Shown here: piece after piece, positions 1 to 64,000 of the stretch
Layout of the letters: the number at the start of each line of letters is the position of its first letter
How positions within the stretch are numbered: position 1 is the first letter of the stretch
Source of the DNA: Escherichia phage vB_Eco_F31
Direction: 5' to 3' (one strand)
Sequence record: OP870147.1
DNA: 64,000 nt
Notes under the pieces: generated by a model
Told to the model about the DNA's origin: nothing
What the model saw: only the letters and a program-made list of their open reading frames with translations
Database searches by the model: none
Position numbers and translations under genes: made by a program

Positions 1-992
1 ACACGATACACGTCGATAATGTTATAAGAAATATATCGTTGGTGATTGCTTTCACGAAGCTTAGAAATAGGGCCGTCATATTTCAGTTTACCAACGTTCA
101 ATTCAAATTCTGAAATGTAATCCAGAGAATACGACGGTTGATTGGTAAAAGAGAATTTTTTGTAAAGGTCAATGTAATCAAGAACAGAGATACCGAACAA
201 TGTAATGATTTCACGAGAACCATACATGTTTTCGATAACTTTAACACGAGTTTTACGATGTGGTGATAAACGTTTCGCAGTAGATTCGCCAAAAATATTC
301 TTGATTCGGTTATACACATACGGAATATCAAATGACTCAACGTTCCATCCAGTCAAAATGACAGGAGTTTTCTGTTGCCAGAAGTTGAGATATTCCATCA
401 ATAATTCTTTTTCATTATCAAACGGCATATAAACGATTTTGTCGATAATTTCGGATGGAACTTCATCACCACCTTGTTCTTGAAGCTTAGCAGCGATTTC
501 AATAGACCATTCTTCCACATTACCATATGGAGAATTCAATAGATCAAATACGTAGAACCTGTCGTCAATTGAGTCATAATGGGTGATAGCATCAATCGGA
601 TGTTTTGCTTGTGACGGCTCAGGGAACCCGTCCGGAGATGTTACTTCGATGTCGAAGTTAGCCACACGAATTTTTGTATGGTCGTATTTGATTTCATAGT
701 TATAAGTGTCAGACAAATACGCCAATTTGAAATCGTCCATGCCAAGTGCTTCAAGCCCGATATCTTCCATGCGTTTAATCCATTGGGAGGCATCACGCAT
801 ATTAGCGAACAACTTACGAGTACACGGTTTACCGTAGATATCGAAATATTTCGTAGCCTGACTTTCTGGACAATGAGCAAACAGTGATGGTTTATATTCT
901 ACTTCACGAGTACGTTCACGGCCATTAGAATCGATGTAACGTTCAAAAATTGAATCACCAATCTGTTCAACCGTTAAGTAAAATTCTTTCAT
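1..992 (-). CDS. 43: DNA polymerase gp43, N-terminal ~330 codons (gene runs off the window start)
   Basis: Open minus frame from ATG 992..990 to window edge; translation MKEFYLTVEQIGDSIFERYIDSNGRERTREVEY matches T4-family (RB69-type) polymerase N-terminus from memory; SD AAGGAAA upstream. Confidence 0.93.
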   Translation of the reverse strand, partial: MKEFYLTVEQIGDSIFERYIDSNGRERTREVEYKPSLFAHCPESQATKYFDIYGKPCTRKLFANMRDASQWIKRMEDIGLEALGMDDFKLAYLSDTYNYEIKYDHTKIRVANFDIEVTSPDGFPEPSQAKHPIDAITHYDSIDDRFYVFDLLNSPYGNVEEWSIEIAAKLQEQGGDEVPSEIIDKIVYMPFDNEKELLMEYLNFWQQKTPVILTGWNVESFDIPYVYNRIKNIFGESTAKRLSPHRKTRVKVIENMYGSREIITLFGISVLDYIDLYKKFSFTNQPSYSLDYISEFELNVGKLKYDGPISKLRESNHQRYISYNIIDVYR

Positions 993-1051
993 TTAATTTC
1001 CTTTAGACGAGTTATTGTCTTTTGTTTGTTGATGAACTTATTATACTCCAA

Positions 1052-1069
1052 ATGGGACCGAAGTCCCAT
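1052..1069 (-). promoter_or_regulatory. C(UUCG)G hairpin in the regA-43 intercistronic region
   Basis: ATGGGAC-TTCG-GTCCCAT on minus strand, followed by TATAAT (1045..1040) and SD of gene 43. Confidence 0.5.
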
Positions 1070-1073
1070 TGCT

Positions 1074-1442
1074 TTAATTACCAATTGTATATTTTGCTTT
1101 CAAAGTCCAGTCATCTTTCTGTTTAAAAGAGATAACACGGAAGTTATTAGTCAGGCCAAACAGATCTTCACGAGCAGAGTCTTCAATAACAATCAATCCC
1201 CAGTCTTCAAGCAACTGAGCAATCGAATCACGTCGTTGATAGTCTTCACCATCAATATCAACTTGACGCCCGTCCATACGCAACATTTCTTTAAAGTGGA
1301 CGATGTAATATTTACCTTGCTTTTGGAGGATATGACAGGACTGATAAAGAACTTTATCCTTGTTATTAGCGATGCCCATACGGGTCAGAGTCTCTTTGAC
1401 TTTAAGAAAATCTTCAGGGTTCTTCAATTTAATTTCGATCAT
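1074..1442 (-). CDS. regA: translational repressor RegA
   Basis: 122 aa from ATG 1442 (MIEIKLKNPEDFLKVKETLTRMGIANNKDKVLYQSCHIL...), T4 RegA-like; position between 62 and 43. Confidence 0.9.
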   Translation of the reverse strand: MIEIKLKNPEDFLKVKETLTRMGIANNKDKVLYQSCHILQKQGKYYIVHFKEMLRMDGRQVDIDGEDYQRRDSIAQLLEDWGLIVIEDSAREDLFGLTNNFRVISFKQKDDWTLKAKYTIGN

Positions 1443-1444
1443 TT

Positions 1445-2008
1445 TTACCATTCCAATGCTAATTTTTTAAATTGTTTTTGTTCTTTCACATTTTTTGTAA
1501 CTTCTTTGAGAAACTCATCAGTGACCATGGCCTTCAGTTCTTTAAGGACTATTGGCAGCTTGTTATTTTTTTCAAGGAGCCGCTTATACTCGGTAGCATC
1601 ATTCATGTTGATTGTGTAATGTTTCATCAACAATTTGATAACTAGTAACTCTGAAGTGTCTTCAACCAGTTTAGCCCATTTAGAGAATCGTCGGCCACGC
1701 GGAATGGCGGCCATCATGTAGTTGAAGTGTGCTTCATCACTTAATTCAGAACCGACTAAGTTCATCATGTAAACAGCTGGCATACATTCCGGGAACTGTG
1801 ATAATGAGTTCTCAACCATAAATTTTGAGTAGTCAACCTGAGCAATTGACATAGATTTCTTTTCATTAATAGCATTAATGATTTTAAAGAATTCATTCTC
1901 AGGTTTTTCTTTAAACATGTCAGCACATTTTTGAATCGCATCAGCGTCGTTAGACTTCCATGCAATTTGGTGCTCGTTAAGTTGGACGTCATCATCAAAT
2001 AAGTTCAT
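1445..2008 (-). CDS. 62: clamp loader small subunit gp62
   Basis: 187 aa, T4 gp62 size and sequence pattern; directly downstream of gene 44. Confidence 0.9.
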
Positions 2009-2009
2009 A

Positions 2010-2972
2010 TTATTTCCAAGTCAGTTCGCAGGTCAGTTGAAGAAGCATATACATAACATGTAATTCAATATTACTTGCTAATCCATGAAACTTATTATTT
2101 TCGCCTGCAATTTCATAAAGCGAAATAATACTTTTACCAGGTGCAACTTGGTCATAACATTCTGAAACTAATTTATCGATGAACCATGAATAATCTGCGG
2201 CATATTTTGGAGCTAATGCACGAAGCTGTTTGATATCTTTGTTCTTCATTGCTTCGATAACATCAGAGACTGTGCCACGGTCATTAGTTACGATAGACAG
2301 AATACCTGCATCAAGAACACCTTTAGACGAGTACTGGTCTAATTGGCCAATTGTACGACGAAAGTCCGGGAAGTTCTTTTTAACCAGAGCTGCAACAACT
2401 TTCATATCAGCGATTTCGATATTTTCATTCTTACAGATTTCAACCATACGATGAATCATTTTCTTCATCATCGAGATTTTATCTTCTTCGGTTGGACGTC
2501 CGAATTCGATAACTCGACAACGACTACGTAACGGTTCGATAATTCCATCGATGTTGTTAGCAGTAATAACAATAGAGCAGTTACTAGAGAATTCTTCCAT
2601 AAACGTACGAAGGTGACGTTGTGATTCGGCGAGGCCACTACGGTCAAATTCATCAATAACAATAACTTTCGGCTTGCCTTCCATTGAGACTGAACGAGCA
2701 AATGCAGTTAACGGACCGCGTACAAAATCAATTTTACAATCAGAACCGTTGACGAACATCATTTCGGCGTTGATATCGTTACATAATGCTTTTGCCACGG
2801 TTGTTTTACCGGTGCCAGGAGAAGGAGAGTGCAAAATAATATGAGGAAGTTTTCCTTTAGATACTAAAGACTTGAATGTTTCATGGTCATACGCAGGCAG
2901 AATACATTCGTCAATGGAAGAAGGACGATATTTCTGTTCTAGAATGTGTTCTTTGGAATTGATAGTAATCAT
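2010..2972 (-). CDS. 44: clamp loader ATPase gp44
   Basis: 320 aa, Walker [11 protein letters not shown], Walker B VIVIDEFD; [17 protein letters not shown]... as T4 gp44. Confidence 0.95.
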
Positions 2973-2997
2973 GTAATTTTCCTCATTATCATTAAAC

Positions 2998-3015
2998 TGG
3001 AGGATTTCTCCTCCA
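2998..3015 (-). promoter_or_regulatory. intercistronic hairpin between genes 45 and 44
   Basis: TGGAGGA-GAAA-TCCTCCA, GNRA loop. Confidence 0.45.
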
Positions 3016-3047
3016 TAATCGTACTACATTAAACGTAAAGCTTTGAC

Positions 3048-3734
3048 TTAGAAGTCGTGAGTAGAATCGGCTTCCATCGCAATAACATAACTTACTTGAG
3101 AGCTTTCAAACTTAGCTGCAACTTTATCACCAGCTCCCCACAACATTACTTTATAGTTACCTGGCTGAATTTTCATATTAGCCATATTGATTACGAAGTT
3201 AAAGTTGTTAGAACCATCATAATCGGTAAGAGTCAAAGAATACTTAGGACGAGTCAAGCCAGAATCTTCAACTTTATTGTAACCGTTGATAACAATTTTA
3301 CCATCTTTATTTGTAATAGCAATTGTATCAATCTGAAGACCACGTGAAACTCGAAGCAATTGTTGAAGGTCTTCAGCTTTAATTTCAGTAATCACAGAAG
3401 CCACTGGGAATTGAATTGGCTTATTAGGAAAAACAATGGTGCTCTTGTCAGCGGCAGGCCAATAAACTGTGGAACGTGTATCTGCAATTTTAATGTTGCC
3501 ATCAGTGTGCATTGAAATTTCAGCATCATCAGACACTAGACTCAAAATGCTTAAGAAGCTATTCAAATCATAAAGTGCTACGTCAAAATCAATTTCATCA
3601 GAGATATTTGCTTCCGCATAAGTGGTGCCATTAACTGCACGAGTCATAATAAATTTACCTTGACTCAGCAGAATGCCGGAGTTAATAGAGGCAAAGTTTT
3701 TCAGAATAGCGATAGTATCTTTAGACAGTTTCAT
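3048..3734 (-). CDS. 45: sliding clamp gp45
   Basis: 228 aa from ATG 3734 (MKLSKDTIAILKNFASINSG...), T4 gp45-like; track start is TTG 5 codons upstream. Confidence 0.93.
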   Translation of the reverse strand: MKLSKDTIAILKNFASINSGILLSQGKFIMTRAVNGTTYAEANISDEIDFDVALYDLNSFLSILSLVSDDAEISMHTDGNIKIADTRSTVYWPAADKSTIVFPNKPIQFPVASVITEIKAEDLQQLLRVSRGLQIDTIAITNKDGKIVINGYNKVEDSGLTRPKYSLTLTDYDGSNNFNFVINMANMKIQPGNYKVMLWGAGDKVAAKFESSQVSYVIAMEADSTHDF

Positions 3735-3776
3735 TTTATTTCCTTTCAAGACAATTCAAAGTTTATAACAAATTTA

Positions 3777-4193
3777 TTATGCAGCAACCATCTGCTTTTT
3801 AATAGCTTCAGGCAGTGATTCAATATATTCTGGAATTTTAGAAGCAACAATTTCACCAGCTGCAATTAGTTGTTCGTCGGCATCAACACAGTAGAAATCT
3901 TCCAGACGCTCAGAACCGTCTTTATCAAGAACGATTTTTCCGCCAGCTTCAATAGAATCTTTATAGTGCTTACGCATCAGATGAATCCACATATCAGATA
4001 CATCGTTATCAATAAAACCATAAATCATAAAACGAGTTTCTTGTGGAAGAGATTGAAGCTTTTTAGCACTTGCGTCATCACAATGCAGGACCCATGCTTT
4101 ACGAACACGATTATGGTTATGTGGGTTAGCGTCAGTACGGATAGAAGTAACTTTCAGATCAGCAGCAGTGAAACCTTTAGCAGTAGTAAACAT
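3777..4193 (-). CDS. rpbA: RNA polymerase binding protein RpbA (by synteny)
   Basis: 138-aa ORF between 45 and 46 as in T4; sequence not independently recognised. Confidence 0.5.
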   Translation of the reverse strand: MFTTAKGFTAADLKVTSIRTDANPHNHNRVRKAWVLHCDDASAKKLQSLPQETRFMIYGFIDNDVSDMWIHLMRKHYKDSIEAGGKIVLDKDGSERLEDFYCVDADEQLIAAGEIVASKIPEYIESLPEAIKKQMVAA

Positions 4194-4205
4194 ATTATTT
4201 CTCTC

Positions 4206-4406
4206 TTATTCGTAGAAGTCGGTAACTGTCCATGCGGAATTGCGATTAGACATTATTTTATTATACTCATCTTTAAAAGCAGATTTGAGCATTTGTTCAG
4301 TAACAATATGTTCTTCACCTGAAAACGTATTGGTCAAAACATATTTTTTAATTTCAGGGACAACGAGAAGATGTTGACCAGTTGAATACTCCATGTTGTT
4401 CTCCAT
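4206..4406 (-). CDS. hypothetical protein
   Basis: 66-aa ORF, ATG 4406, in operon between 46 and rpbA. Confidence 0.5.
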   Translation of the reverse strand: MENNMEYSTGQHLLVVPEIKKYVLTNTFSGEEHIVTEQMLKSAFKDEYNKIMSNRNSAWTVTDFYE

Positions 4407-4422
4407 TTAATTTGATGTGGTC

Positions 4423-4447
4423 ATTATAACCACATCGTGTTAAAGCG
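4423..4447 (-). promoter_or_regulatory. candidate MotA-dependent middle promoter
   Basis: Minus strand CGCTTTA (MotA-box variant) + 12 nt + TATAAT; -10 sits in loop of 8-bp hairpin 4414..4436. Confidence 0.4.
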
Positions 4448-4448
4448 T

Positions 4449-6137
4449 TTATGAAACAGTCATTACCGTAAATCGTCCAACTTTGCTCATCTGAAGATGT
4501 TGTCCATAACGTTGAGGGTCATGGTCTCGATGAGAGATAATGAACACATTAGTATTTTGTAAACTTCCAAGAATGGTATCTATAGCCTTAACAGCTTCAG
4601 AATCTACAGCGCCGTCAAAAACCTCATCAAGAATCAGAGTGTTGATTTTAACACCAGAGACCTTTTCAGCAATATCTCGCCATGTAAACAACAATGCGAT
4701 ATCGATACGTGCCTTTTCACCTTGACTAAATGAAGCATAACTAAAATCTTCACGACCACGTGATTTTATAGATTCATTGAATTCTTCATCAATAGAAAAC
4801 ACGTAATCAGCTTCCATGATTTTAAGATAATGGTTAATCTGCTTATTGAACAAAGGCACGTATTTTTTAATGATAGCACCTTTAATACCAGAATCTTTTA
4901 ACATATCTGTGATAATACCACGATGGTATTTTTCAAGAACGATATCCGATTTTGTTTTAATGATTTTATCAAGTTCTTTTTGAAGCAAAGCTATCTCATC
5001 GGCATGGTCGATAAATTCCGCCGAGGCTTGTTCTATTGCAGCTTTAACTTTCTTAGCTTTATCAATAGTGGCAATCATTGCTTGTTTCTTGGTACGAATA
5101 TCAGATGCAAGGTCCTGTTTAGTCTTAACATTAGCTCTATATTCGTCCACTAGGACACTCAGATTATCTCTGTGACAGGTAAGTTGCTCGAATGAGTGAT
5201 TACATTCATGAAGCTTATCGGTAATCTTAGAGACAATAGGATCACCCTGGTGCAACTGTGATGCACAAGTAGGACATGTACCACCATCATGATACATCTT
5301 AATAACTTTGTTATATGAGTCGATTTTAGATTTAATCAAGAATGCTTCTTGTCCGATCTTGTTGAATGCCTCAGTAGGGTCTTCATCAAGAACGATATTA
5401 AGTAGTCGCTCATTAGCTTCTTCGATTTCTGCTTTTAATGAACGAGCTTCTTTGGCTAGGTCGTCATACATATTCTGTAGACGCGCTACATTATCACCAG
5501 ATAATTTCTTTTGACGTTCGATATTCTCGTTATAAATCTTAATTTGTTGGATAACACCATCTTTCTTGGCATCGAGAACTTGTCCCTGGGAATTAAGTTC
5601 TCGAACTTGAGACTTATTGATTTTATCCATTTCGGCGAGTGTGCCGACTTCTAAAAGGTCTTCGACAAGTTTTCTACGAGCAGGGGTGCTAAGAGCCATG
5701 AAAGGGGTATACCCTGCCGTCCCAAGCACAACGATTTGTTTAAAAGACGCGTATGACATTCCGATGCTACGTTCAAATTCTTCTTGGAAGTCACGACTGC
5801 TGGCAGATTCATCGAGACGAACACCGTCAACGGAGATTTCGAAAATATTGGGCTTTTGGCCGCGTCTAATGAAGTATTTTTTATCATCGAATTCCATCCA
5901 AAGCTCAACTAAGAGCTCTTTCTTGTTCGTGCTATTAATGATTTGTCCTTTCTTAACATCACGAAATGGTTTACCGAAAAGTCCGAAAGTAATGGCTTCT
6001 AACATCGTAGATTTACCACCACCATTTTTACCAGTGATTAATGTCTTTTGGACTTTATCTAATTGGATATCAATAGGATTCCCACCTACCGACATGATGT
6101 TTTGATAACGAACACGATTTAATTTAAATGATTTCAT
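4449..6137 (-). CDS. 46: recombination endonuclease subunit gp46 (SbcC/Rad50-like)
   Basis: 562 aa, Walker A GKNGGGKST near N-terminus, long coiled-coil, C-terminal LILDEVFDG signature. Confidence 0.93.
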   Translation of the reverse strand: MKSFKLNRVRYQNIMSVGGNPIDIQLDKVQKTLITGKNGGGKSTMLEAITFGLFGKPFRDVKKGQIINSTNKKELLVELWMEFDDKKYFIRRGQKPNIFEISVDGVRLDESASSRDFQEEFERSIGMSYASFKQIVVLGTAGYTPFMALSTPARRKLVEDLLEVGTLAEMDKINKSQVRELNSQGQVLDAKKDGVIQQIKIYNENIERQKKLSGDNVARLQNMYDDLAKEARSLKAEIEEANERLLNIVLDEDPTEAFNKIGQEAFLIKSKIDSYNKVIKMYHDGGTCPTCASQLHQGDPIVSKITDKLHECNHSFEQLTCHRDNLSVLVDEYRANVKTKQDLASDIRTKKQAMIATIDKAKKVKAAIEQASAEFIDHADEIALLQKELDKIIKTKSDIVLEKYHRGIITDMLKDSGIKGAIIKKYVPLFNKQINHYLKIMEADYVFSIDEEFNESIKSRGREDFSYASFSQGEKARIDIALLFTWRDIAEKVSGVKINTLILDEVFDGAVDSEAVKAIDTILGSLQNTNVFIISHRDHDPQRYGQHLQMSKVGRFTVMTVS

Positions 6138-6382
6138 ATGTATTCTCTTCGAATGAAGTCCTCTACATATTTTAACATGTCATCCCTATCAGCAAAATAT
6201 TCATCTAGTTCTGCATACATAACAACACCTGGCGCGTACTCACAGGTAACATACATTGTTCCAAAGAAACGAGGAGTTGATTCCTCGTAATTCTCAGTCC
6301 ATTCAACGATACCAATATAACCGTCACCAATACTAAATTCATGACGATGGATTTCATAATCAGTCTTCGTCATTATACGCAT
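6134..6382 (-). CDS. hypothetical protein
   Basis: 82-aa ORF; stop overlaps gene 46 ATG (ATGA). Confidence 0.5.
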   Translation of the reverse strand: MRIMTKTDYEIHRHEFSIGDGYIGIVEWTENYEESTPRFFGTMYVTCEYAPGVVMYAELDEYFADRDDMLKYVEDFIRREYI

Positions 6383-6617
6383 CCTTGATACATGCTTCAG
6401 CCATTTTAAGAATAGAACCAGGAGTATCGTTGTCCATTATATTAAAGCTAAATTCAATAGCCCAGTCAGTGCAGACATGAACTGCTTTAACTTCATTGCC
6501 TTCAACGCGTAATGGCTCAATCCAATACTTGATAGTGTTCTCGAATCCATCGTCATCTTTAACGTCCATTTCAACTTCAAGCCTGAGACCAGCATTGTTA
6601 AATTCATCTAAAGTCAT
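6360..6617 (-). CDS. hypothetical protein
   Basis: 85-aa ORF between 47 and 46. Confidence 0.5.
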   Translation of the reverse strand: MTLDEFNNAGLRLEVEMDVKDDDGFENTIKYWIEPLRVEGNEVKAVHVCTDWAIEFSFNIMDNDTPGSILKMAEACIKDAYNDED

Positions 6618-7633
6618 TGTGTTGCCTCAATATAAAGTTCGTTGGAATATTTGACCAGCGCTTCTCTGTCTTCGTCTGAGATATCTGGAATAGCGTCAAT
6701 ATATTCTTTAATGATATCTTGAAGTGATTTAATCTCGATTTCCTGGTCGTCATCAGATTCAACACTGTTATCAACTTTAGAAACCATACGAAGAGAGTGA
6801 ACTACTTTTTCAAGTTCAGATTCAAACTTAGTCAACTCAGAATCGATTTCTGATACTATAACACGTACGGCTAGATTAGTATAATCAGAATAATTGATTT
6901 TGCCTTTAAACGGATAAGTGATTCGTCGATGCCATGTTGTTTCATTAGGAATAAATTCCATACGTTCAACATCAGTGTCAAATACCCAGAATCCTCGAGG
7001 GTCGTTCTCATCGCCTGCAGTAAGGGTCCATGGTGTCCCAATATATTTGACGTTAGCAGCTTCAGAGATTGTGTGGAAGTGGCCGGACCAGACTTGTTTA
7101 TAAGTCTTTAAGAAATCAGGTTCAAGCCCATGAGACTTCATTCCTTTATAGAAATAAAAGCCGTTCAGTTCCCAGTGCCCAACACAATACGCTGCAGAAG
7201 AAGTCTTGATGTGCTCTAAGATTTCACCTGTATTTTCTTCACACATCCATGGAACGATATCAATCAGACATCCGTCAAAATCTACAGTAGTCGGATGCTC
7301 GTAAATAGTAAAGTTTTCAAATTGAGTTAACAATTCAGAAACAGTGTTAGGTGTTATTGTATTCTTAAACGCCATGTCATGGTTTCCTATCGTGACATGA
7401 ACGTGAATACCTGCTTTAGAAATCATATCAACGATTTCACGATTGAATTCCATTGTACGATGTGTTATTGCTTTACGAACGTCGAACCAATCACCGTACT
7501 GAATCCAAGTTTTAATCCCGTGTTTCTTAGAGTATTCAATTGCTTGTTGAATACCATCACGTTGAATATCTTGAACCCATGGGTCGTCTTGTTTGACTCC
7601 GATATGGAAGTCGCCTAAGTGCAAAATTTTCAT
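6614..7633 (-). CDS. 47: recombination endonuclease subunit gp47 (Mre11/SbcD-like)
   Basis: 339 aa, metallophosphoesterase motifs LHLGDFH, GNHD, GHWE. Confidence 0.93.
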   Translation of the reverse strand: MKILHLGDFHIGVKQDDPWVQDIQRDGIQQAIEYSKKHGIKTWIQYGDWFDVRKAITHRTMEFNREIVDMISKAGIHVHVTIGNHDMAFKNTITPNTVSELLTQFENFTIYEHPTTVDFDGCLIDIVPWMCEENTGEILEHIKTSSAAYCVGHWELNGFYFYKGMKSHGLEPDFLKTYKQVWSGHFHTISEAANVKYIGTPWTLTAGDENDPRGFWVFDTDVERMEFIPNETTWHRRITYPFKGKINYSDYTNLAVRVIVSEIDSELTKFESELEKVVHSLRMVSKVDNSVESDDDQEIEIKSLQDIIKEYIDAIPDISDEDREALVKYSNELYIEATQ

Positions 7634-7656
7634 ATTATTTCCTCATTAGTTAATTC

Positions 7657-7682
7657 ATTCTATCATCCGTTTATAAAGCAAA
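7657..7682 (-). promoter_or_regulatory. MotA-dependent middle promoter for genes 47-46
   Basis: Perfect MotA box TTTGCTTTA + 11 nt + TAGAAT; SD GAGGAAA and ATG 7633 downstream. Confidence 0.55.
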
Positions 7683-7704
7683 AAAGGAACTCCGAAGAGT
7701 TCCT
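7680..7704 (-). terminator. rho-independent terminator
   Basis: 8-bp stem AGGAACTC/GAGTTCCT with UUCG loop followed by T5 on minus strand. Confidence 0.75.
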
Positions 7705-7876
7705 ATCCACATAGTACACCGTACAGAGGCTCATTTGAACTTTTAAATCGAATGGGCTTGTACGTAATAGTTCCTTCGGCTTTAGCTTTATCATAAGACT
7801 CTTTAAAACGTCTCATTCTTTCTGCTTTGCCTTTACGGATTTTATCGAAATTTTCAGAAGTCGGGATGTTCGTCAT
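7703..7876 (-). CDS. hypothetical small basic protein (57 aa)
   Basis: ATG 7876, SD GAGGTG; below track length cutoff; stop lies in terminator stem. Confidence 0.3.
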   Translation of the reverse strand: MTNIPTSENFDKIRKGKAERMRRFKESYDKAKAEGTITYKPIRFKSSNEPLYGVLCG

Positions 7877-7915
7877 GCATAAGCACCTCTCAGAAAATAC
7901 CTAAATCGATTTCTC

Positions 7916-8137
7916 TCATCGTTTCCACCATTTCTTAACTTGAAATGAATCGACCCACACGAGTTGTTTTGGGTCTGCCTTTACAATAGGCGGACAAATT
8001 TCTGTAATAGAACCGTCGTGATATTCCTTTTCAGAAATTTTAACACAAAGAGGACCTCCCAATTTAAGGGTGAACCCTGCGTTCAGCTTCAGACGTTTAA
8101 ACTTTGTTTGAACTAGCGCCATTAATGATGTCCTCAA
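7916..8137 (-). CDS. hypothetical protein
   Basis: 73-aa ORF; start uncertain. Confidence 0.4.
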   Translation of the reverse strand: MRTSLMALVQTKFKRLKLNAGFTLKLGGPLCVKISEKEYHDGSITEICPPIVKADPKQLVWVDSFQVKKWWKR

Positions 8138-8420
8138 TAGCCTGACGAGTAGTAACCCACTGGATTTTAATTAACTTGTCATTGTATGGTTGTCGTAGAA
8201 TATCCCGAGATTTCTTAATAGCATATTCGTAAGCTTCGAAGTTGTTTTGAATTGCTGCTTCTTGAGCATGAGCATAAAGACGGTTTAGTTCAAAACGATT
8301 CTTTTTAAGAATCTTTTCGGATTTTTTACGTGCTTCAGCTTCATTTTTCTTTTGGATTTCTTGTAGCATTTTAGCTACTGCATCTTCTGCTTCTTTATTT
8401 TCAATAATCTCGGTAGTCAT
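8097..8420 (-). CDS. hypothetical protein
   Basis: 107-aa ORF. Confidence 0.5.
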   Translation of the reverse strand: MTTEIIENKEAEDAVAKMLQEIQKKNEAEARKKSEKILKKNRFELNRLYAHAQEAAIQNNFEAYEYAIKKSRDILRQPYNDKLIKIQWVTTRQAIEDIINGASSNKV

Positions 8421-8421
8421 A

Positions 8422-8637
8422 TTATCTCATTAAATTAAAATAAAAACGTCCATCCTCTTCAATACAGAACTCATATTCAACTGGAGTCCCGTTTATCGAA
8501 AATGACACGTCATGTGGGTTCAAAGGGTCGATGTCAAAATTAATTTTAAATTCACGACCCAACAGTTTTACCAAATAAGGGATTGCTTCGTCAAAAGGTT
8601 CTTCTAAGTAGTTAGAGATGTCAATTGTCATCCTCAT
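8422..8637 (-). CDS. hypothetical protein
   Basis: Track ORF 8422..8715 overlaps gp55 3' end; likely internal ATG start. Confidence 0.45.
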
Positions 8638-9178
8638 ATAAAAAATCCAAACTAGGCGAATCGCTAACAACTTCCTTCTTTTCAGCCCCAGGAGCTTTAT
8701 AAGCGGATTCTTCATAATGCGTCATTTTATCGTAGATGTCTTGAATAAACGTTTCATCTACCAACGCTACCATATCATCGTCATGACTGTCGTAGACATT
8801 ATGAACGAAGTAACTATATTTCTTTGCAACTTCCTTACGTTCTTTTTTGATACGTTGGACAAAAGCATTAAAACAAGCTCGAGTTATGTATGCATGTGGG
8901 TTATTGTACTTAGTTTCGTCGAAATTATGAAGTCCCTTAATAGAGGCTTCAATCCCATCTGCAATCATCTCCTGCTTCCAAGACTGGGTATATCCTGAAA
9001 AGTTGAAACGTTTGGACAGGCCTTCGGCGATAAGCATAATTGCTAAACCGATGGTATCATTCTGACGAATAATTTTGTTTGGGTCTTTATTATTTAAGAG
9101 CTCCTTTTTCCACTCGATTATAGCAGCGAGAAGCTCTTTGTTATTCACATAGTTATTTTTAGGTTTTTGTTCAGTCAT
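8621..9178 (-). CDS. 55: late-transcription sigma factor gp55
   Basis: 185 aa from ATG 9178 ([28 protein letters not shown]...), close to T4 gp55 from memory; SD AAGAGG. Confidence 0.93.
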
Positions 9179-9199
9179 AAGTACCTCTTGGCTCAATTC

Positions 9200-9243
9200 A
9201 TAGGTCTATTATATCATAATATTTAGAGACCTATCTTAAAGCA
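9200..9243 (-). promoter_or_regulatory. promoter/stem-loop cassette upstream of gene 55
   Basis: 8-bp inverted repeat ATAGGTCT/AGACCTAT encloses TATAAT; MotA-like TGCTTTA at 9237..9243. Confidence 0.4.
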
Positions 9244-9250
9244 CGAGATA

Positions 9251-9520
9251 CTATCGGAGCAAACAATAAGCCTGAAACACTTTTTCCATTAAACGTTTGA
9301 ACTCATGGATATCGATATAAAGCTCAGTAAGACCGGCATTATAAAGAAAATCTAAAAAGTTCTCATGTGTTTCGTTATAGTCGCCTTCGTTTAATTGAGA
9401 TACATGAGTTTCCCAAAAACCAACACCTTTAACGAATGGAAAATACGTGACTTTCATGTATTCGTCAACATAAAATTCGCCCAGCTTTTCTTCAGTTATA
9501 CTGATTCGAGTTAATTTCAT
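9251..9520 (-). CDS. hypothetical protein
   Basis: 89-aa ORF. Confidence 0.5.
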   Translation of the reverse strand: MKLTRISITEEKLGEFYVDEYMKVTYFPFVKGVGFWETHVSQLNEGDYNETHENFLDFLYNAGLTELYIDIHEFKRLMEKVFQAYCLLR

Positions 9521-9744
9521 TCTAGTTCCTTTGCTGCTTCAAGAGCAGCATCCAACGAATCAAATTGGTCAACGAAATCAATATTCAACGCATCGTCAAC
9601 CGTAGCATATAACCACCATTGTTTGAATTCGTATTCTAGGATAAATCCAGGCCCTTCAATCTGAGGAAGACCTAGACTATTTGTACCAACTTCGTAACCA
9701 GCTAGACGCAGGTCATTAATCAAAGTTTCTGTTAATACGCTCAT
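9517..9744 (-). CDS. hypothetical protein
   Basis: 75-aa acidic ORF. Confidence 0.5.
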   Translation of the reverse strand: MSVLTETLINDLRLAGYEVGTNSLGLPQIEGPGFILEYEFKQWWLYATVDDALNIDFVDQFDSLDAALEAAKELE

Positions 9745-10073
9745 TTTACCGCCTTAACAATTTTAAGGTCAACGAATTTTTTCTTACGTTGATTTTTCAT
9801 ACGACGGATAGTCTTTTCAGAGATTTCATGTTTCTGATAAGCTTTAGATTCAACACCAAATGCAGCAACGTCAAATTCAGAAAGAATATATTGTACTAGA
9901 ATTTCACGAATAGAATTACGTCCAATTTTCTGGTCGTGTTTTTGCATGATTTCATAAAGACGGAATTCCCACGCATCAAGAACTTGAGGAGTAACAATAT
10001 TGCCAGATTCCAGAAGAGCAACAACTTTATCGAAAGCGAAAGAATTAACTACGTTTTTGATTTTAGTAGACAT
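9741..10073 (-). CDS. hypothetical protein
   Basis: Start moved to ATG 10073 (MSTKIKNVV..., SD GAGGAA); track start lies inside the promoter cassette. Confidence 0.5.
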   Translation of the reverse strand: MSTKIKNVVNSFAFDKVVALLESGNIVTPQVLDAWEFRLYEIMQKHDQKIGRNSIREILVQYILSEFDVAAFGVESKAYQKHEISEKTIRRMKNQRKKKFVDLKIVKAVK

Positions 10074-10110
10074 ATTATTTTCCTCGGTTATTTTATTATC
10101 CAACGAGAGA

Positions 10111-10139
10111 ATTATACTCATCTCTCAAGAGTTTGTATA
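10111..10139 (-). promoter_or_regulatory. early promoter / stem-loop cassette
   Basis: TATACA-N17-TATAAT; inverted repeat GAGAGA/TCTCTC brackets the -10; near-copy at 40648. Confidence 0.6.
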
Positions 10140-10379
10140 CTATTTTTTAAGCATGAAAAGTAAGTAATTTGTATCACGTGGAGTAATATCAACACCCATA
10201 TCAAAGATGCCTTTATAGATTGGGTATTTGTTTTCGGTTGTATCGAAGCTGAAACTATTTCCATCACAACTAACAGTAATAGCATCTGTTAAAATGTCAT
10301 ACTCAATCCTAACAATTGAATCCCCAATTTTAACGTCGAGGTGTTTTTTGAATTTGATAAAATCTAATTCTTGGGCCAT
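10140..10379 (-). CDS. hypothetical protein
   Basis: 79-aa ORF downstream of promoter cassette. Confidence 0.5.
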   Translation of the reverse strand: MAQELDFIKFKKHLDVKIGDSIVRIEYDILTDAITVSCDGNSFSFDTTENKYPIYKGIFDMGVDITPRDTNYLLFMLKK

Positions 10380-10410
10380 GATATTTTCCTCATTTTAAGA
10401 CGATAGGAAG

Positions 10411-10439
10411 ATAATAACATGTCTTCCTATCGTTGTACA
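10411..10439 (-). promoter_or_regulatory. early promoter / stem-loop cassette
   Basis: TGTACA-N17-TATTAT; perfect 9-bp repeat GATAGGAAG/CTTCCTATC brackets the -10. Confidence 0.6.
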
Positions 10440-10442
10440 TTA

Positions 10443-10655
10443 TTAACCGAACTTTTTAGCGCCTTTCCAGCCTTCGTACATAACTGCACAAGTCAGTAGT
10501 ACAGCGTGCTGGCATTCTTTGTATTTGTAAATCCAGAACCAGCGTAAAAAGTCTTCATCCTCGACACCATTGAGTTTCATGTTGGCAAAGAATTCGGCCC
10601 GTTCTTCACGAAGCTTTTGCGATAACATAGATTCAGGATTCATTTTATATTCCAT
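10443..10655 (-). CDS. hypothetical protein
   Basis: 70-aa ORF. Confidence 0.5.
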   Translation of the reverse strand: MEYKMNPESMLSQKLREERAEFFANMKLNGVEDEDFLRWFWIYKYKECQHAVLLTCAVMYEGWKGAKKFG

Positions 10656-10867
10656 GCCCCATTTTCATCGATGAACTTAATCCAGTCATTTACAGACCAT
10701 TTAGTTGTATCACCCTTTGGATTAACATTTAAAGTATATAATCCCTGCTTAAAAAGCATTCGTTTGATATTCATAATTTCCTCAACTGTAACGATAACAT
10801 TCGTTAGCTTTACGTTTGGCTTCAGTATGAGAAGTATTATAATCATACTCTTCTTTACTGTAAACAT
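10640..10867 (-). CDS. hypothetical protein
   Basis: 75-aa ORF. Confidence 0.45.
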   Translation of the reverse strand: MFTVKKSMIIILLILKPNVKLTNVIVTVEEIMNIKRMLFKQGLYTLNVNPKGDTTKWSVNDWIKFIDENGAWNIK

Positions 10868-11075
10868 CTTTTTTCAACTTACGAACTTCTTTGCGGAGTT
10901 GTCGATTCATTTCGTTCTTGACTTCAGAATCAACGCCTTTCATACGTTTCCATTTATCTGAGCGGAAGATGTTTTCAACCATGTCTTTGTGGCTAACACC
11001 GTCAGGAGCTTTACGCTTACCAAAATAGTCGTAATCGCGAACTTTCAAATCTTTACGACGATATGTTTTACCCAT
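10782..11075 (-). CDS. hypothetical basic protein
   Basis: Lys/Arg-rich; start placed at internal ATG (MGKTYRRKDLK). Confidence 0.45.
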   Translation of the reverse strand: MGKTYRRKDLKVRDYDYFGKRKAPDGVSHKDMVENIFRSDKWKRMKGVDSEVKNEMNRQLRKEVRKLKKDVYSKEEYDYNTSHTEAKRKANECYRYS

Positions 11076-11082
11076 AAGTACC

Positions 11083-11331
11083 TCAGAGGTTGATTGATAC
11101 AACGCGTTTGATAAAATTCACTTCACTTACTGAAAGGTCTTTAAGACCGATTGATTCTAAACGCTGATTAAGCGTCAACATCGGGATATAATCCCAATGA
11201 GTTTTATTTGCTTGATAAGTACGAACGCCATTAGCAATTTCAACATGCAAATCGGAAATGGTAACGAATACCGGTCGCTCGTCATTAACTTTAAGGGTTA
11301 GAACAACTTTCTTTGAATCTAAACTAATCAT
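11083..11331 (-). CDS. hypothetical protein
   Basis: 82-aa ORF. Confidence 0.5.
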   Translation of the reverse strand: MISLDSKKVVLTLKVNDERPVFVTISDLHVEIANGVRTYQANKTHWDYIPMLTLNQRLESIGLKDLSVSEVNFIKRVVSINL

Positions 11332-11510
11332 GGCTTAATTTCCTTCGCAATTGAACAGAAGATACTACGGTCACAAAGCATTTCACCAATTTCTGGATAT
11401 TTGATTGAACGGTACCAAACATCCAGGCTTGAAACTCTGGTTATCTGTACGGCATTACCATTGACAGAATAGTACTGGTCAACCTTAATTTCTTTATCTT
11501 CAATTGTCAT
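11328..11510 (-). CDS. hypothetical protein
   Basis: Start placed at ATG 11510 (MTIEDKEIKV...), SD GAGGAAAA, promoter upstream. Confidence 0.45.
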   Translation of the reverse strand: MTIEDKEIKVDQYYSVNGNAVQITRVSSLDVWYRSIKYPEIGEMLCDRSIFCSIAKEIKP

Positions 11511-11538
11511 TTTGTTTTCCTCTATAGCAGATGGTTTA

Positions 11539-11566
11539 ATCTTAACATATCTATCGAGGATGTAAA
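11539..11566 (-). promoter_or_regulatory. early promoter
   Basis: TTTACA-N16-TAAGAT upstream of SD and ATG 11510. Confidence 0.45.
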
Positions 11567-11660
11567 CTGTTTTATGAAAAATATTTTTGATTTGAGAGGG
11601 GCACAAGGAGATAGTGAAGTGAAGATTCCAATGGATTATATTAGAAATGAGATAAAGAAG

Positions 11661-11677
11661 ACCAGGCGGCACCTGGT
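11661..11677 (-). promoter_or_regulatory. GC-rich hairpin at nrdH stop
   Basis: ACCAGG-CGGCA-CCTGGT followed by T-rich tract on minus strand. Confidence 0.4.
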
Positions 11678-12000
11678 CAATCTTCTATGATATCAGAGTC
11701 ATATCCTAATGAAATCAAGGACTTTTTAAACTCTGCAATATTCTTTTGTTTCTTATCATTTAAAAATATGACAGGATAACGAATATTAAGTGAAGTGAAT
11801 CCTGCACGTTTAGCAAGAGATACGATTAAAGGACGGTCATATTCAATCTTACCATTATTAGTGAGGACTTTATAAAATGTATAAGGAGCATTGAGCTCCT
11901 TTAAAAGTTTTGTAACAGCATAACATCCTGGACAACGTCCTACTTCTTCAGGGATGCCATAGATTTCAATCTTGTTCTTTAAGTTCGAGTTTTGTTCCAC
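11677..12000 (-). CDS. nrdH: glutaredoxin-like NrdH
   Basis: CPGCYAV redox motif after KIEIYG; probable GTG start 12000 with SD AAGGAA; upstream part of track ORF is out-of-frame overlap. Confidence 0.7.
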   Translation of the reverse strand: MEQNSNLKNKIEIYGIPEEVGRCPGCYAVTKLLKELNAPYTFYKVLTNNGKIEYDRPLIVSLAKRAGFTSLNIRYPVIFLNDKKQKNIAEFKKSLISLGYDSDIIED

Positions 12001-12283
12001 GAGAAATAATTCCTTGGTAAGCCCAATAAGGAGGATTAACAGAATCCTCACCAGAGTTTTCTTCAGGAAAATAAACCTGGATAACAAATCCAGACTCATC
12101 AAAGGTAAAATAAACCGTAGGCAGTTCACCTAACAAATCGGCACGAGCGTTGATTTCTTCGAGGTCTTGTTCACGTCCAGCCCAAAAACTAGGATTTAGA
12201 TTACATTCGTAAAAATAATAGTCATTACCGAACATATCAAACCCCTTCCAACTCTCTACCACATACCGCTCAAAACTAATCAT
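11966..12283 (-). CDS. hypothetical protein
   Basis: 105-aa acidic ORF ending where the glutaredoxin domain begins. Confidence 0.5.
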   Translation of the reverse strand: MISFERYVVESWKGFDMFGNDYYFYECNLNPSFWAGREQDLEEINARADLLGELPTVYFTFDESGFVIQVYFPEENSGEDSVNPPYWAYQGIISRGTKLELKEQD

Positions 12284-12285
12284 AA

Positions 12286-12501
12286 TTAAGCCTTTTTATC
12301 AAGAACAGAATTCAGTTTATTAGTAATTTTGTCCAAACGTTCATTGAATTCGCTGGAGGATAAACCCTTTTCTGGAGAAATTAAACTAATCACGAAAAAT
12401 ACACCAGTAAAAGGAATAAGAAAAATAGCTCCAACTGCCATAAACAAAAAGAACGTTACAGTTGTAAGAAAATCAGCTAAACCTTTACGAAATTTGTACA
12501 T
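12286..12501 (-). CDS. hypothetical membrane protein
   Basis: 71 aa, one hydrophobic helix. Confidence 0.5.
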   Translation of the reverse strand: MYKFRKGLADFLTTVTFFLFMAVGAIFLIPFTGVFFVISLISPEKGLSSSEFNERLDKITNKLNSVLDKKA

Positions 12502-12611
12502 ATTTACCCTTAATTAACTAAGCATTGATAATCATTAAACTATATTGCGAATAAAATTCTGGACCAAAACGAAAAATCATATCATTTATAGTATCCATAA
12601 TGTAATTCAAT

Positions 12612-13082
12612 TTAATCATGTTTCCACACCCCATCGGTATTTGACCAAAGTCGCTGATTATCTGATCCTCGCCACAGCTTTTTAGTCGGAAGATTTTTCT
12701 CATACTTCCCATCAATAATAACATCAACATATTTAAGCATTTCTAGTTGTTTAATATCTTCAAACTTATATCCTGTCCACAACCAAATGCTTTTATTGGG
12801 ATAAAGATTTTTTACTGTTTGAGCAATGCAATGAATAACATCTCGGTTATCAGGATAGAGAGGGTCACCTCCGGTTATAGTTAATCCTTCTATATAATCA
12901 TTATTCAAACATTCAATTAATTGTTCTAGTGTTTCACCAGTGAATGGAACACCATTTCTAGCATTCCATGTTGATTTATTATAACACCCTTCGCATTTAT
13001 GCAAACAACCCGTAACGAAAAGAACGACCCTGCATCCGGGGCCGTTCACAAAATCGCAAGGATAAAATCTATCATAATTCAT
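12612..13082 (-). CDS. nrdG: anaerobic ribonucleotide reductase activating protein NrdG
   Basis: Radical-SAM CLHKCEGC motif; directly downstream of nrdD. Confidence 0.9.
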   Translation of the reverse strand: MNYDRFYPCDFVNGPGCRVVLFVTGCLHKCEGCYNKSTWNARNGVPFTGETLEQLIECLNNDYIEGLTITGGDPLYPDNRDVIHCIAQTVKNLYPNKSIWLWTGYKFEDIKQLEMLKYVDVIIDGKYEKNLPTKKLWRGSDNQRLWSNTDGVWKHD

Positions 13083-14896
13083 TGGTGTTTAACCCTATGC
13101 ATGATTTCTTTATTTTTACCGAGATTAAATCCGCGTTCGTTCGGATTTCCCAAATAACCGCATGTTCTTCTTATGGTGTTCATCTTTTTAGGATCAGTTT
13201 CTCCGCAAACTGAACAAACAAATCCGTTTTCAGTAGGAGTCATTTCATGGGTACTTCCACATGTAAAACATTTATCTACTGGCATATTAACACCAAAATA
13301 ATCTAAATGTTGTGCAGCATAATCCCAGACGGCCTCAAGTCCCTTTAAATTGTTTTTCATATCTGGAAGTTCAACATAAGAAATGTGACCACCTGTCGCA
13401 ATGAAATGATATGGCGCTTCACGAGAAATCTTTTCAAACGGAGTAATATTTTCTTCTACTGAAACGTGGAAACTGTTAGTGTACCAGCCTTTATCGGTAA
13501 CATCCTTTACACTTCCATATTTTTCTGTATCGAGTTTACAGAAGCGATAACAAAGGTTTTCAGCAGGAGTCGAATATAAACTAAAAGCAAATCCAGTTCT
13601 TTCAGACCACTGTTTAAGATGAGCATTCATTTTAGTTAAAATTTCTTGCCCAATATCACGACCAACAAGAATATTCAATTCGTGAATACCAATGTATCCT
13701 AAAGACACTGAACTTCTACCGTTTTTAAATAACTCAATTATGTCGTCATCAGGTTTAAGACGAACCCCGAATGCACCTTCTTGGTAAAGAATAGGAGCAA
13801 CAGTCGCTTTAACTCCTTTTAAGGAACTAATTCTACACATCAAAGCTTCAAAACACAGGTCCATTCGTTCGTTAAATAGCTCAACAAATTTCTGTTCATT
13901 GAACTGTGTTCCAATATAAGAATCTAACGCAATACGAGGAAGATTCAGTGTTACAACACCAAGATTATTACGTCCATCAAGAATTTCATTACCAGTCGAA
14001 TCTTTCCATACGCTCAAGAAACTACGGCAACCCATTGGAGAAACTGGAACTGAAGAACCGGTAATAGCTTTATTATTCTTAACCGAAATAATGTCAGGAT
14101 ACATTCTTTTGCTTGCACATTCTAACGCAAGTTGTTTAATATCATAGTTTGGATCATCTTTATAAAGATTAACACCTTCTTCAACAAACATAACAAGTTT
14201 AGGAAAAATAGGAGTTATTCCATCACGACCAAGACCTTTAATGCGGTTTTTAAGAATTGCCTTCTGAATCATTCGTTCAGTCCAGTCAGTTCCCGTACCA
14301 AATGTAATTGTTACAAAAGGCGTTTGTCCGTTTGAACTAAAGAGAGTATTTACTTCGTATTCATAAGCTTGGAATGCGTCATAGACATCTTTTTCTGTTT
14401 TAGATTGAGCATAATTCAACGCATCAGCGATTTGCCATTTTTCTGCATCTTCAACATGTTTAGCGTATGTGCGTTTAACATAAGGAGAAAGAACTTTATC
14501 TACATTCGCAAATGTAGTTCCGCCATACTGGTGTGAAGCAACTTGTGCGGTAATTTGTGCCATAATTGCAGTAGCAACACCAATAGATTTAGGCGTTTCA
14601 ATTTGAGCATTGCCTAATTTAAATCCATTCTCAAGCATCCCCTTTAAATCGACTAAACAGCAATTGGTAAACGGAAGAGCAGGAGAATAATCAATATCAT
14701 GCATGTGAATGATTCCGCTTTCATGCGCATTCATAATAAAAGACGGGACCATATTTTTGGCAATGTGCTTAGACACAATACCAGCCATAAGGTCCCGTTG
14801 AGTTGGAAAAACACGAGAATCTTTATTAGCATTCTCGTTCAAAAGATCTTTATTAGTTTTATAAATTAATCCTTCAATTTCTTTTTCAATTTTCAT
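13079..14896 (-). CDS. nrdD: anaerobic ribonucleoside-triphosphate reductase NrdD
   Basis: 605 aa, C-terminal glycyl-radical motif RRTCGYLG and Cys-rich zinc site; uninterrupted (no intron). Confidence 0.95.
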   Translation of the reverse strand: MKIEKEIEGLIYKTNKDLLNENANKDSRVFPTQRDLMAGIVSKHIAKNMVPSFIMNAHESGIIHMHDIDYSPALPFTNCCLVDLKGMLENGFKLGNAQIETPKSIGVATAIMAQITAQVASHQYGGTTFANVDKVLSPYVKRTYAKHVEDAEKWQIADALNYAQSKTEKDVYDAFQAYEYEVNTLFSSNGQTPFVTITFGTGTDWTERMIQKAILKNRIKGLGRDGITPIFPKLVMFVEEGVNLYKDDPNYDIKQLALECASKRMYPDIISVKNNKAITGSSVPVSPMGCRSFLSVWKDSTGNEILDGRNNLGVVTLNLPRIALDSYIGTQFNEQKFVELFNERMDLCFEALMCRISSLKGVKATVAPILYQEGAFGVRLKPDDDIIELFKNGRSSVSLGYIGIHELNILVGRDIGQEILTKMNAHLKQWSERTGFAFSLYSTPAENLCYRFCKLDTEKYGSVKDVTDKGWYTNSFHVSVEENITPFEKISREAPYHFIATGGHISYVELPDMKNNLKGLEAVWDYAAQHLDYFGVNMPVDKCFTCGSTHEMTPTENGFVCSVCGETDPKKMNTIRRTCGYLGNPNERGFNLGKNKEIMHRVKHQ

Positions 14897-15366
14897 TTTA
14901 AACTCTTTCTAAGCTGCTTTTTGAATGAAGCTATTAATTGTGTTTTAGTATCAGATTCATTATATTCAAATCCTCTTTGAAGCATCTCGGACATCATTTC
15001 CTCTTTACCTAGTCTTGAGAACTCTTTAGTTTTGTCTGGAACAAAATTAGGATGGATATTATTATCAGAATAATCTTGTTTCAAATAAGCAAGAAGAGAT
15101 TCAAGCCATTCGAGGTAATCAACGTTTTGACCTTTAAGACCAGAACGGTTGAACTTATGCTTCATTTGGCCTTCTGCTGCGTTGCACAGATTACAGAGTA
15201 ACCCACGAACTTTACCGGCTTTTGGCCCGCTTAATTCGTGGTCGTGGTCAAGATGGTTACCTTGAACATCAGGGTCTAATTCACGGTGGCAAATTGGACA
15301 CTTACCATTCTGTGCATCATAAAATTTTTGTTTTTCTTCTTTATATTTTGCGCCTGATAATAACAT
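14893..15366 (-). CDS. 49: recombination endonuclease VII gp49
   Basis: 157 aa; MLLSGAKYKEEKQKFYDAQNGKCPICHREL...HLDHDHELSG close to T4 endo VII from memory. Confidence 0.93.
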   Translation of the reverse strand: MLLSGAKYKEEKQKFYDAQNGKCPICHRELDPDVQGNHLDHDHELSGPKAGKVRGLLCNLCNAAEGQMKHKFNRSGLKGQNVDYLEWLESLLAYLKQDYSDNNIHPNFVPDKTKEFSRLGKEEMMSEMLQRGFEYNESDTKTQLIASFKKQLRKSLK

Positions 15367-15371
15367 GATAA

Positions 15372-15396
15372 ACCCTTACCTTAAATAGATAAGGGT
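15372..15396 (-). promoter_or_regulatory. hairpin sequestering gene 49 SD
   Basis: 7-bp repeat ACCCTTA/TAAGGGT; downstream arm is the SD for ATG 15366; AATAAATA late-promoter-like element just upstream. Confidence 0.5.
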
Positions 15397-15401
15397 ATTT
15401 A

Positions 15402-15827
15402 TTAACTTAAACGTCTTTCTAAATATTCAATGTATTCTGCGGCTGCTTGCATCAGGTTACCTTCATAGCCGTCGTTATTTTCTTGTCCGGCTAATTTAGC
15501 TAATGCATAAGAAATTCGTTCACCTTCGAATTCACCAAGTTTACTACCTAGCACATCTGCAATATCAGCCGAATCAATTTCTTCGAGTTCATCTATTGAA
15601 TGTGATTCCCAGAAGCACCAAAGAGAAGTATCACGGTCATAGATGCAAAGTTTCTCACCAGTGTTCAACATCACTTCAATAATGCCATGGTCGCCATAAC
15701 CATCTTCGGTCGTAGTACCAATTACCTTGATGATTGTATCTTTCTTTAATTCAGGAAACTTAACTTGCAGTTCTTCGTCGTCTTTAACAATCTTGAACCA
15801 CTTACCACGTGTGTCGGAAATATTCAT
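15402..15827 (-). CDS. hypothetical protein (at the T4 pin position)
   Basis: Start placed at internal ATG (MNISDTRGKW...); not recognised by sequence. Confidence 0.45.
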   Translation of the reverse strand: MNISDTRGKWFKIVKDDEELQVKFPELKKDTIIKVIGTTTEDGYGDHGIIEVMLNTGEKLCIYDRDTSLWCFWESHSIDELEEIDSADIADVLGSKLGEFEGERISYALAKLAGQENNDGYEGNLMQAAAEYIEYLERRLS

Positions 15828-15828
15828 A

Positions 15829-15999
15829 TCAATATTCTCTATAAAAGTTACGATGAGAACGTTTAGCTTTGCGAAGCTGACGTTTAGTAGGACGAACTGT
15901 AAATGGTTGTCCAGAGAAAAAAATCGGATCGGTTTTAATAAGCAAATACCAATCATGCTTGCCATTTTTTAATAAACGGTACAATAATTTAACTTGCAT
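15829..15999 (-). CDS. hypothetical small basic protein
   Basis: ATG 15999 with SD GGAAGAG; promoter upstream. Confidence 0.4.
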   Translation of the reverse strand: MQVKLLYRLLKNGKHDWYLLIKTDPIFFSGQPFTVRPTKRQLRKAKRSHRNFYREY

Positions 16000-16048
16000 A
16001 ATAATCTCTTCCCATCTCCATATCAATTAATTCATTTATTGAAGGTTC

Positions 16049-16077
16049 ATCATAACACGTTTCTTCGTCGTTGTAAA
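16049..16077 (-). promoter_or_regulatory. early promoter
   Basis: TTTACA-N17-TATGAT. Confidence 0.5.
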
Positions 16078-16127
16078 CTGTTTCGACGTCTGGCTCGACT
16101 GTCTCCCATCGAGCCGAATACCATGGC

Positions 16128-16484
16128 TTAACCCCGGAGTTTATTGAGCTCTTCATAATCAATCCAGGATTCTAGCCCTGACGGCAGGTCACATTCAATG
16201 TTCCACAGAAGCTCTTCAATGGCTTGCAGGCGATTATATTCTTCAACGGTAATGGTAACCATTGGTGCAACCGGTTCTGCCTTTTTAACCATCATGTCGT
16301 TCATCAGGACGTAAAGGTCATCACGAACGACAGTGTCGTTCCATCCCCATGATTTGGCTTCGTAAGCTAATGATGAAGGGAGCACATTTAAAACTTCAAT
16401 AATAGTTGGAGCATCAGGACCAAGTTCATTGGCACAAACTTCGTATACATCTTGGAAATCTTTAAGATTTAATGAATATGTCAT
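16128..16484 (-). CDS. hypothetical protein
   Basis: 118-aa ORF. Confidence 0.5.
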   Translation of the reverse strand: MTYSLNLKDFQDVYEVCANELGPDAPTIIEVLNVLPSSLAYEAKSWGWNDTVVRDDLYVLMNDMMVKKAEPVAPMVTITVEEYNRLQAIEELLWNIECDLPSGLESWIDYEELNKLRG

Positions 16485-16502
16485 TTAAAATTTTCTCGCA
16501 GG

Positions 16503-16799
16503 TTATTGTTCTACCCATGAACAAGAGACTTCAAAATCAGGACCACCGTATTCCCAGTGATATTCACCAACAGGAATCCAGTCACCGTGCTCGTTTTCTT
16601 CATAGTCCTCAGGCTCAAGGCCAACGAATCGCCATTGGACACCGATGATTCGATTACCCATCATTACTCGAAATTCGCCCCATGGATTATCGATAGCATA
16701 CTGAATATCGTTCTTGGCACGAGAGCACATTTCTTGATATAATAAAGCTTCTAATTCACCCTGGTCATAAGGGCCAGGGAAAGTTAAATCAATACTCAT
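16503..16799 (-). CDS. hypothetical protein
   Basis: 98-aa acidic ORF. Confidence 0.5.
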   Translation of the reverse strand: MSIDLTFPGPYDQGELEALLYQEMCSRAKNDIQYAIDNPWGEFRVMMGNRIIGVQWRFVGLEPEDYEENEHGDWIPVGEYHWEYGGPDFEVSCSWVEQ

Positions 16800-17059
16800 T
16801 TAAAATATTCTCGTAGTTGGTCAAATCCACCAATGTGACTTCCGTCAGGAGCAAACACCTGAGGCATAGTCAATCCAACTTGTGATTCACGTCCAAGCTT
16901 AACCAGAAGCTCAGCAATTTTCTCATCATCAAAAACACCTTTTTCTGGCATAACGTTAATGAATTCGAATGGTTGTTTCTTAACAGTCAGCAATCGTTTC
17001 GCATTATCACAATAAATGCATTTATGAATAGTAGAGTCATACCCGTACACTTTAAACAT
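16796..17059 (-). CDS. nrdC: thioredoxin/glutaredoxin NrdC
   Basis: MFKVYGYDSTIHKCIYCDNAKRLL..., CxxC motif, near-identical to T4 NrdC from memory. Confidence 0.9.
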   Translation of the reverse strand: MFKVYGYDSTIHKCIYCDNAKRLLTVKKQPFEFINVMPEKGVFDDEKIAELLVKLGRESQVGLTMPQVFAPDGSHIGGFDQLREYFK

Positions 17060-17465
17060 TATTTTTCCTTTCATCGATTAAATATGCAATGCCAAATACA
17101 ATACATGTAATAAAACCTGTGATACAGATAGAAACCAACAATACTGTACCAAAGAACCAAATCAAGTTATCTTTGGTAGTTTGTTTGATATCCATCTCAC
17201 GAATTTCTATAGCTATCGTATCACCTTTATTCAGAAGCGTATAAAACGATGGCGATACACGCCTGTCAAAAACTCGTCCTTGCTCATCTTTATAGACTGC
17301 AATAAATTCTAATTTAGAATATTTTCCTGTAGATTGGCCTGAGATTAATTCCACTACCTCCACAGGAATTACTTTAGTTTCCATGTAAGTATTCTGGCTG
17401 TTCCAAATGAATGGAATAATAGCAAAAACTAAAGCTGTGATAAAACAACGAAGGCTATATCTCAT
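17052..17465 (-). CDS. hypothetical membrane protein
   Basis: 137 aa, N- and C-terminal hydrophobic helices. Confidence 0.55.
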   Translation of the reverse strand: MRYSLRCFITALVFAIIPFIWNSQNTYMETKVIPVEVVELISGQSTGKYSKLEFIAVYKDEQGRVFDRRVSPSFYTLLNKGDTIAIEIREMDIKQTTKDNLIWFFGTVLLVSICITGFITCIVFGIAYLIDERKNNV

Positions 17466-17770
17466 TATAATGTTCTCTCAAATTTGTGGAAGCATTTACG
17501 GCATTTCAATTTCAAGTTATCAGTTGTCCAGTTAACCAGTTGGACTTGGATAGTTCCACATTCCGGGCATGGATGTTTTGCTGCCGATTTGGCAGCATTT
17601 TCACGTCGTTCAACCATTTTCATTATTTCGTTCCATGCCGGAGGAACAAACTCTTCTTCACCGTGGATTTTATCTCGCTGAACAAATTCAATCTTTGAAC
17701 TATCGTCAATAAACTTAACCAAGCCATGATTAGTGCTCATATCAATATCCTCTAAAAGACGTAGTTTCAT
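17465..17770 (-). CDS. hypothetical zinc-ribbon protein
   Basis: CPECG...CRKC pair of CxxC motifs. Confidence 0.5.
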   Translation of the reverse strand: MKLRLLEDIDMSTNHGLVKFIDDSSKIEFVQRDKIHGEEEFVPPAWNEIMKMVERRENAAKSAAKHPCPECGTIQVQLVNWTTDNLKLKCRKCFHKFERTL

Positions 17771-18720
17771 TATAACACCTCAATGGCATTTCGTAAACCA
17801 TCCGCTTTCGCATTCAGAGCTTTTAACGATTTAGTTTGTTCTGCAATCTGGGCTTCGACTTCTTTCAGACGAGATTTGAGATATTCGCGTTCTTCTCTTA
17901 AGTTATCAACCTTTTCTGCTTTAGGCTCTTTAATAGGCTTAGGCTTATACTCGTTAGGGTTCTTCAACTTAATTTGAATGCGAGAACTGTATAACATTGA
18001 ACCATTATCTTCGGTTTCATCATACATTTCTACCACGTCCATGATTCTTAACATCATGCGAAGTTTATAAGACAGCGAACGAATGGTTTTATTGTGCTTC
18101 TTAATTTCTTCAGCTTTCATGGTGCCGAGATTACGTGAGTAATAATAAGGAACCTGAATATCAATTGATAATGATGCGGTACCATTACCGGTTGGTTTGA
18201 ACACTGCAGTAACCCAATCTTTAGCATGAACTGTATTTGTACGATCATCGCCGCCTGTGAATAATTTACGAGAATGTTTAAAAAGCATATTCACTTGGTT
18301 ATTGAATTCACAAGCAAATTTATCAGCAAATTTAGTTTCAGGAATGGTAGTTAACCAATCAGCCAAATGAGTCTTTTTAACATCATTAACAATAGTGAAT
18401 TCAACCAAATCGGTTTTAGATGTCACAGTTTTAATAAAGCTCGGCTTCATAAAGTTTTTAATGTTATCGCGAGCTACAGTAGAAGATAATAAACGAGAAC
18501 GTTTGAACCATTGAAGCAGTGTCCCTAATGAATGAGAATATGCATTTTGAGTATCTTTACAGATATGATTTTCTTGGCCTATGTATGTACCAAAATCTCG
18601 AAGAATACCACTTACTACATCTCGGTGTGGAACATCAAATCCTAGTGCACCAGAAGCACGTTGGGCATGAACGTTAGCGATAAGACCTGCAAAGTATTCA
18701 ATGTAATGTGAACGTGTCAT
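17770..18720 (-). CDS. hypothetical protein with C-terminal coiled coil
   Basis: 316 aa; heptad-like C-terminus; own promoter cassette upstream. Confidence 0.6.
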   Translation of the reverse strand: MTRSHYIEYFAGLIANVHAQRASGALGFDVPHRDVVSGILRDFGTYIGQENHICKDTQNAYSHSLGTLLQWFKRSRLLSSTVARDNIKNFMKPSFIKTVTSKTDLVEFTIVNDVKKTHLADWLTTIPETKFADKFACEFNNQVNMLFKHSRKLFTGGDDRTNTVHAKDWVTAVFKPTGNGTASLSIDIQVPYYYSRNLGTMKAEEIKKHNKTIRSLSYKLRMMLRIMDVVEMYDETEDNGSMLYSSRIQIKLKNPNEYKPKPIKEPKAEKVDNLREEREYLKSRLKEVEAQIAEQTKSLKALNAKADGLRNAIEVL

Positions 18721-18748
18721 AATATTTTCCTCTCGTTAAGATAAATTC

Positions 18749-18777
18749 ATTATACTCCAACCATCCTTGGTTGTAAA
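18749..18777 (-). promoter_or_regulatory. early promoter / stem-loop cassette
   Basis: TTTACA-N17-TATAAT with hairpin CAACCA-TCCT-TGGTTG in the spacer; 29-nt core identical to 19769 copy. Confidence 0.65.
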
Positions 18778-18782
18778 CTATT

Positions 18783-19742
18783 TTATGATTTTAATGCATT
18801 CATTGCGTTAAAAAGTTTAGAATACTGCAACTGGAGATTCGTTACAACACTTTGAGCATCACGAAGCTTAGCTTGTGCTTTGTCAAGTTCAACAGACAGT
18901 TGGTCCATAGTGGCCTTGATTTGATTGTAATGGTAATCTTCGGCCGGAAGAAGGTCATTAGAAACATTTAGTTTTACTGCAGACAGTTTGCACACATTTG
19001 GCAAACCTTTAAACATTGATTTAGCCGAAGTAGAATAAGCACTTAGGACTTCGGCTTGTTCAATTGGGGTCCCAGTAAGCGATGCTTCAAACAATGCATT
19101 TTCCTTTTTAAGATTTTGATAGTATTCAGAGTCTTTGTGCCACCATGGCGCAGGAACCTTTTTACCAATAGATACACGAGCCTGGATAGCGATATTGCCC
19201 TTATTCTTGATAGGGTCGATAATATTAAGCTCACGAGAATAAATTGCTTTAATCTGGTGAATATTATCACCTAACACTTCCAACGCTTGGTGGAATACAC
19301 GAGCAACGTTATCATTCTTAGGTTTATACGTGAGAGTGAACTCGTTCTCACTGATAACCATGATTTCCAACTTATCGTAAGTATATTTCAAATGTTTCAT
19401 GTTAATTGCTTGAGGACGAATACGAGAAGCAATGGCCATCAGATTGTTAAGGTTATTCCGGAACTGCTTAGCGAAATATTGTCCTTCACCGCCAATACAA
19501 AAATTACGAAGTTTCTGTTTGGCCAATAAACGGCTGAACTCACCATTTTTAATGAACTCTTTAACGGGTGTGTTAGTAACGCATTCAAATTTAGTAAACT
19601 TACGAGAATTAATCCCATAATACGAACAGATTTCCTCAATCTCTTCAGGAGTCTTTACAGGCATACGGATAGGATTAGGTCCTGGAGTATATGCGTTCGA
19701 GGTAAATTCTTTGATAAGTTCTTTACGTGTAATAAAAGCCAT
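18783..19742 (-). CDS. hypothetical protein with C-terminal coiled coil
   Basis: 319 aa; own promoter cassette upstream. Confidence 0.6.
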   Translation of the reverse strand: MAFITRKELIKEFTSNAYTPGPNPIRMPVKTPEEIEEICSYYGINSRKFTKFECVTNTPVKEFIKNGEFSRLLAKQKLRNFCIGGEGQYFAKQFRNNLNNLMAIASRIRPQAINMKHLKYTYDKLEIMVISENEFTLTYKPKNDNVARVFHQALEVLGDNIHQIKAIYSRELNIIDPIKNKGNIAIQARVSIGKKVPAPWWHKDSEYYQNLKKENALFEASLTGTPIEQAEVLSAYSTSAKSMFKGLPNVCKLSAVKLNVSNDLLPAEDYHYNQIKATMDQLSVELDKAQAKLRDAQSVVTNLQLQYSKLFNAMNALKS

Positions 19743-19768
19743 TTTATATTCCTCATGTTGAAAAATTT

Positions 19769-19797
19769 ATTATACTCCAACCATCCTTGGTTGTACA
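19769..19797 (-). promoter_or_regulatory. early promoter / stem-loop cassette
   Basis: TGTACA-N17-TATAAT; same core ttattatactccaaccatccttggttgta. Confidence 0.65.
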
Positions 19798-20793
19798 TCA
19801 TTCCTTAAGAAGTTTTACTACCTGAATAAGATTAGCTCGTTCTGTTTTATTTTTACCGTTTAAGCCTGCTAATCGTGAGATTTCATCGTCAGTCTGTTGA
19901 ATAGTTACATTAAGTTCGTTAATCAAAGCTTCAAAGTATTTGATTTGCTCAGCATGTTTTGATTCAAATTTCTGAACCGGAATAACGTCTTGGTTTAGTT
20001 CATCAATAAGGTCTTTAAGAGCATCTTCTTGGTTGATATCATATTCAACTTCTTTTATTTCTTCAATGAGCTCGTCTTTATATCTAACGTCTTTTAGTCC
20101 TGGTGCTGGTCCTGAAATCTCTTCTTTAAGAGTACAAACATATCCAATACGGTATCCAATGCCGTCTCGCTTGATATCAACTTCGTCGATAAATCCACAA
20201 TGTTTAAGCCCGGAGCCGATTATGTCAAAATATCCTTGACGTCGTCCTTCAAACGTTACACGAACTACTAAGACAGTTTTACCTGCAACCTTTTGAAGCT
20301 CACATTTATAAAAGTCAGTTGAACCTGAATAACGTGGATGAGTTTTAAAGTTCATCTGACGATCTAGGCCCATTTGTAAGCGTGCTGTTACGGCCATAAA
20401 ACGTGTTTGGTTCTCGTTAAGATGAGCAACAATCCATTTCAAAGGCATTTTACACTGTTCACGACCGAACAAATCAGTACGTCCTAGATTACGCAGGATG
20501 TTGTTAGAGTTAATCATCGACAGAACGTTAAGTTTATTCAGCGCGCTGAAGATTCCATCAGCCATTGATTTTCCATAACCTTTACACGCTTTAATAAGTG
20601 CTCGCGGCAGATTAGTATAGATTTCAGACGGCATATGAAAATCAAATTTACTAGTCAGTAATTGATGAACTTGGATAGCAATTTGCTCATAATTAAGTGC
20701 TCTGCGATCGTTATGGTCTTTAAACCACACTTTAATCTGTGAAGCACATAAACCGTTAATTTCATGTTTTACCGCATCAGATGTAATGCTCAT
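19798..20793 (-). CDS. hypothetical protein with C-terminal coiled coil
   Basis: 331 aa. Confidence 0.6.
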   Translation of the reverse strand: MSITSDAVKHEINGLCASQIKVWFKDHNDRRALNYEQIAIQVHQLLTSKFDFHMPSEIYTNLPRALIKACKGYGKSMADGIFSALNKLNVLSMINSNNILRNLGRTDLFGREQCKMPLKWIVAHLNENQTRFMAVTARLQMGLDRQMNFKTHPRYSGSTDFYKCELQKVAGKTVLVVRVTFEGRRQGYFDIIGSGLKHCGFIDEVDIKRDGIGYRIGYVCTLKEEISGPAPGLKDVRYKDELIEEIKEVEYDINQEDALKDLIDELNQDVIPVQKFESKHAEQIKYFEALINELNVTIQQTDDEISRLAGLNGKNKTERANLIQVVKLLKE

Positions 20794-20828
20794 AACTATT
20801 TCCTCAGATTGAATTGGAACTCAAAACC

Positions 20829-20854
20829 ATTATAACCCGTCCTTGGGTAAAGCG
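20829..20854 (-). promoter_or_regulatory. candidate middle promoter
   Basis: CATAAACGCTTTA + 13 nt + TATAAT, same 13-mer as at 4435..4447. Confidence 0.4.
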
Positions 20855-20855
20855 T

Positions 20856-21383
20856 TTATGCGTGAACCGTCTTTAAACGTTCTTCAAATTTCCGAAGAGT
20901 ACTAATACGTTCTGCTTTCTGTTTTGTATAGTTTGCAATACGTTCTGAAGTGAGAGCGTATCGTTCGTTTACTGTTTCTTTCATGAAGTCAGGGATTTCA
21001 CGAGAAGCTTTAATTTCATCAAACTTATCGAGTACTGCCTGGTCTTCAGCAATTAAATTTTCGTACATCTCGATATCTTTCTTGATGAAGTCGATATCTT
21101 CCTGGGTTACTTTGGATAAACGAGATGCTTTATCCTTTTTGTACTGCTCGTTAGTTTCACGAGACCAGAATAATGTACGTTTTTTGTTAGTGTTTTTGTA
21201 GACTTCCACAATTCCAACTGAATCGATGATAACAATCCAATTCCAGCGAGATTTGAAAATCTGACCTCCGTCCACGGTAATCTCGTTACCATAAGCAACG
21301 TCATTAAAGAACTTGCTTTGTGCTTCAGATTTAAATTTACCGTCGTTATAATTTACCAGGTTGAAAATATCTTTAGCGTTCAT
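20856..21383 (-). CDS. hypothetical protein
   Basis: 175-aa ORF. Confidence 0.55.
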   Translation of the reverse strand: MNAKDIFNLVNYNDGKFKSEAQSKFFNDVAYGNEITVDGGQIFKSRWNWIVIIDSVGIVEVYKNTNKKRTLFWSRETNEQYKKDKASRLSKVTQEDIDFIKKDIEMYENLIAEDQAVLDKFDEIKASREIPDFMKETVNERYALTSERIANYTKQKAERISTLRKFEERLKTVHA

Positions 21384-21410
21384 GTTTTACCTCCAGTAGT
21401 TGATAGGTCT

Positions 21411-21438
21411 ATAATAACATAACCATAGACCTTGTAAA
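21411..21438 (-). promoter_or_regulatory. early promoter / stem-loop cassette
   Basis: TTTACA-N16-TATTAT; AGGTCT/AGACCT repeat brackets the -10. Confidence 0.55.
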
Positions 21439-21441
21439 CAA

Positions 21442-21729
21442 CTAAAAGAAACTTTTTTCGGTATTTTTTCCACTGAACCAAACAGACTTCGGGATTTTTT
21501 GTAATTTTTCAGATTTAAGTTTCTCTTCTTGTTCTTTCTTATATACACCCTTGTCGTACTGGAGCATCTCTATGGCATTCTTTTGCAAACGATCTAAGGT
21601 AATTAAGGCTTTAGTTTTTCCTTTCAAGGAAGAGTCCTGGCGAACCTCCTCACTATATTGCATCGTAGAACTAACCATACGATGAGCATACAGTTCGACT
21701 GCGGCTTTAATTTTTTGCATAAAATCCAT
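21442..21729 (-). CDS. hypothetical protein
   Basis: 95-aa ORF. Confidence 0.5.
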   Translation of the reverse strand: MDFMQKIKAAVELYAHRMVSSTMQYSEEVRQDSSLKGKTKALITLDRLQKNAIEMLQYDKGVYKKEQEEKLKSEKLQKIPKSVWFSGKNTEKSFF

Positions 21730-21866
21730 AACATATCCTCTTTGATTTGTACATCATTATTTTAAATATTTCTATGCCCTCAGTAGGTTCCTGGTGTCCT
21801 TCTTTGAGTTAAGCCATATGATTATTCATCTTTATGGCTTTTGTTACCTCAGAACTTCCTATAAGC

Positions 21867-22868
21867 TTATTTCAGTAAAGTTACTTCAGAGATTTCTTCC
21901 CAACCATCTTTATCAGTTGAAATAAAATCTGCTACATAAAGAGCCGTACGTAATGATACATTGCGAAGACGAGATACATTAGCCTTCATCCAGGACAATG
22001 CTTTGTACGTTTCTGCATCCGTCAGGCCACGTTTCTGCATCATGTCAGTAGATAATATTACATCTTCAACTCGAACCATAATCTCTTCATTAGAGTGTAC
22101 TCCAAGGTCGAGATACACTGAACGAGATACTAAAGCTTGAAGGTGTGGAGCAAGTTTCGAACCCCGTTCTAACTCTTTATCGATATCAACGTTTGTAATG
22201 AAAACGATAGTACCTTCAAACTCAAATTCTTTATCAATACCCTTATCCTCGAGATAAGATGACGCAGTGCTCCAACAAACTTTGCGTTTATCGCCGGTAT
22301 CTAATGCTGCTTTAAGAAGGTTCAAGATGTCCATATCTGAGAATACGTCAACGTCGTCGATTAAGAGAACGCTGTCTGCGTCACGGTTGAGCCAAAGTTG
22401 TTCGTAAAGGCCAATACCAGAGATTTTACCATTAATGCTTTTGTATTTGATGAAACCATTATCATTAGCGTTATTAAGTGCTTTATCCAGAGAATACGTC
22501 TTACCAATACCGGCTGCACCTGAAATAATGAGTGAACGAATTTTGCCATCGATAATGCCATTCGTCATCATGTTCATTACTTTAAAGCGTTTGTTGATAC
22601 GAGTTTTCATATTTTCAGTGCTTTCAACAACTGCAACTGGCGATGTCTCAACTCCTTCCATTACGATGTCTGATTTGAAGACCCATACTCCACGTTCAGA
22701 GCCATCAATCATAACGAAAATTTTACCATCACCTAAGTGGGAACATTCAGGATTAAGCTTTGCCGGGAACCAGGTCTTTGTGGCAACATAAGAACCAGAG
22801 ATTTCGTTATTACGATAGATACCTTTTTTGATTTGAACGTTGAACATTTTATTCTCCAATTTACTCAT
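21867..22868 (-). CDS. P-loop NTPase (AAA-like ATPase)
   Basis: Walker A GAAGIGKT, Walker B LLIDDVD, sensor-like FITN. Confidence 0.65.
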   Translation of the reverse strand: MSKLENKMFNVQIKKGIYRNNEISGSYVATKTWFPAKLNPECSHLGDGKIFVMIDGSERGVWVFKSDIVMEGVETSPVAVVESTENMKTRINKRFKVMNMMTNGIIDGKIRSLIISGAAGIGKTYSLDKALNNANDNGFIKYKSINGKISGIGLYEQLWLNRDADSVLLIDDVDVFSDMDILNLLKAALDTGDKRKVCWSTASSYLEDKGIDKEFEFEGTIVFITNVDIDKELERGSKLAPHLQALVSRSVYLDLGVHSNEEIMVRVEDVILSTDMMQKRGLTDAETYKALSWMKANVSRLRNVSLRTALYVADFISTDKDGWEEISEVTLLK

Positions 22869-22885
22869 TTCGTTTCGATAGGTCT

Positions 22886-22913
22886 ATAATAACATATCCT
22901 AAAAGCATGTACA
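22886..22913 (-). promoter_or_regulatory. early promoter
   Basis: TGTACA-N16-TATTAT upstream of ATPase gene. Confidence 0.5.
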
Positions 22914-22939
22914 CTACTTTTTTAAAAATATTTTAACCC

Positions 22940-22961
22940 CCTAAAGGGACCCGAAGGTCCC
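22940..22961 (-). terminator. C(UUCG)G hairpin, terminator-like
   Basis: GGGACC-TTCG-GGTCCC on minus strand immediately after stop at 22967, then TTTAGGGGGTT. Confidence 0.5.
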
Positions 22962-22966
22962 CGCAT

Positions 22967-23233
22967 TTACTTATCGCACTTAGCAACATAATTAGGCATA
23001 TCACAGAATACAGAGCGAGTAACTACTCGTCCCTTTGACCATGCTTCAGTTGCTTGTCCGGCCGTGCTATTAATATAGCTTGATTTGATATTCTCAATAC
23101 CCTGAGAATGCGATGCATTTACCGAACCGTTGGAAGGTGCAGAAGACTGGTTACCACCAGCTCCTGCACCTGTGGTAGCACCAACAGAGAATGCCATCAT
23201 TACTGCGAATAAACCAATTACTAATTTTTTCAT
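22967..23233 (-). CDS. hypothetical secreted protein
   Basis: Signal peptide MKKLVIGLFAVMMAFSVGA then Gly/Ser-rich region. Confidence 0.55.
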   Translation of the reverse strand: MKKLVIGLFAVMMAFSVGATTGAGAGGNQSSAPSNGSVNASHSQGIENIKSSYINSTAGQATEAWSKGRVVTRSVFCDMPNYVAKCDK

Positions 23234-23264
23234 ATTTACCTCAAGTTAAGAGTTATTTATCTAC

Positions 23265-24254
23265 TTATTTATAGTAAGAATTATGATTTTCGAGATAGAC
23301 TTGCTCAAGGAAATCATCCCAGAAACTCATATCTACTTTTTGTTGCATACCGTTCTTAGCGGCTTGTTCTGATGCTTGTTCTACCTGGTCAACAATGTCT
23401 TCCAGGAATTCTTGTACAGTTTTAAACGTATGTTTACCAAGCTTAACATCGAGAATAAATGGAGCATCCTGAAGTGGGTAAACCAGGTCGCCGGTTTTGT
23501 AAATTTCCAATAATTGAAGTCCACCGCGACATGCATGACTCAATGCTTTCCAGTCAATACCTTCGTTAGCTTCTGCCTTACGAGCACGTTCGCCATAGTT
23601 CTCTTCCAGTTTAACCAGGATGGCATTGAACTCTTTATTGGTTAACGTATCTTGGAATTTACGGTCTAACAGATTATAGAATGTTTGCTTACCTGTTTTC
23701 TCGTTTTCGGTTTCAACCCACGAAGCAAATTCACCTACAGGCAGAACATTCTTCATATGTGATAAACGAATTACTGCACCATTATCAAAGTATTGTCCCC
23801 ATTCATTAGAACGTTTAAGGGCTTGACGAAGAACAGCCAGTCGAGAACCCTTGACACCGTATTTAGAAGCTTGCTTACGGACATACCCCAAATAAGATTT
23901 CATGTTAGTGGTATAGAAACGAGACCTGTTATCTTGAATATACTTCCACACGTCAGGCAAATCAGATTTAACCACTAGACTTGGTGGAGTGTGAAGCATA
24001 TCTAATGCGACAGTTTCACCATCCGCAGCTAGTTTAAAGAAATATTTGAGACTGTACAACTCATGATCCACATCGTCTTTTGTGTTCTTAGAAGATGTGT
24101 TATTCGTGTTCTTGCTCATGTGTTCTTTAACGTTACCGGTCAAGATATCACGAGCATGAGGGACATAAATTTCTTTAAAATCGACGTCAGATTCAGGAGT
24201 AGACGTTCCATAAAGGTGGCTACCAAAGTAGCCTTTCATAATTGTTTTCATCAT
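23265..24254 (-). CDS. nucleotidyltransferase-fold protein (Pol-beta/MNT type)
   Basis: GSHLYGTSTPESDVDF fits GSx(n)DxD signature; 329 aa. Confidence 0.55.
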   Translation of the reverse strand: MMKTIMKGYFGSHLYGTSTPESDVDFKEIYVPHARDILTGNVKEHMSKNTNNTSSKNTKDDVDHELYSLKYFFKLAADGETVALDMLHTPPSLVVKSDLPDVWKYIQDNRSRFYTTNMKSYLGYVRKQASKYGVKGSRLAVLRQALKRSNEWGQYFDNGAVIRLSHMKNVLPVGEFASWVETENEKTGKQTFYNLLDRKFQDTLTNKEFNAILVKLEENYGERARKAEANEGIDWKALSHACRGGLQLLEIYKTGDLVYPLQDAPFILDVKLGKHTFKTVQEFLEDIVDQVEQASEQAAKNGMQQKVDMSFWDDFLEQVYLENHNSYYK

Positions 24255-24724
24255 TTAGCCTTATATTCAAGAGTAGGACAGATTTTTTCTTTACGAGCTT
24301 TAAGGTATTCGCCTATTAATGATTTCTTACGTTCAATAGGCTCAAGTCCATTTTTAATTCGTTCTTGGTTTTGCGCAATGAGCTCAATTTCTTTATAATA
24401 TTTTCTGTCGTTATATTTGTCTAACAACCAAGACGGACCAATTACCAACCCGGTAGCAATAAAAGCCATGACTGCTACAATTAAAATGCCTACACCAATT
24501 GAGGCCGGAACTAATGTCCATAGACTGTTAAAAACAAAGAATTTAGTTAAAATTTCCTGGCCAATGATTGTGACTGCTGCTAAAATCGCAAATCCAATAA
24601 TTGAAACAGCCAATACCGGGATTAACGTTTTCCAAAAATAAGCACACAACGTTTTCGGACGATTCCATGTACTATTGAACGCGGCATAAATTTTAAAGTG
24701 CCAAGAGTTTTCATTGATAATCAT
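24251..24724 (-). CDS. hypothetical membrane protein
   Basis: Multiple hydrophobic helices. Confidence 0.55.
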   Translation of the reverse strand: MIINENSWHFKIYAAFNSTWNRPKTLCAYFWKTLIPVLAVSIIGFAILAAVTIIGQEILTKFFVFNSLWTLVPASIGVGILIVAVMAFIATGLVIGPSWLLDKYNDRKYYKEIELIAQNQERIKNGLEPIERKKSLIGEYLKARKEKICPTLEYKAK

Positions 24725-24733
24725 AATAATTCC

Positions 24734-25264
24734 TTATTTCAAAGTTGGGATAATAGAATCGAGATAAGCTTTAAGAGCAACTGTTTCATCTTTGTCTAAT
24801 GTAATGATATGTTGACGAAGGTCATCAATTTGGCGAATAACTACGACATCACCGTCTTCATAAGAAGGATTAACGCCTAGGACTGTTGTATAGTCAGGGC
24901 GGTCCTGATTTGTAATAAAAGCATTACGGCATTTAGCCCATTGAAGTTTGGCCTTTTTGGCAGTTTCAGATTCTATGAATTCTTTCACCTTAGTGACGAA
25001 TGTTTTCCAATTATTGATAGAAAGGCATTCATCTTCTGTTTCGATATTAACCCCACTATAAAGACCGTGATAAAAACGAACTTGAAGGTCTTCATCAATG
25101 TTAATTACAGATGCATGGCCGGGCGGATTGAGTTTCAAAATCTTGTCCAGTTCCATAGGAAGAATAGTAACAGCATCATCTTCTTGTGTCAGAACGTAAG
25201 CATAACCACGTTTTTCGATACATAAATCGCCAAACAACTCGGTTGTTTCAATTACAGTTTTCAT
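24734..25264 (-). CDS. hypothetical protein
   Basis: Start moved to ATG 25264 (MKTVIETTEL...). Confidence 0.55.
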   Translation of the reverse strand: MKTVIETTELFGDLCIEKRGYAYVLTQEDDAVTILPMELDKILKLNPPGHASVINIDEDLQVRFYHGLYSGVNIETEDECLSINNWKTFVTKVKEFIESETAKKAKLQWAKCRNAFITNQDRPDYTTVLGVNPSYEDGDVVVIRQIDDLRQHIITLDKDETVALKAYLDSIIPTLK

Positions 25265-25265
25265 A

Positions 25266-25445
25266 TTATTCACCAATTAAAGTTTCAACAAAATTCACCA
25301 AATCATTCAGACAAGCATCAACCTGATTTTCATAAAAGTCTTCGTTATCATTTACTGCATGATAAGCTACATCATTCAAATCTGAATCGGCTTCACGTAA
25401 GTTACGGATAAGTTCCATCAATTTATTAGCTTGTTCACGGGTCAT
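25266..25445 (-). CDS. hypothetical small acidic protein (59 aa)
   Basis: ATG 25445 overlaps stop of an upstream ~36-aa ORF (ATGA coupling); below track cutoff. Confidence 0.35.
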   Translation of the reverse strand: MTREQANKLMELIRNLREADSDLNDVAYHAVNDNEDFYENQVDACLNDLVNFVETLIGE

Positions 25446-25580
25446 TTTACCATACTCGTTTCAATAAGATTCACTATGCCGTTTACCATGTTATAAGTAA
25501 ACATCGGATAATTGTATTGTACTACAACATAAGCGATAAGCAAAAGTTTCATTTTGTTCTCCGTTTGTTTTGATAGGACT

Positions 25581-25609
25581 ACTATAACATAGTCCTACCA
25601 AGATGTAAA
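25581..25609 (-). promoter_or_regulatory. early promoter / stem-loop cassette
   Basis: TTTACA-N17-TATAGT; TAGGACT/AGTCCTA brackets the -10. Confidence 0.6.
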
Positions 25610-25843
25610 CTACCGATTGTGTTTTAAATGTTGATAAAGTTCTTCAACTTGTTTTGGGTCCAAAACAATTAAGTCATTTTCTTGACGAAGATAAATCCAT
25701 CCCTTATCCCCAGGGCCATTTTTACAAAACATCACCACCGTATCATCATCTTCAGCGCTTTCAGGTAAAAGTTCAAGTACACCGTCTTCAGATTTTCCAG
25801 TATAATCGTAAAGCATAATATCCTCACATAATCTCGTTAACAT
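25610..25843 (-). CDS. hypothetical protein
   Basis: 77-aa acidic ORF. Confidence 0.5.
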   Translation of the reverse strand: MLTRLCEDIMLYDYTGKSEDGVLELLPESAEDDDTVVMFCKNGPGDKGWIYLRQENDLIVLDPKQVEELYQHLKHNR

Positions 25844-26003
25844 ACATTTGCAATTCGGTGTGGGCTTCGGCCATCTTTTTCATAGCTCTGTTAATGTCGA
25901 TGTCTCCATCTTCGCAACCATGAGCATTTTCCCAATCAGATACCGCATTAGCGTACTCTTCAATCAAAAACATTAACTTAGAAATTTTTTCTTTACGTGT
26001 CAT
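25824..26003 (-). CDS. hypothetical protein (rI.-1 position)
   Basis: Start moved to ATG 26003 (MTRKEKISKL...), SD GAGGAG. Confidence 0.5.
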   Translation of the reverse strand: MTRKEKISKLMFLIEEYANAVSDWENAHGCEDGDIDINRAMKKMAEAHTELQMYVNEIM

Positions 26004-26030
26004 AACGTTCTCCTCTAGTAAGTAAGGACT

Positions 26031-26058
26031 ACTATAACACAACCTGAGGAGAAGTAAA
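26031..26058 (-). promoter_or_regulatory. early promoter inside SD-sequestering inverted repeat
   Basis: TTTACT-N16-TATAGT; repeat CTCCTC (26010..26015) / GAGGAG (26046..26051) pairs the SD of ATG 26003. Confidence 0.55.
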
Positions 26059-26070
26059 CTGATAGATGCC

Positions 26071-26099
26071 AAAAAAAGCCCCAACCATAAGGAAGGGGC
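26071..26099 (-). terminator. rho-independent terminator (GCCCC...GGGGC cassette) after rI
   Basis: Minus strand GCCCCTTCC-TTAT-GGTTGGGGC followed by T7; 8 nt after stop at 26107. Confidence 0.7.
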
Positions 26100-26106
26100 T
26101 AGTAAA

Positions 26107-26409
26107 TTAGATAGATGTAGGCTCTAATTTTATTTTCATGAACTCGGCAAATTGTCTGGCAGTTTTTATGCCTTGTTCATGACATTCAAATGCATCATCA
26201 CAGGGGCTATTTTTGTAATGCTTTGCCATATACTTATAGAATTTTTCAGAATTCTCGACATTTTGAATTTCAAACAAAGTATATACATTTTTAATCCCTG
26301 ATTCCATAAAGTTATCAAAATATGGGTCGATATATGCAGTGCCAACAATAGGAGTTGTTACTGCAAAAAACCCCAGCATCACCATGACGGCTATCGCTCT
26401 TAAGGCCAT
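26107..26409 (-). CDS. rI: lysis-inhibition regulator RI (antiholin)
   Basis: 100 aa, N-terminal signal-anchor; MALRAIAVMVMLGF...DPYFDNFMESGI resembles T4 RI from memory; adjacent to tk. Confidence 0.85.
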   Translation of the reverse strand: MALRAIAVMVMLGFFAVTTPIVGTAYIDPYFDNFMESGIKNVYTLFEIQNVENSEKFYKYMAKHYKNSPCDDAFECHEQGIKTARQFAEFMKIKLEPTSI

Positions 26410-26421
26410 ATAGGCCTCCTG

Positions 26422-26634
26422 TTAATTTTGGCCAGTATTTATTTTTCGCCTTTGGACGGCCTTAACATCTGCGAGGTATTTTTCCAGCTTGCGCTTGCGT
26501 GTATAATCAGCTTTAGAACCAGTTTGACGGATATCCTCGTTTAAATGAGAAATAGAATGTCCTAATTCTCTTCGGATTTCATCCAATTGGGTTACAGTAA
26601 GATTACGAAGTTGTCTTTCGTTTAATTGCTGCAT
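26422..26634 (-). CDS. hypothetical protein (rI.1 position)
   Basis: 70-aa basic ORF. Confidence 0.55.
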
Positions 26635-26661
26635 ATATACCTCTTGGTTAGATATTAGTAT

Positions 26662-27243
26662 TTATAACAACCCTGTCAAATCGTTCCAATGCTTCCGGCA
26701 TAATGACACATATCTATCGGTATCACCAATTTCAATTTGACTGCCATCTGTAATTGGAAGTCCGTCTTCCGTGACTCTAGCTACCATTGTGGCCTTTTTA
26801 CCACAATGACAGACACCTTTAAGTTCAACAAGCTTATCGGCAATAGCCATTAATGCTTGAGAACCTTCAAATAGATTACCTTTAAAATCTGTTCGTAGTC
26901 CATATGCCATTACCGGCACATTGTATACGTCAACAATACGACTAAGTTGATACACCTTTTCAGTAGTTAAGAACTGAGCTTCATCAACAAATACACAGTG
27001 AATATCCTTTTGTGCTGCAGCCCATTTATAGAATTCAAAGATATCCATGTCTTTTGTAATTATATTGGCGTCCTGTCGAATACCAATACGAGAGACTATT
27101 TCACCTTTTGAATCGCGAGTATCAATAGCCGGTTTAAGAACTAATACACCCATGCCACGTTCTTTATAGTTATGTGCGGCAGTAAGTAATGAAGCAGACT
27201 TACCAGCGTTCATAGCGGCATAGGTAAAAATTAAACTAGCCAT
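26662..27243 (-). CDS. tk: thymidine kinase
   Basis: Walker A AAMNAGKS; C-terminal zinc site CHCGKK...CRKH. Confidence 0.95.
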   Translation of the reverse strand: MASLIFTYAAMNAGKSASLLTAAHNYKERGMGVLVLKPAIDTRDSKGEIVSRIGIRQDANIITKDMDIFEFYKWAAAQKDIHCVFVDEAQFLTTEKVYQLSRIVDVYNVPVMAYGLRTDFKGNLFEGSQALMAIADKLVELKGVCHCGKKATMVARVTEDGLPITDGSQIEIGDTDRYVSLCRKHWNDLTGLL

Positions 27244-27252
27244 AAGAGTCCC

Positions 27253-27435
27253 TTATAGTGAATTCACGTAGTCAATGAGTTCTTGTTCTTTCCTGTCAAA
27301 TGATTCCAACAATGCTTGATATTCTTCGTCCGTCAAAGGAGCATATTCATCATACGCATTGGTGGCTGCTTGCTCATCCAATAGGTCATGGATAAGTTCA
27401 AACAGTTTAGTTTTCTCTTCTTTAGTCAATTTCAT
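27253..27435 (-). CDS. hypothetical protein
   Basis: 60-aa acidic ORF. Confidence 0.45.
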   Translation of the reverse strand: MKLTKEEKTKLFELIHDLLDEQAATNAYDEYAPLTDEEYQALLESFDRKEQELIDYVNSL

Positions 27436-27659
27436 TTAGGTTCACCTTCTTTAACGAAATCTGGGTAAGGGTAAAATCCTGAGTAAAACCCTTCACCTTT
27501 ATGATTGCTACAACCTTTGTTCGAACAGTAACACCAATAATCAAAATCACAAGCCATTTCGTCATTGCATAAAGCAAAAACTACAGGCCATTCGCATTTT
27601 TCGCATTTAGCACCTGTAAGAATTTTTGTTTGACTCATAGCCATGTCACCTTTAAGCAA
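27432..27659 (-). CDS. hypothetical Cys-rich protein
   Basis: Several Cys pairs (CEKCEW, CSNKGC). Confidence 0.5.
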   Translation of the reverse strand: MLKGDMAMSQTKILTGAKCEKCEWPVVFALCNDEMACDFDYWCYCSNKGCSNHKGEGFYSGFYPYPDFVKEGEPK

Positions 27660-27862
27660 TATTCTTCTACATGTTGTTTACGGCCTTTCTTATCAATAAA
27701 GGTATATTCAACGAATGTTCCGATGTAGTCTTTATCTACATCATGTGGACTATTAATTGGACATTTAGTACGACAAATGCGTTCCCATTGACGAATAATT
27801 ACTGCCTTATTCTTTGGATCGTATGGATGTGGATAATGTGTATTCATAATAACGGTTCCCAA
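27635..27862 (-). CDS. hypothetical protein
   Basis: 75-aa ORF. Confidence 0.5.
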   Translation of the reverse strand: MGTVIMNTHYPHPYDPKNKAVIIRQWERICRTKCPINSPHDVDKDYIGTFVEYTFIDKKGRKQHVEEYCLKVTWL

Positions 27863-28341
27863 TCAACAATCACAATTTCTAGTTTAGTAGAATACGTATC
27901 TAAAATCTCTTCGATGACATCCCAGTTTCCACCACCAATACCTGCACCAATTCTTGGCATATAAATTACAGGCTTTATTATCTTATTCTTTCCGAATTCA
28001 TTTAATTCTATTATACAATTCATTAAAGCAGAGTACTCAAAATTAGGTCCCGGCTCAAACTGTGTATAAAGATTAAAGCAATAAGCTTTATGGGTCTTAA
28101 AATATTTTTCATAAACCGAATAAGTCCCGAGTTTAGACTTGTCTCCGAATTCGGTTTGAAGTTTATCGGCTTCTAAAATTTTTGGATAAGCCTTTGCTAA
28201 TTGGCCTGCTACACCGGCGCCCATTGTATGAAAACAATTACACCCATGAGCAATATTATTACCTTTAGAAAACAGGGCGACAATATCGCCCTTGATATAG
28301 TTTTTAATCACTTGCTGCAAGTCCTCTATTATAAGAGTCAA
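27844..28341 (-). CDS. macro-domain-like protein (possible ADP-ribose binding/hydrolysis)
   Basis: KGDIV...NIAHGCNCFHTMGAGVAGQ and PRIGAGIGGG resemble macro-domain Gly-rich motifs. Confidence 0.55.
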   Translation of the reverse strand: MTLIIEDLQQVIKNYIKGDIVALFSKGNNIAHGCNCFHTMGAGVAGQLAKAYPKILEADKLQTEFGDKSKLGTYSVYEKYFKTHKAYCFNLYTQFEPGPNFEYSALMNCIIELNEFGKNKIIKPVIYMPRIGAGIGGGNWDVIEEILDTYSTKLEIVIVDWEPLL

Positions 28342-28651
28342 CTAGACGGTCTACCATAGAATTGCATGCTGCCTTATCTTTAGGTTCCGCCACCGAGCAT
28401 TCTAATATTTGCCATTTTTTATAGTATCTTTTAATTAAGGTAGACGCCTTGAACCTACTAGACGCCCCATCTTTTTCTCCGTCTTTATACGCATATAACA
28501 ATTTTTGTGAAAAATCTACTTTACACTCTTGACTTTTACCACAGTAATCAGACGCCGTTCTGTTTGTATACTCCGTTACATCAGTATATGTAGTATTAGC
28601 AAGAGCGTTAAATGAAACCAAGCTAACTATTAAAGCCAACATTTTGGTCAT
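28304..28651 (-). CDS. hypothetical secreted protein
   Basis: Signal peptide MTKMLALIVSLVSFNALA; 4 Cys. Confidence 0.55.
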   Translation of the reverse strand: MTKMLALIVSLVSFNALANTTYTDVTEYTNRTASDYCGKSQECKVDFSQKLLYAYKDGEKDGASSRFKASTLIKRYYKKWQILECSVAEPKDKAACNSMVDRLVDSYNRGLAASD

Positions 28652-29190
28652 TCTTTTATTTCCAGTAGTTTATTTGATTTAAGGTAATTAGCCTTTTCTA
28701 GGACTTCAGAAGCATATTTACTTCCAGCACTTGTCTTCCATCCCGCATTATATGAGGATATAGCTTTTCTTATATCCCCGTTATGTATATTTAACCAATA
28801 AGAAAATTCGATATAAGCCCATCTGGCTGAATTAGACCGCTTAGATAGCATTTTCTTAATTTGGGCATCAGTCATATTATAACCAAGCTGGTTAATTCTT
28901 GCCCTCATTGTTGGTAGATAATTTTGGAACATTCCATACGCATGGTGACCTTTCTTATCTTTAAGATTAATACCGGCAGATGATTCCTGCCATAGTATTG
29001 CGGCCATTATGTATCCAAGTCCTTTCTTATGCATATTTTCATGCGTTTTAAATTTTCCGTCCTTAGAAAACTGTTCCCCAAACTGATAAGCATAATTCAA
29101 GTTATCGAGTTGGACATTACTAAAAGTATGCTCGGAGCTATGTGCTGATAACGAAAGAGCAAATAGACCAGCGAGTAGTGCTTTTCTCAT
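28648..29190 (-). CDS. secreted lytic transglycosylase-like protein (SLT domain)
   Basis: Signal peptide; SLT motifs LWQESSAG, YGMFQ, SYNAGW. Confidence 0.6.
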   Translation of the reverse strand: MRKALLAGLFALSLSAHSSEHTFSNVQLDNLNYAYQFGEQFSKDGKFKTHENMHKKGLGYIMAAILWQESSAGINLKDKKGHHAYGMFQNYLPTMRARINQLGYNMTDAQIKKMLSKRSNSARWAYIEFSYWLNIHNGDIRKAISSYNAGWKTSAGSKYASEVLEKANYLKSNKLLEIKE

Positions 29191-29198
29191 GTTTACCT

Positions 29199-29657
29199 CT
29201 AGATTTTAATCACTGCTTTAGAAGCTTTTCCTGGTAGTCGTTTACTGTTAATAATAGCCATTCTACATTGAAGAGTCTTCATTTTGAATGCCGGATTTTC
29301 GCGACAAACTGTAAGTCCTAACCAAAGATTTCCGTCAGTTATTTCTAAACGGCCTGGACGATACTCGACACCTTCGACAAAATCTTCATCAACATCTGGA
29401 CGTGCCGGCATTGATAAAAATTCTGCAACTTCTTTAACGTGATTTTTTACTTTATGAAATAATTCAAAAACGTAATTCTCATCTATTTCTCTCTGGATGG
29501 CACGATCTAAGAGATGTTGAGAATACTTGATATGAAAGCCTGGTAGTCCAAGAGACTTTGCAGCATCTTTTATACCGGCATTTATTTTGCGGAACTCCGT
29601 TTCAAAGATTCGACGGAGTTTATTACGGCGGATAAAAACTTCCGAATTGATAGTCAT
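29199..29657 (-). CDS. regB: endoribonuclease RegB
   Basis: 152 aa; MTINSEVFIRRNKLRR...QHLLDRAIQREIDE...GRLEITDGNLWLG close to T4 RegB from memory. Confidence 0.92.
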   Translation of the reverse strand: MTINSEVFIRRNKLRRIFETEFRKINAGIKDAAKSLGLPGFHIKYSQHLLDRAIQREIDENYVFELFHKVKNHVKEVAEFLSMPARPDVDEDFVEGVEYRPGRLEITDGNLWLGLTVCRENPAFKMKTLQCRMAIINSKRLPGKASKAVIKI

Positions 29658-29685
29658 TTTGATTTCTCCTCTAGTTGACAGGTCT

Positions 29686-29713
29686 ATAGTAACACAACTA
29701 GAGGAGAAGTAAA
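29686..29713 (-). promoter_or_regulatory. early promoter inside 13-bp SD-sequestering hairpin (regB)
   Basis: TTTACT-N16-TACTAT; perfect repeat TCTCCTCTAGTTG (29665..29677) / CAACTAGAGGAGA (29695..29707); one arm contains regB SD. Confidence 0.6.
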
Positions 29714-29718
29714 CTACT

Positions 29719-29934
29719 TTATTGATAAAATGGAGTTAAAGCCCAAGATTCTTTAGATACCATATTGGCGAAATGCCTCATCTCTTCGATTTGGCGACGA
29801 CGCTGGTCAGCATAGTCTTCTTCGCCTTCTTCCTTACAATCTTCAAGGTCTTCTTCAAGATACTTTAAGTATTCACTACAAATTTTGTTGACCTTTTCTT
29901 GAAAGTCCAATAACCCAGTAATAGTAGAAGCCAT
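29719..29934 (-). CDS. hypothetical protein
   Basis: 71-aa acidic ORF. Confidence 0.5.
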   Translation of the reverse strand: MASTITGLLDFQEKVNKICSEYLKYLEEDLEDCKEEGEEDYADQRRRQIEEMRHFANMVSKESWALTPFYQ

Positions 29935-30200
29935 TAGTATTTTTCCTCAGGTCGAAATACTGCACGACATGCCCACATGCTGGCTTCTTTTAGATGTTGC
30001 TTAGCATACTTAAGAGCCTGTACTGCATCCATATCTTCTTTGGTTTGTTGCTCTGTTTCATTTTCTTTCAAGATATATGCTTCTTCAATCAGAGCATCAA
30101 ACAACAATCCAAGACGGACTTCTGCATCTTTAATAGCGTTCACTTTACCGATTTTATCGTCGGTATGTGGCTTGTAGCCTTTGATGTCTTCAATCGACAT
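29934..30200 (-). CDS. hypothetical protein
   Basis: Start placed at ATG 30200 (MSIEDIKGYK...), SD GAGGA. Confidence 0.45.
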   Translation of the reverse strand: MSIEDIKGYKPHTDDKIGKVNAIKDAEVRLGLLFDALIEEAYILKENETEQQTKEDMDAVQALKYAKQHLKEASMWACRAVFRPEEKY

Positions 30201-30414
30201 AAGGAATTTCCTCATCGGTGGCAAGGTCATATTCGACCAATTGGATAGGCTCATTAATACCATATCCACGTACAGTGATATCAGTTGTCGGATAGTTTCC
30301 AGTAATATCACCCATTCTAAATGCTTCAGTGAATGATTGCTCGCCTGAGCAACTAAACCAGGCGGCAAAACATTTTAAAACACCTTCAGACCCTTCTATA
30401 ATCAATTTAGCCAT
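30190..30414 (-). CDS. hypothetical protein
   Basis: 74-aa ORF; ATG overlaps stop of grcA-like gene. Confidence 0.45.
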   Translation of the reverse strand: MAKLIIEGSEGVLKCFAAWFSCSGEQSFTEAFRMGDITGNYPTTDITVRGYGINEPIQLVEYDLATDEEIPYVD

Positions 30415-30777
30415 TATAGACTCTCAGTAAAGGTACGAGCGATAACGTCGCGCTGCTGTTCCGGAGTCAGAGAGTTAAAGCGAACTGCATAACCGGATAC
30501 ACGGATGGTCAACTGCGGATATTTTTCTGGATGCTTAACTGCATCTTCCAGAGTTTCACGACGCAGAACATTAACGTTCAGGTGTTGACCACCTTCAATT
30601 TTAACTTTAGGGTTGATGTTCAATTTCAATTTCACGGGCATTCAAACCGTAGAAAATTTCCGGGTCTACAATAGCGTCTTCTTTAAAAGTCTTAGAGACA
30701 ATAATCCGGGCTTGAGTACCGTCTTCAAAATAAATAGTGCCTTTGTGTGTGCCTTCAAGAATTTGATATGCTTTCAT
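30414..30777 (-). pseudogene. grcA: grcA/yfiD-like glycyl-radical cofactor gene, split by a 1-nt frameshift
   Basis: N-part ATG 30777 to stop 30607 (56 aa); C-part 30641..30414 in the +1 frame ends [33 protein letters not shown]; the two parts align colinearly to GrcA across the shift. Confidence 0.6.
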
Positions 30778-30783
30778 ATAACC

Positions 30784-31092
30784 TCAATTAGAAAATAAAT
30801 TTATCCAAGTTTTTTCTTTAATCAAAAATGGGTCGGAATTAAACGCCATTAAACTTTGAGTGATTAATCCCTTAAATGGCCCATCAATAAATTCCATTTT
30901 GAAATGTGGAATACTAGTCATCAACCGTGCATTAGGAGCAGTACAAAGAACCTGCTGCCCTGCGAACGGACCTTTAGTCAAACGGTATCGTTTAGGTTTA
31001 AAATGGTAAATCTCGTAATTTTCTACAAGGGCCCTTTTATTGCATACTAGGCTGTTATAACAATATTCAAAAACTTCAATATTGGTCATCAT
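30784..31092 (-). CDS. hypothetical protein
   Basis: 102-aa ORF. Confidence 0.5.
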   Translation of the reverse strand: MMTNIEVFEYCYNSLVCNKRALVENYEIYHFKPKRYRLTKGPFAGQQVLCTAPNARLMTSIPHFKMEFIDGPFKGLITQSLMAFNSDPFLIKEKTWINLFSN

Positions 31093-31628
31093 TGCATTCC
31101 AATCACAAAAAATTGAGGACGAGCATTACCGCCAATGCAATATTTGCTTTTGCAACAGTGTTGGACTGTTTTAATATGTACATTGTAAATCTTATCCATA
31201 TCAGGAGCTTTAATAGGCTCGTCAATTATATACAGAATACGAGAAAGCGTTAATCCACGGAATTTAGAACCTTCATTGCCAATAAAACTACGAACAGAAT
31301 CAGTAAATAAACGGAATCGAATATCGTCGCTAGAATAACGAGAAAATTCTTTTTCAATGTTGCCAGCAGAAATTTTAGCATAAGCTGAAGTATTAGAAAG
31401 AACAATAACCGTTCCACCATCATACAGCCAATTAGCAGCAAAGTTAGTCACAGCAATTGATTTACCTGATTGTCGGCCACCGTCTAAACGAAGTGTACAG
31501 TACTGCTTGAGTACGTCTTCAAATGGTGGGACATAACCGTTCTTACAAATTTCTTCTACTCTAGCATCAGAATGGTGTGTAAAAGCATTCATCAGGGATA
31601 GATAAGGTCCAGTTAAAAATGTTCTCAT
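31089..31628 (-). CDS. small P-loop NTPase
   Basis: Walker A DGGRQSGKS, Walker B ILYIIDEP; start placed at ATG 31628. Confidence 0.55.
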   Translation of the reverse strand: MRTFLTGPYLSLMNAFTHHSDARVEEICKNGYVPPFEDVLKQYCTLRLDGGRQSGKSIAVTNFAANWLYDGGTVIVLSNTSAYAKISAGNIEKEFSRYSSDDIRFRLFTDSVRSFIGNEGSKFRGLTLSRILYIIDEPIKAPDMDKIYNVHIKTVQHCCKSKYCIGGNARPQFFVIGMQ

Positions 31629-31664
31629 ATTATTTCTCTTAAGGTTTGGGCCATTCCGTGGCAC

Positions 31665-31693
31665 ATGTTAGGTCCTTCGACTCGCTATGTAAA
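31665..31693 (-). promoter_or_regulatory. early promoter
   Basis: TTTACA-N17-TAACAT in the 173-bp GC-richer non-coding gap 31629..31801. Confidence 0.45.
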
Positions 31694-31801
31694 CCCATTA
31701 CCGCACTTGGGCTCGACCTTATTACAGGTTGGAAAAGGTACATCACTCAGAGGACTCGACGTTCATGAGGAGAGGTTGCGTTTCCCTTTATTAGGCAAGA
31801 A

Positions 31802-32131
31802 TTATACTCTAGGCTTTTGAGCTTGTTTGGTATTGGATTCCCATGCGGCTTTGGTAATTTTGTTAGCGGCATAACCAAAGGCATTAGATAGAACACCTTT
31901 AGAGTTGAATACATCCAATCCAATAAGTACACCGGCTGTGTTAAATTTAGGAGCAAAGTACGCATTAGTTTTAGAAAGAGCTTTTTTCAATTCAGGGTCT
32001 TGAACCAAGCCATCAAAAACGCCTTTACTATTTACTTTGTATGTTACTTTGGGATTTTTACCTTCTTCGATAGCAGCTTTCTGTTCCGCAGATAATGTAA
32101 CTTCAGTGATAAACTCCTGATATGTTTTCAT
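31802..32131 (-). CDS. internal protein (capsid-targeted)
   Basis: N-terminal capsid targeting sequence MKTYQEFITE. Confidence 0.75.
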   Translation of the reverse strand: MKTYQEFITEVTLSAEQKAAIEEGKNPKVTYKVNSKGVFDGLVQDPELKKALSKTNAYFAPKFNTAGVLIGLDVFNSKGVLSNAFGYAANKITKAAWESNTKQAQKPRV

Positions 32132-32156
32132 TTTGTTCCTATTGTTTTAATTTATG

Positions 32157-32471
32157 TTATTCTTTAGGGAAGTTTTTAGAGTATGCATCATAAAGTTTAT
32201 TACCAATACGACGGAAGACTTTAGCTGCAAAACGGTTTTCAGGGTTTTTAATCATGATTTGCATCATGTAAGTTCCTGCATCCGAAAGAGCTTCTTCATA
32301 GTACCCATTAATTTCTTTAAGAGTCCTACGTTTACCACCAGGACCATCAACAGTAATTTTCCATTTACCTGTAGAAGTGCGGCTCGGTGGCTCAACTTGT
32401 TCAATCCAAATATAACCACCTTCAACGCGTTGGTTGGCGGATTCTGCAATAAATTCTTTATACGTTTTCAT
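32157..32471 (-). CDS. internal protein (capsid-targeted)
   Basis: CTS MKTYKEFIAE. Confidence 0.75.
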   Translation of the reverse strand: MKTYKEFIAESANQRVEGGYIWIEQVEPPSRTSTGKWKITVDGPGGKRRTLKEINGYYEEALSDAGTYMMQIMIKNPENRFAAKVFRRIGNKLYDAYSKNFPKE

Positions 32472-32535
32472 TTTTTGTTTCCTTGTTTGTTTTGATAGAG
32501 TAATTATACCATATTAATACTTAAGCGTAAACAAT

Positions 32536-32796
32536 TTAAGCTTTACCGCCAGAAATAATTCCGAAGTTGTTAAAATCGTATCCAATATCGTCAACATCCA
32601 CTTTAGGACTTGCTACAACATAAGCAATTTCACTACGTTTTGCATAGGTGTTGATTTCTTTACCATCGCCACCTAAGAAAGAATACCCATTACGTTTTAA
32701 TGAGCCAAAGTCTTCGGCATCACCAATGAAAGCTTTAACTTTAAATTTAGGACATTTGGCATCTGCTTCAATGATAAATTCTTGATACATTTTCAT
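32536..32796 (-). CDS. internal protein (capsid-targeted)
   Basis: CTS MKMYQEFIIE. Confidence 0.7.
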   Translation of the reverse strand: MKMYQEFIIEADAKCPKFKVKAFIGDAEDFGSLKRNGYSFLGGDGKEINTYAKRSEIAYVVASPKVDVDDIGYDFNNFGIISGGKA

Positions 32797-32802
32797 TTTT
32801 CC

Positions 32803-33216
32803 TTAGTAAATTGATTTACCATAGTATTTGTACCAAGTCGGACGTTGAGCAATTTTTTCATCTAAGCGTGCTTGACTTATCGCAATGGACGCTTCGGACG
32901 GGACATAATTATTACGAAATTCGGCAGGGATGTCGGAAATATCCTGGACAGTCGTGTCCTTGATTTTGAAACCACGTTTCAAACATTCGGCTATTAGCTC
33001 GATTTGACGTAAACGTAAAAATTCGAGTTTGTCGTAAAAGAATGTTACGTGACCTGTGCCTAAGATAAATGTTGGAGAGATTTTAAAATCTTTTACACGT
33101 TTACCATTCTGAACATGTTTACGGACTGCACCAAATACGCGTGGTAATTCACGATACTCAGCCATAAGATGTTGGTCGGACAGTTCAGAAACAAGTGTTA
33201 AATTGATACGAGTCAT
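32803..33216 (-). CDS. denV: endonuclease V (pyrimidine dimer glycosylase) DenV
   Basis: From ATG 33216: [34 protein letters not shown]..., close to T4 DenV from memory. Confidence 0.92.
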
Positions 33217-33243
33217 AATTTCCTCCAAGTAGTTGATAGATGT

Positions 33244-33272
33244 ATAGTATCAAAGTCCTTGGAGGAAGTAAA
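33244..33272 (-). promoter_or_regulatory. early promoter inside SD-sequestering hairpin (denV)
   Basis: TTTACT-N17-TACTAT; 9-bp repeat TCCTCCAAG/CTTGGAGGA; one arm is denV SD. Confidence 0.6.
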
Positions 33273-33274
33273 CA

Positions 33275-33556
33275 CTATTTTTCTGAAGCGCCTGAAATAT
33301 ATTTTTCAAGACGTTGTTTCATTAGCGAGCCGTTCTTAGCGATTTCTTCTGGTTTATCGCACATACGCAACAAGGCTTCAAGCTTAGCGATATCGCTGGT
33401 ACGTTCAAATTTGCGAGTATCTATCTTACTAGCAAGTTCAGAAATACGTGCTAATAGACTTTCGGCTTCAACCAAAGCTGCACCTAGCTTAGTTGCAAAT
33501 GTGTCAGTAGCTTCGTTAAGAATAGATTCTGATAAAAATTCACTATATGTTTTCAT
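33275..33556 (-). CDS. internal protein (capsid-targeted)
   Basis: [13 protein letters not shown] from internal ATG. Confidence 0.7.
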
Positions 33557-34041
33557 ATATACGCTTTCCAAGTTCCTGTTTTAAATGTTGAGATTACGCG
33601 TTTCGCGCGATTAGGTGTCTGACGATACCATTTAGATTGGGCTAGATTTACTGCCGCTTCATCCCAACGTTTCTGTTGAAGCATACGAAGAGAATTAGTA
33701 AAACCGGCGACGCCTGATACACCCATTTGGAAGACCATATTGACCAATGCACACCGACGAACTGCATCTAAAGAATCATATACCGGTTTAAGTTTAGCAT
33801 TACCCAAGATTCCGCGGACGGCTTTATCAACGTCTTCATTAAATAGCTTTTCAGCCTCATCAAGGGTAATTGTACCGTTGCATTTACGTCCGATCATTCT
33901 GTCAAGTTCAGCTTTAGCTACGGCTAAAGACGGATTCTTTGTTACTAAATGGCCAATGCCAATCGTCCAAAAACCTTCAGTGTCTTTGTATAAAGTCAGT
34001 CTAAGACCTTCGTCATTACGAAGCATTTCAAATATATTCAT
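33553..34041 (-). CDS. e: lysozyme (endolysin)
   Basis: From ATG 34041: [32 protein letters not shown]..., T4 lysozyme-like. Confidence 0.95.
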
Positions 34042-34043
34042 AA

Positions 34044-34067
34044 TACCTCCCACGTTTATAGGAGGTA
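34044..34067 (-). promoter_or_regulatory. hairpin sequestering the lysozyme (e) SD
   Basis: 7-bp repeat TACCTCC/GGAGGTA with TATAAACGTG in loop; TATAAGTA and AATAAATA late-promoter-like elements adjacent. Confidence 0.55.
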
Positions 34068-34075
34068 TTTATTAC

Positions 34076-34534
34076 TTATAGGAGTGTAGTGAGCACCTTA
34101 TATAATGATTTGCCCATTACATATTCCCATTGAGAAGGTTTAATTAAAGCGAATGCATCAAATTCAGGAATCTGTCGTCCGTCTGGGAATGTATGATAGG
34201 AATTACAAACACTGTTTCTGAATTGCTCGTGCTCTACAGGGATGGTATATAGGAACAGATGAATATTCTTATTGTCTGAGTAATGATGTTCACCTAGGTC
34301 TTTCAGGAAGGCAGGGTCGTATTGTGTAAACCCAGTTTCTTCTTCGCATTCACGAATAGCGGCTTCAATAGGAGATTCGCCAGGTTCGACACGGCCTTTA
34401 GGAATATCCCACCTATGAGCTAATGCACCTTTAGAACGAGAACCAGTTACACGCCCCATGAATAATTCTTTATCTTCGGTAAGGAAAATAATACCGGCTG
34501 ATAGTTCTTTCACTTTATTTTTCTTACTCATCAT
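34076..34534 (-). CDS. nudE: Nudix hydrolase NudE
   Basis: Nudix box GRVEPGESPIEAAIRECEEETG; downstream of e as in T4. Confidence 0.9.
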   Translation of the reverse strand: MMSKKNKVKELSAGIIFLTEDKELFMGRVTGSRSKGALAHRWDIPKGRVEPGESPIEAAIRECEEETGFTQYDPAFLKDLGEHHYSDNKNIHLFLYTIPVEHEQFRNSVCNSYHTFPDGRQIPEFDAFALIKPSQWEYVMGKSLYKVLTTLL

Positions 34535-34775
34535 CTCGGTCCCATGATTTGGCCATTAATTCGGACATAAATTCTTCAATGCGCGTTTCTTTAGATGGAC
34601 TTTCACTATTAGAGACCGCAAGTTTGTAATCTGCAATAGGACAGAACATATCAAGGTCCATATTAAGGTCGTCTTTGATTTTTTCTTCTGACACATCTTT
34701 ATCGTATGTGTACAGATAACTATCACATGATTCTGATTTAATGTAAATTGCTATACTCATCTCAAATTCCTGCAT
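34524..34775 (-). CDS. hypothetical protein
   Basis: 83-aa acidic ORF; probable start at ATG overlapping upstream stop. Confidence 0.5.
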   Translation of the reverse strand: MQEFEMSIAIYIKSESCDSYLYTYDKDVSEEKIKDDLNMDLDMFCPIADYKLAVSNSESPSKETRIEEFMSELMAKSWDRDDE

Positions 34776-35248
34776 TCGGTAATAAAACGTTCAACTTCAT
34801 TATTCTTGGCCTTTATCTTGTCTTTACGTTCCTGTAAACTACTTTTAACAAGATTAATAATGATGCCTACAGTACCGCCGCCAATGATGCCGCCAACAAC
34901 ACTTATGATAATAGATGCTAATAAGATAGCAATAATATCAACAAAACCGAAAGAACTCACCTTAGTACTAAAAAACCATACCGACGGTACAAATATAATC
35001 CATCCTGTTATCCATTGGCACTTATTGAAAAACTTTTCAAGCTCAGCTTGAGTTGTTCGTATTACTTCATCGATAGGTTGATATCCATTAATGTATCTGT
35101 TCACGATAATACCTGCTGGCTGGTCGATTTTAAATTCTTGGCAAATATGTTTCACTAAGTAGGATGGACATCCTGTCCAATCTACTGAATAGTACGAAAT
35201 ACCTTCATTGCCGTCGTCAATATTAGACCAATATGTTTTGTTAATCAT
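34757..35248 (-). CDS. hypothetical membrane protein, C-terminal ERFITECR module
   Basis: Hydrophobic helices; C-terminus shares xFIxECR motif with four other ORFs. Confidence 0.55.
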   Translation of the reverse strand: MINKTYWSNIDDGNEGISYYSVDWTGCPSYLVKHICQEFKIDQPAGIIVNRYINGYQPIDEVIRTTQAELEKFFNKCQWITGWIIFVPSVWFFSTKVSSFGFVDIIAILLASIIISVVGGIIGGGTVGIIINLVKSSLQERKDKIKAKNNEVERFITECRNLR

Positions 35249-35934
35249 TACCAGCCTTCCATAGGGAATTCCAGATAAACTTGGGCATTGACACGAATTT
35301 CATTGGTAATCTTTTTAACTCGGTCTGTATTACGAGATACACGTCCGAACCAACGCCATCCGTTACTAATTGCACGAGAACCAGTGTGCCATGTTTGCCA
35401 ATCAAACTGAAGAAGAGTACGATCTGGAGCTTCCCATTTCTCTAGTTCACCTTTTTCAATTTTTTCGAGGACTTCTTTGTGCCACTGGCGATAGATAAGT
35501 TCGCCATCAGGAATCTGACTGAACTCTGCAGTTCCTGTTGCAAAATGAGTAGGACACACGTCAGCGTTAACAAGACCAAGAATATGTTCAGAATGGTAAC
35601 GAGGGTTGTCATAGTCAGGTTGTCCTGCAGTAATAAAGTGTTGACCAACTGGAATATCAGGGCGAGGAACATCGTCATGGTGGTATCCAGGAATAGCAGG
35701 ATACCAACCAGGCATCAGCATATGGACTCGTGAATCAAATACAACATGTTGATTAGTCCAATCAATTGGGAGATTGGCAATAAAGCTACGAGTGATTGAG
35801 CCACCATTATCCCAAGCAAAACCCAAATCACAATTAAAGAACATTGGTTCATTTTTGATTCGGTCATTTTGTACGTTATGTGCAAAACTACCAACTGCAC
35901 GAGCTTGACTATTAAAAGTTTTAGAACTATTCAT
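35248..35934 (-). CDS. hypothetical protein (His/Asp-rich, possible metal binding)
   Basis: 228 aa, PGYHHDD and YHSEH clusters; not assigned. Confidence 0.55.
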   Translation of the reverse strand: MNSSKTFNSQARAVGSFAHNVQNDRIKNEPMFFNCDLGFAWDNGGSITRSFIANLPIDWTNQHVVFDSRVHMLMPGWYPAIPGYHHDDVPRPDIPVGQHFITAGQPDYDNPRYHSEHILGLVNADVCPTHFATGTAEFSQIPDGELIYRQWHKEVLEKIEKGELEKWEAPDRTLLQFDWQTWHTGSRAISNGWRWFGRVSRNTDRVKKITNEIRVNAQVYLEFPMEGW

Positions 35935-35935
35935 A

Positions 35936-36241
35936 TTATTTTCCTCGACATTCTTTAATGAAATTTTCTAGATTGGTAGATTCAATAGCTTTTTTACGAG
36001 CTTCTGCATGTTCTTCTTCAGACAATTTACATTTATAATTAACCCAGACATTATGGTCGAAACTAGTCGTGGCATATAATAACAATGCTCCAACGAATAG
36101 CAAAAACGGCGATAAGAATACAAAACCAGGAACACCATCCATATCGTAAGCCTTTTGTAATACTGCAACAGAAAGAGCTGCGTAAAAAGGTGATGCAAAT
36201 ATTGTTAAAAGACCAATTCGGTTGGTTTCGCCTAATTTCAT
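35936..36241 (-). CDS. hypothetical membrane protein, C-terminal ENFIKECR module
   Basis: Two hydrophobic helices; C-terminus LENFIKECRGK. Confidence 0.5.
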   Translation of the reverse strand: MKLGETNRIGLLTIFASPFYAALSVAVLQKAYDMDGVPGFVFLSPFLLFVGALLLYATTSFDHNVWVNYKCKLSEEEHAEARKKAIESTNLENFIKECRGK

Positions 36242-36269
36242 AATATTCTCCTCATGTTTTAATAGGACT

Positions 36270-36298
36270 ACTATAATATAGCCCTATCAGTTTGTACA
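36270..36298 (-). promoter_or_regulatory. early promoter / stem-loop cassette
   Basis: TGTACA-N17-TATAGT; TAGGACT/AGCCCTA brackets the -10. Confidence 0.55.
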
Positions 36299-36299
36299 C

Positions 36300-36500
36300 T
36301 TATTTTGACATTTCTTCGATGTCACGACGATACCCATCACGAACTTCACGAAGAGCTTCAAGGCCACACATAGGCTCGATACCAGTAATGTGAACTTGAT
36401 TAATCTGATACTCTACATCTTCTAACTGAGCGAAAACATAACGACGTTCTGCTGCACAACCAGGTTTAGCTTTACCGAAACGTTTATTCAAAGTAGTCAT
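36300..36500 (-). CDS. hypothetical protein
   Basis: Start placed at ATG 36500 (MTTLNKRF...). Confidence 0.5.
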   Translation of the reverse strand: MTTLNKRFGKAKPGCAAERRYVFAQLEDVEYQINQVHITGIEPMCGLEALREVRDGYRRDIEEMSK

Positions 36501-36538
36501 TTTTATATCTCCATTCACTCATTTGTTTTGATAGGTCT

Positions 36539-36567
36539 ATAGTATCAACAACTACAGACCTTGTAAA
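36539..36567 (-). promoter_or_regulatory. early promoter / stem-loop cassette
   Basis: TTTACA-N17-TACTAT; AGGTCT/AGACCT brackets the -10. Confidence 0.6.
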
Positions 36568-36580
36568 CTGTTTTGTGAAA

Positions 36581-37537
36581 TTATTTGAAAGGTTTTACCA
36601 TATGAAAGTTTTGTTTGAAACGCTTGACGTAATCGTCGTGTCCTAAGCTTTGGTACATACTTACTACTTTGCTATAATTTTCCCAAGCGAACTCACGGAA
36701 CCATCCTGATGTGATTGATGTACAGACCTTTTCAAGGGCCATCATAAAACTATCACGTGGATGGATTTTAAAGTCGTTAGGAATCTGTGAACGTTCAAGA
36801 GCTAATACACAAGCTTCTTCATATACACCGGCTAATTTAACCATTTCTGGTAACGATTCGAACTTCTCGCGTGAGGTCATGACTTCAGAACCGTCTTTCA
36901 TATAAAACTTATAAGCAGGCTGGTCAGTTAGTGCAATGGCTTCATGGATAGTATCATGGTCATACGTATAGATGTCATCTTTAAAGAACGCACTTTTAGA
37001 AGTGTCAAGAACTGGGTGAGCATAATTCAAGGTTTCTTTCTGGCGTTTCAGCATAATTTCAGTAAGTTCATCGTTCAGTGTAACACCTTTACCACGAAGA
37101 TACTGAATATGGTTCATAGTCTTTAAAAAGAATGGATTATTTTTCTTGAAACGATGAGACATCTTAATTGCAAGACATATCTCAGGAGTTGCCCAGTAAA
37201 ACCCGTTCAAACGGTCTTTAGTCAAATTTTTCTTGGAGTATTTTAAAAGGTCATAAGAAGACGTGAAATCTTCAGGAGTGAGTTCACCGACTAGTTCGCG
37301 AACGTTAGTGATAGCCGGAACGATGTATGCTTCAAAATGAGTTTCGCGTCCATTATGGAAGCATTTGAAAACTTGGACATCAGGGTTATCTTGGTGAACA
37401 TATACACCCATCATTTGATTTTTGAATGCATTCCAAGAACCTTGGTCCGCAATAAAGTCCCAGTCACTATTTTTAATAGCGCTAGAATCAATAAGACCGT
37501 GATAGTGAAGTGCACGAGAACCAATAACTAACATCAT
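36581..37537 (-). CDS. hypothetical protein
   Basis: 318-aa ORF, no motif recognised. Confidence 0.6.
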   Translation of the reverse strand: MMLVIGSRALHYHGLIDSSAIKNSDWDFIADQGSWNAFKNQMMGVYVHQDNPDVQVFKCFHNGRETHFEAYIVPAITNVRELVGELTPEDFTSSYDLLKYSKKNLTKDRLNGFYWATPEICLAIKMSHRFKKNNPFFLKTMNHIQYLRGKGVTLNDELTEIMLKRQKETLNYAHPVLDTSKSAFFKDDIYTYDHDTIHEAIALTDQPAYKFYMKDGSEVMTSREKFESLPEMVKLAGVYEEACVLALERSQIPNDFKIHPRDSFMMALEKVCTSITSGWFREFAWENYSKVVSMYQSLGHDDYVKRFKQNFHMVKPFK

Positions 37538-37565
37538 AATATTTTCCTCGGATTAATTCATTAAC

Positions 37566-37817
37566 TTAAATTTCACGACATGCGATATTATATTCATCCC
37601 AGAGGTCATCATGTGAAGCCTCTACCAATGGAACGATTGTACCGTTTATGTCTTCATTATAAGGGCAAATTGTACAGTGCGCATCTTCGAATCGGATGCC
37701 TTTGTGTTCAGATTTTTTATAACGCATATCGAATATCTTTGCAAACTTTTCACGAGTAATGGTTTTACCAACCACTTTGGTTCCGATACTTTCGTAATAA
37801 ATCATTGTGGACTCCAT
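37566..37817 (-). CDS. hypothetical protein
   Basis: 83-aa ORF. Confidence 0.5.
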   Translation of the reverse strand: MESTMIYYESIGTKVVGKTITREKFAKIFDMRYKKSEHKGIRFEDAHCTICPYNEDINGTIVPLVEASHDDLWDEYNIACREI

Positions 37818-37833
37818 TTGTTTTGATAGGACT

Positions 37834-37862
37834 ACTATAACATAGCCCTATCTTGTTGTAAA
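37834..37862 (-). promoter_or_regulatory. early promoter / stem-loop cassette
   Basis: TTTACA-N17-TATAGT; GATAGGACT/AGCCCTATC brackets the -10. Confidence 0.6.
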
Positions 37863-37867
37863 CTGTT

Positions 37868-38065
37868 TTAGCAAGAATAACTAGATGATACCCAGCCTTG
37901 AACAGTGATATTATTGTGGGATAATGAGATCGCGTCCTGGAGATTCAGACCTGCGTTATCTTCAATCCATAATGTAACTTCTTCGCGTTCTTCTGTTGCA
38001 ATTTGGAACAGGTTTTCCAGAGCAGCTACTGCCGTACGTACAGCACAATCTAATTCACGAGACAT
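37868..38065 (-). CDS. hypothetical protein, GWVSSS-C family
   Basis: C-terminus QGWVSSSYSC shared with two upstream paralogs. Confidence 0.55.
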   Translation of the reverse strand: MSRELDCAVRTAVAALENLFQIATEEREEVTLWIEDNAGLNLQDAISLSHNNITVQGWVSSSYSC

Positions 38066-38074
38066 ATTGTTTCC

Positions 38075-38347
38075 TTAGCAAGTGTGAGAAGATGCGACCC
38101 AACCACCGGTTTCGAGGCTCAGGTTGTAGTCGTATTGGTAAACGTCAGCCCATTCAGCATAGCCGTTTTTTGTACAACGTTCAAGATCGGCTTTAAGATG
38201 TCCGGGTGAATGATAGGTTCCACCCATACCATAAGCTGGGTACAAGTTGAATGTTGTGTTTTGTTTATCAGCAATTTCTTTGGCAGCCTCAATAGCTGCA
38301 TAGATTTTTGCTACAGCTTCAGCCAGTTCGGTTTGTTCTTTAGACAT
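38075..38347 (-). CDS. hypothetical protein, GWVSSS-C family
   Basis: C-terminus GGWVASSHTC. Confidence 0.55.
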   Translation of the reverse strand: MSKEQTELAEAVAKIYAAIEAAKEIADKQNTTFNLYPAYGMGGTYHSPGHLKADLERCTKNGYAEWADVYQYDYNLSLETGGWVASSHTC

Positions 38348-38356
38348 AATGATTCC

Positions 38357-38662
38357 TTAGCACAACGCAGAAGACGAAACCCAAGCACCTTCAGTAATAA
38401 CGTATCCATTACCTTCACGCTTAACATCGCCGCCATTATTTTCAATTTCATCTTTCATCCACTGGGATACGATTTCACCCTTAGGATAATAAGTACGACC
38501 GCTACCATAATCACCTACAGAAAATGATACGGCATATTGGTCTGCGATCTTTGTTGCTTCTTCTTCGATACGTTCAGCTTGATTCAGAAGTTTATAAATT
38601 GCATCTGAAGCGGATTTGGCATCATTAAACTCTGGTACTTTAATTTCAATAATCTTACTCAT
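38357..38662 (-). CDS. hypothetical protein, GWVSSS-C family
   Basis: C-terminus GAWVSSSALC. Confidence 0.55.
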   Translation of the reverse strand: MSKIIEIKVPEFNDAKSASDAIYKLLNQAERIEEEATKIADQYAVSFSVGDYGSGRTYYPKGEIVSQWMKDEIENNGGDVKREGNGYVITEGAWVSSSALC

Positions 38663-39018
38663 TTTCTACATTCCTTAATAAAGTTTTCGATTGTTTCATT
38701 TTCACGTTTAGCTAGGAGTTCATTATAACTAATCATTTGAGAAGCGTAAACCTTTTTATTTTTCTTGTTATGGTTTATAAAATCGTAGTAAAAATAGACT
38801 ACAGTACAAAAGGATGCGATAGATGCAAAGGCTTGGGTATACCGTAAGTCCTGCCATTGGTCTGTGAATCCACCAGTGTTACCTATAAATCCTAACACAA
38901 CTCCGTCAATAAGAAATCCAACTAATCCAAAGGCAAATCCCATGCCAATACTCATAATAAAAATTAGAATGTTCTCACCAAGAGAAGGCCATACGGTTAA
39001 GAGTTGAGGCTTTTGCAT
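38659..39018 (-). CDS. hypothetical membrane protein, C-terminal ENFIKECR module
   Basis: Hydrophobic helices; C-terminus IENFIKECRK. Confidence 0.5.
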   Translation of the reverse strand: MQKPQLLTVWPSLGENILIFIMSIGMGFAFGLVGFLIDGVVLGFIGNTGGFTDQWQDLRYTQAFASIASFCTVVYFYYDFINHNKKNKKVYASQMISYNELLAKRENETIENFIKECRK

Positions 39019-39422
39019 CTTATTTCCTTAACGAATTCCATAGCTTCTTCATATTCATACTTTTTAACAGCTTCATCATACTGAGCTTGGGCTTTTGCGC
39101 ACTGAACTTTCCACTCACGAACTCGAGCTCTGTGATGACGGCCTTGGTGCCAATATCCTGCCCAATTAATAGGCATTAATAAAAACGGTACAATAAGTGG
39201 TGCGACGAACATTAATGAAAACGCTGCATCAGACGATATAACTTTATTGGAATCTAAAACAGCTCCTATAATCATAAAGATTAAAAATGCTAAAGCTAAA
39301 ATAGGACCAAATAGTACTTCGTTTGGGATTAATTTACGTTTGTATTCGTATGCCCAGGGCTTAATTGGCATGTACAGGGTTGGCTTTGACATATTCTCTA
39401 CATTCCATAATAAATTGCTCAA
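38997..39422 (-). CDS. hypothetical membrane protein
   Basis: Hydrophobic helices; C-terminus EFVKEIRCK variant; start uncertain. Confidence 0.5.
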   Translation of the reverse strand: MSNLLWNVENMSKPTLYMPIKPWAYEYKRKLIPNEVLFGPILALAFLIFMIIGAVLDSNKVISSDAAFSLMFVAPLIVPFLLMPINWAGYWHQGRHHRARVREWKVQCAKAQAQYDEAVKKYEYEEAMEFVKEIRCKSLNS

Positions 39423-39984
39423 GGATTAAATTGTTAGTGAAATTAGGACTAACAACCATAGTTTCATAAAGCGCATCAATAGCACTTAAAGCATCAACTC
39501 TCTTAAGCAAAGGCTTGCCTTCATACATAGTTTCAGAATCGACGATTAAAGTGAAGTAGTATTTTTTATTATTGACCAGAACTTCTGTATCAATATAAAA
39601 CATGTTAGACCTCAGAAGCTTATCTCTAAAACCATAATAATCTTCAGAGCGTTCGCTGATATATTCCCATTCGGTGTTTAAACAACAAACAGACCACGTA
39701 GGAGCAACGAAATCAGTGAATCTAATATCATGGTCTGCAACTAGTTTAGCAATAGCTCCGATATCATGAATCATAATACCTGGGGCTAATAAAGATTTTC
39801 TGCTATGGCTAGCCGTTTTCTCGGTGGTCTCATAAGAAGACGACCAGTACCATTTACGTCCAGTTGCAACATATCGTAATGAATCAACTAAAGACGTAGG
39901 TGGATTTACCTTATCTCGGAACTCTTCGAACATTGAGTCAATATCATTATTTTGGTTTCGCATGTTAACTCCTTTATTATCCAA
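39361..39984 (-). CDS. hypothetical protein
   Basis: 207 aa; near-C-terminal EQFIMECREY; start uncertain. Confidence 0.5.
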   Translation of the reverse strand: MDNKGVNMRNQNNDIDSMFEEFRDKVNPPTSLVDSLRYVATGRKWYWSSSYETTEKTASHSRKSLLAPGIMIHDIGAIAKLVADHDIRFTDFVAPTWSVCCLNTEWEYISERSEDYYGFRDKLLRSNMFYIDTEVLVNNKKYYFTLIVDSETMYEGKPLLKRVDALSAIDALYETMVVSPNFTNNLILEQFIMECREYVKANPVHAN

Positions 39985-40012
39985 AAGGAGGACCGGAGTC
40001 CTCCGTATTATT

Positions 40013-40606
40013 TTATTTCAAAGAGTTAATATATTCTTGTACATCAGCAGAAGTGGTTTCGACACCAGCTGGAGTGCCATTGAACGTTTCAACACGAGTT
40101 AGAGTGTCTTCGATATCAACCTTAGTCAGTGCAGCGATTTCAATTACATCATCGGCCGTAGAGATACCAAGGGCATTAGCTGCTCGAGTTTCACGAATGT
40201 ATTCGAGTTTGATTGCCAGATTCTGCCGAGCATCATCAAGTTCAACCACCTTACGAGCAATTTCAATTCGCATAGCGGCATACCCGTCAGCTTTTGTATT
40301 AAGTTGTTCGGCAGTTCGACGATACAGAAGACCAAGCTTAGCATGCATAGTAACATCTTGTCCTTCGGCCAGGAGCTTACGAATTTCACGTTCCTTAGAA
40401 GCGGCTTGCTTGTTCTTTTCATTAACAAGTTCGCGAATACGTTTTTCTTCATTAATAGATTTAACAGAAGCCGTTTTTAGTTCTTTGATTTGGGTAATCA
40501 ACTTATCTGCAGCTGCGTTATACTGTTCTTCGACAGTCAGATTTTTAGCCATAGCAGTACCCAGTTTAGTGCGGATGAATTCAACAAGTTTCTTCAGTGT
40601 GTTCAT
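40013..40606 (-). CDS. hypothetical coiled-coil protein
   Basis: Start placed at ATG 40606 ([10 protein letters not shown]...). Confidence 0.55.
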
Positions 40607-40647
40607 ATTATTACCTTTCAATTGGTGGTTTATTATCCAACGAGAGC

Positions 40648-40676
40648 ATTATACTCTGCTCTCAAGAGTTTGTAAA
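40648..40676 (-). promoter_or_regulatory. early promoter / stem-loop cassette
   Basis: TTTACA-N17-TATAAT; repeat GAGAGC/GCTCTC brackets the -10; near-copy of 10111 cassette with compensatory changes. Confidence 0.6.
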
Positions 40677-40904
40677 TTATTTTTTAATCAAATTGACATA
40701 AAACTTGGCGTCTTCAGGGTGCATGCCTTCGCAGTATTCTTCAACCATGAACTTCTTAACAGCTTCATAAGGACCACTCAGATTAAGCTCAGTTGTCCAG
40801 AACTTGGAATCTTGGACTGAATCGATACGAACTTCAGGGTGGCGGTTGCGAATAACTTCTTCGGTGTATTCATAATCAACGACATCAATACTAACTTTAG
40901 CCAT
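40677..40904 (-). CDS. hypothetical protein
   Basis: 75-aa ORF. Confidence 0.5.
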   Translation of the reverse strand: MAKVSIDVVDYEYTEEVIRNRHPEVRIDSVQDSKFWTTELNLSGPYEAVKKFMVEEYCEGMHPEDAKFYVNLIKK

Positions 40905-40931
40905 TTTGTTTTCCTCTTGATTTGATGTGAT

Positions 40932-40960
40932 TACTATAACATAAACTTACTTAGATGTAA
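40932..40960 (-). promoter_or_regulatory. early promoter
   Basis: TTTACA-N17-TATAGT upstream of ATG 40904. Confidence 0.55.
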
Positions 40961-41145
40961 ATTATTTCAACGTCACCTTTAGCTGCTTTATAACCTTCAG
41001 CCCAAGATACAACAGAGTTTTTATCTGAGGATTCAAATTCAGGCATTGGACTTTCACCAATATTCACACAGTATGTTTCTTCATTTTCATCGAACCAAAT
41101 AATTAAAGTAGTCATTTTGTTTACTCCTCTGTTGTTGATAAACCC

Positions 41146-41174
41146 ATAGTATCACCATCCTTGGTGCTTGTACA
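41146..41174 (-). promoter_or_regulatory. early promoter / stem-loop cassette
   Basis: TGTACA-N17-TACTAT with hairpin CACCA-TCCT-TGGTG in spacer (diverged copy of 18749 type). Confidence 0.5.
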
Positions 41175-41183
41175 TCATTATTT

Positions 41184-41489
41184 TTAATTTTTCCAACTTA
41201 ACAACTTGTAGTGTCCTTCATTCATACGTGGTTTATCCCAAGAAATACTAATATATGATTCACCGTCAATAGAAGTCGCCGGGTTTTTCTCTACCGTAAG
41301 ACCTTCACTTTCCAGCCATTCAATAGTATTTGAGCATAAATCAGAAGAACACCTCATCGGGAACCGGCAAGATTTTTCACCTTTAGCCGCAGTGTTATAC
41401 ATCTTTTCTAAAATACGCTTTTGCACGTTTTTAAAAATAGTTTCAGCAGATTCTTCAGATTTTTTATTCAGTTCAGTGTAAAGACTCAT
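41184..41489 (-). CDS. hypothetical protein
   Basis: 101-aa ORF. Confidence 0.5.
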   Translation of the reverse strand: MSLYTELNKKSEESAETIFKNVQKRILEKMYNTAAKGEKSCRFPMRCSSDLCSNTIEWLESEGLTVEKNPATSIDGESYISISWDKPRMNEGHYKLLSWKN

Positions 41490-41517
41490 AATATTCTCCT
41501 CTGTGGTTGATAAGTCT

Positions 41518-41545
41518 ATAGTATCATGTCCTTAGAAGAAGTAAA
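41518..41545 (-). promoter_or_regulatory. early promoter
   Basis: TTTACT-N16-TACTAT upstream of ATG 41489. Confidence 0.5.
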
Positions 41546-41579
41546 CATCTTTATGAAATATTTTTATGCCCTAGATGCC

Positions 41580-41606
41580 AAAAAGCCCCAACCATAAGGA
41601 AGGGGC
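41580..41606 (-). terminator. rho-independent terminator (GCCCC...GGGGC cassette)
   Basis: Same hairpin as 26071 copy followed by T5; 6 nt after stop at 41613. Confidence 0.7.
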
Positions 41607-41612
41607 ATTCTA

Positions 41613-42077
41613 TTATTTAATTTGTTTAGCAGACCAGATACGGTCTTTAATAAGTTTTTGGATATCTTCAACATACTCAAGGCTATGAGCGTGAGGATTA
41701 TCTTTGAAGCTATGTGCTCGTGCCAGTTTCTGTCCTTCTGTTTTGATTACTAAAAGCTCTTTAAGAATTGCTTCATACTTAGAAATAATTCCTTTGGCGA
41801 TATTTTTTTCTTGAGCTGCTTTAGGGTCCGCTTTTGGCGCAGGTGCTTTACCTGTAGCTTTCTGGAACAATTCACCTGATGCAGCTAGGCTTTTAAAAAC
41901 TCGGCTAACAGTATTAGCATTAGTAAAACCTTCGGCTTTAAAATCTCTAATAAAACGGAAACGTTCTTCATCAGAGGCGTCTTTGTAAGAATATTTACCT
42001 GCTTGAATTGCTGCAATCGCAGCGGCTTTTACATCTGAACTAGATTGTTCAGTCAAAAATTCAGCGTATGATTTCAT
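41613..42077 (-). CDS. internal protein (capsid-targeted; ipI-like position)
   Basis: CTS MKSYAEFLTE; terminator downstream. Confidence 0.7.
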   Translation of the reverse strand: MKSYAEFLTEQSSSDVKAAAIAAIQAGKYSYKDASDEERFRFIRDFKAEGFTNANTVSRVFKSLAASGELFQKATGKAPAPKADPKAAQEKNIAKGIISKYEAILKELLVIKTEGQKLARAHSFKDNPHAHSLEYVEDIQKLIKDRIWSAKQIK

Positions 42078-42122
42078 GTTGCTTTTCCTAAATTAATTAA
42101 CTTATCTATTTATTATTATGCC

Positions 42123-42149
42123 AAAAAGCCCCAACCTTTCGGAAGGGGC
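42123..42149 (-). terminator. rho-independent terminator (GCCCC...GGGGC cassette, GAAA loop)
   Basis: Minus strand GCCCCTTCC-GAAA-GGTTGGGGC followed by T5; closes the tRNA/RNA locus. Confidence 0.7.
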
Positions 42150-42201
42150 TATGCCTTGCGGCAACCTTGTCGGGGTTCCACCTGCTAAGGCAAGTGTTTG
42201 T

Positions 42202-42293
42202 ACGAAACGCCGGGATTTGAACCCGGTTATTAAGCAGTTGACGCTACTCAATATTTTTAAAAGGCCATATCTCGACCATATCCGAACGTTCCG
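42202..42293 (-). ncRNA. tRNA-like element (acceptor stem plus canonical T-arm, no canonical D or anticodon arm)
   Basis: Minus strand 5' CGGAACG pairs with CGTTTCG 3'; T-arm CCGGG-TTCAAAT-CCCGG at 42210..42226; no CCA encoded. Confidence 0.3.
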
Positions 42294-42637
42294 TCAAAAA
42301 CGCTACTCGGCTTACGGCAAAGATATTTCCTCGAATCGATAATTCGGTGCGCCGTTTCTGCTGTGATGTAAGGGGATATTAAAAAATCGTAAAGATTTAT
42401 TAAGACCAGTCCTTACTCAGGGAACATCAGTCCGACGACTTACCGGTAGCGACCCGGCTTCTTATTTTGGCATATCATCAATTTGCTCTCGACGCCGACG
42501 CCATAGATTAATAGCTTCATTAACACATTCGGCGTTTGGTATATGACGGCAATAATATAATGATTCGCGTTTCTGGAACCGATGTTGCAACGGGATTTCG
42601 TTTAAAAGGTCTTTACGGTCAAAGTATTCAAAACTAG

Positions 42638-42805
42638 TTAACCCGGAACGGTTTTAAGAAACTTCCAATGTCCGAATTCATTTTTAAAATAAACATAATC
42701 AGCATGTTGATATAATGAATTAATTAACCTATCGGAAATAACTGTTTCACGTTCGTTAAAATAAAACGTTAAATCATGAACTACCAGATACACATTGCCT
42801 TTCAT
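42638..42805 (-). CDS. hypothetical protein
   Basis: Start placed at ATG 42805 (MKGNVYLVVHDL...), SD GAGGAAAA, just downstream of tRNA-Arg. Confidence 0.45.
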   Translation of the reverse strand: MKGNVYLVVHDLTFYFNERETVISDRLINSLYQHADYVYFKNEFGHWKFLKTVPG

Positions 42806-42823
42806 ATTTTCCTCACTTGAAGT

Positions 42824-42900
<77 letters not shown>

Positions 42901-42903
42901 GAT

Positions 42904-42978
42904 TGGTGACCCTGGCTGGTTTCGATCCAGCTACCTATCAGTTATGAGCTGACAGCTCTCCCATTGAGCTACAGGGCC
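42904..42978 (-). tRNA. tRNA with CAU anticodon (Met, or Ile2 if lysidine-modified)
   Basis: 75 nt with CCA; acceptor GGCCCTG/CAGGGTC, anticodon loop CTCATAA, T-arm GCTGG/CCAGC; 3 nt from tRNA-Arg. Confidence 0.85.
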
Positions 42979-43040
42979 TTAATAACTTTCTATTATGAAA
43001 GGCACTTTAGAGCACCTTTGGTAATAGAGGGTATGAATTA

Positions 43041-43067
43041 ATAATAACACATAATTCTTAAAGCAAA
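43041..43067 (-). promoter_or_regulatory. MotA-dependent middle promoter for the tRNA cluster
   Basis: Perfect MotA box TTTGCTTTA + 12 nt + TATTAT, ~63 nt upstream of tRNA 5' end. Confidence 0.55.
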
Positions 43068-43573
43068 TCAATCATTTTAACAGTCGGCAAAACGATTTCT
43101 TCTTCAATATAAGCAAATTCAACACATTCAACTACACGCAAGAAATCATAATCATAATATTCAGAAGCATGGCCAAGAATATCAATGAGACCTTCTGATA
43201 CTAAATATCCATTCTCATGGAACAGGTCAAATATACGTGATTCATCTTCTTCAGATTTATTACCGAGGTCGACTTCAATATCAAAGACCTTTTTAATGAA
43301 TTCTGGATAAAGCTGGTCTGAGAACAGTCCTTCAACCAAGTATTCATAGATTAAAAGCGAGCAATCACTGAATGGTGTATTACCACAGTAACGTTCAGCT
43401 TTAGTGCTAGAATGACGACTCTTAAATTTCTTCAAGAGATATTTAAACTGTTGGAGCTCATGCTCTTCTACACCAAATAATGTTTTGGTTTTATAGTTAT
43501 CGCCGTCATTTTCCCAAGTAGTGACATCAATTACGTAACCTTTAGGAATTGTACTGCCTAAACAAATATTCAT
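43058..43573 (-). CDS. hypothetical protein
   Basis: 171-aa acidic ORF. Confidence 0.55.
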   Translation of the reverse strand: MNICLGSTIPKGYVIDVTTWENDGDNYKTKTLFGVEEHELQQFKYLLKKFKSRHSSTKAERYCGNTPFSDCSLLIYEYLVEGLFSDQLYPEFIKKVFDIEVDLGNKSEEDESRIFDLFHENGYLVSEGLIDILGHASEYYDYDFLRVVECVEFAYIEEEIVLPTVKMIDLL

Positions 43574-43577
43574 TTAC

Positions 43578-43868
43578 TCACCGTACCATATTAATGTAAT
43601 TATATTCAATGCAACGTAATTTCAAAGGATTCTTGAAAATATCATATTCAAGAGGGCCTTTTTCTGTTTCAATAAAGAAATCAAAGTTAACTGTGTTAAA
43701 TTTATCGTCTTCACAGAGTAATTTAACCTGTGAAGACGAACGGTCGATATAAACCTTTTCAACCTCAAAGTTAGTCAGAATACCGTAGTCATCGACTAGT
43801 GCTTTAGCTGCACGTCGGTCGCTTTCATATCCATTCTCAATGGACGATACTTTAGCATAAAGAATCAT
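43578..43868 (-). CDS. hypothetical protein
   Basis: 96-aa ORF. Confidence 0.5.
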   Translation of the reverse strand: MILYAKVSSIENGYESDRRAAKALVDDYGILTNFEVEKVYIDRSSSQVKLLCEDDKFNTVNFDFFIETEKGPLEYDIFKNPLKLRCIEYNYINMVR

Positions 43869-44245
43869 GAATGTTCCACCATTTCAAAGGTATGAGCATC
43901 AACAATATGATACCAGTCAAAATTTTCTTCTGCGTTTTTATAAATTTCGCGAAGAGCTTCAACAGTTTTTCCTGTAGCAACAAGGTCGTCAATACCACCA
44001 AGAGGATAACAGTCATAACCAGCAAACAGAAGAAAATTAATAGTTTCTGTAGGTTCTGGATGCAGAACACCGTTATCGTCTACCACTTCAAAGAAAGTGT
44101 AAGAAGGAGTACAAGTTTTAATCCAAGCCCATGCTTGAGCCGCTGAATCAAATGGTCTGCGTATCAAACGACAATCAGGGTCTTTAGAAGGATTTGCTTC
44201 AAAATCAGCATATACATGATATTTCATTTTACTCACCTTTTGCAA
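43865..44245 (-). CDS. hypothetical protein
   Basis: 126-aa ORF. Confidence 0.5.
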   Translation of the reverse strand: MQKVSKMKYHVYADFEANPSKDPDCRLIRRPFDSAAQAWAWIKTCTPSYTFFEVVDDNGVLHPEPTETINFLLFAGYDCYPLGGIDDLVATGKTVEALREIYKNAEENFDWYHIVDAHTFEMVEHS

Positions 44246-44435
44246 TTTTATCCATAACGATAGCGATTAAGCTGATTAGAAATGCTACTACCAATGAGAT
44301 AGAGTTTTCAGTTGTTGTCAGTAGTCCACAAATGAATCCTACAAACATCGAAAAACTAAAAGCCATTGAAGCAATTACTACAGCAACATTACGAATCAGT
44401 TCAGCGCGTTTCATTTTATTTCTCCATTTACTCAT
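44229..44435 (-). CDS. hypothetical membrane protein
   Basis: 68 aa, two hydrophobic helices. Confidence 0.5.
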   Translation of the reverse strand: MSKWRNKMKRAELIRNVAVVIASMAFSFSMFVGFICGLLTTTENSISLVVAFLISLIAIVMDKIAKGE

Positions 44436-44451
44436 TTGTTTTGATAGGACT

Positions 44452-44480
44452 ACTATAACATAGTCCTATCTGCATGTAAA
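44452..44480 (-). promoter_or_regulatory. early promoter / stem-loop cassette
   Basis: TTTACA-N17-TATAGT; perfect 9-bp repeat GATAGGACT/AGTCCTATC brackets the -10. Confidence 0.65.
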
Positions 44481-44484
44481 CTAC

Positions 44485-44772
44485 TTACAGAAGAGTTTTT
44501 GCAATAATTTTAAGCTGAGCTACAGAAATATGCTTAGCTTTAAACAGTGCAGTCTCTTCAGCCGGAGAGATAACAATAGTAGCGCCATCTTTCTTAGCGG
44601 ACCACCCATCCCCTAAGTAAACAGTACCTTTTACTTCTTCGCCGTCAACCAGACTAATCATTGGTTTACCCTCGCGTCCTTTATTTGCTTTAATAACTTC
44701 GGAAGTAAGGGTTGCTTCGGTCAGAGTAGAAACGTTAGCAAAAGGTGATATAAATTCTTTATAGGATTTCAT
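44485..44772 (-). CDS. internal protein (capsid-targeted)
   Basis: CTS-like MKSYKEFIS...LTE. Confidence 0.65.
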   Translation of the reverse strand: MKSYKEFISPFANVSTLTEATLTSEVIKANKGREGKPMISLVDGEEVKGTVYLGDGWSAKKDGATIVISPAEETALFKAKHISVAQLKIIAKTLL

Positions 44773-44806
44773 TTTATTTCCTTGAGGTTGTTTATTTGAT
44801 AGGACG

Positions 44807-44835
44807 ATAGTATCACACCAACATCCTTATGTAAA
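44807..44835 (-). promoter_or_regulatory. early promoter
   Basis: TTTACA-N17-TACTAT upstream of internal-protein gene. Confidence 0.55.
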
Positions 44836-44849
44836 CTGTTTTGTGAAAA

Positions 44850-45535
<686 letters not shown>

Positions 45536-45539
45536 TTTA

Positions 45540-46274
45540 TTACCTTAAGATTGTTTCAATTTTAGAATAAAGCTCTTCTAAAGAGCCGTCGTTTGTAATA
45601 ACTAAATCGCCTTCTTCAATAGGCAACCCAGCTTCTGTAATATGTTTATCGGTGGATTCCGTACCAGAGCGAACCACATGAATAACTGTAGCACCCATCG
45701 CTCTAGCGGTTTCCATTTCATGGACTTGACGTGTATCGGTTACGACATAGTAATCGAAATCACTTCCAATATAATCCATATAGTTTAATGCAAAAAGCTT
45801 AACCCAATACATACGGTCAAATAAATTAACGACAACATCCGTACCGAGGGCTTGCATAAGACGGCGGATTGACCATGTGTCGTTGATATTATTTATAGCT
45901 TCACGCAGGGCTTCATATGGTTTAATATCTAGATACGAATATCCACCTTCTAACGATGATAATACTTTAACATTATTAATTGGTAAATATTGACTTTGCA
46001 AATAAATTAGCGCTTCTTCCAATAATTCAATAACATCCAACTTATTGAGATTTAATGGTGTTTCACGGTCATATCCAATGCCTTCAAAGTATTCGTATTT
46101 CAACTCTGTGAATACATCAGGATTTTCAGCACGCCTACGTCCCCAGGCTATTGCTAAAGCGTCTTTAATTGGATACGCTAATTGGTATTTTACGGATTTA
46201 AAGTTTGAATTGATGTAATCAGCAGTAGTGTCTTTACCGCTACGTTTGATGCCACTTAAAAAGATTAGCTCCAT
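45540..46274 (-). CDS. 1: deoxynucleoside monophosphate kinase gp1
   Basis: 244 aa; P-loop SGIKRSGKDT; MELIFLSGIKRSGKDTTADYI... as T4 gp1. Confidence 0.93.
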   Translation of the reverse strand: MELIFLSGIKRSGKDTTADYINSNFKSVKYQLAYPIKDALAIAWGRRRAENPDVFTELKYEYFEGIGYDRETPLNLNKLDVIELLEEALIYLQSQYLPINNVKVLSSLEGGYSYLDIKPYEALREAINNINDTWSIRRLMQALGTDVVVNLFDRMYWVKLFALNYMDYIGSDFDYYVVTDTRQVHEMETARAMGATVIHVVRSGTESTDKHITEAGLPIEEGDLVITNDGSLEELYSKIETILR

Positions 46275-46301
46275 AGGTTTTCCTCATATAATTTATGAGT
46301 G

Positions 46302-46330
46302 ATTATAACATACGGAGCTAGAAGCGATTA
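46302..46330 (-). promoter_or_regulatory. candidate promoter for gene 1 inside start-codon-sequestering repeat
   Basis: TATAAT at 46307..46302 preceded 12 nt upstream by CGCTTC; 7-bp repeat TAGCTCC (46266..46272) / GGAGCTA (46314..46320) pairs the first codons of gene 1. Confidence 0.4.
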
Positions 46331-46912
46331 ACGCAAGGAAGGGTGTCTAGAAATGGATTTAGATTCGGCGGCCTGACGTGGTTGTTGAGATACAATGACT
46401 TCGCCATCTTTTTCTATCGTCATATACGCATAGTGAATAGTTGCTACGCACGTAACGGCAGGGTCAGAGTCTTCAGTGTAACTAAATTCAATTTCACTCA
46501 AATCAGAAATCCATGGTTTATAGAAATTTGCCGTCAAAACTACTTCAGTCTTATTGTTGTTTAAAATGTGCAAAGTAACAAACTCAGGACCATCGGAGTG
46601 GGCCGTATTATGTCCGGTTATATAGTTATTAGTGCTGAGCATCCATTTATACATGTTCATCCAGGACGTCATGTCTTCATCAACTATAAATCGTACAATA
46701 AAAGGGTCATATTCAAATGTGGTGCCTGCACGCATTGCACGCCCTAGCCCCATTGTGCCTGTCACCGTTTCAACAACAGGAATTCTCACACCTGGCAGTG
46801 GAGCCGTTTGGGCGTTGAGCACAAAACCTGAAGTTCGTGTACTATCCGGGATATCCACAACAAAGTTTGTTATATTTGTTTGGTTAAAAATCTGTCTCGT
46901 TGGACGAGTCAT
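46328..46912 (-). CDS. 3: tail completion / sheath stabiliser gp3 (by synteny)
   Basis: Start placed at ATG 46912; position between gene 2 and gene 1. Confidence 0.7.
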   Translation of the reverse strand: MTRPTRQIFNQTNITNFVVDIPDSTRTSGFVLNAQTAPLPGVRIPVVETVTGTMGLGRAMRAGTTFEYDPFIVRFIVDEDMTSWMNMYKWMLSTNNYITGHNTAHSDGPEFVTLHILNNNKTEVVLTANFYKPWISDLSEIEFSYTEDSDPAVTCVATIHYAYMTIEKDGEVIVSQQPRQAAESKSISRHPSLR

Positions 46913-47014
46913 AAGCACCTCAAAAACGCTTTAATAAAAATGCAGTATAATGGTTTTAGGTCTCTTCCATTAATCCGGTTCAACAGAATATCAGAAGAAC
47001 GGAAGAGAATAGAA

Positions 47015-47836
47015 TTAAGATTTCCAAACAGTATTCGCAGAGAAACGTTTTCCTTTTGACATAAACTGCTGAGTAGGTAACATGATTATGTTAGCCCAGT
47101 CTTTAGGAGCTATTTCTGTTATTGTTCCTCTAATGTGGCCTGGCAGGTATGCTTTAATCATTTTGTCAGCACCTTGAAATCCTTTCACCTTGCTCCAGTC
47201 TATCTTCAACTTTGTGTTATTAGTAATAGTAGTTGTGCTAGCATATTGCTTCAGCAATTCTTCAAGAAACTGTTGACGTGCTTTAGGCGGGATATAGTGC
47301 AAGTTTAACCCATACATCAAATTATGTTTACCTAATCCTAAATAAATAATCAAAGGATATCTGTCCCAATACGGCAGAGTATCTTTATGTTTAGCATCAT
47401 ACACGTAAGTATAAATTTTGCCTGGCGTAGGCTTGACTACTTTATGGCCTTTTACACTTTTCTTAATTGTTTCAACAAACCACTTAGATGATTTGTTGTT
47501 TACTGCTGCGCCTTCATTTCTAATCTTTTCTCGTATTGAACTGCGAAACGAGTTTATCATCAGAAGTTGACGTTCTTGCTTATTGAGTTTATTTTTAGGT
47601 TTAGATTCAAGCGTTTCAATTTTCTGTGCAGTCTTAATAGATGATGCATATCTAGACATTGCCGATGTAAACGACGAGTATTTTATTCCTTTTGATTCTG
47701 CAAATGCTTTTGCAGTGATTCCTTTCTCTTTAGCTTTCTTGTATTCTAATCCTATCTCAATCCATTTTCTTTCATTCATAGACTGAGCAATCTTAGGGGC
47801 TTGTACGCCTTCAGATATAATTTGGAATATGCTCAT
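47015..47836 (-). CDS. 2: DNA end protector gp2 (by synteny and size)
   Basis: 273 aa basic protein between 4 and 3. Confidence 0.75.
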
Positions 47837-47838
47837 AA

Positions 47839-48288
47839 TTACCCCTTGTATCCGAGTTTTCTAAGACCATCTTCGGTTAGAACTCGAAATTTTATATTTC
47901 TCTTTTCAGCAACAGCTGAGGCAGCTTTCCATTTGTCACAGTTCACAGACCACGTGTAGATTTCATTCATATAACGTTTCTTAGCCGCAGTTGTAAGATT
48001 CACTGGTTTAATAGGTGGCTGAGTTTCTTTCTTTGGTTTTATTTCTACAAAAAACTCTTGGCCTGATGCATCTTTCATCCATATGTCCATATAGTATCGA
48101 CGTTTCTTACCTTCAGCATTACAAAAATATGGAATTACTGCTGTTTCACTACCCCATGCAATAATTTCTGGATTTTTATCCAACCATTCGAAAAAGAATT
48201 TTTCCCAGTTTGAACGATACGTTATTTTGGTATGGTCTCCACGGTATTTTTTTAAATTTTTTGGGACCCATTTACCAGAGTAGGCCAT
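47839..48288 (-). CDS. 4: head completion protein gp4
   Basis: 149 aa from ATG 48288 ([19 protein letters not shown]...); late promoter and SD AAGGAGGA upstream. Confidence 0.85.
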
Positions 48289-48299
48289 GTTGTCCTCCT

Positions 48300-48307
48300 T
48301 ATAAATA
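48300..48307 (+). promoter_or_regulatory. late promoter for gene 53
   Basis: Exact TATAAATA, 43 nt upstream of gene 53 start. Confidence 0.65.
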
Positions 48308-48314
48308 GTATTAT

Positions 48315-48322
48315 TATTTATA
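48315..48322 (-). promoter_or_regulatory. late promoter for gene 4 (divergent)
   Basis: Exact TATAAATA on minus strand, 27 nt upstream of ATG 48288. Confidence 0.65.
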
Positions 48323-48349
48323 CCAATTTCATATTGGAAGGAGACTATC

Positions 48350-48925
48350 TTGTTATTTACATTCTTCGACCCAATAGGATATAGTGCTAAAACAGTTAAT
48401 AAGAATGCACCTACTATTCCTATGACAGACATATTTCGTAACTATAAAGAGTACTTTAAGCGTGTGGCTGCCAATTATAGATTACGTTCTTATTATATTA
48501 AAGGCTCTCCACGTCCTGAAGAACTAGCTAATATCATTTATGGCAACCCGCAATTATACTGGGTTCTTTTGATGTGCAACGATAACTACGACCCGTATTA
48601 TGGTTGGATTACATCTCAGGAAGCAGCGTATCAAGCTTCTATTCAGAAATATGCTAATGCCGGTGGAGACCAAATTCTTTACCATATTAACGAGAACCGT
48701 GAGAAATTTTACAATTTAGTTTCATATCCAGACGAGCCTTTAGTGTGGTACGATAAAGGTGATGAAGCTCGTAAGTATCCGCAATATAAAGGACCTTTAG
48801 CTGCAGTAGATACTTATGAAGCGGCAGTATTAGATAATGAAAAACTTCGTAAAATAAAAATTGTTGCAAAAGAAGATATAAACTCGTTTATTACTGATTT
48901 GATTCGTGAGATGGAGATTGCATAA
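48350..48925 (+). CDS. 53: baseplate wedge protein gp53
   Basis: 191 aa, TTG start 8 nt after SD GGAAGGAG; late promoter upstream; first plus-strand gene. Confidence 0.8.
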   Translation: MLFTFFDPIGYSAKTVNKNAPTIPMTDIFRNYKEYFKRVAANYRLRSYYIKGSPRPEELANIIYGNPQLYWVLLMCNDNYDPYYGWITSQEAAYQASIQKYANAGGDQILYHINENREKFYNLVSYPDEPLVWYDKGDEARKYPQYKGPLAAVDTYEAAVLDNEKLRKIKIVAKEDINSFITDLIREMEIA

Positions 48926-50658
48926 TGGAAATGATTAGCAGTAGCCTTAATTGGTTCGTGGGTGTTGTCGAGGACAGAATGGACCCATTAAAACAAGGGC
49001 GAGTTCGAGTGCGAGTGGTTGGACTTCATCCCGCACAGAGAGTACAAGGCGATGTGCAGGGTATTCCTACAGAAAAACTTCCATGGATGACTGTTATTCA
49101 ACCTATTACGTCTGCATCAATGTCAGGTATTGGTGGTTCTGTTACAGGTCCTGTTGAAGGAACTCGAGTATATGGTCATTTCTTAGACAAATGGAAAACA
49201 AACGGGATTGTACTTGGTACATATGGTGGAATTGTACGTGAAAAGCCTAATAGACTTGAAGGTTTTTCAGACCCGACAGGTCAGTATCCGCGACGTTTAG
49301 GTAATGATACGAACGTATTAAACCAAGGTGGTGAAGCTGGTTATTATTCAAACTCTAACGTAATTCAAGATAACAACTTGGATTATGGTATAAACCCAGA
49401 CGATACAGATTTAGCAAATATTCCAGAAGATGATGACCCTAATTTTACAATAACAGAAATGTTACGTCGTGACGAAGGTCTTCGTGATAAAGTGTATTGG
49501 GACCATCTCGGATATCCTACCGTAGGTATTGGACACCTTATAGTAATGGAAAAAACCCGAGATATGTCTCGAATTAATAAATTGTTATCCGATCAAGTAG
49601 GGCGTGAAGTAACAGGAAATCCAGGGACTATTACATTAGAAGAAGCAACAGCGTTATTTGAGAAAGACCTTGCTAAGATGCAGAAAGACATTCGTTCTAA
49701 TTCTAAAGTAGGTCCTGTTTATGCTAAAATGAACAGGTCTCGTCAAATGGCATTAGAAAACATGTGCTTCCAAATGGGTGTTGGTGGTGTAGCAAAATTC
49801 AATACTATGCTTAAAGCAATGGCCACAGGTGATTGGAAAACTGCATACAAATCTGGACGCGATTCGTTATGGTTCCAACAGACTAAAGGACGCGCTTCAC
49901 GTGTAACAACAATTATTTTAACTGGTAACATGGAATCATATGGCGTTCCTGTTAAAACACCACCTTCACCAGGAGTTGGTGCCGATTTAGTTACTAGAAA
50001 TACCGATCCAGAAGACCCTGCTGGTCCTCCTGTTCCATTAGATTCACGTATCCTTTTTAAAGAACCGGAATCAAGTTATCGTGGTGAGTATCCATACGTT
50101 CATGCTATGGAAACAGAAAGTGGTCATATCCAAGAATTTGACGATACTCCAGGTAATGAACGTTATCGCTTAGTTCATCCAACAGGGTCATATGAGGAAG
50201 TTTCTCCATCCGGGCGTCGTACTCGTAAAACTGTAGAAGACCTTTTTGACATCACTAATGGTGATGGGAACTTCTTGATTTCTGGCGATAAGCTTGTTAA
50301 CGTTGGTGCTAATGAAATATATTATAACATGGCAGACCGCCTCCATCAAATAGACGGCAATGACACAATCTTTATTCGTGGTAACCAATCTAAAACTGTT
50401 GAAGGCGATGGAACTCTTTACGTTAAGGGTAATATCAAAATAGTTGTTGACGGAAATGCAGATATTCTTGTTAAAGGCGATGCTAAAACTCAGGTCGAAG
50501 GGAATCATGATTACACCGTCAACGGAAACGTTAAATGGACTGTTAATGGTAATGTTGATATGACTGTTGCCGGGGATTGGGCAGAAACAATGTCTACAAT
50601 GAGCTCAGTAGCTTCAGGACAATACACTGTTGACGGATCTCGTATTGATATTGGGTAA
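48925..50658 (+). CDS. 5: baseplate hub and tail lysozyme gp5
   Basis: 577 aa; internal lysozyme domain (DEGLRDKVYWDHLGYPTVGIGHL) and C-terminal VxGxxxxxVxG beta-helix repeats. Confidence 0.93.
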   Translation: MEMISSSLNWFVGVVEDRMDPLKQGRVRVRVVGLHPAQRVQGDVQGIPTEKLPWMTVIQPITSASMSGIGGSVTGPVEGTRVYGHFLDKWKTNGIVLGTYGGIVREKPNRLEGFSDPTGQYPRRLGNDTNVLNQGGEAGYYSNSNVIQDNNLDYGINPDDTDLANIPEDDDPNFTITEMLRRDEGLRDKVYWDHLGYPTVGIGHLIVMEKTRDMSRINKLLSDQVGREVTGNPGTITLEEATALFEKDLAKMQKDIRSNSKVGPVYAKMNRSRQMALENMCFQMGVGGVAKFNTMLKAMATGDWKTAYKSGRDSLWFQQTKGRASRVTTIILTGNMESYGVPVKTPPSPGVGADLVTRNTDPEDPAGPPVPLDSRILFKEPESSYRGEYPYVHAMETESGHIQEFDDTPGNERYRLVHPTGSYEEVSPSGRRTRKTVEDLFDITNGDGNFLISGDKLVNVGANEIYYNMADRLHQIDGNDTIFIRGNQSKTVEGDGTLYVKGNIKIVVDGNADILVKGDAKTQVEGNHDYTVNGNVKWTVNGNVDMTVAGDWAETMSTMSSVASGQYTVDGSRIDIG

Positions 50659-50661
50659 TAT

Positions 50662-51177
50662 ATGGCACAAATACTTCCTTTAAATACCGACTTAGGAGAA
50701 GACATGGAAGGGGCGTCAATAGACGCCCTTTTTACTCCACAGTTAGAAACAACCGAAACTTTAGTGTCAATAAATATAACAGATTATGAACCGACACAAG
50801 GCATTACGGTAGATGGTAATCGTTTATATGGAACATATGAAAGTGTGTTTAGCTTTTCTTCGGACGCATTGAAATACCGATTAAATGATGATTTTGAAAC
50901 CGCATCTTCATGGGATGATTTACCAAAAGATGAGTCTACACAGTTATATTTGTGGAGAGCTCCTCAGAATCTTCGTAAAGTGTTTAGTTATACGGTTGAA
51001 ATGATTTATAACTACCAAGAAGAAAGTTCATCAGGCGGTTCTAGAAGTGACTCTGGTACAGAACCTCCACCGGCTCCAGTACAAAAAACTCTTACTAAGG
51101 TTTATACAAAAACTATAGTAGGAAATTGGAGCAAATGGGCTCATCAATTACGAAACTATGTTTATATGAGGCCGTGA
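50662..51177 (+). CDS. hypothetical protein (5.1 position)
   Basis: 171-aa ORF between 5 and 5.4. Confidence 0.6.
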
Positions 51178-51179
51178 AA

Positions 51180-51473
51180 ATGTCTGGCTTAAGTTACGAC
51201 AAGTGCGTTACAACAGGTCATGAAGCATGGCCTCCTACTGTAATAAATGCTTCCCAATCTAAAGTGTTCACCGGCGGTATTCCTGTTCTTGTGGCAGGAG
51301 ACCAAATAACACCTCATACAGAAATTAAAAAACCATACGAGACTCATGGAGGTGTTACTGAACCTCGTACATCTAAAGTATACGTCACCGGTAAAAAGGC
51401 CGTTCAAATGGCTGACCCAATTTCATGCGGGGATACTGTTTCTCAGGCCTCGTCAAAAGTCTTTATCAAATAG
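51180..51473 (+). CDS. 5.4: PAAR-like baseplate spike tip protein gp5.4
   Basis: 97 aa from ATG 51180; small Gly/Val-rich protein at T4 5.4 position. Confidence 0.7.
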
Positions 51474-51481
51474 GAATTAAA

Positions 51482-53455
51482 ATGGCAAACACTCCTGTAA
51501 ATTATCAGTTAGTCAGAACAGCGAATGCTATTCCCGAGATTTTTATCGGGGGCACATTTGCCGAAATAAAACAAAACATTATCGAATGGCTCAATGGACA
51601 GAATGAATTTCTTGATTATGATTTTGAAGGTTCACGCTTAAACGTATTGTGTGACCTTTTAGCATATAACACTCTTTACATCCAACAGTTCAGTAATAGT
51701 GCAGTGTATGAAAGTTTTATGCGTACTGCAAACTTGCGTAGTTCTGTTGTACAAGCGGCTCAAGATAACGGATATCTGCCTTCATCTAAATCAGCAGCAC
51801 AAACAGAAATTATGCTCACATGTACGGATGCATTAAATAGAAACTATATCACCATTCCACGTGGCACTCGTTTCTTAGCATACGCTAAAGATACTTCTGT
51901 TAACCCGTATAACTTTGTTTCTACTGAAGATGTCATTGTAGTTAAAGACAAAAATAACCAATATTTTCCACGTCTTCGATTAGCTCAAGGACGTATTGTT
52001 CGCACTGAATTAACATTTGATAGATTAAAACCTATCATTATTCGTGATAAGAATATTGACCGTAATTTGGTTAAGTTGTATGTTGACGGAGCAGAATGGA
52101 TTAACTGGACCCGTAAGTCGATGGTTCACGCTGGTTCTACGTCAACAATCTATTATATGCGTGAAACAGTTGATGGGAACACAGAATTTTATTTTGGTGA
52201 AGGCGAAATCTCTATTAACACATCAGAAGGTGCGTTAACATCTAACTATATTGGTGGCCTTAAACCTGTTCAGGGTTCTAAAATCGTAATTGAGTATATT
52301 TCTACTAATGGTGCAGATGCTAACGGTGCTGTAGGATTTTCTTATGCTGATACATTAGCTAATATCACGGTAATCGATATTAATGAGAACCCTAGCAATA
52401 ACCCAGACTTTGTCGGGGCCGATGGTGGCGGTGACCCTGAAGATATTGAACGTATTCGAGAATTAGGCACAATTAAACGCGAAACTCAACAACGTTGTGT
52501 AACCGCTTCCGACTATGACACATTCGTCTCTGAGCGGTTTGGTTCTATTATTCAAGCGGTTCAAACATTCACAGATTCATCTAAACCAGGGTACGCATAT
52601 ATTGCTGCTAAGCCTAAATCTGGATTGTATTTGACTTCTGTTCAACGCGACGACATCAAAAACTATTTAAATGATTATAACTTAGGGACTATTACACCTG
52701 TTGTTATTTCGCCCGACTATTTGTTTATCAAAATGAATATCAAAGTTACATACGCGTTGAATAAACTTCAAGAATCAGAGCAATACCTTGAAGGACAGAT
52801 TATTAATAAGATAGACCGTTATTATATTGAAGATGTAGAAATTTTTAACTCATCGTTTGCAAAATCTAAAATGCTAACTTATGTCGATGATGCAGATATT
52901 TCTATTATTGGTTCTTCAGCTACTATTCAAATGGTTCGCGAAGTACAAAACTTCTATAAAACGCCTGAGGCCGGTATTAAATACAATAATCAGATTAAAG
53001 ATAGATCGATGGAATCTAATATATTCTCGTTTGATTCGCACAGACCTAATCCAGAAAATGCAAACGAAACTATTAAATACGGTGTTCGCATAGTATCTTC
53101 TGACCGTAATGACCGTGGCATAGGTCAAGTTATTATTGGTCCATTTGCAGACGGTGATGTTGTTGAAAACGAAAATATACAACCTTATACAGGTAATGAT
53201 TTTAATAAACTTACTGTTACTGACGGACGAAACAAATACTATTCAATTGGTGAAGTGAATTATCCTGCCGATTCGATTTATTGGAACATTGCTAAAATTG
53301 ACCTCACTTCAGACCGTTTTGAAGTTCAAACAATTGAACTTTATTCCGACCCTGCAGATGATATTATTTTTACAAAGGATGGTTCTTTAATCGTATTCGA
53401 AAATGACTTACGTCCTCAGTACTTAACTATAGATTTGGAGCCTATTTCACAATGA
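51482..53455 (+). CDS. 6: baseplate wedge protein gp6
   Basis: 657 aa from ATG 51482 (MANTPVNYQL...); T4 order and size. Confidence 0.85.
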   Translation: MANTPVNYQLVRTANAIPEIFIGGTFAEIKQNIIEWLNGQNEFLDYDFEGSRLNVLCDLLAYNTLYIQQFSNSAVYESFMRTANLRSSVVQAAQDNGYLPSSKSAAQTEIMLTCTDALNRNYITIPRGTRFLAYAKDTSVNPYNFVSTEDVIVVKDKNNQYFPRLRLAQGRIVRTELTFDRLKPIIIRDKNIDRNLVKLYVDGAEWINWTRKSMVHAGSTSTIYYMRETVDGNTEFYFGEGEISINTSEGALTSNYIGGLKPVQGSKIVIEYISTNGADANGAVGFSYADTLANITVIDINENPSNNPDFVGADGGGDPEDIERIRELGTIKRETQQRCVTASDYDTFVSERFGSIIQAVQTFTDSSKPGYAYIAAKPKSGLYLTSVQRDDIKNYLNDYNLGTITPVVISPDYLFIKMNIKVTYALNKLQESEQYLEGQIINKIDRYYIEDVEIFNSSFAKSKMLTYVDDADISIIGSSATIQMVREVQNFYKTPEAGIKYNNQIKDRSMESNIFSFDSHRPNPENANETIKYGVRIVSSDRNDRGIGQVIIGPFADGDVVENENIQPYTGNDFNKLTVTDGRNKYYSIGEVNYPADSIYWNIAKIDLTSDRFEVQTIELYSDPADDIIFTKDGSLIVFENDLRPQYLTIDLEPISQ

Positions 53456-56400
53456 CAGTAAAAGCGCCAGCAGTCACAAGTCTCAGAATATCCAAGTTGT
53501 CCGCTAACCAAGTTCAAATACGCTGGGATGACGTTGGTGCTAATTTCTACTATTTCGTAGAAATCGCTGAGACTAAAACGGCAGACGGGGAAATTATTCC
53601 CCCTGCCAGCTACAGATGGATAAATTTAGGATATACTCCTAATAGCAACTGGTTCGAAAATAGTTTAGACCCATTAACTTCTTATATTATTCGTGTATCA
53701 ACTGCAGCCGAAGGCTTCGAGAGATCTGATTGGGTATATACCGAAATATTTGAATCATTTCAGACTAACGCGTATACATTTCAACATATGATTGAAATGC
53801 AATTGGCTAACACTTTTATTAGAGAAAAATTTACAAATAACAACATGGCTTATGTTGATTTTAATAACGACACTATAATGGCAGCTCTAATGAATGAATC
53901 GTTCCAATTTAGCCCTGCTTATGCGGATATTTCATCTATTAAAAATTTCATTATTGGCGAAAATGAGTATCATGAAATTCAAGGTTCGATTCAACAGGTG
54001 TGTCATGATATAAACCGTGTTTATTTGATGGAATCCGAAGGAATTCTTTATTTGTTTGAACGGTATCAGCCTGTGGTTAAAGTCTCTAATGATAAGGGAC
54101 AAACCTGGAAATCGGTTAAATTGTTTAATGACCGTGTAGGGTATCCTGTATCAAGAACAGTGTATTACCAGACAGATTACACCACGTATGTTCTTGGGTA
54201 TGATAAATTATTTTACGGCCGTAAATCAACTGACGTTCGTTGGTCTGCTGATGATGTGAGATTTAGTTCTCAAGATATAACATTTGCTAAAATTGGTGAC
54301 CAGTTAAATTTAGGATACGATGTAGAAATATTTGGTAACTACGCATCATTACCTGCTAACGTATCACGTATTGCAGAAGCTATCGTTTGCAATGACGATT
54401 ATGTATACGTTGCTGCTCGAGATAAAGTTCGTTTTATTAAAACTAGTAATGCCCCTATTGATTCAGACCCGTTATCTCCGACATATTCCGAACGTTTGTT
54501 TGAACAAGAAACATTTAACATCACAGGTAACCCTAAGGCAGTTTGCTATAAAATGGATTCTGTCGGTGGTAAAATATTTGCACTGATTATCGGTGAAGTT
54601 GTTAATCTTAATGATGACCCGAGGACCACTCCTATTGTTGATTCTGCTGATAAGGGTGTTTACGTTCTAGACCATGATGCTGGCACATTTAAACGTGTGT
54701 TTGGTAATACTGAAGAAGAACGTCGTCGTATTGAACCTGGGTACACCAGTATGTCTACTGATGGTGTTGAGTTATCTATATCATCTAGTAATTTTAAATT
54801 TTTAGAATCTGATATTGTTGATGACCCAAAAACACAAATCAAGTACGGTTTAATCGGTGCTGTTAAATATGAGTATCCTCGCGAATGGTTGGCTGATAAA
54901 CATTATCATATGATGGCATTTATTTCAACTGAAGACTCTCAATGGGAATCGTTCACTCCCCAACCAATGGAATACTATGCTGAGCCATTCTTTAGTTATT
55001 CTAGAAAGTCTGGTACTCGTTGTTGGATTAATAACTCAGACAAAGCCGTTGTAATTTATTCTGATTTACTTTACACTAAGGTTATTGAGAATCATCCACT
55101 TAGTTCTTCAGACCGTGAAGTTCATGAATATTGGAAGGACGGTGACTGTACAATAGTGATGCCTAACGTAGATTTCACCGGATTTAAAAAATATGCATCC
55201 GGCATGATTTTCTATAAATCATCAGGTGAGATTATTTCTTATTATGATTTTAGTTATCGTGTTAGAGATAATGTTTCTATAATTTGGAAGCCTACTAATA
55301 TATTCTTAACAGCATCGTTACAAAACCAAGAAAAAGATACCACATGGACTCCTGTAGAAGAGAACGGCATTACGGACCCAGATTTACGACCATTGCTCAC
55401 TACAATGATGCCGGAGTCTTATCTTTTAGATAATACAAACTTCGAAGCATTCTGCGAGGCTTATATTCAGTATCTTTCTGACGGTTATGGGACTCATTAT
55501 AACAACCTTTTAAATCTTATTAAAAATCAATATCCGCGCGAAGAACATGCGTGGGAATACTTATGGTCTGAGATTTATAAACGAAACATTTACTTAAACG
55601 CCGAAAAACGCGATTTAGTGTCTCGTTTCTTTGAATCAAGAAGTTATGACTTCTATTCAACTAAAGGAACTGAAGCATCATATAAATTCTTGTTTAAAGT
55701 GCTTTATAACGAAGATGTTGAAATTGAAATTGAATCTAGTTCCGGGACCGAATATGATATCATCATTGAATCTGATTCGTTGACAGAAGATTTGGTCGGA
55801 CAAACCATATACACCGCGACAGGACGTTGTAATGTGACGTATATCGAGAGAAGTTACTCTAAAGGTAAATTACAATGGACTGTAACAATTCACAACCTCT
55901 TAGGACGTTTAATCCAAGGTCAAGAAGTTAAAGCTGAAAGACTCCCGGGTTTTGAAGGTGAAATTGTTCGTGGTATTAAAGGTAAAGAGCTTTCTCAGAA
56001 CAACATCGATTACATAAATCGTGGTAGAGCATACTATGTAATGAAGATTAAATCTAAACTTCCATCATCTCGTTGGAAATCAGACGTATTACGTTTTGTT
56101 CATCCGGTTGGATTTGGATTTATCGCAATTACCCTTCTCACAATGTTTATTAACACCGGATTAACACTTAAACATGTTGAAACCATTATTAATAAATACA
56201 AAAACTATAAGTGGGATTCTGGATTACCGACTAAATATGCAGACCGAGTGGCTAAATTAGACCCACAAGGAAATGTTGAGTTTGACCCTATTACAGGTAA
56301 AGCGATATATGAAATAGGCCCTATGGCTGGTCAAGATTATCCATTGCCTGAAGATTATAACGCTGAAAACAATAACTCCATATTTCAAGGTCAACTTCCA

Positions 56401-56550
56401 TCGGAACGACGTAAACTGATGAGCCCATTATTTGATGCGTCCGGAACAACATTCTCTAGATTTAGAGATTTGGTTGAACAACGGTTAATCGATAATGTAG
56501 GAAATCCAAGAGACCCCGTGAATCCACCGCAGGTTAAATTAGATGAATGA
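53452..56550 (+). CDS. 7: baseplate wedge initiator gp7
   Basis: 1032 aa, same length as T4 gp7. Confidence 0.85.
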   Translation: MTVKAPAVTSLRISKLSANQVQIRWDDVGANFYYFVEIAETKTADGEIIPPASYRWINLGYTPNSNWFENSLDPLTSYIIRVSTAAEGFERSDWVYTEIFESFQTNAYTFQHMIEMQLANTFIREKFTNNNMAYVDFNNDTIMAALMNESFQFSPAYADISSIKNFIIGENEYHEIQGSIQQVCHDINRVYLMESEGILYLFERYQPVVKVSNDKGQTWKSVKLFNDRVGYPVSRTVYYQTDYTTYVLGYDKLFYGRKSTDVRWSADDVRFSSQDITFAKIGDQLNLGYDVEIFGNYASLPANVSRIAEAIVCNDDYVYVAARDKVRFIKTSNAPIDSDPLSPTYSERLFEQETFNITGNPKAVCYKMDSVGGKIFALIIGEVVNLNDDPRTTPIVDSADKGVYVLDHDAGTFKRVFGNTEEERRRIEPGYTSMSTDGVELSISSSNFKFLESDIVDDPKTQIKYGLIGAVKYEYPREWLADKHYHMMAFISTEDSQWESFTPQPMEYYAEPFFSYSRKSGTRCWINNSDKAVVIYSDLLYTKVIENHPLSSSDREVHEYWKDGDCTIVMPNVDFTGFKKYASGMIFYKSSGEIISYYDFSYRVRDNVSIIWKPTNIFLTASLQNQEKDTTWTPVEENGITDPDLRPLLTTMMPESYLLDNTNFEAFCEAYIQYLSDGYGTHYNNLLNLIKNQYPREEHAWEYLWSEIYKRNIYLNAEKRDLVSRFFESRSYDFYSTKGTEASYKFLFKVLYNEDVEIEIESSSGTEYDIIIESDSLTEDLVGQTIYTATGRCNVTYIERSYSKGKLQWTVTIHNLLGRLIQGQEVKAERLPGFEGEIVRGIKGKELSQNNIDYINRGRAYYVMKIKSKLPSSRWKSDVLRFVHPVGFGFIAITLLTMFINTGLTLKHVETIINKYKNYKWDSGLPTKYADRVAKLDPQGNVEFDPITGKAIYEIGPMAGQDYPLPEDYNAENNNSIFQGQLPSERRKLMSPLFDASGTTFSRFRDLVEQRLIDNVGNPRDPVNPPQVKLDE

Positions 56551-57577
56551 TTCAAGTGTTATCTATCGTGCAATAGTTACATCAAAATTTAGAACAGAAA
56601 AAATGCTGAATTTTTATAATTCAGTTGGGGATGGAGATGATAAGAACTCCATTTATATTACGTTCGGACGTTCAGAGCCTTGGGCGTCAAATGAAAATGA
56701 GGTGGGCTTCGCCCCACCTTATCCTACAGATTCTGTTCTTGGTGTTACTGATATGTGGACCCATATGATGGGTACCGTTAAAGTTTTACCTTCAATGTTA
56801 GATTCTGTTATTCCTAGGCGTGATTGGGGAGATGTGCGATATCCGGACCCTTACACGTTTAGAATTAACGATATAGTCGCGTGTAATACTGCTCCGTACA
56901 ACGCGACAGAAGTTGGAGCTGGTTGGTTAATTTACCGTTGTTTAGACGTCCCTGACGTAGGGCTCTGTTCAATAGAATCTTTAGATAATAAAGATGAATG
57001 TCTTAAATTGGGTGGTAAATGGACTCCGTCTGTTCGTTCTATGTCTCCTCCTGAAGGCAGAGGCGATGCTAATGGGGTTATCGAAACCGGTGATGGATAT
57101 ATTTGGGAATATCTTTATGAGATTCCTGCCGATGTGTCAATTAACCGTTGCACTAATGAATACCTTGTAGTTCCATGGCCGGAAGAAATTAAAGAAGACC
57201 CAACCCGTTGGGGATATGAAAATAACTTAACTTGGCAACAAGATGACTATGGCTTGATTTACCGTGTTAAAGCCAATACGATGCGGTTTAAAGCATATTT
57301 TGATTCGGTTTATTTCCCTGAGGCAGCTTTGCCTGGTAACAAGGGTTTTAGACAGATATCAATTATCGCAAACCCGTTAGAAGCTAAGAAAAATCCAAAT
57401 GACCCTAATGTTAAAGCAGAAAAGGATTATTACGACCCTAGAGACTTGCAACGTCATTCTGGTGAAATGATTTATATGGAAAACCGACCACCTGTTATTA
57501 TGGCAATGGACCAAACAGAAGAAATTAACATTTTGTTTATGTTTTCCCAACCCGTTGGGGATATGAAAATAACTTAA
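56543..57577 (+). CDS. 8: baseplate wedge protein gp8 with aberrant 10-residue C-terminal tail
   Basis: 344 aa; frame runs from duplication copy 1 into copy 2 out of frame, adding SQPVGDMKIT after ...INILFMF. Confidence 0.85.
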   Translation: MNDSSVIYRAIVTSKFRTEKMLNFYNSVGDGDDKNSIYITFGRSEPWASNENEVGFAPPYPTDSVLGVTDMWTHMMGTVKVLPSMLDSVIPRRDWGDVRYPDPYTFRINDIVACNTAPYNATEVGAGWLIYRCLDVPDVGLCSIESLDNKDECLKLGGKWTPSVRSMSPPEGRGDANGVIETGDGYIWEYLYEIPADVSINRCTNEYLVVPWPEEIKEDPTRWGYENNLTWQQDDYGLIYRVKANTMRFKAYFDSVYFPEAALPGNKGFRQISIIANPLEAKKNPNDPNVKAEKDYYDPRDLQRHSGEMIYMENRPPVIMAMDQTEEINILFMFSQPVGDMKIT

Positions 57578-57892
57578 CTTGGCAACAAGATGACTATGGC
57601 TTGATTTACCGTGTTAAAGCCAATACGATGCGGTTTAAAGCATATTTTGATTCGGTTTATTTCCCTGAGGCAGCTTTGCCTGGTAACAAGGGTTTTAGAC
57701 AGATATCAATTATCGCAAACCCGTTAGAAGCTAAGAAAAATCCAAATGACCCTAATGTTAAAGCAGAAAAGGATTATTACGACCCTAGAGACTTGCAACG
57801 TCATTCTGGTGAAATGATTTATATGGAAAACCGACCACCTGTTATTATGGCAATGGACCAAACAGAAGAAATTAACATTTTGTTTATGTTTT
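57199..57892 (+). repeat. perfect tandem direct duplication, 2 x 347 bp
   Basis: 57199..57545 and 57546..57892 are identical on inspection; flanking bases differ so boundaries are exact. Confidence 0.9.
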
Positions 57893-57894
57893 AA
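57601..57894 (+). pseudogene. duplicated 3' fragment of gene 8
   Basis: 97-aa TTG-initiated ORF identical to gp8 residues ~238-334, ending at the original stop. Confidence 0.7.
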
Positions 57895-57897
57895 TTA

Positions 57898-57921
57898 GGG
57901 AGCCTTCGGGCTCCCATTTTT
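57898..57921 (+). terminator. rho-independent terminator after gene 8 region
   Basis: GGGAGCC-TTCG-GGCTCCC followed by ATTTTTG. Confidence 0.75.
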
Positions 57922-57926
57922 GTATC

Positions 57927-57934
57927 TATAAATA
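57927..57934 (+). promoter_or_regulatory. late promoter for gene 9
   Basis: Exact TATAAATA 33 nt upstream of ATG 57967. Confidence 0.65.
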
Positions 57935-57966
57935 GAATATAATATCGGACAACAAAAGGCAGAATT

Positions 57967-58839
57967 ATGGCATTTTTTAAGCAAACTCCTAAACAATTAA
58001 TCGATACCGGCGAAATTGGTAATGCCTCAACAGGTGATATCTTATTCGACGGTGGTAATAAAATAAATGACGATATCAACGCTATTTACAATGCATTTGG
58101 CGATCAACGTAAAATGGCCGTAGCAGATGGAACCGGACCTACAGGTCAAACTATTCATGCCACAGGATATTATCAAAAAGGAAAGGCGGTCGATTATCAA
58201 ACTCCTATTAAACCAGGCACCATGCATGATATTGATGCTTCTGATGGCGGTGTGATTGTTATTATTGACCGTCCTGAATTAGGTGACTCTGTAGAATTCA
58301 TAAACTCTAATGGGTCTATTTCTGTTAACAATCCTTTAAGTATCCAAGTAACCGATGGTTCGATTAAAGGTGTTCTTAATAATCTTGTTATTTCCACCCC
58401 TTATACCCATGTTGTTCTTCGTTGTGTTGAACTTAATGGACCAACTTCAGTATGGAATTATTCTACTGATAGCATGTTTGGGCAGAAAGAATCTCCTGTC
58501 GATGGGACTTGGAGTCTTACAGGAAACACAGTTTCTATTCCTCTGTTTTATCGCACGGATTATAACATGGCTAAATTGCTTGTTACATGCCAATCCGCTG
58601 ACGGTAGAAAAATAAAAACATGCGAAATAAATATTCTAATAGATACAATTAACTCAGAAGTTCTTTCTACCGAATTTGCAGTAATGCGAGTTGGTAATGT
58701 AGATGAAACCGACGAGATTGCTAATATTAGCTTTAGTATTATTAACAACTTTGCTACTATGACGATTACATCCGATATTATTGGATTACGTTCAGCAGTT
58801 AAAATTATCTCAACTCAGAAAATTGGGGTCGCTCAATAA
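57967..58839 (+). CDS. 9: baseplate wedge tail-fibre connector gp9
   Basis: 290 aa; late promoter TATAAATA at 57927. Confidence 0.85.
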   Translation: MAFFKQTPKQLIDTGEIGNASTGDILFDGGNKINDDINAIYNAFGDQRKMAVADGTGPTGQTIHATGYYQKGKAVDYQTPIKPGTMHDIDASDGGVIVIIDRPELGDSVEFINSNGSISVNNPLSIQVTDGSIKGVLNNLVISTPYTHVVLRCVELNGPTSVWNYSTDSMFGQKESPVDGTWSLTGNTVSIPLFYRTDYNMAKLLVTCQSADGRKIKTCEINILIDTINSEVLSTEFAVMRVGNVDETDEIANISFSIINNFATMTITSDIIGLRSAVKIISTQKIGVAQ

Positions 58840-60644
58840 TGAAACAAAATATTAAAATTGGTAACGTCGTTGATGACGGACAAGGCGATTACCTTCGTCG
58901 AGGTGGTGAAAAAATAAATGAGAACTTTGACGAAATCTATTATGAATTAGGTGATGGTGAAGTTCCTTACGCCGCTGGTGCGTGGAAGACTTATGATGCG
59001 GCTGATGGTCTTAATCTTAAGGCCGCTTGGGGTAAATCTTATGCAATTAATACTACTTCTGGACGAGTTTCGGTAAATCTTCCTAAAGGGACAATTGCAG
59101 ACTATAATAAAGTTATTCGTGCTCGTGACGTATTTGCAACTTGGAACATTAACCCTGTTACTTTAATTCCGGCAAACGGAGATACGATTAAAGGTTCTTC
59201 ATCTCCGGTAGAAATTAACGTTCAGTTCTCTGATTTAGAATTAGTTTATTGTGCTCCTGGACGTTGGGAATACATCAAGAACAAACAAATTGATAAAATA
59301 GTTAGCTCTGACATTAGTAATGTTGCTCGTAGAGAATATCTGGTTGAAACCCAAGGTCAGACCGATTTCATGGATGTTTTTAACGGGACCTCTTATAATG
59401 TTAACAACATTCGCGTAAAACATCGTGGCAACGAATTGTACTATGGTGATGTATTCAGTGATAATAGTGATTTTGGTTCTCCAGGCGCTAATCCTGGTGA
59501 ACTGGTTGCACTCGATGGATTTAATATTAGATTACGCCAACCGTGTAATGTTGGGGACACTGTACAAATTGAGACATTCCTAGATGGTGTTTCTCAGTGG
59601 CGTAGTTCATATACTCGTCGCCAAGTTCGCATTTTAGATAGTAAATTGACTGCTAAAAAGTCTATTGACGGAAGTATTTACGTCACTGATTTGAGTACGT
59701 TCCGGTCTATTCCATTTACAGCATTTGGTATTAATCCTACGGAACCACCTAACCCGAATTCGTTAGAAGTTCGCTTCAATGGTATTCTCCAAGAATTAGC
59801 TGGTACTGTTGGAACTCCTATTTTCCGTTGTGAAGGTGTGGATGCTGATTCTGAAGAGTCATGCGCTAATCTCGGTGGGACGTGGACTCAATCGTATACA
59901 GATTATGCGATTGAATATACTGATAATATCCCTAGCGCAATTCTGTTTGACCGTCAATTTGAAGACCAAGACATTATTACCATCACATGGTTTAATAACG
60001 ATTTAGGAACTCTTCTTGAAATGGAAGAAATCCTTGATGTCGCTGATGAGAAATATGTTTCTCAAGGGTCTAACATTGAAATTACTGGTGACGTTGCATT
60101 AACCGATTTCGATAAAATTGGATGGCCTAATGTAGAACCTGTTCCTAAGTATGAACGTGAATTCTCGACTATCTCGGCAATATTTGATACAATTTATCCT
60201 GTCGGGACTATTTACGAAAATGCGGTTAACCCTAATAATCCGGCAACTTATTTAGGTTTTGGTTTGTGGAAAATTTGGGGACAAGGCAAAGTATTAGCAG
60301 GTTGGAATGACGACGCGTCGGATCCTAATTTTGCATTAAATAATAATGACCTTGACGTCAATGGTAACCCTACTCATACCGCAGGTGGTACCGTTGGTGT
60401 AACAACCGTCACATTAGAAAATGCTGATTTACCGGCTACACAAACCGATGAAAAGGTTCTTATTTCTGATGATAATGGTACAGTAATTATAGGCGGTTGC
60501 CAATATGACCCGGATGAAGAAGGTCCTATTTACACTAAATATCGTGAAGACCATGCAAAGACTAACGGATCTCATGTTCCAGCGCGTTCTATAACTAATA
60601 TTCAGCCATCTATAACTGTATACCGTTGGGTAAGGATTGCATAA
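58839..60644 (+). CDS. 10: baseplate wedge / tail pin gp10
   Basis: 601 aa, T4 order and size. Confidence 0.85.
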
Positions 60645-61303
60645 TGACTGTACTTAATACAAAGGCGGGAGTTATTTCCCGTCATGCTGATTTTTTGAAT
60701 TACAGAAAAAATCCAGCTCAAATTGATGTTTTAAACAACCAAGCTGTAGGTTCCGTGACTATTTCTCAGTTAGCTCGCGGTTTTTATGATGCTAACGTAG
60801 AATCTGCAATAAATGATGTCCATAATATGGCACGAGCTGATATTGGTACTGTTGTCACAAACACTTCAGGAGTATCGCCTGAAGGTACAGCACAAGTTGA
60901 TTATTGGACTTTTTCTGGTGATGTTCTCGACGATACTTTGGCCCCTGGAACGCCGGTCGTTATTAACGTATTTGGACTTGCTGTTAAAGCAACAATCGGT
61001 ATGACTGATAACGAATTAACGGCACAAGTTCGTATAGCTTTACAAGAAGCCATTGCTAATCAAATCGCTATTTCTTCTTATAAAGACCATCCGTCTGAAG
61101 GTAATAAACTTCAGGTGACATATTTAGATAACCAACGTCATGTGTTGCCAACATATGCTTCGTTTGGTGTAACAATTTCGCAAGAAATTTTGTCTGAAGC
61201 AAAATCCGGATACGGAACATGGAATTTATTGGGTGCCCAAACGGTTACTCTTGATAACCATGATACTCCTACCGTTTTCTACCACTTTGTGAGAGCCTCA
61301 TGA
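60644..61303 (+). CDS. 11: baseplate wedge / tail pin gp11
   Basis: 219 aa from ATG 60644 ([17 protein letters not shown]...), overlapping gene 10 stop. Confidence 0.85.
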
Positions 61304-62883
61304 GTAATAACAATACATACCAACACGTTTCAAATGAATCTATTTACGTTGAATTCGACCCTACGGGGTCGAATTTTCCAGACACAGTCACTAATGTCCA
61401 AGCCGCATTAGCTGCCATTTCTCCTTCAGGTGTTAATGGCGTACCGGAAGCAACAACTACTACACCTGGAATTATTCAAATAGCCACTCCACAAGAAGTT
61501 ATTGATGGATTAGATAATAGTAAAGCTGTTACTCCGGCATCACTGAATGCTCGTCTACAATATCCTAATGCAACCGAAACTCAATATGGTTTAACTCGTT
61601 ATGCTACTGAAGATGAAGCAGTAGCCGGAGTAATTGATGCATCGTCAATTACTCCGCTTAAATTGAATCAAAAAATAGACAATGTATTCCAGACAAAAGT
61701 ATCAACAGAAGCAACAAATGGTGTAATTAAAATTTCAACTTCTGCTGCGGCATTAGCTGGTTCTGACGATACAACGGCAATGACCCCGTTAAAAACACAA
61801 CAATTAGCAATTAAACTTATTTCACAAATTGCTCCAAATAATAGTGACGCCACCGAATCTATTACAGGTGTTGTTCGTTTAGCTACAGTTGCACAAGCAC
61901 AACAAGGCACCCTGCGTGAAGGCTATGCAATTTCACCTTATACCTTTATGAATTCAGTAGCATCAGAAACTAATAAAGGTGTCGTTAAACTAGGGACACA
62001 GACTGAAGTAAATAGTAACAACTCTTCAGTTGTAGTGACCGGCGCAACATTAAACGGGCGTGGGGCTACAACTTCTTTACGTGGAGTTGTTCGTTTAACT
62101 ACACAAGCGGGTAGCCAATCAGGTGGTGATGGTTCTTCTGCCCTTGCTTGGAATGCTGATGTTATCCACCAACGAGGTGGTCAAACTATTAATGGCACTC
62201 TTCGCATTAATAATACGTTGACGGTTGGTTCTGGTGGTGCTAATATAACGGGTAATGTCAATATGACCGGTGGTTATATTCAAGGCAATCGTATTGTGAC
62301 TCAAAATGAATTAGACCGAATTCTTCCAGTTGGCGCTATTACAATGTGGGCTGCAGATAGTTTGCCGAGTTCGGACTGGCGTTTCTGTCACGGTGGGACA
62401 GTTTCTGCTTCAGAATGTCCGGTATATGCTTCCAGAATTGGGACACGATATGGTGGTAGTTCTTCTAACCCAGGCTTGCCCGATATGCGTGGATTATTTG
62501 TTCGCGGCTCAGGTCGTGGTAACCATTTAACTAACCCTAATGTTAATGGTAATGACCAATTCGGTAAGCCTCGTCTGGCGGTAGGTTGTACCGGTGGATA
62601 TGTTGGTGAGGTGCAAAAACAACAGATGTCATATCATAAGCATGCTGGCGGTTTTGGTGAACATGACGATGCAGGAGCATTCGGTAATACTCGTCGTTCA
62701 AACTTTGTTGGTACTCGTAAAGGACTTGACTGGGATAACCGTTCGTATTTTACTAACGATGGATATGAAATTGATCCAGCGTCTCAGCGTAACTCTAAAT
62801 ATACCCTGAATCGTCCAGAATTAATTGGAAATGAAACTCGCCCATGGAATATTTCTTTAAACTATATCATTAAGGTAAAATAA
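61300..62883 (+). CDS. 12: short tail fibre gp12
   Basis: 527 aa, same length as T4 gp12; Gly/Thr/Ser-rich repeats. Confidence 0.88.
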
Positions 62884-64000
62884 TGACTGATATAACTCTG
62901 GTAGATTTACCATATGTTGACGGCCCACCAGACGCGGGTCAGAGTCGTATTGAATGGATTAAAAACGATGAAGAAATAACAGGTGCTGACACAAAATACG
63001 GTTCTGAAGGTGTAATGAACCGTCCTATTGTTGAAGTTCAACGTAACGTAGAAGCGTTAGATGTTAATATTAAAACTATAGCATCTTCTTTGAATACGGC
63101 CAATGAAGATATCAAAGCTATTCAAGGTATTTTAGATGTTTCTGGGGATGTTGATGCTCTTGCACAGATAGGCCAGAACACCCAAGATATCGATGTCATT
63201 AAAGTCACAGTTCAAACCCATGCCAGTGAATTGAATGATTTGAATGAACATATTGATGCGAATACTGACGATATTGGTGTTTATAATCAGGAAACAGATT
63301 CAGTTTATAGAACGGTTCGTAACGACCTGCTTTGGATTAAAAATGAATTAGGACAATATACCGGTCAAGATATTAATGGGGTTCCTACTCCAGGAAATGA
63401 TAGCACTGGTATGAAACGCCGTATTATGACTAATAGCTCCGTAATTGTTGACCACGGTGTTCGATTAACTGATTTGGAAACTAAATTTGCTGATTCTGAC
63501 GTCGGCTCTTTAACTGTTGAAGTTGAACACTTGCGCGAAGAAATGGGGCCTCGCACTTCTTTCACTACTCCAGTGTTTAGTCGTCTTTCCGGTATTGATT
63601 TAACTTTGTCGCGTCAAAATGCTGACTTGGATGGCATTAAACAGTCTATTGGGTATCCTAATACGACTTCTATTATTACTACAACTAATGCGAATAGTTC
63701 AGCAATAAACGACATTAATCTTGAGCTCAATCAATCTGGTGGTATTAAACCTCGTTTGACTACAGTAGAAACTGCCATTGGCGCCGATGATTTGCCTACT
63801 ACAATCCAAGGACGTATTAAACTCAATACTGATGCTATCGGAGCATTGAATACTGTTGTCGGCTCTGATTCTTCGTCAGGATTGCGTTTTAATGTGTCAT
63901 GGTTAAATAACGTAGTTGGTGTTGACGCTTCAGGTGGGAAACCGGAACCAGACGGCTCTTTGCTTTATCGTACTCGAGAGCTTGAAGGAACTATCGGTGG
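62883..64000 (+). CDS. wac: fibritin (whisker) Wac, N-terminal ~372 codons (runs off window end)
   Basis: ATG 62883 overlaps gene 12 stop; [43 protein letters not shown]... as T4 fibritin. Confidence 0.88.
   Translation, partial: MTDITLVDLPYVDGPPDAGQSRIEWIKNDEEITGADTKYGSEGVMNRPIVEVQRNVEALDVNIKTIASSLNTANEDIKAIQGILDVSGDVDALAQIGQNTQDIDVIKVTVQTHASELNDLNEHIDANTDDIGVYNQETDSVYRTVRNDLLWIKNELGQYTGQDINGVPTPGNDSTGMKRRIMTNSSVIVDHGVRLTDLETKFADSDVGSLTVEVEHLREEMGPRTSFTTPVFSRLSGIDLTLSRQNADLDGIKQSIGYPNTTSIITTTNANSSAINDINLELNQSGGIKPRLTTVETAIGADDLPTTIQGRIKLNTDAIGALNTVVGSDSSSGLRFNVSWLNNVVGVDASGGKPEPDGSLLYRTRELEGTIG

Follow-up and report, generated by a model that had tools for sequence, protein, structure and literature searches.

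In the nrdC region of Escherichia phage vB_Eco_F31 (OP870147.1), two nearly identical intergenic sequences flank a gene of the NrdC.5 family, and these are, with high probability, cassettes of the PeSL (promoter-early stem-loop) type, in which an early promoter is combined with a hairpin formed in read-through RNA and which recombine with each other. The outcome of this recombination is seen directly in natural isolates of related phages, where the gene is missing together with one cassette.

Two copies of a promoter cassette in the nrdC region

The window, that is, the whole analysed stretch of 64,000 nt, belongs to a Mosigvirus (an RB69-like T-even phage) and shares 98-99% identity with Mosigvirus genomes. 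The locus is the nrdC hyperplastic region, whose genes lie on the minus strand in the order of RB69 nrdC to nrdC.10. Cassette P1 precedes the nrdC.3 homologue and cassette P2 precedes a 319-aa gene, whose product is 25% identical to T4 NrdC.5 (Table 1); the two downstream reading frames of the original prediction (316 and 319 aa) hold at the coordinates given there. That prediction had described an identical 29-nt cassette at 18746..18774 and 19766..19794. The repeat is real, but these coordinates are one base low and the copies agree at 28 of the 29 positions: when the window is searched with the quoted 29-mer, two matches are found, an exact one at 19767-19795 and one with a single mismatch at 18747-18775, which reads TCATTATAC... 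where the 29-mer has TTATTATAC.... The longest exact common word is the 27-nt core TACAACCAAGGATGGTTGGAGTATAAT (gene strand), at 18749-18775 and 19769-19795, and a looser likeness extends over 43 nt at 88% (18740-18782 versus 19760-19802). The two cores are direct copies 1,020 bp apart, with 27 bp of perfect identity and about 36-43 bp of high similarity. A chance origin is ruled out, since none of 100 shuffles reproduces the quoted 29-mer. If the 231 pairs of promoter cassettes in the window are ranked by exact match, the P1/P2 pair is the fourth-longest, other pairs sharing 29-34 nt.

Each copy reads as a predicted T4-type early sigma-70 promoter, judged from the consensus. The proposed TTTACA/TGTACA-N17-TATAAT boxes were recovered on the minus strand, at 18777-18749 in P1 (11 of 12 sigma-70 hexamer positions) and at 19797-19769 in P2 (10 of 12), and the consensus of the PeSLs in PST and T4, TTTACW-N17-TAYWAT, is fitted by P1 and missed by one base by P2. 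A+T content in the 25 nt upstream is 84% and 68% for the two copies, the window having 62.5%. A Shine-Dalgarno sequence, GAGAGGAAAA in P1 and GAGGAA in P2, stands before the ATG of the nrdC.3 homologue and of the 319-aa gene, respectively, and the site orthologous to P1 carries a "promoter" annotation, made by prediction, in the record of phage NBG1. A MotA-dependent (middle) promoter was rejected for both P1 and P2, which have no TGCTT box at -30; a CGCTTTA box is found only in the related site P3. The window holds 21 early-promoter cassettes in all, 11 of which fold with z < -1.5.

Table 1. Coordinates of the cassettes, their parts and the neighbouring genes in the window
Feature	Position	Strand	Remark
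nrdC.3 homologue, 316 aa, behind P1	17770..18720	-	56% identical to T4 NrdC.3
Cassette P1, whole intergenic region from the stop of the 319-aa gene to the ATG of the nrdC.3 homologue	18721..18782	-	sequence
P1 -10 TATAAT	18754-18749	-	
P1 spacer, 17 nt	18771-18755	-	
P1 -35 GTTTACA	18778-18772	-	
P1 hairpin CAACCA-AGGA-TGGTTG, end of -35 and spacer	18758-18773	-	9 nt past the upstream TAA stop
319-aa gene between the two cassettes	18783..19742	-	Pfam DUF7235, NrdC.5 family
Cassette P2, intergenic 19743-19797 and nrdC.6-like TGA stop 19798-19800	19743..19800	-	sequence
P2 -10 TATAAT	19774-19769	-	
P2 -35 TGTACA	19797-19792	-	begins directly after the TGA stop; 17-nt spacer follows
P2 hairpin CAACCA-AGGA-TGGTTG	19778-19793	-	4 nt past the upstream TGA stop
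nrdC.6-like gene, 331 aa, upstream neighbour of P2	19798..20793	-	
P3, before the 331-aa gene	20829..20853	-	orthologous to the T4 nrdC.8-nrdC.7 intergenic region
P3 parts	GCTTTA 20853-20848; hairpin ACCC-AAGGAC-GGGT 20848-20835; TATAAT 20834-20829	-	
Diverged member ATGTACA-N17-TACTAT, before the 54-aa ORF 40951-41115	41146..41175	-	
Hairpin of the diverged member, CACCA-AGGA-TGGTG	41153-41166	-	

The diverged copy that the original prediction had placed at 41146..41174 is also real and ends one base further, and its orthologue in T2 has the stem AACACC/GGTGTT. P3 is a fourth family member in the window, which the original prediction had missed. With a -35-like hexamer only about 12 nt from the -10 and a CGCTTTA that resembles a MotA box, it may represent a degraded cassette or else a middle promoter. 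In related phages, the cassette core is also found at the dexA-motB locus, ahead of a 164-aa gene that is unrelated. This copy was exposed by a search of IMG/VR with an exact 26-mer, which returned only 4 stretches; a looser pattern, CAAGGATG-N2-10-TATAAT, brought mostly unrelated contigs among the matches listed, and a search for related loci with NrdC.3 found only 5.

Loss of the gene between the copies and the origin of their identity

Does the gene between the cassettes vary among relatives, as the original prediction proposed to check? It is either present or absent, and where it is absent a hybrid cassette stands at the junction. The layout of nrdC.3, the 319-aa gene and the nrdC.6-like gene occurs in 131 records, RB69 included, while about 21 records have nrdC.3, a single cassette and the nrdC.6-like gene, without the 319-aa gene at the locus. 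In 9 of 9 such loci read, the junction consists of the upstream flank of P2, the core and the downstream flank of P1, and the crossover of the deletion variants falls inside the 27-nt core; these junctions are the product expected of a crossover between the cassettes. Three haplotypes are found downstream of P1, each in both gene-present and gene-absent genomes, and neither flank groups the gene-absent genomes into a single clade, although one deletion could spread to several backgrounds through heavy recombination during T-even co-infection, so that there may or may not have been repeated independent events. The direction, judged solely from nrdC.5 in T4, VR7 and phage 005, would be deletion rather than insertion. 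Replacement of alleles between the cassettes was not seen: among gene-present genomes the middle gene is 90-99.6% identical and varies about as much as nrdC.3.

How can two intergenic copies be so alike? The original prediction took them for a recent duplication, and this was wrong. Both copies are found in 12 of 12 gene-present genomes read, RB69 among them, and the three-gene layout in 131 records; the duplication is genus-wide and not recent. In 9 of these 12 genomes the core is unchanged, although divergence in the flanking genes reaches 7-10%. The other part of that prediction, namely that the control element spread on its own, apart from the coding sequences, and by recombination, is supported by the dissimilar genes and by the core at dexA-motB. 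Paralogy of the flanking genes at the nucleotide level, which the original prediction regarded as the sign of a simple segmental duplication, was looked for and is absent: nucleotide comparison of the genes behind and between the copies reveals no similarity, the 43-nt cassette being the sole repeat, and BLASTP among their proteins gives nothing significant (E 0.28 to 4). Therefore, the repeat is not a segmental duplication. It is to be noted that no cassette was found upstream of nrdC.5 in T4, VR7 and phage 005 (a Dhakavirus), and therefore P2 looks like an added copy. Moreover, the cassettes within one genome carry differing stems in T4 and in VR7; selection thus does not demand the exact sequence, and the identity implies copying or conversion. 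Probably, the cassette alone was copied or homogenised in the Mosigvirus ancestor, and P1 and P2 would owe their identity to this event.

Another possibility is an ancient tandem duplication of a promoter-plus-gene unit, after which the coding parts diverged until they were hardly recognisable as related, while gene conversion kept the promoters alike. We regard this as the less favoured account, with perhaps one chance in a few, and it concerns the origin only, being compatible with a role of the cassettes in recombination. Profiles of NrdC.3/4 and NrdC.5 match in hhalign (92%, E 6e-7, 159 columns, 13% identity), though these profiles are shallow, with 4-5 sequences; T4 NrdC.4 matches NrdC.3 by BLASTP at E 1e-4, and the proteins of the NrdC.3 and NrdC.5 families are alike in size (~310-340 aa) and in their C-terminal helices. 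NrdC.3/4 and NrdC.5 are thus probably remote paralogues. However, the NrdC.6-like protein is unrelated, P2 looks secondarily acquired as mentioned above, and the same core stands before the unrelated gene at dexA-motB.

A conserved hairpin in the promoter spacer

The hairpin that the original prediction wrote as CAACCA-TCCT-TGGTTG is present in both copies, its loop being AGGA on the gene strand and TCCT on the plus strand. It has a 6-bp stem with 3 G-C pairs, overlaps the end of the -35 by two bases and otherwise lies in the spacer. As a structure it is weak, with about -7 to -8 kcal/mol when folded within 45 nt of context and local fold z-scores of -1.8 and -1.1 for P1 and P2, and RNA folds of 76-nt contexts are no better than those of shuffles (z -1.3, -0.55, +1.4 and -0.2). 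An Rfam scan of 18600-20950 gave no match at E <= 1, and that of the whole window gave two tRNAs only.

The hairpin core CCAAGGAYGG is found again at corresponding intergenic positions of T4, T2, VR7 and a Dhakavirus, where the stem shows compensatory changes, and it is invariant across four genera. In a covariation set of such sites, the share of paired cells is 87.9%, while shuffles give 64.5% (0 of 500 reach 87.9%), the set being a mixture of orthologous and paralogous sites, some of which were found by a hairpin-seeking filter. Double changes occur in 4 of the 6 stem pairs, slid controls give 23-45%, and at stem positions 4-6 each of the four Watson-Crick pair types occurs, with a G-U in VR7 in addition. 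This covariation shows that the pairing is under selection. Among family members, the loop lies anywhere from 3 to 10 nt away from the -10, by which a fixed register of hairpin and -10, as for a contact with RNA polymerase, was rejected. In every copy, the hairpin sits between a stop codon and a -10 box. We infer that it most likely acts at the 3' end of the upstream cistron, as an attenuating, protecting or processing structure.

It might be that the hairpin is an intrinsic terminator and that the cassette insulates each gene, which is the classical function of PeSL terminators. In RB49, a PeSL stem-loop reduced the expression of lacZ to the same degree as rrnB T1 (Arbiol et al., 2010, PMC2839356), and the position 4-9 nt past the upstream stop codon and the conserved pairing would suit such a function. 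However, the short stem is followed by GAGUAUAAU instead of a U-run, a terminator scan of the window does not list the hairpin of P1 or P2, and its fold energy is ordinary compared with shuffles, whereas other places in the window do have genuine G+C-rich terminators followed by U-runs (e.g., 26068, 41575 and 42118). A terminator is therefore unlikely.

Similarly doubtful is the idea that the AGGA-loop hairpin, which is kept in at least four Tevenvirinae genera, is a cis-element with a dedicated role and not a generic attenuator. It would then be recognised in read-through early mRNA by a processing enzyme, or by a phage protein that promotes recombination at the cassettes. RegB cuts GGAG, and RNase E cuts A+U-rich sequence adjoining a hairpin; the hairpin copies upstream of nrdC.3 and nrdC.4 are followed by GGAG-TATAAT. 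A full-text literature search for the motif CCAAGGATGG retrieved nothing relevant. If this idea were true, a single motif would couple the expression of counter-defence genes, such as nrdC.5, to their gene flux.

Still less probable is a role of the inverted repeat as an operator at the DNA level, where a phage or host protein would bind the palindrome and regulate these promoters; the identity would then come from selection for this site and not from recombination. The core is invariant as described, and a protein bound inside the promoter spacer would block RNA polymerase. However, covariation of stem positions 4-6 through all pair types is typical of a folded strand and not of a palindrome read by protein, the loop keeps no fixed register with RNA polymerase, and recombination is evident from the hybrid junctions. 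A last alternative, that gene and promoter were recently duplicated together as one simple segment, or that the repeat comes from chance or faulty assembly, can practically be dismissed. Two neighbouring genes of like length that share their upstream sequence might suggest it, but the similarity ends at the intergenic boundaries without significant BLASTP matches, no shuffle gives the repeat, and the arrangement recurs in 131 independent phage records including RB69.

PeSL cassettes and the flux of accessory genes

In the favoured reading, that of recombining PeSL-type cassettes, host sigma-70 RNA polymerase would read each copy right after infection, giving each accessory gene of about 1 kb its own start site some 20 nt before the ATG. 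The inverted repeat in the spacer would lie outside the transcript of its own promoter and be transcribed only by read-through from upstream, and this read-through RNA would fold into the hairpin just past the preceding stop codon. The T-even recombination machinery would cross over between the direct copies, by which the NrdC.5-family gene and one cassette are lost and a working hybrid cassette remains; the reverse reaction would re-insert the gene.

If so, the locus is a clean natural example of how single accessory genes are gained and lost in T-even phages: where a gene is flanked by two copies of a 27-bp regulatory repeat, homologous recombination may remove or restore it while expression of the neighbours stays undisturbed. 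In T4, nrdC.5 counters the Dsr1 defence system, and hosts carrying this system can be infected again (Srikant et al., 2022, PMC9391042). Since this NrdC.5-family member overcomes Dsr1, the absence of the gene from about 1 in 7 sequenced Mosigvirus records may reflect turnover driven by host defence, the anti-Dsr1 role of the Mosigvirus gene being putative. For annotation, identical intergenic words in T-even genomes may mark PeSL cassettes and likely breakpoints.

The same study describes deletions and amplifications in T4 by recombination even between microhomologies of 6-10 bp. DNA containing nrdC.5 is lost there in the laboratory by recombination between short repeats, and the 319-aa gene is also a DUF7235 member. 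However, the T4 laboratory deletions are 0.7-6 kb long and lie at such microhomologies (PMC9391042), while in Mosigvirus a 27-bp regulatory repeat gives the precise loss of a single gene in natural isolates.

The closest model is the PeSL of RB49 and phi1, where the most frequent place of the stem-loop is between the two promoter boxes or over the -10, further subclasses having it over either box, upstream or downstream (PMC2839356). The order of a stop codon, an A+T-rich stretch, sigma-70-like -35 and -10 boxes at 17 nt, a stem-loop, a Shine-Dalgarno sequence and an ATG is shared, and so is clustering in hyperplastic regions, where neighbouring direct copies cross over to give deletions and mini-circles and the ORF between them is deleted or inserted (PMC2839356). 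On the other hand, RB49 promoters are near-perfect TTGACA-N17-TATAAT, and RB49 stems are strong, made of a G-run and a C-run, with measured terminator activity (PMC2839356), while the Mosigvirus -35 is TTTACA or TGTACA and the Mosigvirus stem is short, with an AGGA loop and no terminator features.

PeSLs have also been described for the T4/PST pair, including a region of 43-51 kb (Comeau et al., 2014, PMC4122927). As far as the available part of that paper goes, its PeSLs and "half-PeSLs" are likewise from Tevenvirinae and have the same promoter consensus, the PST region at about 43-51 kb spans the nrdC cluster, degraded copies adjoin indels, and the PmSL of phage nt-1 is a version with a Mot box, which P3 may resemble. 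Unlike the Mosigvirus hairpin inside the spacer, the PST/T4 stems described there are of the form AGNA-loop-TCNT and lie just upstream of the promoter; the same part of the text does not name the CCAAGGAYGG spacer hairpin (PMC4122927). The Mosigvirus pair with its deletion variants is an instance separate from the T4/PST elements. The following sequence features of a PeSL are found here: promoter boxes, a stem-loop, ends formed by an A+T-rich stretch with a stop codon and by a Shine-Dalgarno sequence with an ATG, a hyperplastic region with many copies, and indels bounded by cassettes. On these features, the Mosigvirus cassettes are to be regarded as a further example of the already described PeSL and not as a new class of element.

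A cassette repeated among the nrdC.x genes

The region, whose genes all run on the minus strand in the order nrdD, 49, pin, nrdC and then the nrdC.x accessory set, is 98-99% identical to genomes of Mosigviruses (RB69-like T-even phages). The original prediction was of a 29-nt cassette identical at two sites. Two copies are indeed present, and the 29-mer did not occur in any of 100 dinucleotide-preserving shuffles; its coordinates had been placed one base too low, and one copy carries a mismatch. The longest exact word common to both, here called the core, is 27 nt, and a looser match extends over 43 nt at 88%. On the minus strand, the cassette before the nrdC.3 homologue (P1) reads GTTTACA-accaaggatggttggag-TATAAT and that before the 319-aa gene (P2) reads ATGTACA-accaaggatggttggag-TATAAT, so that each has predicted -35 and -10 hexamers 17 nt apart, scoring 11/12 and 10/12 against sigma-70, respectively. 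As had been predicted, each also contains a hairpin, CAACCA-AGGA-TGGTTG, and the two cassettes fill the intergenic gaps before the expected open reading frames. The predicted diverged copy is real, and a fourth family member (P3), which the prediction had missed, lies before a third gene of similar size. At P3 the motif CGCTTTA, 13 nt before TATAAT, looks more like the MotA box of a middle promoter than like a -35 element. The T4 orthologue of P3 is the nrdC.8-nrdC.7 intergenic region, whose cassette drives nrdC.7; in RB69-like phages nrdC.7 adjoins nrdC.

Coordinates of cassettes, genes and repeats in the window
Feature	Position	Strand	Remark
P1 cassette	18721-18782	minus	29-mer at 18747-18775, one mismatch; core 18749-18775
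P2 cassette	19743-19800	minus	29-mer at 19767-19795, exact; core 19769-19795
Hairpins of P1, P2	18758-18773, 19778-19793	minus	
P3 cassette	20829-20853	minus	
Diverged copy	41146-41175		
316-aa gene	17770-18720	minus	NrdC.3; 56% identity to T4
319-aa gene	18783-19742	minus	Pfam DUF7235, E 2e-122; 25% identity to T4 NrdC.5
331-aa gene	19798-20793	minus	distant NrdC.6 homologue
Hairpin in gene 49	14965-14981		TTCAAAG-AGG-ATTTGAA
Second cassette family	25581-25610, 37834-37863, 44452-44481		also 36270, 36539, 21411, 10411
Terminator-like hairpins	26068-26099, 41575-41606, 42118-42149		
62-nt direct repeat	10092-10153, 40629-40690		90% identity
Second hyperplastic stretch	40600-41700		breakpoints 41501, 41552 (query 902, 953)
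Tandem duplication	57199-57892		347 bp x 2.0, 100% identity
Baseplate wedge gene	56543-57577		
Tail-fibre connector gene	57967-58839		

T4 NrdC.5 also belongs to DUF7235 (E 5e-126), and T4 nrdC.5 reportedly restores infection on hosts with the Dsr1 defence gene (PMC9391042). T4 nrdC.6 is annotated as 275 aa (nrdC.6/nrdC.5 junction at 9997-10066 of the T4 locus). A C-terminal peptide kept in its relatives (...SKAKSEREKLIKIVDLLKS) is encoded in T4 right after the nrdC.6 stop in another frame, and therefore T4 nrdC.6 looks frameshifted close to its 3' end; if so, the real gap to nrdC.5 would be about 8 nt and promoter-free.

Can the repeat be explained by segmental duplication of the genes? This is rejected, as at the nucleotide level the repeat is confined to the cassette and the proteins of 316, 319 and 331 aa have no similarity to one another by BLASTP (E 0.28 to 4). 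hhalign with small profiles aligned NrdC.3/NrdC.4 with NrdC.5 (DUF7235) at 92% probability (E 6e-7, 13% identity), suggesting that they are remote paralogues; all three end in a similar amphipathic helix, and the NrdC.6-like protein is unrelated to them. Beside coding sequences so diverged, a 27/27 match cannot simply have been left over from an old duplication.

Probable loss of the gene between the cassettes, and the age of the repeat

Among the records matching the region, 131 phage records have the three-gene layout, while a junction probe found 21 with just a single cassette between nrdC.3 and the nrdC.6-like gene. We read nine loci without the 319-aa gene and twelve with it. This comparison with relatives, which had been suggested from the start, revealed a hybrid cassette at every gene-absent locus read: all nine junctions join the upstream flank of P2 (...cttcttaaggaatgaTGTACA), the shared core and the downstream flank of P1 (...tatcttaacgagagg-ATG of nrdC.3), which is the product expected of a crossover inside the 27-mer. 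Each of the P1 downstream haplotypes C-tttctatc, G-aatctatc and G-aatttatc occurs in both gene-present and gene-absent loci. In neighbour-joining trees of both flanks the gene-absent genomes are scattered, and near the junction the closest to F2 and FL18 are gene-present genomes. Such scatter fits either several independent events or a deletion passed around by recombination, which is typically heavy in these phages. Because nrdC.5 is present in T4, VR7 and a Dhakavirus, loss would be more parsimonious than gain.

The duplication had been taken as recent. Both copies are found, though, in all 12 gene-present genomes read, RB69 among them; the core is unchanged in nine, and the other three each differ by one point change in one of the copies, over genomes whose flanking genes diverge by up to 7-10%. 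The cassette duplication is thus old and maintained, not recent. Selection alone does not require the exact core, since stems differ within T4 (AGCCA, CCACA and ATACCA in three related cassettes) and within VR7 (CTTCCA and ATACCA). No cassette lies upstream of nrdC.5 in T4, VR7 or the Dhakavirus phage 005, so P2 looks like a copy added in the Mosigvirus lineage.

A third copy of the core follows dexA in related Mosigviruses (outside the window; dexA-motB loci L007 1327-1352, L008, L152 1019-1090 and L153 1019-1620), before an unrelated 164-aa gene. There it is identical to RB69-type P1 over 46 nt (L007 and L008), or carries one loop change (AAGGAC) in phage F2 (L153). The next cassette, with the stem CATCCA/TGGATG, lies before a motB-like gene, and the start annotated for that gene seems to extend through the cassette. 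The 164-aa gene is missing from AV109 and JM17; in AV109, the one read of these two, '-35 + hairpin' is fused to the next, intact cassette, a 'half-PeSL' (PeSL, promoter-early stem-loop cassette). This junction is not a simple homologous crossover. The cassette is thus a dispersed repeat family that moves without coding sequence. Copying or recombination of the element independently of genes, as originally proposed, agrees with the cassette-only repeat, the hybrid junctions and the same core before an unrelated gene.

The stem-loop

The hairpin core CCAAGGAYGG recurs at the matching intergenic sites of T4, T2, the Gaprivervirus VR7 and phage 005. Over 11 distinct sequences, in which orthologues and paralogues are mixed and some members were picked by a hairpin filter, 87.9% of cells are paired, compared with 64.5% after shuffling (0/500 shuffles reach the observed value) and 23-45% in slid registers. 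Four of the six pairs changed on both sides, the fourth position takes all four Watson-Crick pair types, and the one G-U pair is in VR7.

The hairpin always lies a few nt past the upstream stop codon, while its distance to the -10 box ranges between 3 and 10 nt and thus keeps no register with RNA polymerase. Since it is upstream of its own promoter's predicted start site, it could form as RNA only where transcription reads through from upstream. The hairpin is weak, lacks a U-run and did not resemble a terminator in a terminator scan; in its sequence context it folds no better than shuffles, and it matched no Rfam family. Our best guess, held with moderate confidence, is that it may attenuate, protect or process the 3' end of the upstream cistron. 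The covariation of the stem makes a DNA-level operator less likely.

Gene 49 (endonuclease VII) contains a hairpin directly followed by TATAAT, kept in T4 and other Tequatrovirus loci, which may be linked to the pair of nested products annotated for this gene in T4.

Other repeats of the window and the PeSLs of T4-like phages

Strong stem-loops occur in 11 of the window's 21 early-promoter cassettes (mean z -2.3), and in three other cassette pairs the exact shared word is longer than in P1 and P2. A second, larger family shares words of 29-34 nt (TAGGACTATGTTATAGTAGTCCTATCAAAACAAA), with the -10 box enclosed by inverted repeats of 11-13 bp (fold z-scores -4.4 to -5.9); its members are stronger PeSL examples than P1/P2. 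A terminator-like hairpin, G+C-rich and ending in a T-run (GCCCCTTCCTTATGGTTGGGGCTTTTT, gene strand), is present three times, and the copies at 26068 and 41575, directly upstream of GTTTACT early promoters, have the classical terminator-plus-promoter PeSL layout. The 62-nt repeat, its copies 30.5 kb apart, is a further pair of promoter cassettes (GTATACA / ATTTACA-N17-TATAAT) whose spacer holds a CTCTTGAGAG palindrome. In a second hyperplastic stretch, coverage of relatives breaks at or beside promoter/terminator cassettes, and the block kept in T2- and T4-type phages comprises a 54-aa ORF and the diverged cassette copy.

A perfect tandem duplication lies where the baseplate wedge gene ends (3'), shortly before the tail-fibre connector gene; its unit is single-copy in the best-matching related records listed (954 bp vs 1,301 bp here). 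The unit length of 347 is not divisible by 3 and the repeat begins at the stop codon, so that the protein would be whole and about 10 residues longer, with a duplicated fragment of the gene behind it. Either the duplication is real and recent or it is an artefact of assembly.

PeSLs were defined from phages RB49 and phi1, where they are intergenic cassettes of stop codon, A+T-rich stretch, sigma-70-like promoter, stem-loop, Shine-Dalgarno and ATG; they are concentrated in hyperplastic regions, where recombination deletes the ORFs between them and mini-circles form (Arbiol et al., 2010; PMC2839356). They were later extended to T4/PST with the promoter consensus TTTACW-N17-TAYWAT and with degraded copies included, at 43-51 kb in PST (Comeau et al., 2014; PMC4122927). 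That region corresponds to the present nrdC cluster, with PST nrdC.3 at 45.8-46.6 kb. P1 and P2 show every PeSL feature that sequence can reveal, and the original prediction was essentially right except for the word 'recent'. Modest added value comes from three things: an exact series of natural deletions, the tie to an NrdC.5-family (counter-defence) gene, and the covarying AGGA-loop hairpin, which is unnamed in the PeSL literature compared and in a full-text motif search. The element itself is a well-documented further case of the PeSL kind.

Follow-up and report, generated by a model that had tools for sequence, protein, structure and literature searches.

Gene context and structure of three minus-strand hairpins

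The window analysed here, i.e., the whole 64,000-nt stretch of Escherichia phage vB_Eco_F31 (OP870147.1), has a G+C content of 37.5% and comes from a T4-like phage (Tevenvirinae, Mosigvirus-like). Nucleotides 25000-27500 matched 229 phage records, the best being Mosigvirus (Tevenvirinae) phages of Escherichia and Shigella, 98-99% identical and with the gene order tk - rI.1 - rI. Nucleotides 40800-43200 matched the T-even tRNA - rnaD - rnaC - e.x region in 855 records, just 52 of which cover at least 80% of the query, thus identifying this region as variable. Every gene around the three sites described below is oriented on the minus strand (Table 1).

Table 1. Features of the rI and rnaC regions of the window (positions in nt from the first letter of the window)
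Feature	Position	Strand	Remarks
59-aa ORF (DUF7438 / phrog_2758)	25824..26003	-	SD GAGGAG at 26010-26015
Putative T4-type early promoter, family D6	26031..26058	-	TTTACT, 16-nt spacer, (TGt)TATAGT; read from the sequence
GGCATCTA flank past the U-run	26063..26070	-	Common to copy 2 and to the T4/Lutter rnaC terminator flank (GGYATCTA)
Putative terminator copy 1 (site 1)	26071..26099	-	Hairpin 26099-26078 (GCCCCUUCC-UUAU-GGUUGGGGC) and U7 at 26077-26071; 7 nt past the rI stop
rI lysis-inhibition gene	26107..26409	-	Transcript that copy 1 would terminate
101-aa ORF (phrog_18312)	41184..41489	-	Downstream of the 41518-41545 promoter; SD GAGGAG at 41496-41501
Putative T4-type early promoter, family D6	41518..41545	-	TTTACT, 16-nt spacer, (TGa)TACTAT; AT-rich stretch upstream; read from the sequence
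Putative terminator copy 2 (site 2)	41580..41606	-	Hairpin 41606-41585 (UUAU loop) and U5; 6 nt past the ORF154 stop; maps to the same T4 hairpin as copy 3
ORF154 (phrog_2280)	41613..42077	-	Cargo between copies 3 and 2; N-terminus MKSYAEFLTE
AATAAATA box	42107..42114	-	7/8 match to the T4 late-promoter box TATAAATA
Putative terminator copy 3 (site 3)	42123..42149	-	Hairpin 42149-42128 (GAAA loop) and U5; orthologous to the T4 rnaC terminator
rnaC (species 1 RNA) homolog	42201..42339	-	Approximate; transferred by alignment from the T4T annotation
rnaD homolog	~42346-42464	-	Approximate
~60-nt early-promoter block copies	25550-25612, 32472-32534, 36239-36301, 37803-37865, 40902-40964	-	

At site 1, the U7 run is followed by GGCATCTATCAG, TTTACT-N16-(TGt)TATAGT, the SD GAGGAG and the ATG of the 59-aa DUF7438 ORF. 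T4 has the additional gene rI.-1 at the rI position, together with a terminator of unrelated sequence (AGUCUCC-UUCG-GGAGACU) and, past it, a similar early promoter; comparison of T4 mobD.5 with the 59-aa ORF revealed no similarity. At site 2, the order past U5 is GGCATCTAGGGC, an AT-rich stretch, TTTACT-N16-(TGa)TACTAT, the SD GAGGAG and the ATG of the 101-aa ORF. At site 3, U5 is followed by GGCAT, AATAAATA, the SD AGGAA and the ATG of ORF154. Several relatives carry a perfect T4 late-promoter box, TATAAATA, where the window has AATAAATA. Upstream of copy 3, in the 3' trailer of rnaC, a small UGCC-GCAA-GGCA hairpin (42152-42163, minus strand) directly precedes the terminator-like element; it is kept in T4 and in most relatives and is replaced in TU01 and NHEP10. 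The tRNA cluster (42824-42978, minus strand) contains tRNA-Arg(UCU) and tRNA-Met(CAU) alone, versus eight tRNAs in T4, and the homing-endonuclease gene segB is absent between the tRNAs and rnaD. Rfam at gathering thresholds retrieved the two tRNAs only; none of its families represents rnaC, rnaD or the hairpin.

On the minus strand, the common element reads GCCCC UU CC, a tetraloop (UUAU, UUAU and GAAA at sites 1, 2 and 3, respectively), GG UU GGGGC, then U7, U5 and U5, respectively, and GGCAU. In this form, GCCCCUUCC-loop-GGUUGGGGC with U5-7 and GGCAU, it occurs in three minus-strand copies and nowhere else in the window, site 1 sharing both the hairpin and the GGCAUCUA flank. Searches with GCCCCAACCNNNNGGAAGGGGC, either exact or admitting up to 2 mismatches, returned only 26078-26099, 41585-41606 and 42128-42149, with 0.00 occurrences in shuffled sequences. 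The 27-nt minus-strand form including the T-run, with 3 mismatches allowed, added no further copy in the whole window, and a repeat search independently grouped the three sites as one family (D7). The threefold occurrence claimed in the preliminary description was thus borne out. Plus-strand ORFs opening at the ATG of ATGCCAAAAAGCCCC (MPKSPN...) are short, run antisense to ORF154 and rnaC, respectively, and were discarded as spurious.

In the ViennaRNA fold of each copy, a 5-bp outer stem (GCCCC/GGGGC) and a 2-bp inner stem (CC/GG) are separated by a 2x2 internal loop (U.U/U.U), and a tetraloop caps the inner stem. Free energies were -13.7 to -13.9 kcal/mol for the hairpin alone, and z-scores against shuffles were -2.2 to -3.0 when flanks were included. 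These folds, together with the U7/U5/U5 runs, agree with the minus-strand hairpin carrying two U.U mismatches and followed by a U-run that had been described. Two details of that description needed correction. First, the motif assigned to 26071..26099 was said to begin with gcc: the hairpin and the U-run do lie within these limits, but the gcc sits 3 nt outside (26068-26070). Second, the spacing of 6-8 nt from a stop codon or RNA end holds for rI (7 nt) and ORF154 (6 nt) but not for site 3, which starts about 51 nt past the mature rnaC 3' end, as judged by T4 homology.

Elsewhere in the window, an exact 347-bp tandem duplication (57199-57545 and 57546-57892, plus strand) affects the 3' part of a 344-aa ORF (56543-57577); the repeat length is not divisible by 3, so that the reading frame changes where the two units meet. 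This duplication could be real or an assembly artefact. A UUCG-loop terminator lies past it, at about 57898-57916.

Predicted termination and the tandem U.U mismatch

The three copies look like Rho-independent terminators. Each consists of a G+C-rich hairpin, with 5 + 2 bp that are all G-C around the 2x2 U.U loop, and of a U-run that begins with the first base past the stem (U7 at site 1, U5 at the other two), and each stands on the coding strand at the end of a transcription unit. A terminator scan admitting no internal mismatches missed all three, and a fold-based scan of the whole window recovered them, ranking them with the strongest combinations of hairpin and T-run; all other convincing candidates differ from them in stem sequence. 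Such hairpins are annotated as (predicted) terminators in related phage records. The earlier reading as terminators is therefore upheld by structure, U-run, coding strand, position at gene or RNA ends, orthology of site 3 with the T4 rnaC terminator (see below) and annotation in relatives. A literature search retrieved no Term-seq or 3'-end mapping study of T4 or T4-like phages. A bidirectional terminator was also considered and rejected, as the plus strand has no T-run past the hairpin at any of the three sites.

Covariation was evaluated over 12 different variants of the hairpin, taken from orthologous as well as paralogous sites. Pairing was possible in 90.7% of the cells. By pair, four were invariant, three varied on one side with pairing kept, and one had changed on both sides in a compensatory manner (GGCCC...GGGCC, in a single relative). 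The covariation score was reached by 38 of 500 shuffles. The resulting support is weak and of low power because the stem is almost invariant.

On this reading, copy 3 would end the tRNA-rnaD-rnaC transcription unit, copy 2 would end a short unit made of the late-promoter-like box and ORF154, and copy 1 would end the tk-rI unit. The early promoter, SD and start codon found past copies 1 and 2 suggest a stop-and-restart at each of them, incoming transcription being stopped and then reinitiated from the putative early promoter 20-40 nt on.

The tandem U.U mismatch makes these hairpins about 4.5 kcal/mol less stable than their fully paired Tequatrovirus counterparts (-18.2 to -18.5 kcal/mol), so that the copies may be leaky attenuators and partial read-through is plausible. 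In an alternative explanation, the hairpins would be mainly partial attenuators, or 3' RNA-stabilising or processing structures, the weakened stem (-13.7 kcal/mol) leaking a set fraction of early/middle transcription into ORF154 and the downstream genes. The U-run of just 5 nt at sites 2 and 3 is consistent with this possibility, and so is the lack of an early promoter for ORF154, which has the 7/8 late box only and for which read-through at site 3 would therefore be the sole early expression route. On the other hand, the base pairs abutting the U-run matter most for intrinsic termination, and here five G-C pairs abut it directly; moreover, -13.7 kcal/mol is well inside the range of working terminators. 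We consider a mainly attenuating or RNA-stabilising role unlikely; it overlaps with the terminator reading and is compatible with it. In favour of attenuation, 'terminator/attenuator' is the term of Arbiol et al. themselves for the stem-loops of PeSL cassettes (PMC2839356).

At the orthologous rnaC site, Tequatrovirus genomes have GA, AG or AA, each pairing with the 3' UU, whereas Mosigvirus genomes have UU. The comparison was based on annotated phage records, which were used in place of an rnaC-anchored IMG/VR scan that gave 7 loci; TH55 and Q7622 were left out, the anchor being absent. In these records the tandem U.U is a state of the Mosigvirus lineage and the Tequatrovirus copies are fully paired. 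The copies within one genome therefore resemble each other.

Origin of the copies and the 543-bp cassette

By alignment, site 3 is orthologous to the terminator that follows rnaC in T4. This phage has just one such hairpin there, GCCCCGACCGAAAGGTTGGGGC-T5-GGTATCTAAGCC; its e.8 early promoter lies about 110 nt further on, and ORF154 is absent from T4. In pairwise blastn, nt 42460-42118 of the window aligned with T4 rnaD-rnaC (93.6% identity over 343 nt) through the hairpin, ending just past GGYAT, and the hairpin is found at +59 from the tRNA-like T-arm motif of rnaC in T4, Lutter, REP3, RB33, Lv5cm and the window alike. Besides position and flanks, T4 and site 3 have 20 of 22 hairpin bases, the GAAA loop, U5 and GGYAT in common. 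They differ in the inner pairs, GA in T4 forming a fully paired 9-bp stem (-18.2 kcal/mol) and UU here giving the 2x2 U.U loop (-13.9 kcal/mol), and in copy number, since the window has two more copies, one 543 bp downstream and one past rI.

The second copy maps to the same T4 hairpin. The alignment with T4 stops at GGYAT and restarts at the hairpin of copy 2 (nt 41606-41572), with similarity to the e.8 promoter region resuming beyond, and the intervening 543-bp unit (late box, ORF154, hairpin, U5 and GGCAT) is therefore an indel with respect to T4. At its ends, copies 3 and 2 form 32-nt direct repeats made of the hairpin, U5 and GGCAT. Phage Lutter (Tequatrovirus) shows the same layout with an ORF 77% identical to ORF154, and interval 325-360 of the compared T4 piece is present at both ends of its insert; in its record, the two hairpins carry terminator annotations, with a late promoter placed between the first of them and the ORF. 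What comes after the rnaC hairpin varies among relatives, with at least five alternatives: the T4 e.8 promoter region; ORF154/157, sometimes then a second internal-protein-like gene; a 184-aa ORF; a 126-aa ORF beginning MYTVNEFL...; and an early promoter with a 141-aa ORF. Homologs of ORF154 were found in 511 phage records, once per record in all, while the rnaC region matched 855.

Taken together, it is probable that the three elements are homologous Rho-independent terminators for minus-strand transcription, derived by duplication or ectopic recombination from the ancestral post-rnaC terminator that T4 also has, with copies 1 and 2 being PeSL-like and copies 3 and 2 the footprint of cassette gain or loss. 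In this scheme the 543-bp cassette would have been gained or lost through recombination inside the terminator repeats. The earlier proposal of cassette reuse gains support from the tandem U.U and GGCAT at all three sites, from GGCATCTA at sites 1 and 2, and from sites 2 and 3 mapping to one T4 terminator. Indeed, neither the U.U and GGCAT of the three sites nor the GGCATCTA of sites 1 and 2 is required for hairpin function, and a common origin is favoured by their sharing.

Part of the resemblance could nevertheless be convergence, as the same hairpin core also turns up, with unrelated flanks, in numerous viral contigs of other kinds. When IMG/VR was scanned for the exact pattern GCCCC-NN-CC-loop-GG-NN-GGGGC-U5 with the inner pairs left free, at least 120 stretches matched, and duplicates were removed by flank. 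Among the matches listed, UU/UU was the commonest inner-pair state of this hairpin shape (25/120 flank-distinct matches), followed by tandem G.U (21), each Watson-Crick combination reaching 12 at most and the AA/UU state not being found among the 120, with the caution that the sample is approximately unbiased and its make-up was reconstructed, so that these fractions are approximate. The UU/UU hairpins listed stood beside about 20 unrelated flank contexts, including those of non-T4-like contigs. Such a distribution would be expected if the three sites had independently reached one favoured terminator hairpin, with neither duplication nor recombination. However, the sites have in common bases that lie outside any structural need, i.e., GGCAT at all three, GGCATCTA at sites 1 and 2 and a TAG before sites 1 and 3; sites 2 and 3 align, flanks included, to a single T4 terminator; and the UU state is lineage-specific and common to all copies within a genome. 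In addition, the loops swap as a block between near-identical relatives, which likewise speaks against independent origins. Convergence as the whole explanation is thus very unlikely in our view.

In the first IMG/VR pattern scan, GAAA and its complement UUUC dominated among the loops. Some viral-contig copies with an upstream A-run matched the pattern on both strands, which suggests bidirectional terminators. Several T4-like genomes of other genera have two or three hairpin copies, KP15 having two. That the tandem U.U/U.U loop is a selected feature and not the product of drift appears quite unlikely; if it were selected, it could tune termination to set leakiness, or could be recognised as a motif by an RNA-binding protein or nuclease, of phage or host origin, common to many enterobacterial phages.

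The loop exchange just mentioned was seen at the rI site. Among relatives 95-98% identical around this site, UUAU and GAAA replace each other, i.e., three substitutions within 4 nt. At the site orthologous to 26078-26099, one relative (L041) has a GAAA loop where others (L066 and L001) and the window have UUAU, with the surrounding 100 nt almost identical. This pattern suggests conversion between copies, with the GAAA-loop copy of the rnaC site as the probable donor.

The dispersed copies and their position at indel junctions might also point to a small mobile DNA unit (MITE- or REP-like), or to a site for a recombinase or homing endonuclease, the hairpin being incidental; T4 does have the homing-endonuclease gene segB in the neighbouring tRNA cluster. 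Yet the common unit is just 32-40 nt long, no target-site duplication was seen at the three sites, segB is missing from the corresponding interval of the window, and ORF154 is the only gene encoded by the cassette. Neither terminal inverted repeats with target-site duplications nor copies away from gene ends, as would characterise a MITE- or REP-like element, were found; at every copy, strand and position fit a gene or RNA end. A mobile-unit origin is accordingly regarded as extremely unlikely. The hairpin also had no match in 5,426 complete E. coli genomes, which counts against a mobile unit as well and led to the rejection of a host origin.

The cargo between copies 3 and 2 had no Pfam match, and PHROG 2280 has no assigned function. 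The N-terminus of ORF154, MKSYAEFLTE, can be aligned with MKTYQEFIAE of T4 IPII/IPIII, with M1, K2, Y4, F7 and E10 invariant (5 of 10 aligned positions). According to PMC3012670, internal proteins have a capsid-targeting sequence in common. In the T4 internal proteins, which are packaged in the head and cleaved by the prohead protease, this sequence is N-terminal, spans about 10 residues and has L/I-x-E at its end. By this resemblance, ORF154 is a candidate internal-protein-like gene with a capsid-targeting-type N-terminus, whose product may be packaged. MKxYxEF[IL]xE starts were found in five minus-strand ORFs of the window (33556-33275, one near 32796, 32471-32157, 32131-31802 and ORF154), whose 5' ends make up DNA repeat family D3; the GCCCC hairpin flanks ORF154 alone.

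Comparison with PeSL cassettes and internal-protein loci

Although the elements carry little weight beyond annotation, they provide a clean case of a short terminator serving as a homology patch for the gain, loss or swap of accessory genes in T4-type phages. What is exchanged here is a gene for a candidate injected internal protein; anti-restriction factors such as IPI* belong to this class. The rnaC terminator may offer a predictable junction for finding new internal-protein-like cargo genes in T-even genomes. When Mosigvirus genomes are annotated, the three sites can serve to delimit transcription units. Only the recurring U.U mismatch in tandem is a point that could repay experiment.

The closest published parallel is the PeSL arrangement (Arbiol et al. 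2010, PMC2839356; Comeau et al. 2014, PMC4122927). Experiments in RB49/phi1 demonstrated that this arrangement terminates and promotes transcription and recombines into mini-circles (PMC2839356), and later work extended it to the T4/PST pair, referring explicitly to the internal-protein locus (PMC4122927). Sites 1 and 2 resemble the cassettes so described, in that a stem-loop precedes a putative early promoter (TTTACW ... TAYWAT-like), an SD and a start codon. At site 1 the promoter reads TTTACT-N16-TATAGT with its -35 box 20 nt past the stem; at site 2 it reads TTTACT-N16-TACTAT, 40 nt past the stem. The SD and start codon are GAGGAG and ATG at the first two sites; site 3 has AGGAA and ATG, and there a late-promoter-like box takes the place of the early promoter. 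The surroundings are hyperplastic as well, with an ORF154 cassette absent in T4, at least five modules past the rnaC hairpin and an rI junction unlike that of T4, and, as in the published PeSL cassettes, the elements flank a gene that is present or absent between relatives. Finally, the pair of repeats encloses a unit of about 0.5 kb, the size given for PeSL mini-circles in the same sources.

Four differences have to be considered. First, the stem found here is unlike the T4/PST (AGNA-loop-TCNT) and RB49 (Gn-loop-Cn) forms that have been published. Second, site 3 has no early promoter and is therefore not a full PeSL. Third, the homology delimiting the indel is the terminator itself, whereas the published crossovers were mapped to the promoter/SD part. 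Fourth, the promoter spacer is 16 nt instead of the 17 of the T4/PST type (TTTACW-N17-TAYWAT). An obligate terminator plus promoter unit was likewise rejected for the window, since the D6 promoter family also occurs without a hairpin at 29680-29715, and terminator and promoter are therefore separable modules. A further block of about 60 nt, comprising early promoter, 5' leader, SD and ATG, is repeated at least five times with 65-84% identity (families D1, D2, D4-D6, D10 and D11; Table 1) and constitutes a second layer of regulatory-cassette reuse in the region.

The second parallel is with the polymorphic T-even internal-protein loci (Repoila et al. 1994, cited through PMC4122927 and PMC3012670), which, as presented there, likewise combine a variable gene with a conserved CTS-type N-terminus in a shuffled locus with conserved regulatory bounds. 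They differ in position, since ORF154, a candidate for packaging and cleavage, adjoins rnaC and does not lie at the classical ipI or ipII/ipIII positions. Reuse of this kind is natural duplication and recombination in a hyperplastic region of T4 type, in line with the published PeSL picture, and is not unusual: the three copies are an ordinary example of the known reuse of small regulatory cassettes in T4-like phages, in which two of the copies bracket a swappable gene.

Follow-up and report, generated by a model that had tools for sequence, protein, structure and literature searches.

A close counterpart of the locus analysed here is the tk.4 gene of bacteriophage T4, which emerged as the single significant match when a T4 transposon library was screened on E. 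coli expressing DarTG2 (bioRxiv 10.1101/2025.11.20.689424). T4 became sensitive to DarTG2 once tk.4 had been cleanly deleted, and the same preprint of November 2025 introduced the name adfM, for anti-DarT factor macrodomain; the preprint precedes peer review, and the hydrolase activity of Tk.4 was deduced in it from structural similarity to DarG alone (bioRxiv 10.1101/2025.11.20.689424). Moreover, loss of the NADAR factor AdfN leaves both T4 and T2 resistant to DarTG2, and DarT2 is known to modify thymidine (PMC11825919). A different phage macrodomain, gp104 of PhiKZ, strips DarT2-made ADP-ribose from DNA in vitro (PMC13309987). Among cellular enzymes, SCO6735 of Streptomyces coelicolor carries Gln85 at the position of the DarG/TARG1 lysine, and its Q85A variant no longer hydrolyses thymidine-linked ADP-ribose on DNA; Gln85 is held in position by Asn27, the G128E exchange cripples the enzyme and, when His24, Asn27 and Gly128 were mutagenised, the changes at Asn27 and Gly128 lowered activity (PMC9411070).

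We analysed a stretch of 64,000 nucleotides from Escherichia phage vB_Eco_F31 (OP870147.1; hereafter the window), which is at least 99% identical to Mosigvirus phages, e.g., JK42 and NicPhage—Mosigvirus being the RB69 group. A minus-strand gene in this window is the orthologue of T4 tk.4 (adfM), as borne out by full-length identity and conserved position: its product is 98% identical to RB69 Tk.4 (NP_861803) and 85% identical over 155 aa to T4 Tk.4 (NP_049723), and it occupies the tk.3–tk.4–vs position within the conserved gene order tk, small ORFs, tk.4, vs, vs.1 and regB. The protein length (155 aa in T4 and 154 aa in RB69), the placement between tk.3 or tk.2 and vs, a start codon overlapping vs and a hairpin in the 5' coding region are shared with the T4 and RB69 genes. 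Compared with T4 Tk.4, the window gene starts with GTG instead of ATG and its product displays 24 substitutions, e.g., GIGGGNW for GIGKGNW of T4, none of them at the conserved active-site residues. GenBank entries describe the family variously as 'phosphatase; Tk.4; contains A1pp phosphatase motif', 'macro domain protein' or 'Poa1p_like family', and tblastn against 50,697 phage records detected relatives in 2,798 of them. The first-pass annotation, made from the letters of the window, recognised the macrodomain and missed that it is the long-annotated Tk.4. Within the 64-kb window, a search for other macrodomain genes or DarT2 genes returned none.

Two further observations concern the neighbourhood of the gene. 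Three small ORFs (60, about 68 and 70 aa) lie between tk and the macrodomain gene (27253-27847, minus strand), where RB69 has only tk.2; the middle one (27432-27638, minus strand) encodes a cysteine-rich product (CEKCEW...CNDEMACDFDYWCYCSNKGC) that looks like a small zinc-binding protein. Additionally, a single extra A near 30613-30614 (window CATCAACCCTAAAG versus JK42 CATC-ACCCTAAAG) breaks the vs.6 homologue (30414-30777, minus strand) into ORFs of 56 and 75 aa. In T4, RB69 and JK42, the vs.6 product is a GrcA-like protein of 120 aa, an autonomous glycyl-radical cofactor; in the window, the glycyl-radical motif RVSGYAVRF is located in the downstream fragment. The split could be a sequencing error, mark a frameshift site or indicate a pseudogene.

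The open reading frame 28341..27844 on the minus strand was confirmed, and it contains the glycine-rich strings KGDIVALFSKGNNIAHGCNCFHTMGAGVAGQ and PRIGAGIGGG quoted in the first-pass annotation. Its length of 165 aa is counted from an in-frame TTG and corresponds to a longest-ORF extension with 10 extra N-terminal residues, whereas homologues, the T4 ATG and database annotations favour a protein of 155 aa. Homologues outside the closest relatives (those at 95% identity or more) align from residue 11 onward only; the T4 ATG coincides exactly with the window GTG at 28311-28309; a GAGG element precedes the start in both phages; and the annotated proteins of T4, RB69 and JK42 measure 155, 154 and 155 aa, respectively (for the JK42 homologue, at 99.4% identity, the annotation gives 468 nt). 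On these grounds, together with the Shine-Dalgarno spacing, the TTG start was rejected in favour of the GTG, and the coding sequence probably comprises the 155 codons given in Table 1, with the ten codons upstream probably lying outside the translated macrodomain protein. The overlaps at both ends of the gene—with the vs stop codon and with the start of the tk.3 homologue—are a usual arrangement for T-even early genes whose translation is coupled.

Table 1. Position and description of the features in and around the macrodomain gene of the window.
Feature	Position	Strand	Remarks
Probable macrodomain CDS (Tk.4/AdfM orthologue)	27844..28311	-	GTG start, TGA stop, 155 aa
In-frame codons (ten) upstream of the GTG, up to TTG; probably not translated with the macrodomain	28312..28341	-	Within the 3' end of vs
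Shine-Dalgarno-like element GAGG	28323..28326	-	11 nt upstream of the GTG; read from the sequence; same element and spacing in T4
Stop codon (TAA) of vs, the gene upstream	28304..28306	-	Macrodomain start overlaps vs by 8 nt (GTGATTAA)
GC-rich hairpin (8-bp stem, 3-nt loop)	28274..28292	-	Codons 7-13 of the macrodomain CDS; starts 12 nt after the vs stop
HGCN motif (His22-Gly-Cys-Asn25)	28237..28248	-	Corresponds to His24/Asn27 of SCO6735 and Asn22/Asn23 of DarG and PhiKZ gp104 (mutagenesis of counterpart residues: PMC9411070; PMC13309987)
MGAGVAG, first glycine-rich loop (GxG loop after strand 2), predicted to contact ADP-ribose phosphates	28204..28224	-	From alignment
NxYTQ motif (Asn80-Leu-Tyr-Thr-Gln84)	28060..28074	-	Gln84 in the column of TARG1 Lys84, DarG Lys80 and SCO6735 Gln85
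PRIGAGIGGG (Pro119 to Gly128), second glycine-rich loop, predicted to bind diphosphate	27928..27957	-	Gly124 corresponds to SCO6735 Gly128
Start codon (ATG) of the small gene that follows (tk.3 homologue)	27845..27847	-	Overlaps the macrodomain stop as ATGA

The strong, terminator-like hairpin near the beginning of the coding sequence reads AGGGCGAU-AUU-GUCGCCCU followed by GUUUUCU, with a U-rich run extending to about 28264 (pattern scan). Its folding z-score is -2.8 in the window and in RB69 and -0.7 in T4. Five T-even lineages (the window, RB69, T4, teqdroes and JS10) share the stem nucleotide for nucleotide, even though the encoded proteins are only about 57% identical, and it has been lost in a Klebsiella phage. 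Such an element may act as a terminator or attenuator between vs and tk.4, or as a stabiliser of the vs mRNA. A 'terminator' is annotated in the close relative vB_EcoM_NBG1 somewhere under a 1.3-kb match, which does not imply that it overlaps the position of the hairpin. Sigma-70-like sites showed no excess between 26000 and 31500, with 18 found against 20 expected from shuffled sequence. In RIL-seq of phage T2, the host small RNA ArcZ was found to pair with the tk.4 transcript—mislabelled there as 'putative thymidine kinase'—and no change in protein level was seen in a ΔarcZ host (bioRxiv 10.64898/2026.06.19.733364).

The window protein is a macrodomain of the ALC1-like class that comprises TARG1, DarG, Poa1p and SCO6735. 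It scored 28.4 bits with the Pfam Macro profile (PF01661), whose gathering threshold is 22, at an E-value of 1.7e-6 and with coverage of positions 2-117 of the 118 in the profile; it matched PHROG 335 with an E-value of 2.7e-66, and the solved macrodomains BT1257, Poa1p, SCO6735, DarG and TARG1 were matched by sequence with E-values down to 2e-10; a profile of 96 homologues raised these five matches to between 7e-18 and 4e-11. The AlphaFold2 model built from the 96-sequence alignment (pLDDT 96, pTM 0.91) adopts a three-layer α/β/α fold with a central mixed sheet, and a Foldseek comparison agreed with a macrodomain. In addition, MGAGVAG and PRIGAGIGGG aligned with the loops that form the ADP-ribose cleft of TARG1, DarG, SCO6735 and BT1257. 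The closest structural relatives belong to the ALC1-like class and not to the MacroD or viral nsP3 types, and the best matches are all glycohydrolases. The macro-domain call of the first-pass annotation, for which a structure prediction had been proposed as a check, therefore holds at the level of sequence, Pfam profile and predicted structure alike, with no different fold in the model. Its remark that the usual 'NAAN' is replaced was likewise correct: this MacroD-type signature is missing as a consequence of membership in the ALC1-like class, and its replacement is the normal state in TARG1, DarG and Poa1p.

What the present analysis adds to the published picture is an assignment of the active site, which appears to be of the glutamine type found in SCO6735 and not of the lysine type found in DarG. 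Conservation was assessed across 96 phage and bacterial homologues, down to 37% identity, in which Gly23, Asn25, Cys26, Gly33, Ala35, Asp49, Gly62, Asn80, Tyr82, Gln84, Pro119, Ile121, Gly122 and Gly124 are invariant and His22 is near-invariant (at least 90% conservation). Gly31 and Gly33 recur in all aligned reference macrodomains and are near-invariant or invariant among the 96 homologues. In the HMMER profile alignment, Gln84 stands opposite Lys84 of TARG1 and a Gln of BT1257. Similarly, MAFFT aligned AHGCN, NLYTQ and IGAGI of the phage protein with AHVCN, NMIGQ and IGCGL of SCO6735 (chain of PDB 5e3b), motifs in which residue counting places His24 and Asn27, Gln85, and Gly128, respectively; the column of Gln84 holds the lysine of the (F/I)(P/T)TK motif in DarG, TARG1 and PhiKZ gp104. 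A low-confidence stretch of the hhalign comparison with PhiKZ gp104 shifted NxYTQ by one residue, unlike the placement of Gln84 by HMMER and MAFFT. Since His22, Asn25, Gln84 and Gly124 match His24, Asn27, Gln85 and Gly128, the window protein carries SCO6735-type and not DarG-type residues.

Comparison with individual members of the class delineates the phage family further. SCO6735 and BT1257 of Bacteroides (PDB 2afc/2fg1) are glutamine-type, ALC1-like proteins with 23-30% identity to the window protein; the phage family has its own invariant Asp49 and Tyr82 (NxYTQ as opposed to NMIGQ) and lacks the KGLPP or KGAP loop that follows the Gln in these proteins. Moreover, SCO6735 has a housekeeping or stress role in its own cell and is no counter-defence factor of a virus. 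In human TARG1/OARD1 (PDB 4j5r/4j5s), catalysis relies on a Lys84/Asp125 dyad, which is replaced by Gln84/Gly126 in the window protein. Yeast Poa1p (PDB 6lfq), in turn, has a small-molecule substrate and no counterpart of the Gln.

The sole NCBIfam and PADLOC matches of the window protein were to DarG, with E-values of 5.5e-8 and 2.5e-9, respectively. The score against the DarG2 model (NCBIfam NF048014) amounted to 32.4 bits against a cut-off of 250, and the match covered the macrodomain part alone (positions 4-146 of 338). DarG2 macrodomains (M. tuberculosis, 5m3i; T. aquaticus, 5m31/5m3e; T. africanus DarTG, 7omu) possess the catalytic Lys80, are followed by a C-terminal domain that binds the toxin and are encoded beside darT, whereas the window protein has Gln84 in the column of Lys80, consists of a single domain of 155 aa without the C-terminal DarT-binding domain, and is flanked by vs and the tk.3 homologue with no adjacent darT. 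A captured DarG antitoxin was rejected as an identity for the protein because the lysine and the second domain are missing and the score falls far below the cut-off of the DarG model.

Bacterial relatives point to a different source. Relatives are encoded at 353 bacterial loci, of which 80 were examined: all 80 relatives are single-domain proteins with HxCN and NxYTQ-like motifs, and phmmer searches of the surrounding 5 kb with P. aeruginosa DarT2 as the one query, by which rare homologues may be missed, detected no DarT2 homologue. The neighbours of these bacterial Tk.4-like genes are mixed housekeeping genes (25 commonest Pfam families). As the relatives are single-domain proteins with no DarT2 nearby, the phage lineage looks recruited from a stand-alone bacterial macrodomain and not from DarG. 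Of 142 ORFs directly flanking the bacterial genes, 4 encode a NADAR domain, which represents the second type of DNA ADP-ribosylglycohydrolase; this hints at occasional pairs of macro and NADAR proteins.

PhiKZ gp104, also designated AdfM, resembles the window protein in being a phage-encoded, stand-alone macrodomain directed against DarTG2 that removes ADP-ribose from TNTC DNA in vitro (PMC13309987); it differs by its DarG-like FPTK lysine motif and by its import into the phage nucleus. BLASTP aligned merely 23 residues of the two proteins (E 6e-4), and hhalign gave a probability of 96% at 21% identity; accordingly, they are remote homologues only, and the idea of one and the same protein was rejected. 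The name AdfM has been given independently by two groups to these remotely related macrodomains, which may cause confusion (PMC13309987; bioRxiv 10.1101/2025.11.20.689424).

Taken together, we propose, with a probability of roughly three in four, that the window protein acts as the Tk.4/AdfM orthologue by removing DarT2-made ADP-ribose from phage DNA. DNA de-ADP-ribosylation appears to be the best explanation because the T4 tk.4 knock-out is sensitive to DarTG2 and because DarT2 modifies thymidine. The DarTG2 phenotype is known from T4, from whose protein the window protein differs by 15% with the conserved residues unchanged. The tk–regB block, for which early expression is assumed, would supply the macrodomain protein ahead of phage DNA replication or while it is under way. 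Host DarT2 would place ADP-ribose on thymidines of single-stranded DNA and thereby block replication; the ADP-ribose moiety would then be bound in the cleft between the MGAGVAG and PRIGAGIGGG loops, and hydrolysis of the ribose–base bond would restore normal DNA. The reaction probably follows a lysine-independent route as in SCO6735, with Gln84, held by Asn25, orienting the distal ribose for water attack. By analogy, we infer both that the window protein hydrolyses thymidine-ADP-ribose and that Gln84 is essential for this activity. The suggestion in the first-pass annotation that the protein could reverse ADP-ribosylation by host toxins thus gains support from the genetics of T4, the T4 orthologue being 85% identical and located at the same genomic position. 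The idea is not new, however, because Tk.4 has long been annotated in GenBank and the T4 phenotype was described in the November 2025 preprint; the gene is real and functional, yet already annotated and described.

Other activities have to be weighed against this reading. The historical 'A1pp phosphatase' designation, found in GenBank and PHROG labels, would make the protein a Poa1p-like ADP-ribose-1''-phosphate phosphatase that clears a by-product of RNA splicing or repair—an unlikely function in our judgement, notwithstanding the resemblance of HGCNC in the window protein to HSCNC in Poa1p. Two residues mutated in Poa1p structures, His23 and Ser30, align with His22 and Thr29 of the window protein if an inferred three-residue chain offset is assumed. 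The invariant NxYTQ is replaced by L-F-T-S-S in Poa1p. Weak phosphatase activity on Appr-1''-p in vitro is common among macrodomains without being their biological role. T4-type RNA repair, by means of Pnkp and RNA ligases, heals 2',3'-cyclic phosphate ends and is not known to use a Tpt1/KptA 2'-phosphotransferase, so there is no obvious source of Appr-1''-p. The sole knock-out phenotype reported for T4 is, in addition, specific to DarTG2 (bioRxiv 10.1101/2025.11.20.689424).

Protection mainly by binding and blocking DarT2, i.e., an antitoxin-like sequestration in place of adduct hydrolysis, finds a precedent in the catalytically dead variants of SCO6735 (Q85A), DarG (K80A) and TARG1 (K84A), all of which inhibit DarT in vitro, with SCO6735 being the strongest of the three (PMC9411070). 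Since SCO6735 also inhibits DarT by binding (PMC9411070), part of the protection afforded by the window protein could be non-catalytic. As the main mode of action, sequestration is nevertheless improbable: the single 155-aa domain lacks the DarT-binding C-terminus of DarG, the residues corresponding to the catalytic residues of SCO6735 are invariant or near-invariant in the 96 homologues, which suggests selection for enzyme activity, and bacterial relatives are not adjacent to DarT at the 80 loci.

Removal of ADP-ribose from proteins or RNA, either tuning the modifications introduced by Alt, ModA and ModB (including RNAylation) or reversing protein- or RNA-directed toxins of the host, also seems improbable as the principal role. 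T4-type phages do ADP-ribosylate host proteins; however, Alt, ModA and ModB modify arginine, and no macrodomain is known to cleave arginine-linked ADP-ribose. On these chemical grounds, the macrodomain protein is unlikely to undo the phage's own arginine ADP-ribosylation, and the tie to the ADP-ribosyltransferases of T4 hinted at in the first-pass annotation found no support. A wider substrate range is suggested by TARG1 and SCO6735, close structural relatives that hydrolyse Glu/Asp-linked ADP-ribose on proteins (PMC9411070), so DNA may not be the sole substrate; likewise, the presence of Macro domains in 41% of myoviruses, as reported in a published survey (PMC9503650), points to roles wider than one defence system. 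Against this stands the observation that, among the reported conditions, the T4 gene is conditionally essential only with DarTG2 (bioRxiv 10.1101/2025.11.20.689424). Degradation or sequestration of ADP-ribose-derived immune signals, e.g., the cyclic ADP-ribose isomers of Thoeris, is highly improbable and the earlier proposal that the protein processes signalling nucleotides was unsupported here, as the best matches are all glycohydrolases and none of the macro domains known to bind signals showed a specific resemblance, and as no genetic evidence points to it and the DarTG2 phenotype suffices to explain retention of the gene.

The proposed DNA de-ADP-ribosylation by the Tk.4/AdfM orthologue leaves the published basic picture unchanged, and the residual interest of the locus resides in the glutamine-type mechanism and in the existence of two AdfM lineages. 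DarTG is widespread in pathogens and has to be overcome by therapy phages; a macrodomain carried by essentially all T-even-like phages helps to predict host range in this regard. Whether the chemistry is Gln- or Lys-based further bears on the design of mutants and inhibitors and on the expected substrate range. A possible, if doubtful, extension is that T4-type AdfM proteins constitute a separate, Gln-based lineage of DNA de-ADP-ribosylating enzymes derived from stand-alone bacterial macrodomains, acting as broad erasers across toxins, with the hairpin perhaps gating their expression relative to that of vs. Such breadth may follow from a chemistry that is independent both of the DarG lysine and of toxin binding. 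If true, one small gene would disarm several ADP-ribosylating defence systems, with RNA or proteins perhaps also serving as substrates.

Follow-up and report, generated by a model that had tools for sequence, protein, structure and literature searches.

Predicted export of the T4-type vs.1 and vs gene products, a putative early SLT-type lytic transglycosylase and its possible four-helix partner

Two adjacent genes in the early region of a T4-like phage, the orthologues of T4 vs.1 and vs, probably encode two proteins that both act in the host periplasm during infection. Vs.1 would be a lytic transglycosylase of the GH23 type, and Vs a four-helix protein with disulfide bonds that is possibly the partner of Vs.1. 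Both are long-known T4 genes and the assignment of vs.1 to the SLT family has been published and is in the databases, so finding the pair again adds little in itself. The predicted location of Vs bears on its annotation as a modifier of valyl-tRNA synthetase (ValRS).

Identity of the locus

The DNA analysed, referred to below as the window, is a stretch of 64,000 nucleotides from Escherichia phage vB_Eco_F31 (OP870147.1). The window showed 99.5% DNA identity with Escherichia phage vB_EcoM_NBG1 (Mosigvirus, Straboviridae) and, judged by its sequence, the source phage is a T4-like Mosigvirus. The gene order tk–tk.1-4–vs–vs.1–regB is the same as in T4. The features of the locus are as follows:

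29199..29657 (-), regB (endoribonuclease), the upstream neighbour of vs.1, matching Pfam REGB_T4 (E=4e-69)
28648..29190 (-), vs.1 orthologue, 180 aa, predicted precursor of a secreted single-domain SLT/GH23 lytic transglycosylase
28648..28651 (-), 4 nt overlap (ATGA) of the vs.1 stop and the vs start, pointing to translational coupling
28304..28651 (-), vs orthologue of 115 aa that carries the label 'valyl-tRNA synthetase modifier', predicted to be exported and to form four helices held by two disulfides
27844..28311 (-), tk.4 orthologue (macro-domain protein), the downstream neighbour of vs, matching Pfam Macro

The 180-aa protein matched phrog_600 over residues 1-178 (E=3.7e-67) and is 83% identical to T4 Vs.1, which has the same length. 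The 115-aa protein, with 67% identity to T4 Vs, matched phrog_1256, 'valyl tRNA synthetase modifier' (E=3.3e-35). These comparisons identify the ORFs as T4 vs.1 and vs orthologues. The exact Vs.1 sequence is named 'lytic transglycosylase domain-containing protein' in NCBI and UniRef, and the exact Vs sequence 'valyl-tRNA synthetase modifier' in NCBI. A match to PF26829 is precomputed on all Vs homologues; NCBIfam gave zero matches.

The tk.4 gene starts at the GTG at 28311, which overlaps the vs stop, and the alignment with T4 Tk.4 begins at the same GTG. A terminator after vs is annotated in NBG1 and was placed by a consensus scan at 28292..28274 (-). As this lies within the tk.4 ORF that starts at GTG 28311, inside its conserved N-terminus, it was discarded as the end of an operon.

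The original prediction had put both ORFs among the early genes, separate from the endolysin gene e and the tail lysozyme gene gp5. The separation is correct, and early timing is supported for the T4 orthologues. T4 vs and vs.1 fall in the class 'early RNA, middle protein', and both proteins have been detected (T4 omics, PMC9697503 supplement). The two genes of the window would be transcribed early as part of a tightly packed regB–vs.1–vs–tk.4 block. The e gene is at 33553..34044 (-) and gp5 at 48925..50658 (+). Both match Pfam Phage_lysozyme (GH24), which makes Vs.1 a distinct third muralytic candidate.

Signal sequences and predicted export

Signal peptides had been claimed for both ORFs, and canonical Sec-type N-termini were indeed found:

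29137..29190 (-), predicted Sec signal peptide of Vs.1 from sequence features, residues 1-18, MRKALLAGLFALSLSAHS, cleavage before S
28598..28651 (-), predicted Sec signal peptide of Vs from sequence features, residues 1-18, MTKMLALIVSLVSFNALA, cleavage before N

In Vs.1 the segment MRKALLAGLFALSLSAHS, which is followed by SEH, contains two basic residues, a core of 13 residues without charge, and an A-H-S site; its architecture is MRK, then ALLAGLFALSLSA, then HS ahead of the predicted cleavage before S. In Vs the segment MTKMLALIVSLVSFNALA, which is followed by NTT, consists of MTK, MLALIVSLVSF and NALA ahead of N, and ends in a classical A-L-A site. In the AF2 models, Vs.1 has a low-pLDDT helix at residues 2-14 and the pLDDT of Vs is below 50 at residues 1-13.

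A simple heuristic with three requirements (basic n-region, hydrophobic core, small-x-small site) was run on all ATG-initiated ORFs of at least 50 aa in the six frames of the window. Only five of the 198 ORFs were picked, and among the five were Vs.1, Vs and rI, the known periplasmic antiholin. With so few ORFs passing, the signal peptides of Vs.1 and Vs are more than a chance resemblance.

Relatives were then compared. The Vs set comprised 51 distinct homologues from 54 viral loci, the loci being those with a Vs.1 at least 42% identical to that of the window. In all 51 the n-region is basic, 11-20 uncharged residues stand in a row, and the start of the mature protein has a net negative charge. 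The same pattern was present in 28 of the 29 Vs.1 sequences (uncharged core of 8-20 residues for Vs and Vs.1), and the basic n-region and uncharged core were kept by all Vs.1 relatives, including those with 25-36% identity. In both sets (51 Vs homologues, 28/29 Vs.1) it is the properties of the signal segment that are conserved; the sequence itself is variable. In one lineage (L039-L041 and L062) the signal peptide of Vs is replaced by a lipoprotein signal with the lipobox LSGC (…ALSGC…). Before M99, Vs contains no internal Met at which a cytoplasmic form lacking the signal could start. We infer that both proteins are exported and cleaved: Vs.1 and Vs would be made with Sec signal peptides and delivered to the periplasm of the infected cell. 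The mature proteins would begin with SEHTF (Vs.1) and NTTYT (Vs).

Vs.1 as a putative lytic transglycosylase

The three SLT motifs reported for the 180-aa product, LWQESSAG, GMFQ and SYNAGW, are all there:

28972..28995 (-), SLT motif I, LWQESSAG, residues 66-73; E69 and S71 invariant in 29 relatives
28984..28986 (-), codon of the putative catalytic Glu69, a role suggested by the family-1 lytic transglycosylases
28924..28935 (-), SLT motif II, GMFQ, residues 86-89; G86, Q89 and N90 invariant
28738..28755 (-), SLT motif III, SYNAGW, residues 146-151; Y147, N148 and G150 invariant; confirmed on the DNA

Across 29 aligned relatives, the most distant with 40% identity, E69, S71, G86, Q89, N90, Y147, N148, G150 and Y159 are invariant. 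Their contexts (LWQE69S71SAG, YG86MFQ89N90, SY147N148AG150W and KY159ASEV163L) are invariant or nearly so, and Vs.1 has the elements by which SLT proteins were recognised, namely E-S, G-(L/M)-x-Q, A-Y-N-x-G and Y-x-x-x-V/L. The invariant residues correspond to motifs I-IV of the Slt70-type family-1 lytic transglycosylases.

Against Pfam SLT (PF01464) the window Vs.1 scored 18.8 bits (E=1.3e-3), which is below the gathering threshold of 21.3. At the level of the family the match was clearer: 27 of the 29 relatives matched SLT at E<=0.01 (best E=1.3e-7) and no other Pfam family was matched. A PF01464 match is also precomputed on a subset of the relatives. The AF2 model of Vs.1 (pLDDT 87) has a lysozyme-like GH23 fold. 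Sequence searches of the PDB, with single proteins and with profiles, gave nothing significant for Vs.1 or Vs. The motifs, the family-level Pfam matches and the predicted fold support the assignment of the 180-aa product as an SLT/GH23-type enzyme and, taken with the conserved Sec-type signals, they give computational support to the original prediction of two secreted proteins, one of them an SLT-type transglycosylase.

The SLT match of vs.1 was described as 'marginally significant' in a study of six T4-like genomes, in which earlier PSI-BLAST work was cited and 'some role in cell lysis' was suggested for the gene (Nolan et al. 2006, PMC1524935). Our literature search found no experimental work on Vs.1.

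The mature form (~18.7 kDa, pI ~9.6) would be a single-domain family-1 (Slt70-like, GH23) lytic transglycosylase that cuts the MurNAc-GlcNAc bond of the host peptidoglycan, Glu69 serving as its only acid/base catalyst. A protein with the GH23 fold might instead be a hydrolase, similar to goose-type lysozyme or chitinase, or a glycan binder without catalytic activity, but for Vs.1 this seems improbable. Motifs I-IV match the Slt70 family and SLT was the sole Pfam match, both of which argue against these readings, and the invariant Glu speaks against a dead enzyme. In the alignment of 29 relatives no second conserved acidic residue follows E69. Since the second conserved carboxylate is absent, Vs.1 fits a lytic transglycosylase better than a goose-type lysozyme, and its chemistry is probably that of a transglycosylase rather than a hydrolase.

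The suggested role in lysis raises the possibility that Vs.1 is an auxiliary secreted endolysin, which accumulates in the periplasm and aids lysis at the end of the cycle instead of remodelling the wall early. A distant phrog_600 gene in Cronobacter phage S13 (L066), and likewise one in L067, directly precedes the genes for an Rz-like i-spanin and an o-spanin, which are followed by pseT, and the family therefore occupies a lysis-cassette position in some T4-like phages. This and the proposal of Nolan et al. (PMC1524935) favour an endolysin. In T4-type genomes, however, vs.1 is an early-transcribed gene a long way from those for the holin and the spanins, and the N-terminus of Vs.1 is not SAR-like. 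A SAR endolysin was taken to have a weakly hydrophobic N-terminal TM domain of ~16-22 residues without a peptidase site, and to be late and controlled by a holin. Vs.1 has a short core of 13 residues followed by A-H-S and cleavage before the next S, the RNA of its T4 orthologue is early and there is no adjacent holin or spanin; the SAR assignment was rejected. T4 e mutants are not known to lyse, and Vs.1 would therefore be unable to replace e in laboratory conditions. We rank a true endolysin role for Vs.1 below early wall remodelling and think the former quite unlikely.

Vs and the valyl-tRNA synthetase annotation

The 115-aa product had been noted to contain four cysteines, and these are at positions 37, 43, 85 and 96:

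28364..28543 (-), four conserved Cys codons of Vs: C37 28541..28543, C43 28523..28525, C85 28397..28399, C96 28364..28366

C37, C43 and C96 each occupy a single alignment column in all 51 Vs sequences. The third Cys is also present in all 51, with its column shifted in the alignment. The AF2 model of Vs (pLDDT 85.6) shows a bundle of four helices, at residues 15-37, 41-64, 69-85 and 90-113, in which C37 and C43 bracket the loop between helices 1 and 2, and C85 and C96 the loop between helices 3 and 4. From this arrangement two disulfides, C37-C43 and C85-C96, are predicted.

Homologues of Vs were found among T4-like phage proteins only, in searches with the single sequence against 1.8 billion representatives and with a profile against 5.8 billion proteins. 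One 378-aa match, P0133, was discarded as spurious, being due to a low-complexity repeat. Vs would be a phage-specific four-helix protein with two disulfides (C37-C43 and C85-C96) that most likely acts in the periplasm. Its mature form contains one Trp besides the four Cys.

This is not what its name implies. The annotation derives from the tau factor, a protein that binds ValRS of the host, and PMC8076793 credits this function to Müller and Marchin (1975/1977). The annotation is universal and is carried by the UniProt entry VS_BPT4. If it is correct, Vs is the tau factor and binds ValRS in the cytoplasm, its N-terminus being unused or inefficient as a signal, or its export being partial. The mass of tau (~10 kDa) is close to the ~11.0 kDa predicted for mature Vs, although this value also fits a cleaved exported form and does not separate the two readings. 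In classical genetics vs mutations reportedly alter the growth of T4 on valS(ts) hosts, and such effects in vivo would imply that the true vs product acts in the cytoplasm.

Several features of the Vs family point the other way. The signal peptide is maintained in its properties, and not in its sequence, across the 51 homologues and gives way to a lipobox in one lineage, the four invariant cysteines are placed as expected for disulfides, no internal start codon would allow the signal to be bypassed, and vs always adjoins the gene for another exported protein, Vs.1. N-terminally His-tagged T4 Vs expressed in the cytoplasm was insoluble (PMC8076793). The signal or lipobox, the four cysteines, the lack of an internal start and the cytoplasmic insolubility together make up the profile of an exported, disulfide-bonded protein. 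Such a periplasmic profile, as read from the sequences, is difficult to square with ValRS, a cytoplasmic protein, as the partner, and we consider it rather unlikely that Vs is the tau factor. A literature search, which did not extend to the original tau/vs papers or the T4 genome review, found no paper that ties vs mutations to the vs ORF by sequence; no paper on Vs export was found either.

Should Vs prove periplasmic, hundreds of genomes would carry a wrong or incomplete label ('valyl-tRNA synthetase modifier') and the real tau gene would have yet to be found. If Vs also works with Vs.1, the 50-year-old vs/tau assignment would belong to another ORF or would reflect an association formed after cell breakage. 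As Vs has periplasmic marks and is tied to vs.1, the old annotation is directly testable.

Linkage of vs.1 and vs

In all 54 loci the distance from the Vs.1 stop to the start of the Vs homologue is between -8 and +7 nt. The flanking genes are less constant: regB is directly upstream of vs.1 in 47 of the 54 loci and the macro-domain gene tk.4 directly follows Vs in only 28. In many of the loci without a direct tk.4, Vs is followed by a further protein with a signal peptide (PHROG 4957, ~133-152 aa), so that three exported proteins are encoded side by side. In Acinetobacter phages regB and tk.4 are gone from this place but vs.1–vs remains. Vs.1 occurs without Vs in Aeromonas phages and in more distant relatives, and a few phages (L028, L043) have a truncated or split Vs; for both reasons Vs is not an obligatory antidote.

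Adjacency by itself is weak evidence of a partnership, because tight junctions are normal in T4 early regions and because a cytoplasmic nuclease gene, regB, adjoins vs.1 as well (47/54), while vs is likewise coupled to tk.4. It may be, then, that the two proteins, though both exported, have unrelated functions, their adjacency being a frozen piece of T4 early gene order. The near-equal conservation of the regB–vs.1 junction, the coupling of vs to tk.4, the existence of Vs.1 without Vs in Aeromonas phages and beyond, and the truncated or split Vs proteins all favour this explanation. Against it stand the 54/54 adjacency of vs.1 and vs while the neighbours on both sides vary, the retention of the pair in Acinetobacter phages that have lost regB and tk.4 from the position, the predicted shared compartment, and the third exported protein that joins the cluster in many phages. 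We regard an unrelated pair as a real possibility, somewhat short of an even chance. The linkage of vs.1 and vs is suggestive of a partnership but does not prove one.

Over-production of lytic transglycosylases in the periplasm lyses E. coli, and the host proteins Ivy and MliC partly inhibit these enzymes (PMC10139938); this provides a rationale for a co-exported modulator such as Vs. Vs may be a modulator or partner of Vs.1 rather than a cytoplasmic ValRS factor. In its most specific form the proposal is that Vs is a periplasmic, disulfide-stapled four-helix protein that works with Vs.1 and perhaps restrains or targets it, the two forming a joint early wall-remodelling module; we put this forward tentatively, as a possibility on the doubtful side. 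What the analysis shows is the identity of the genes, their synteny, the conserved motifs and signal sequences and the predicted fold; any partnership, above all, and the physiological role are inferred.

The relation of Vs to known inhibitors was also examined. Pfam gave no match for any of 26 Vs homologues, even at E<=10, and no similarity of Vs to the known lysozyme and transglycosylase inhibitors Ivy, MliC/PliC, PliG, LprI/DUF1311 and Spackle was detected in sequence or fold.

LprI proteins are periplasmic and helical with four Cys, and ScwA controls lytic transglycosylase levels (PMC7933661), which gave the idea of an LprI-like Vs its attraction. An LprI/DUF1311-like lysozyme inhibitor was nevertheless rejected at the sequence level: the 26 Vs homologues had no Pfam LprI match, and hhalign against E. 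coli YecT gave a probability of 3.5%. With signal peptides removed, mature Vs scored 9.9 in hhalign against a small LprI alignment, and column-shuffled controls scored 11.0 on average (maximum 15.7). The alignment used was small; a wider profile built from genome contigs gave only Escherichia orthologues. A Spackle-like fold was also rejected. Foldseek against the PDB gave only non-significant globin and cytokine-like helical matches to the Vs model, all with E-values above 0.9, and Spackle was absent among the 50 listed of the 108 matches.

The analysis gave no evidence for or against the roles in superinfection exclusion and lysis timing put forward in the original prediction. For Vs.1 the possible roles are cell-wall remodelling, resistance to lysis from without, vesicle release and help with lysis. 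T4-like phages would carry, on these predictions, a third muralytic enzyme that is of the GH23 type, early and exported.

Comparison with known systems

The closest known protein is T4 Vs.1 itself (vs.1, UniProt P13311, PHROG 600), whose signal sequence is the same and whose gene likewise lies between regB and vs. There is no substantive difference between the two, and only a 'marginal' SLT similarity has been reported for the T4 protein (PMC1524935). T4 Vs, the 'valyl-tRNA ligase modifier' (P13310/VS_BPT4, PHROG 1256, PF26829), is likewise 115 aa long and in the same position as Vs of the window. Its annotated function is cytoplasmic, whereas the whole Vs family has the hallmarks of exported proteins.

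The family-1 lytic transglycosylases include E. coli Slt70, MltC, MltE and EtgA and P. aeruginosa Slt, MltF and MltD. With respect to this family (SLT PF01464/CAZy GH23), Vs.1 of the window would be a bare catalytic domain of ~160 aa; it has no superhelical, LysM or lipid-anchor module, and it is phage-encoded and early.

T4 Spackle (gp61.3) is a small, early, helical, periplasmic protein that inhibits the gp5 tail lysozyme (PMC7677548), and the Spackle–gp5 pair is the functional analogy behind the proposed partnership of Vs and Vs.1. The target differs, since Spackle acts on an incoming GH24 lysozyme whereas Vs would face a co-encoded GH23 enzyme, and the two proteins do not match in sequence or, among the Foldseek matches listed, in fold.

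Secreted and SAR endolysins that are encoded in spanin cassettes provide the last comparison, as the distant phrog_600 members of S13 and L067 directly precede spanin genes. Unlike lysis-cassette endolysins, vs.1 of the window is early, lies ~5 kb from e and has no spanins alongside, and the signal of Vs.1 has a peptidase site, which a SAR anchor does not.

In many T4-like phages, including phages of Klebsiella, Enterobacter and Acinetobacter, vs is directly followed on its 3' side by a gene for a third family of predicted signal-peptide proteins, PHROG 4957. These proteins have 133-152 aa, 2-4 Cys and a predicted mature N-terminus of the type WE/WD…. The gene was located after vs in the following loci of related phages:

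L003, 1774-2202
L007, 2309-2701
roughly 24 of the loci in L017-L062, such as L020, 3866-4270

It is missing in T4 and in the window. In phages having all three genes, vs.1, vs and the PHROG 4957 gene form a three-gene cluster whose products are all predicted to be exported.

Vs itself varies between lineages. In the Enterobacter-phage PG7-like lineage a lipobox (MKKLFVLLVV.ALSGC) replaces the plain signal peptide (L039, L040, L041 and L062, ~3549-3875); in PG7 (L043, 3549-3876) vs is broken into two ORFs. An internal deletion takes out two Cys in Vs of L028 and in the homologue P0132. Vs is absent from the Aeromonas T4-like phages L063-L065 and L068, which retain regB–vs.1. In its place stands a lipoprotein or secreted protein of 140-146 aa (MKKSIAVVLALSIYGC…; e.g. 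L063, 4109-4549), whose gene immediately precedes the macro-domain gene; jackhmmer found no relationship between this protein and PHROG 4957.

The window holds these other features:

22967..23233 (-), 88-aa protein, MKKLVIGLFAVMMAFSVGA…, PHROG 2243 (function unknown), signal-peptide-like N-terminus
6205..6357 (-), 50-aa ORF, signal-peptide-like N-terminus
28274..28292 (-), hairpin, 'terminator' in the annotation of the close relative NBG1, also found by terminator scan

From their N-termini, the 88-aa and 50-aa products are possible further exported early proteins. As the alignment with T4 Tk.4 (region 27844..28341) begins at GTG 28311 (-), this is the true start of the macro-domain gene tk.4, and it overlaps the vs stop. 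The hairpin therefore falls within the tk.4 coding sequence, where the codons read KGDIVAL. The 126-aa tk.4 CDS of NBG1 is N-terminally truncated.

Many vs.1 homologues are wrongly named 'endoribonuclease', 'RegB' or 'site-specific RNA endonuclease' in GenBank/UniRef, a spill-over from the label of the adjacent gene. Many vs homologues are called 'valyl-tRNA synthetase' there, i.e. the enzyme itself.

Distant Vs.1-family (PHROG 600) genes occur beside spanin genes in two loci:

L066, 2776-4117, Cronobacter phage S13
L067, 2941-4239

In both, genes for an Rz-like i-spanin (phrog_739) and an o-spanin (phrog_812) come directly after the PHROG 600 gene, with pseT next. Such an order is that of a lysis cassette and suggests that in some phages the Vs.1 family acts as a secreted endolysin.
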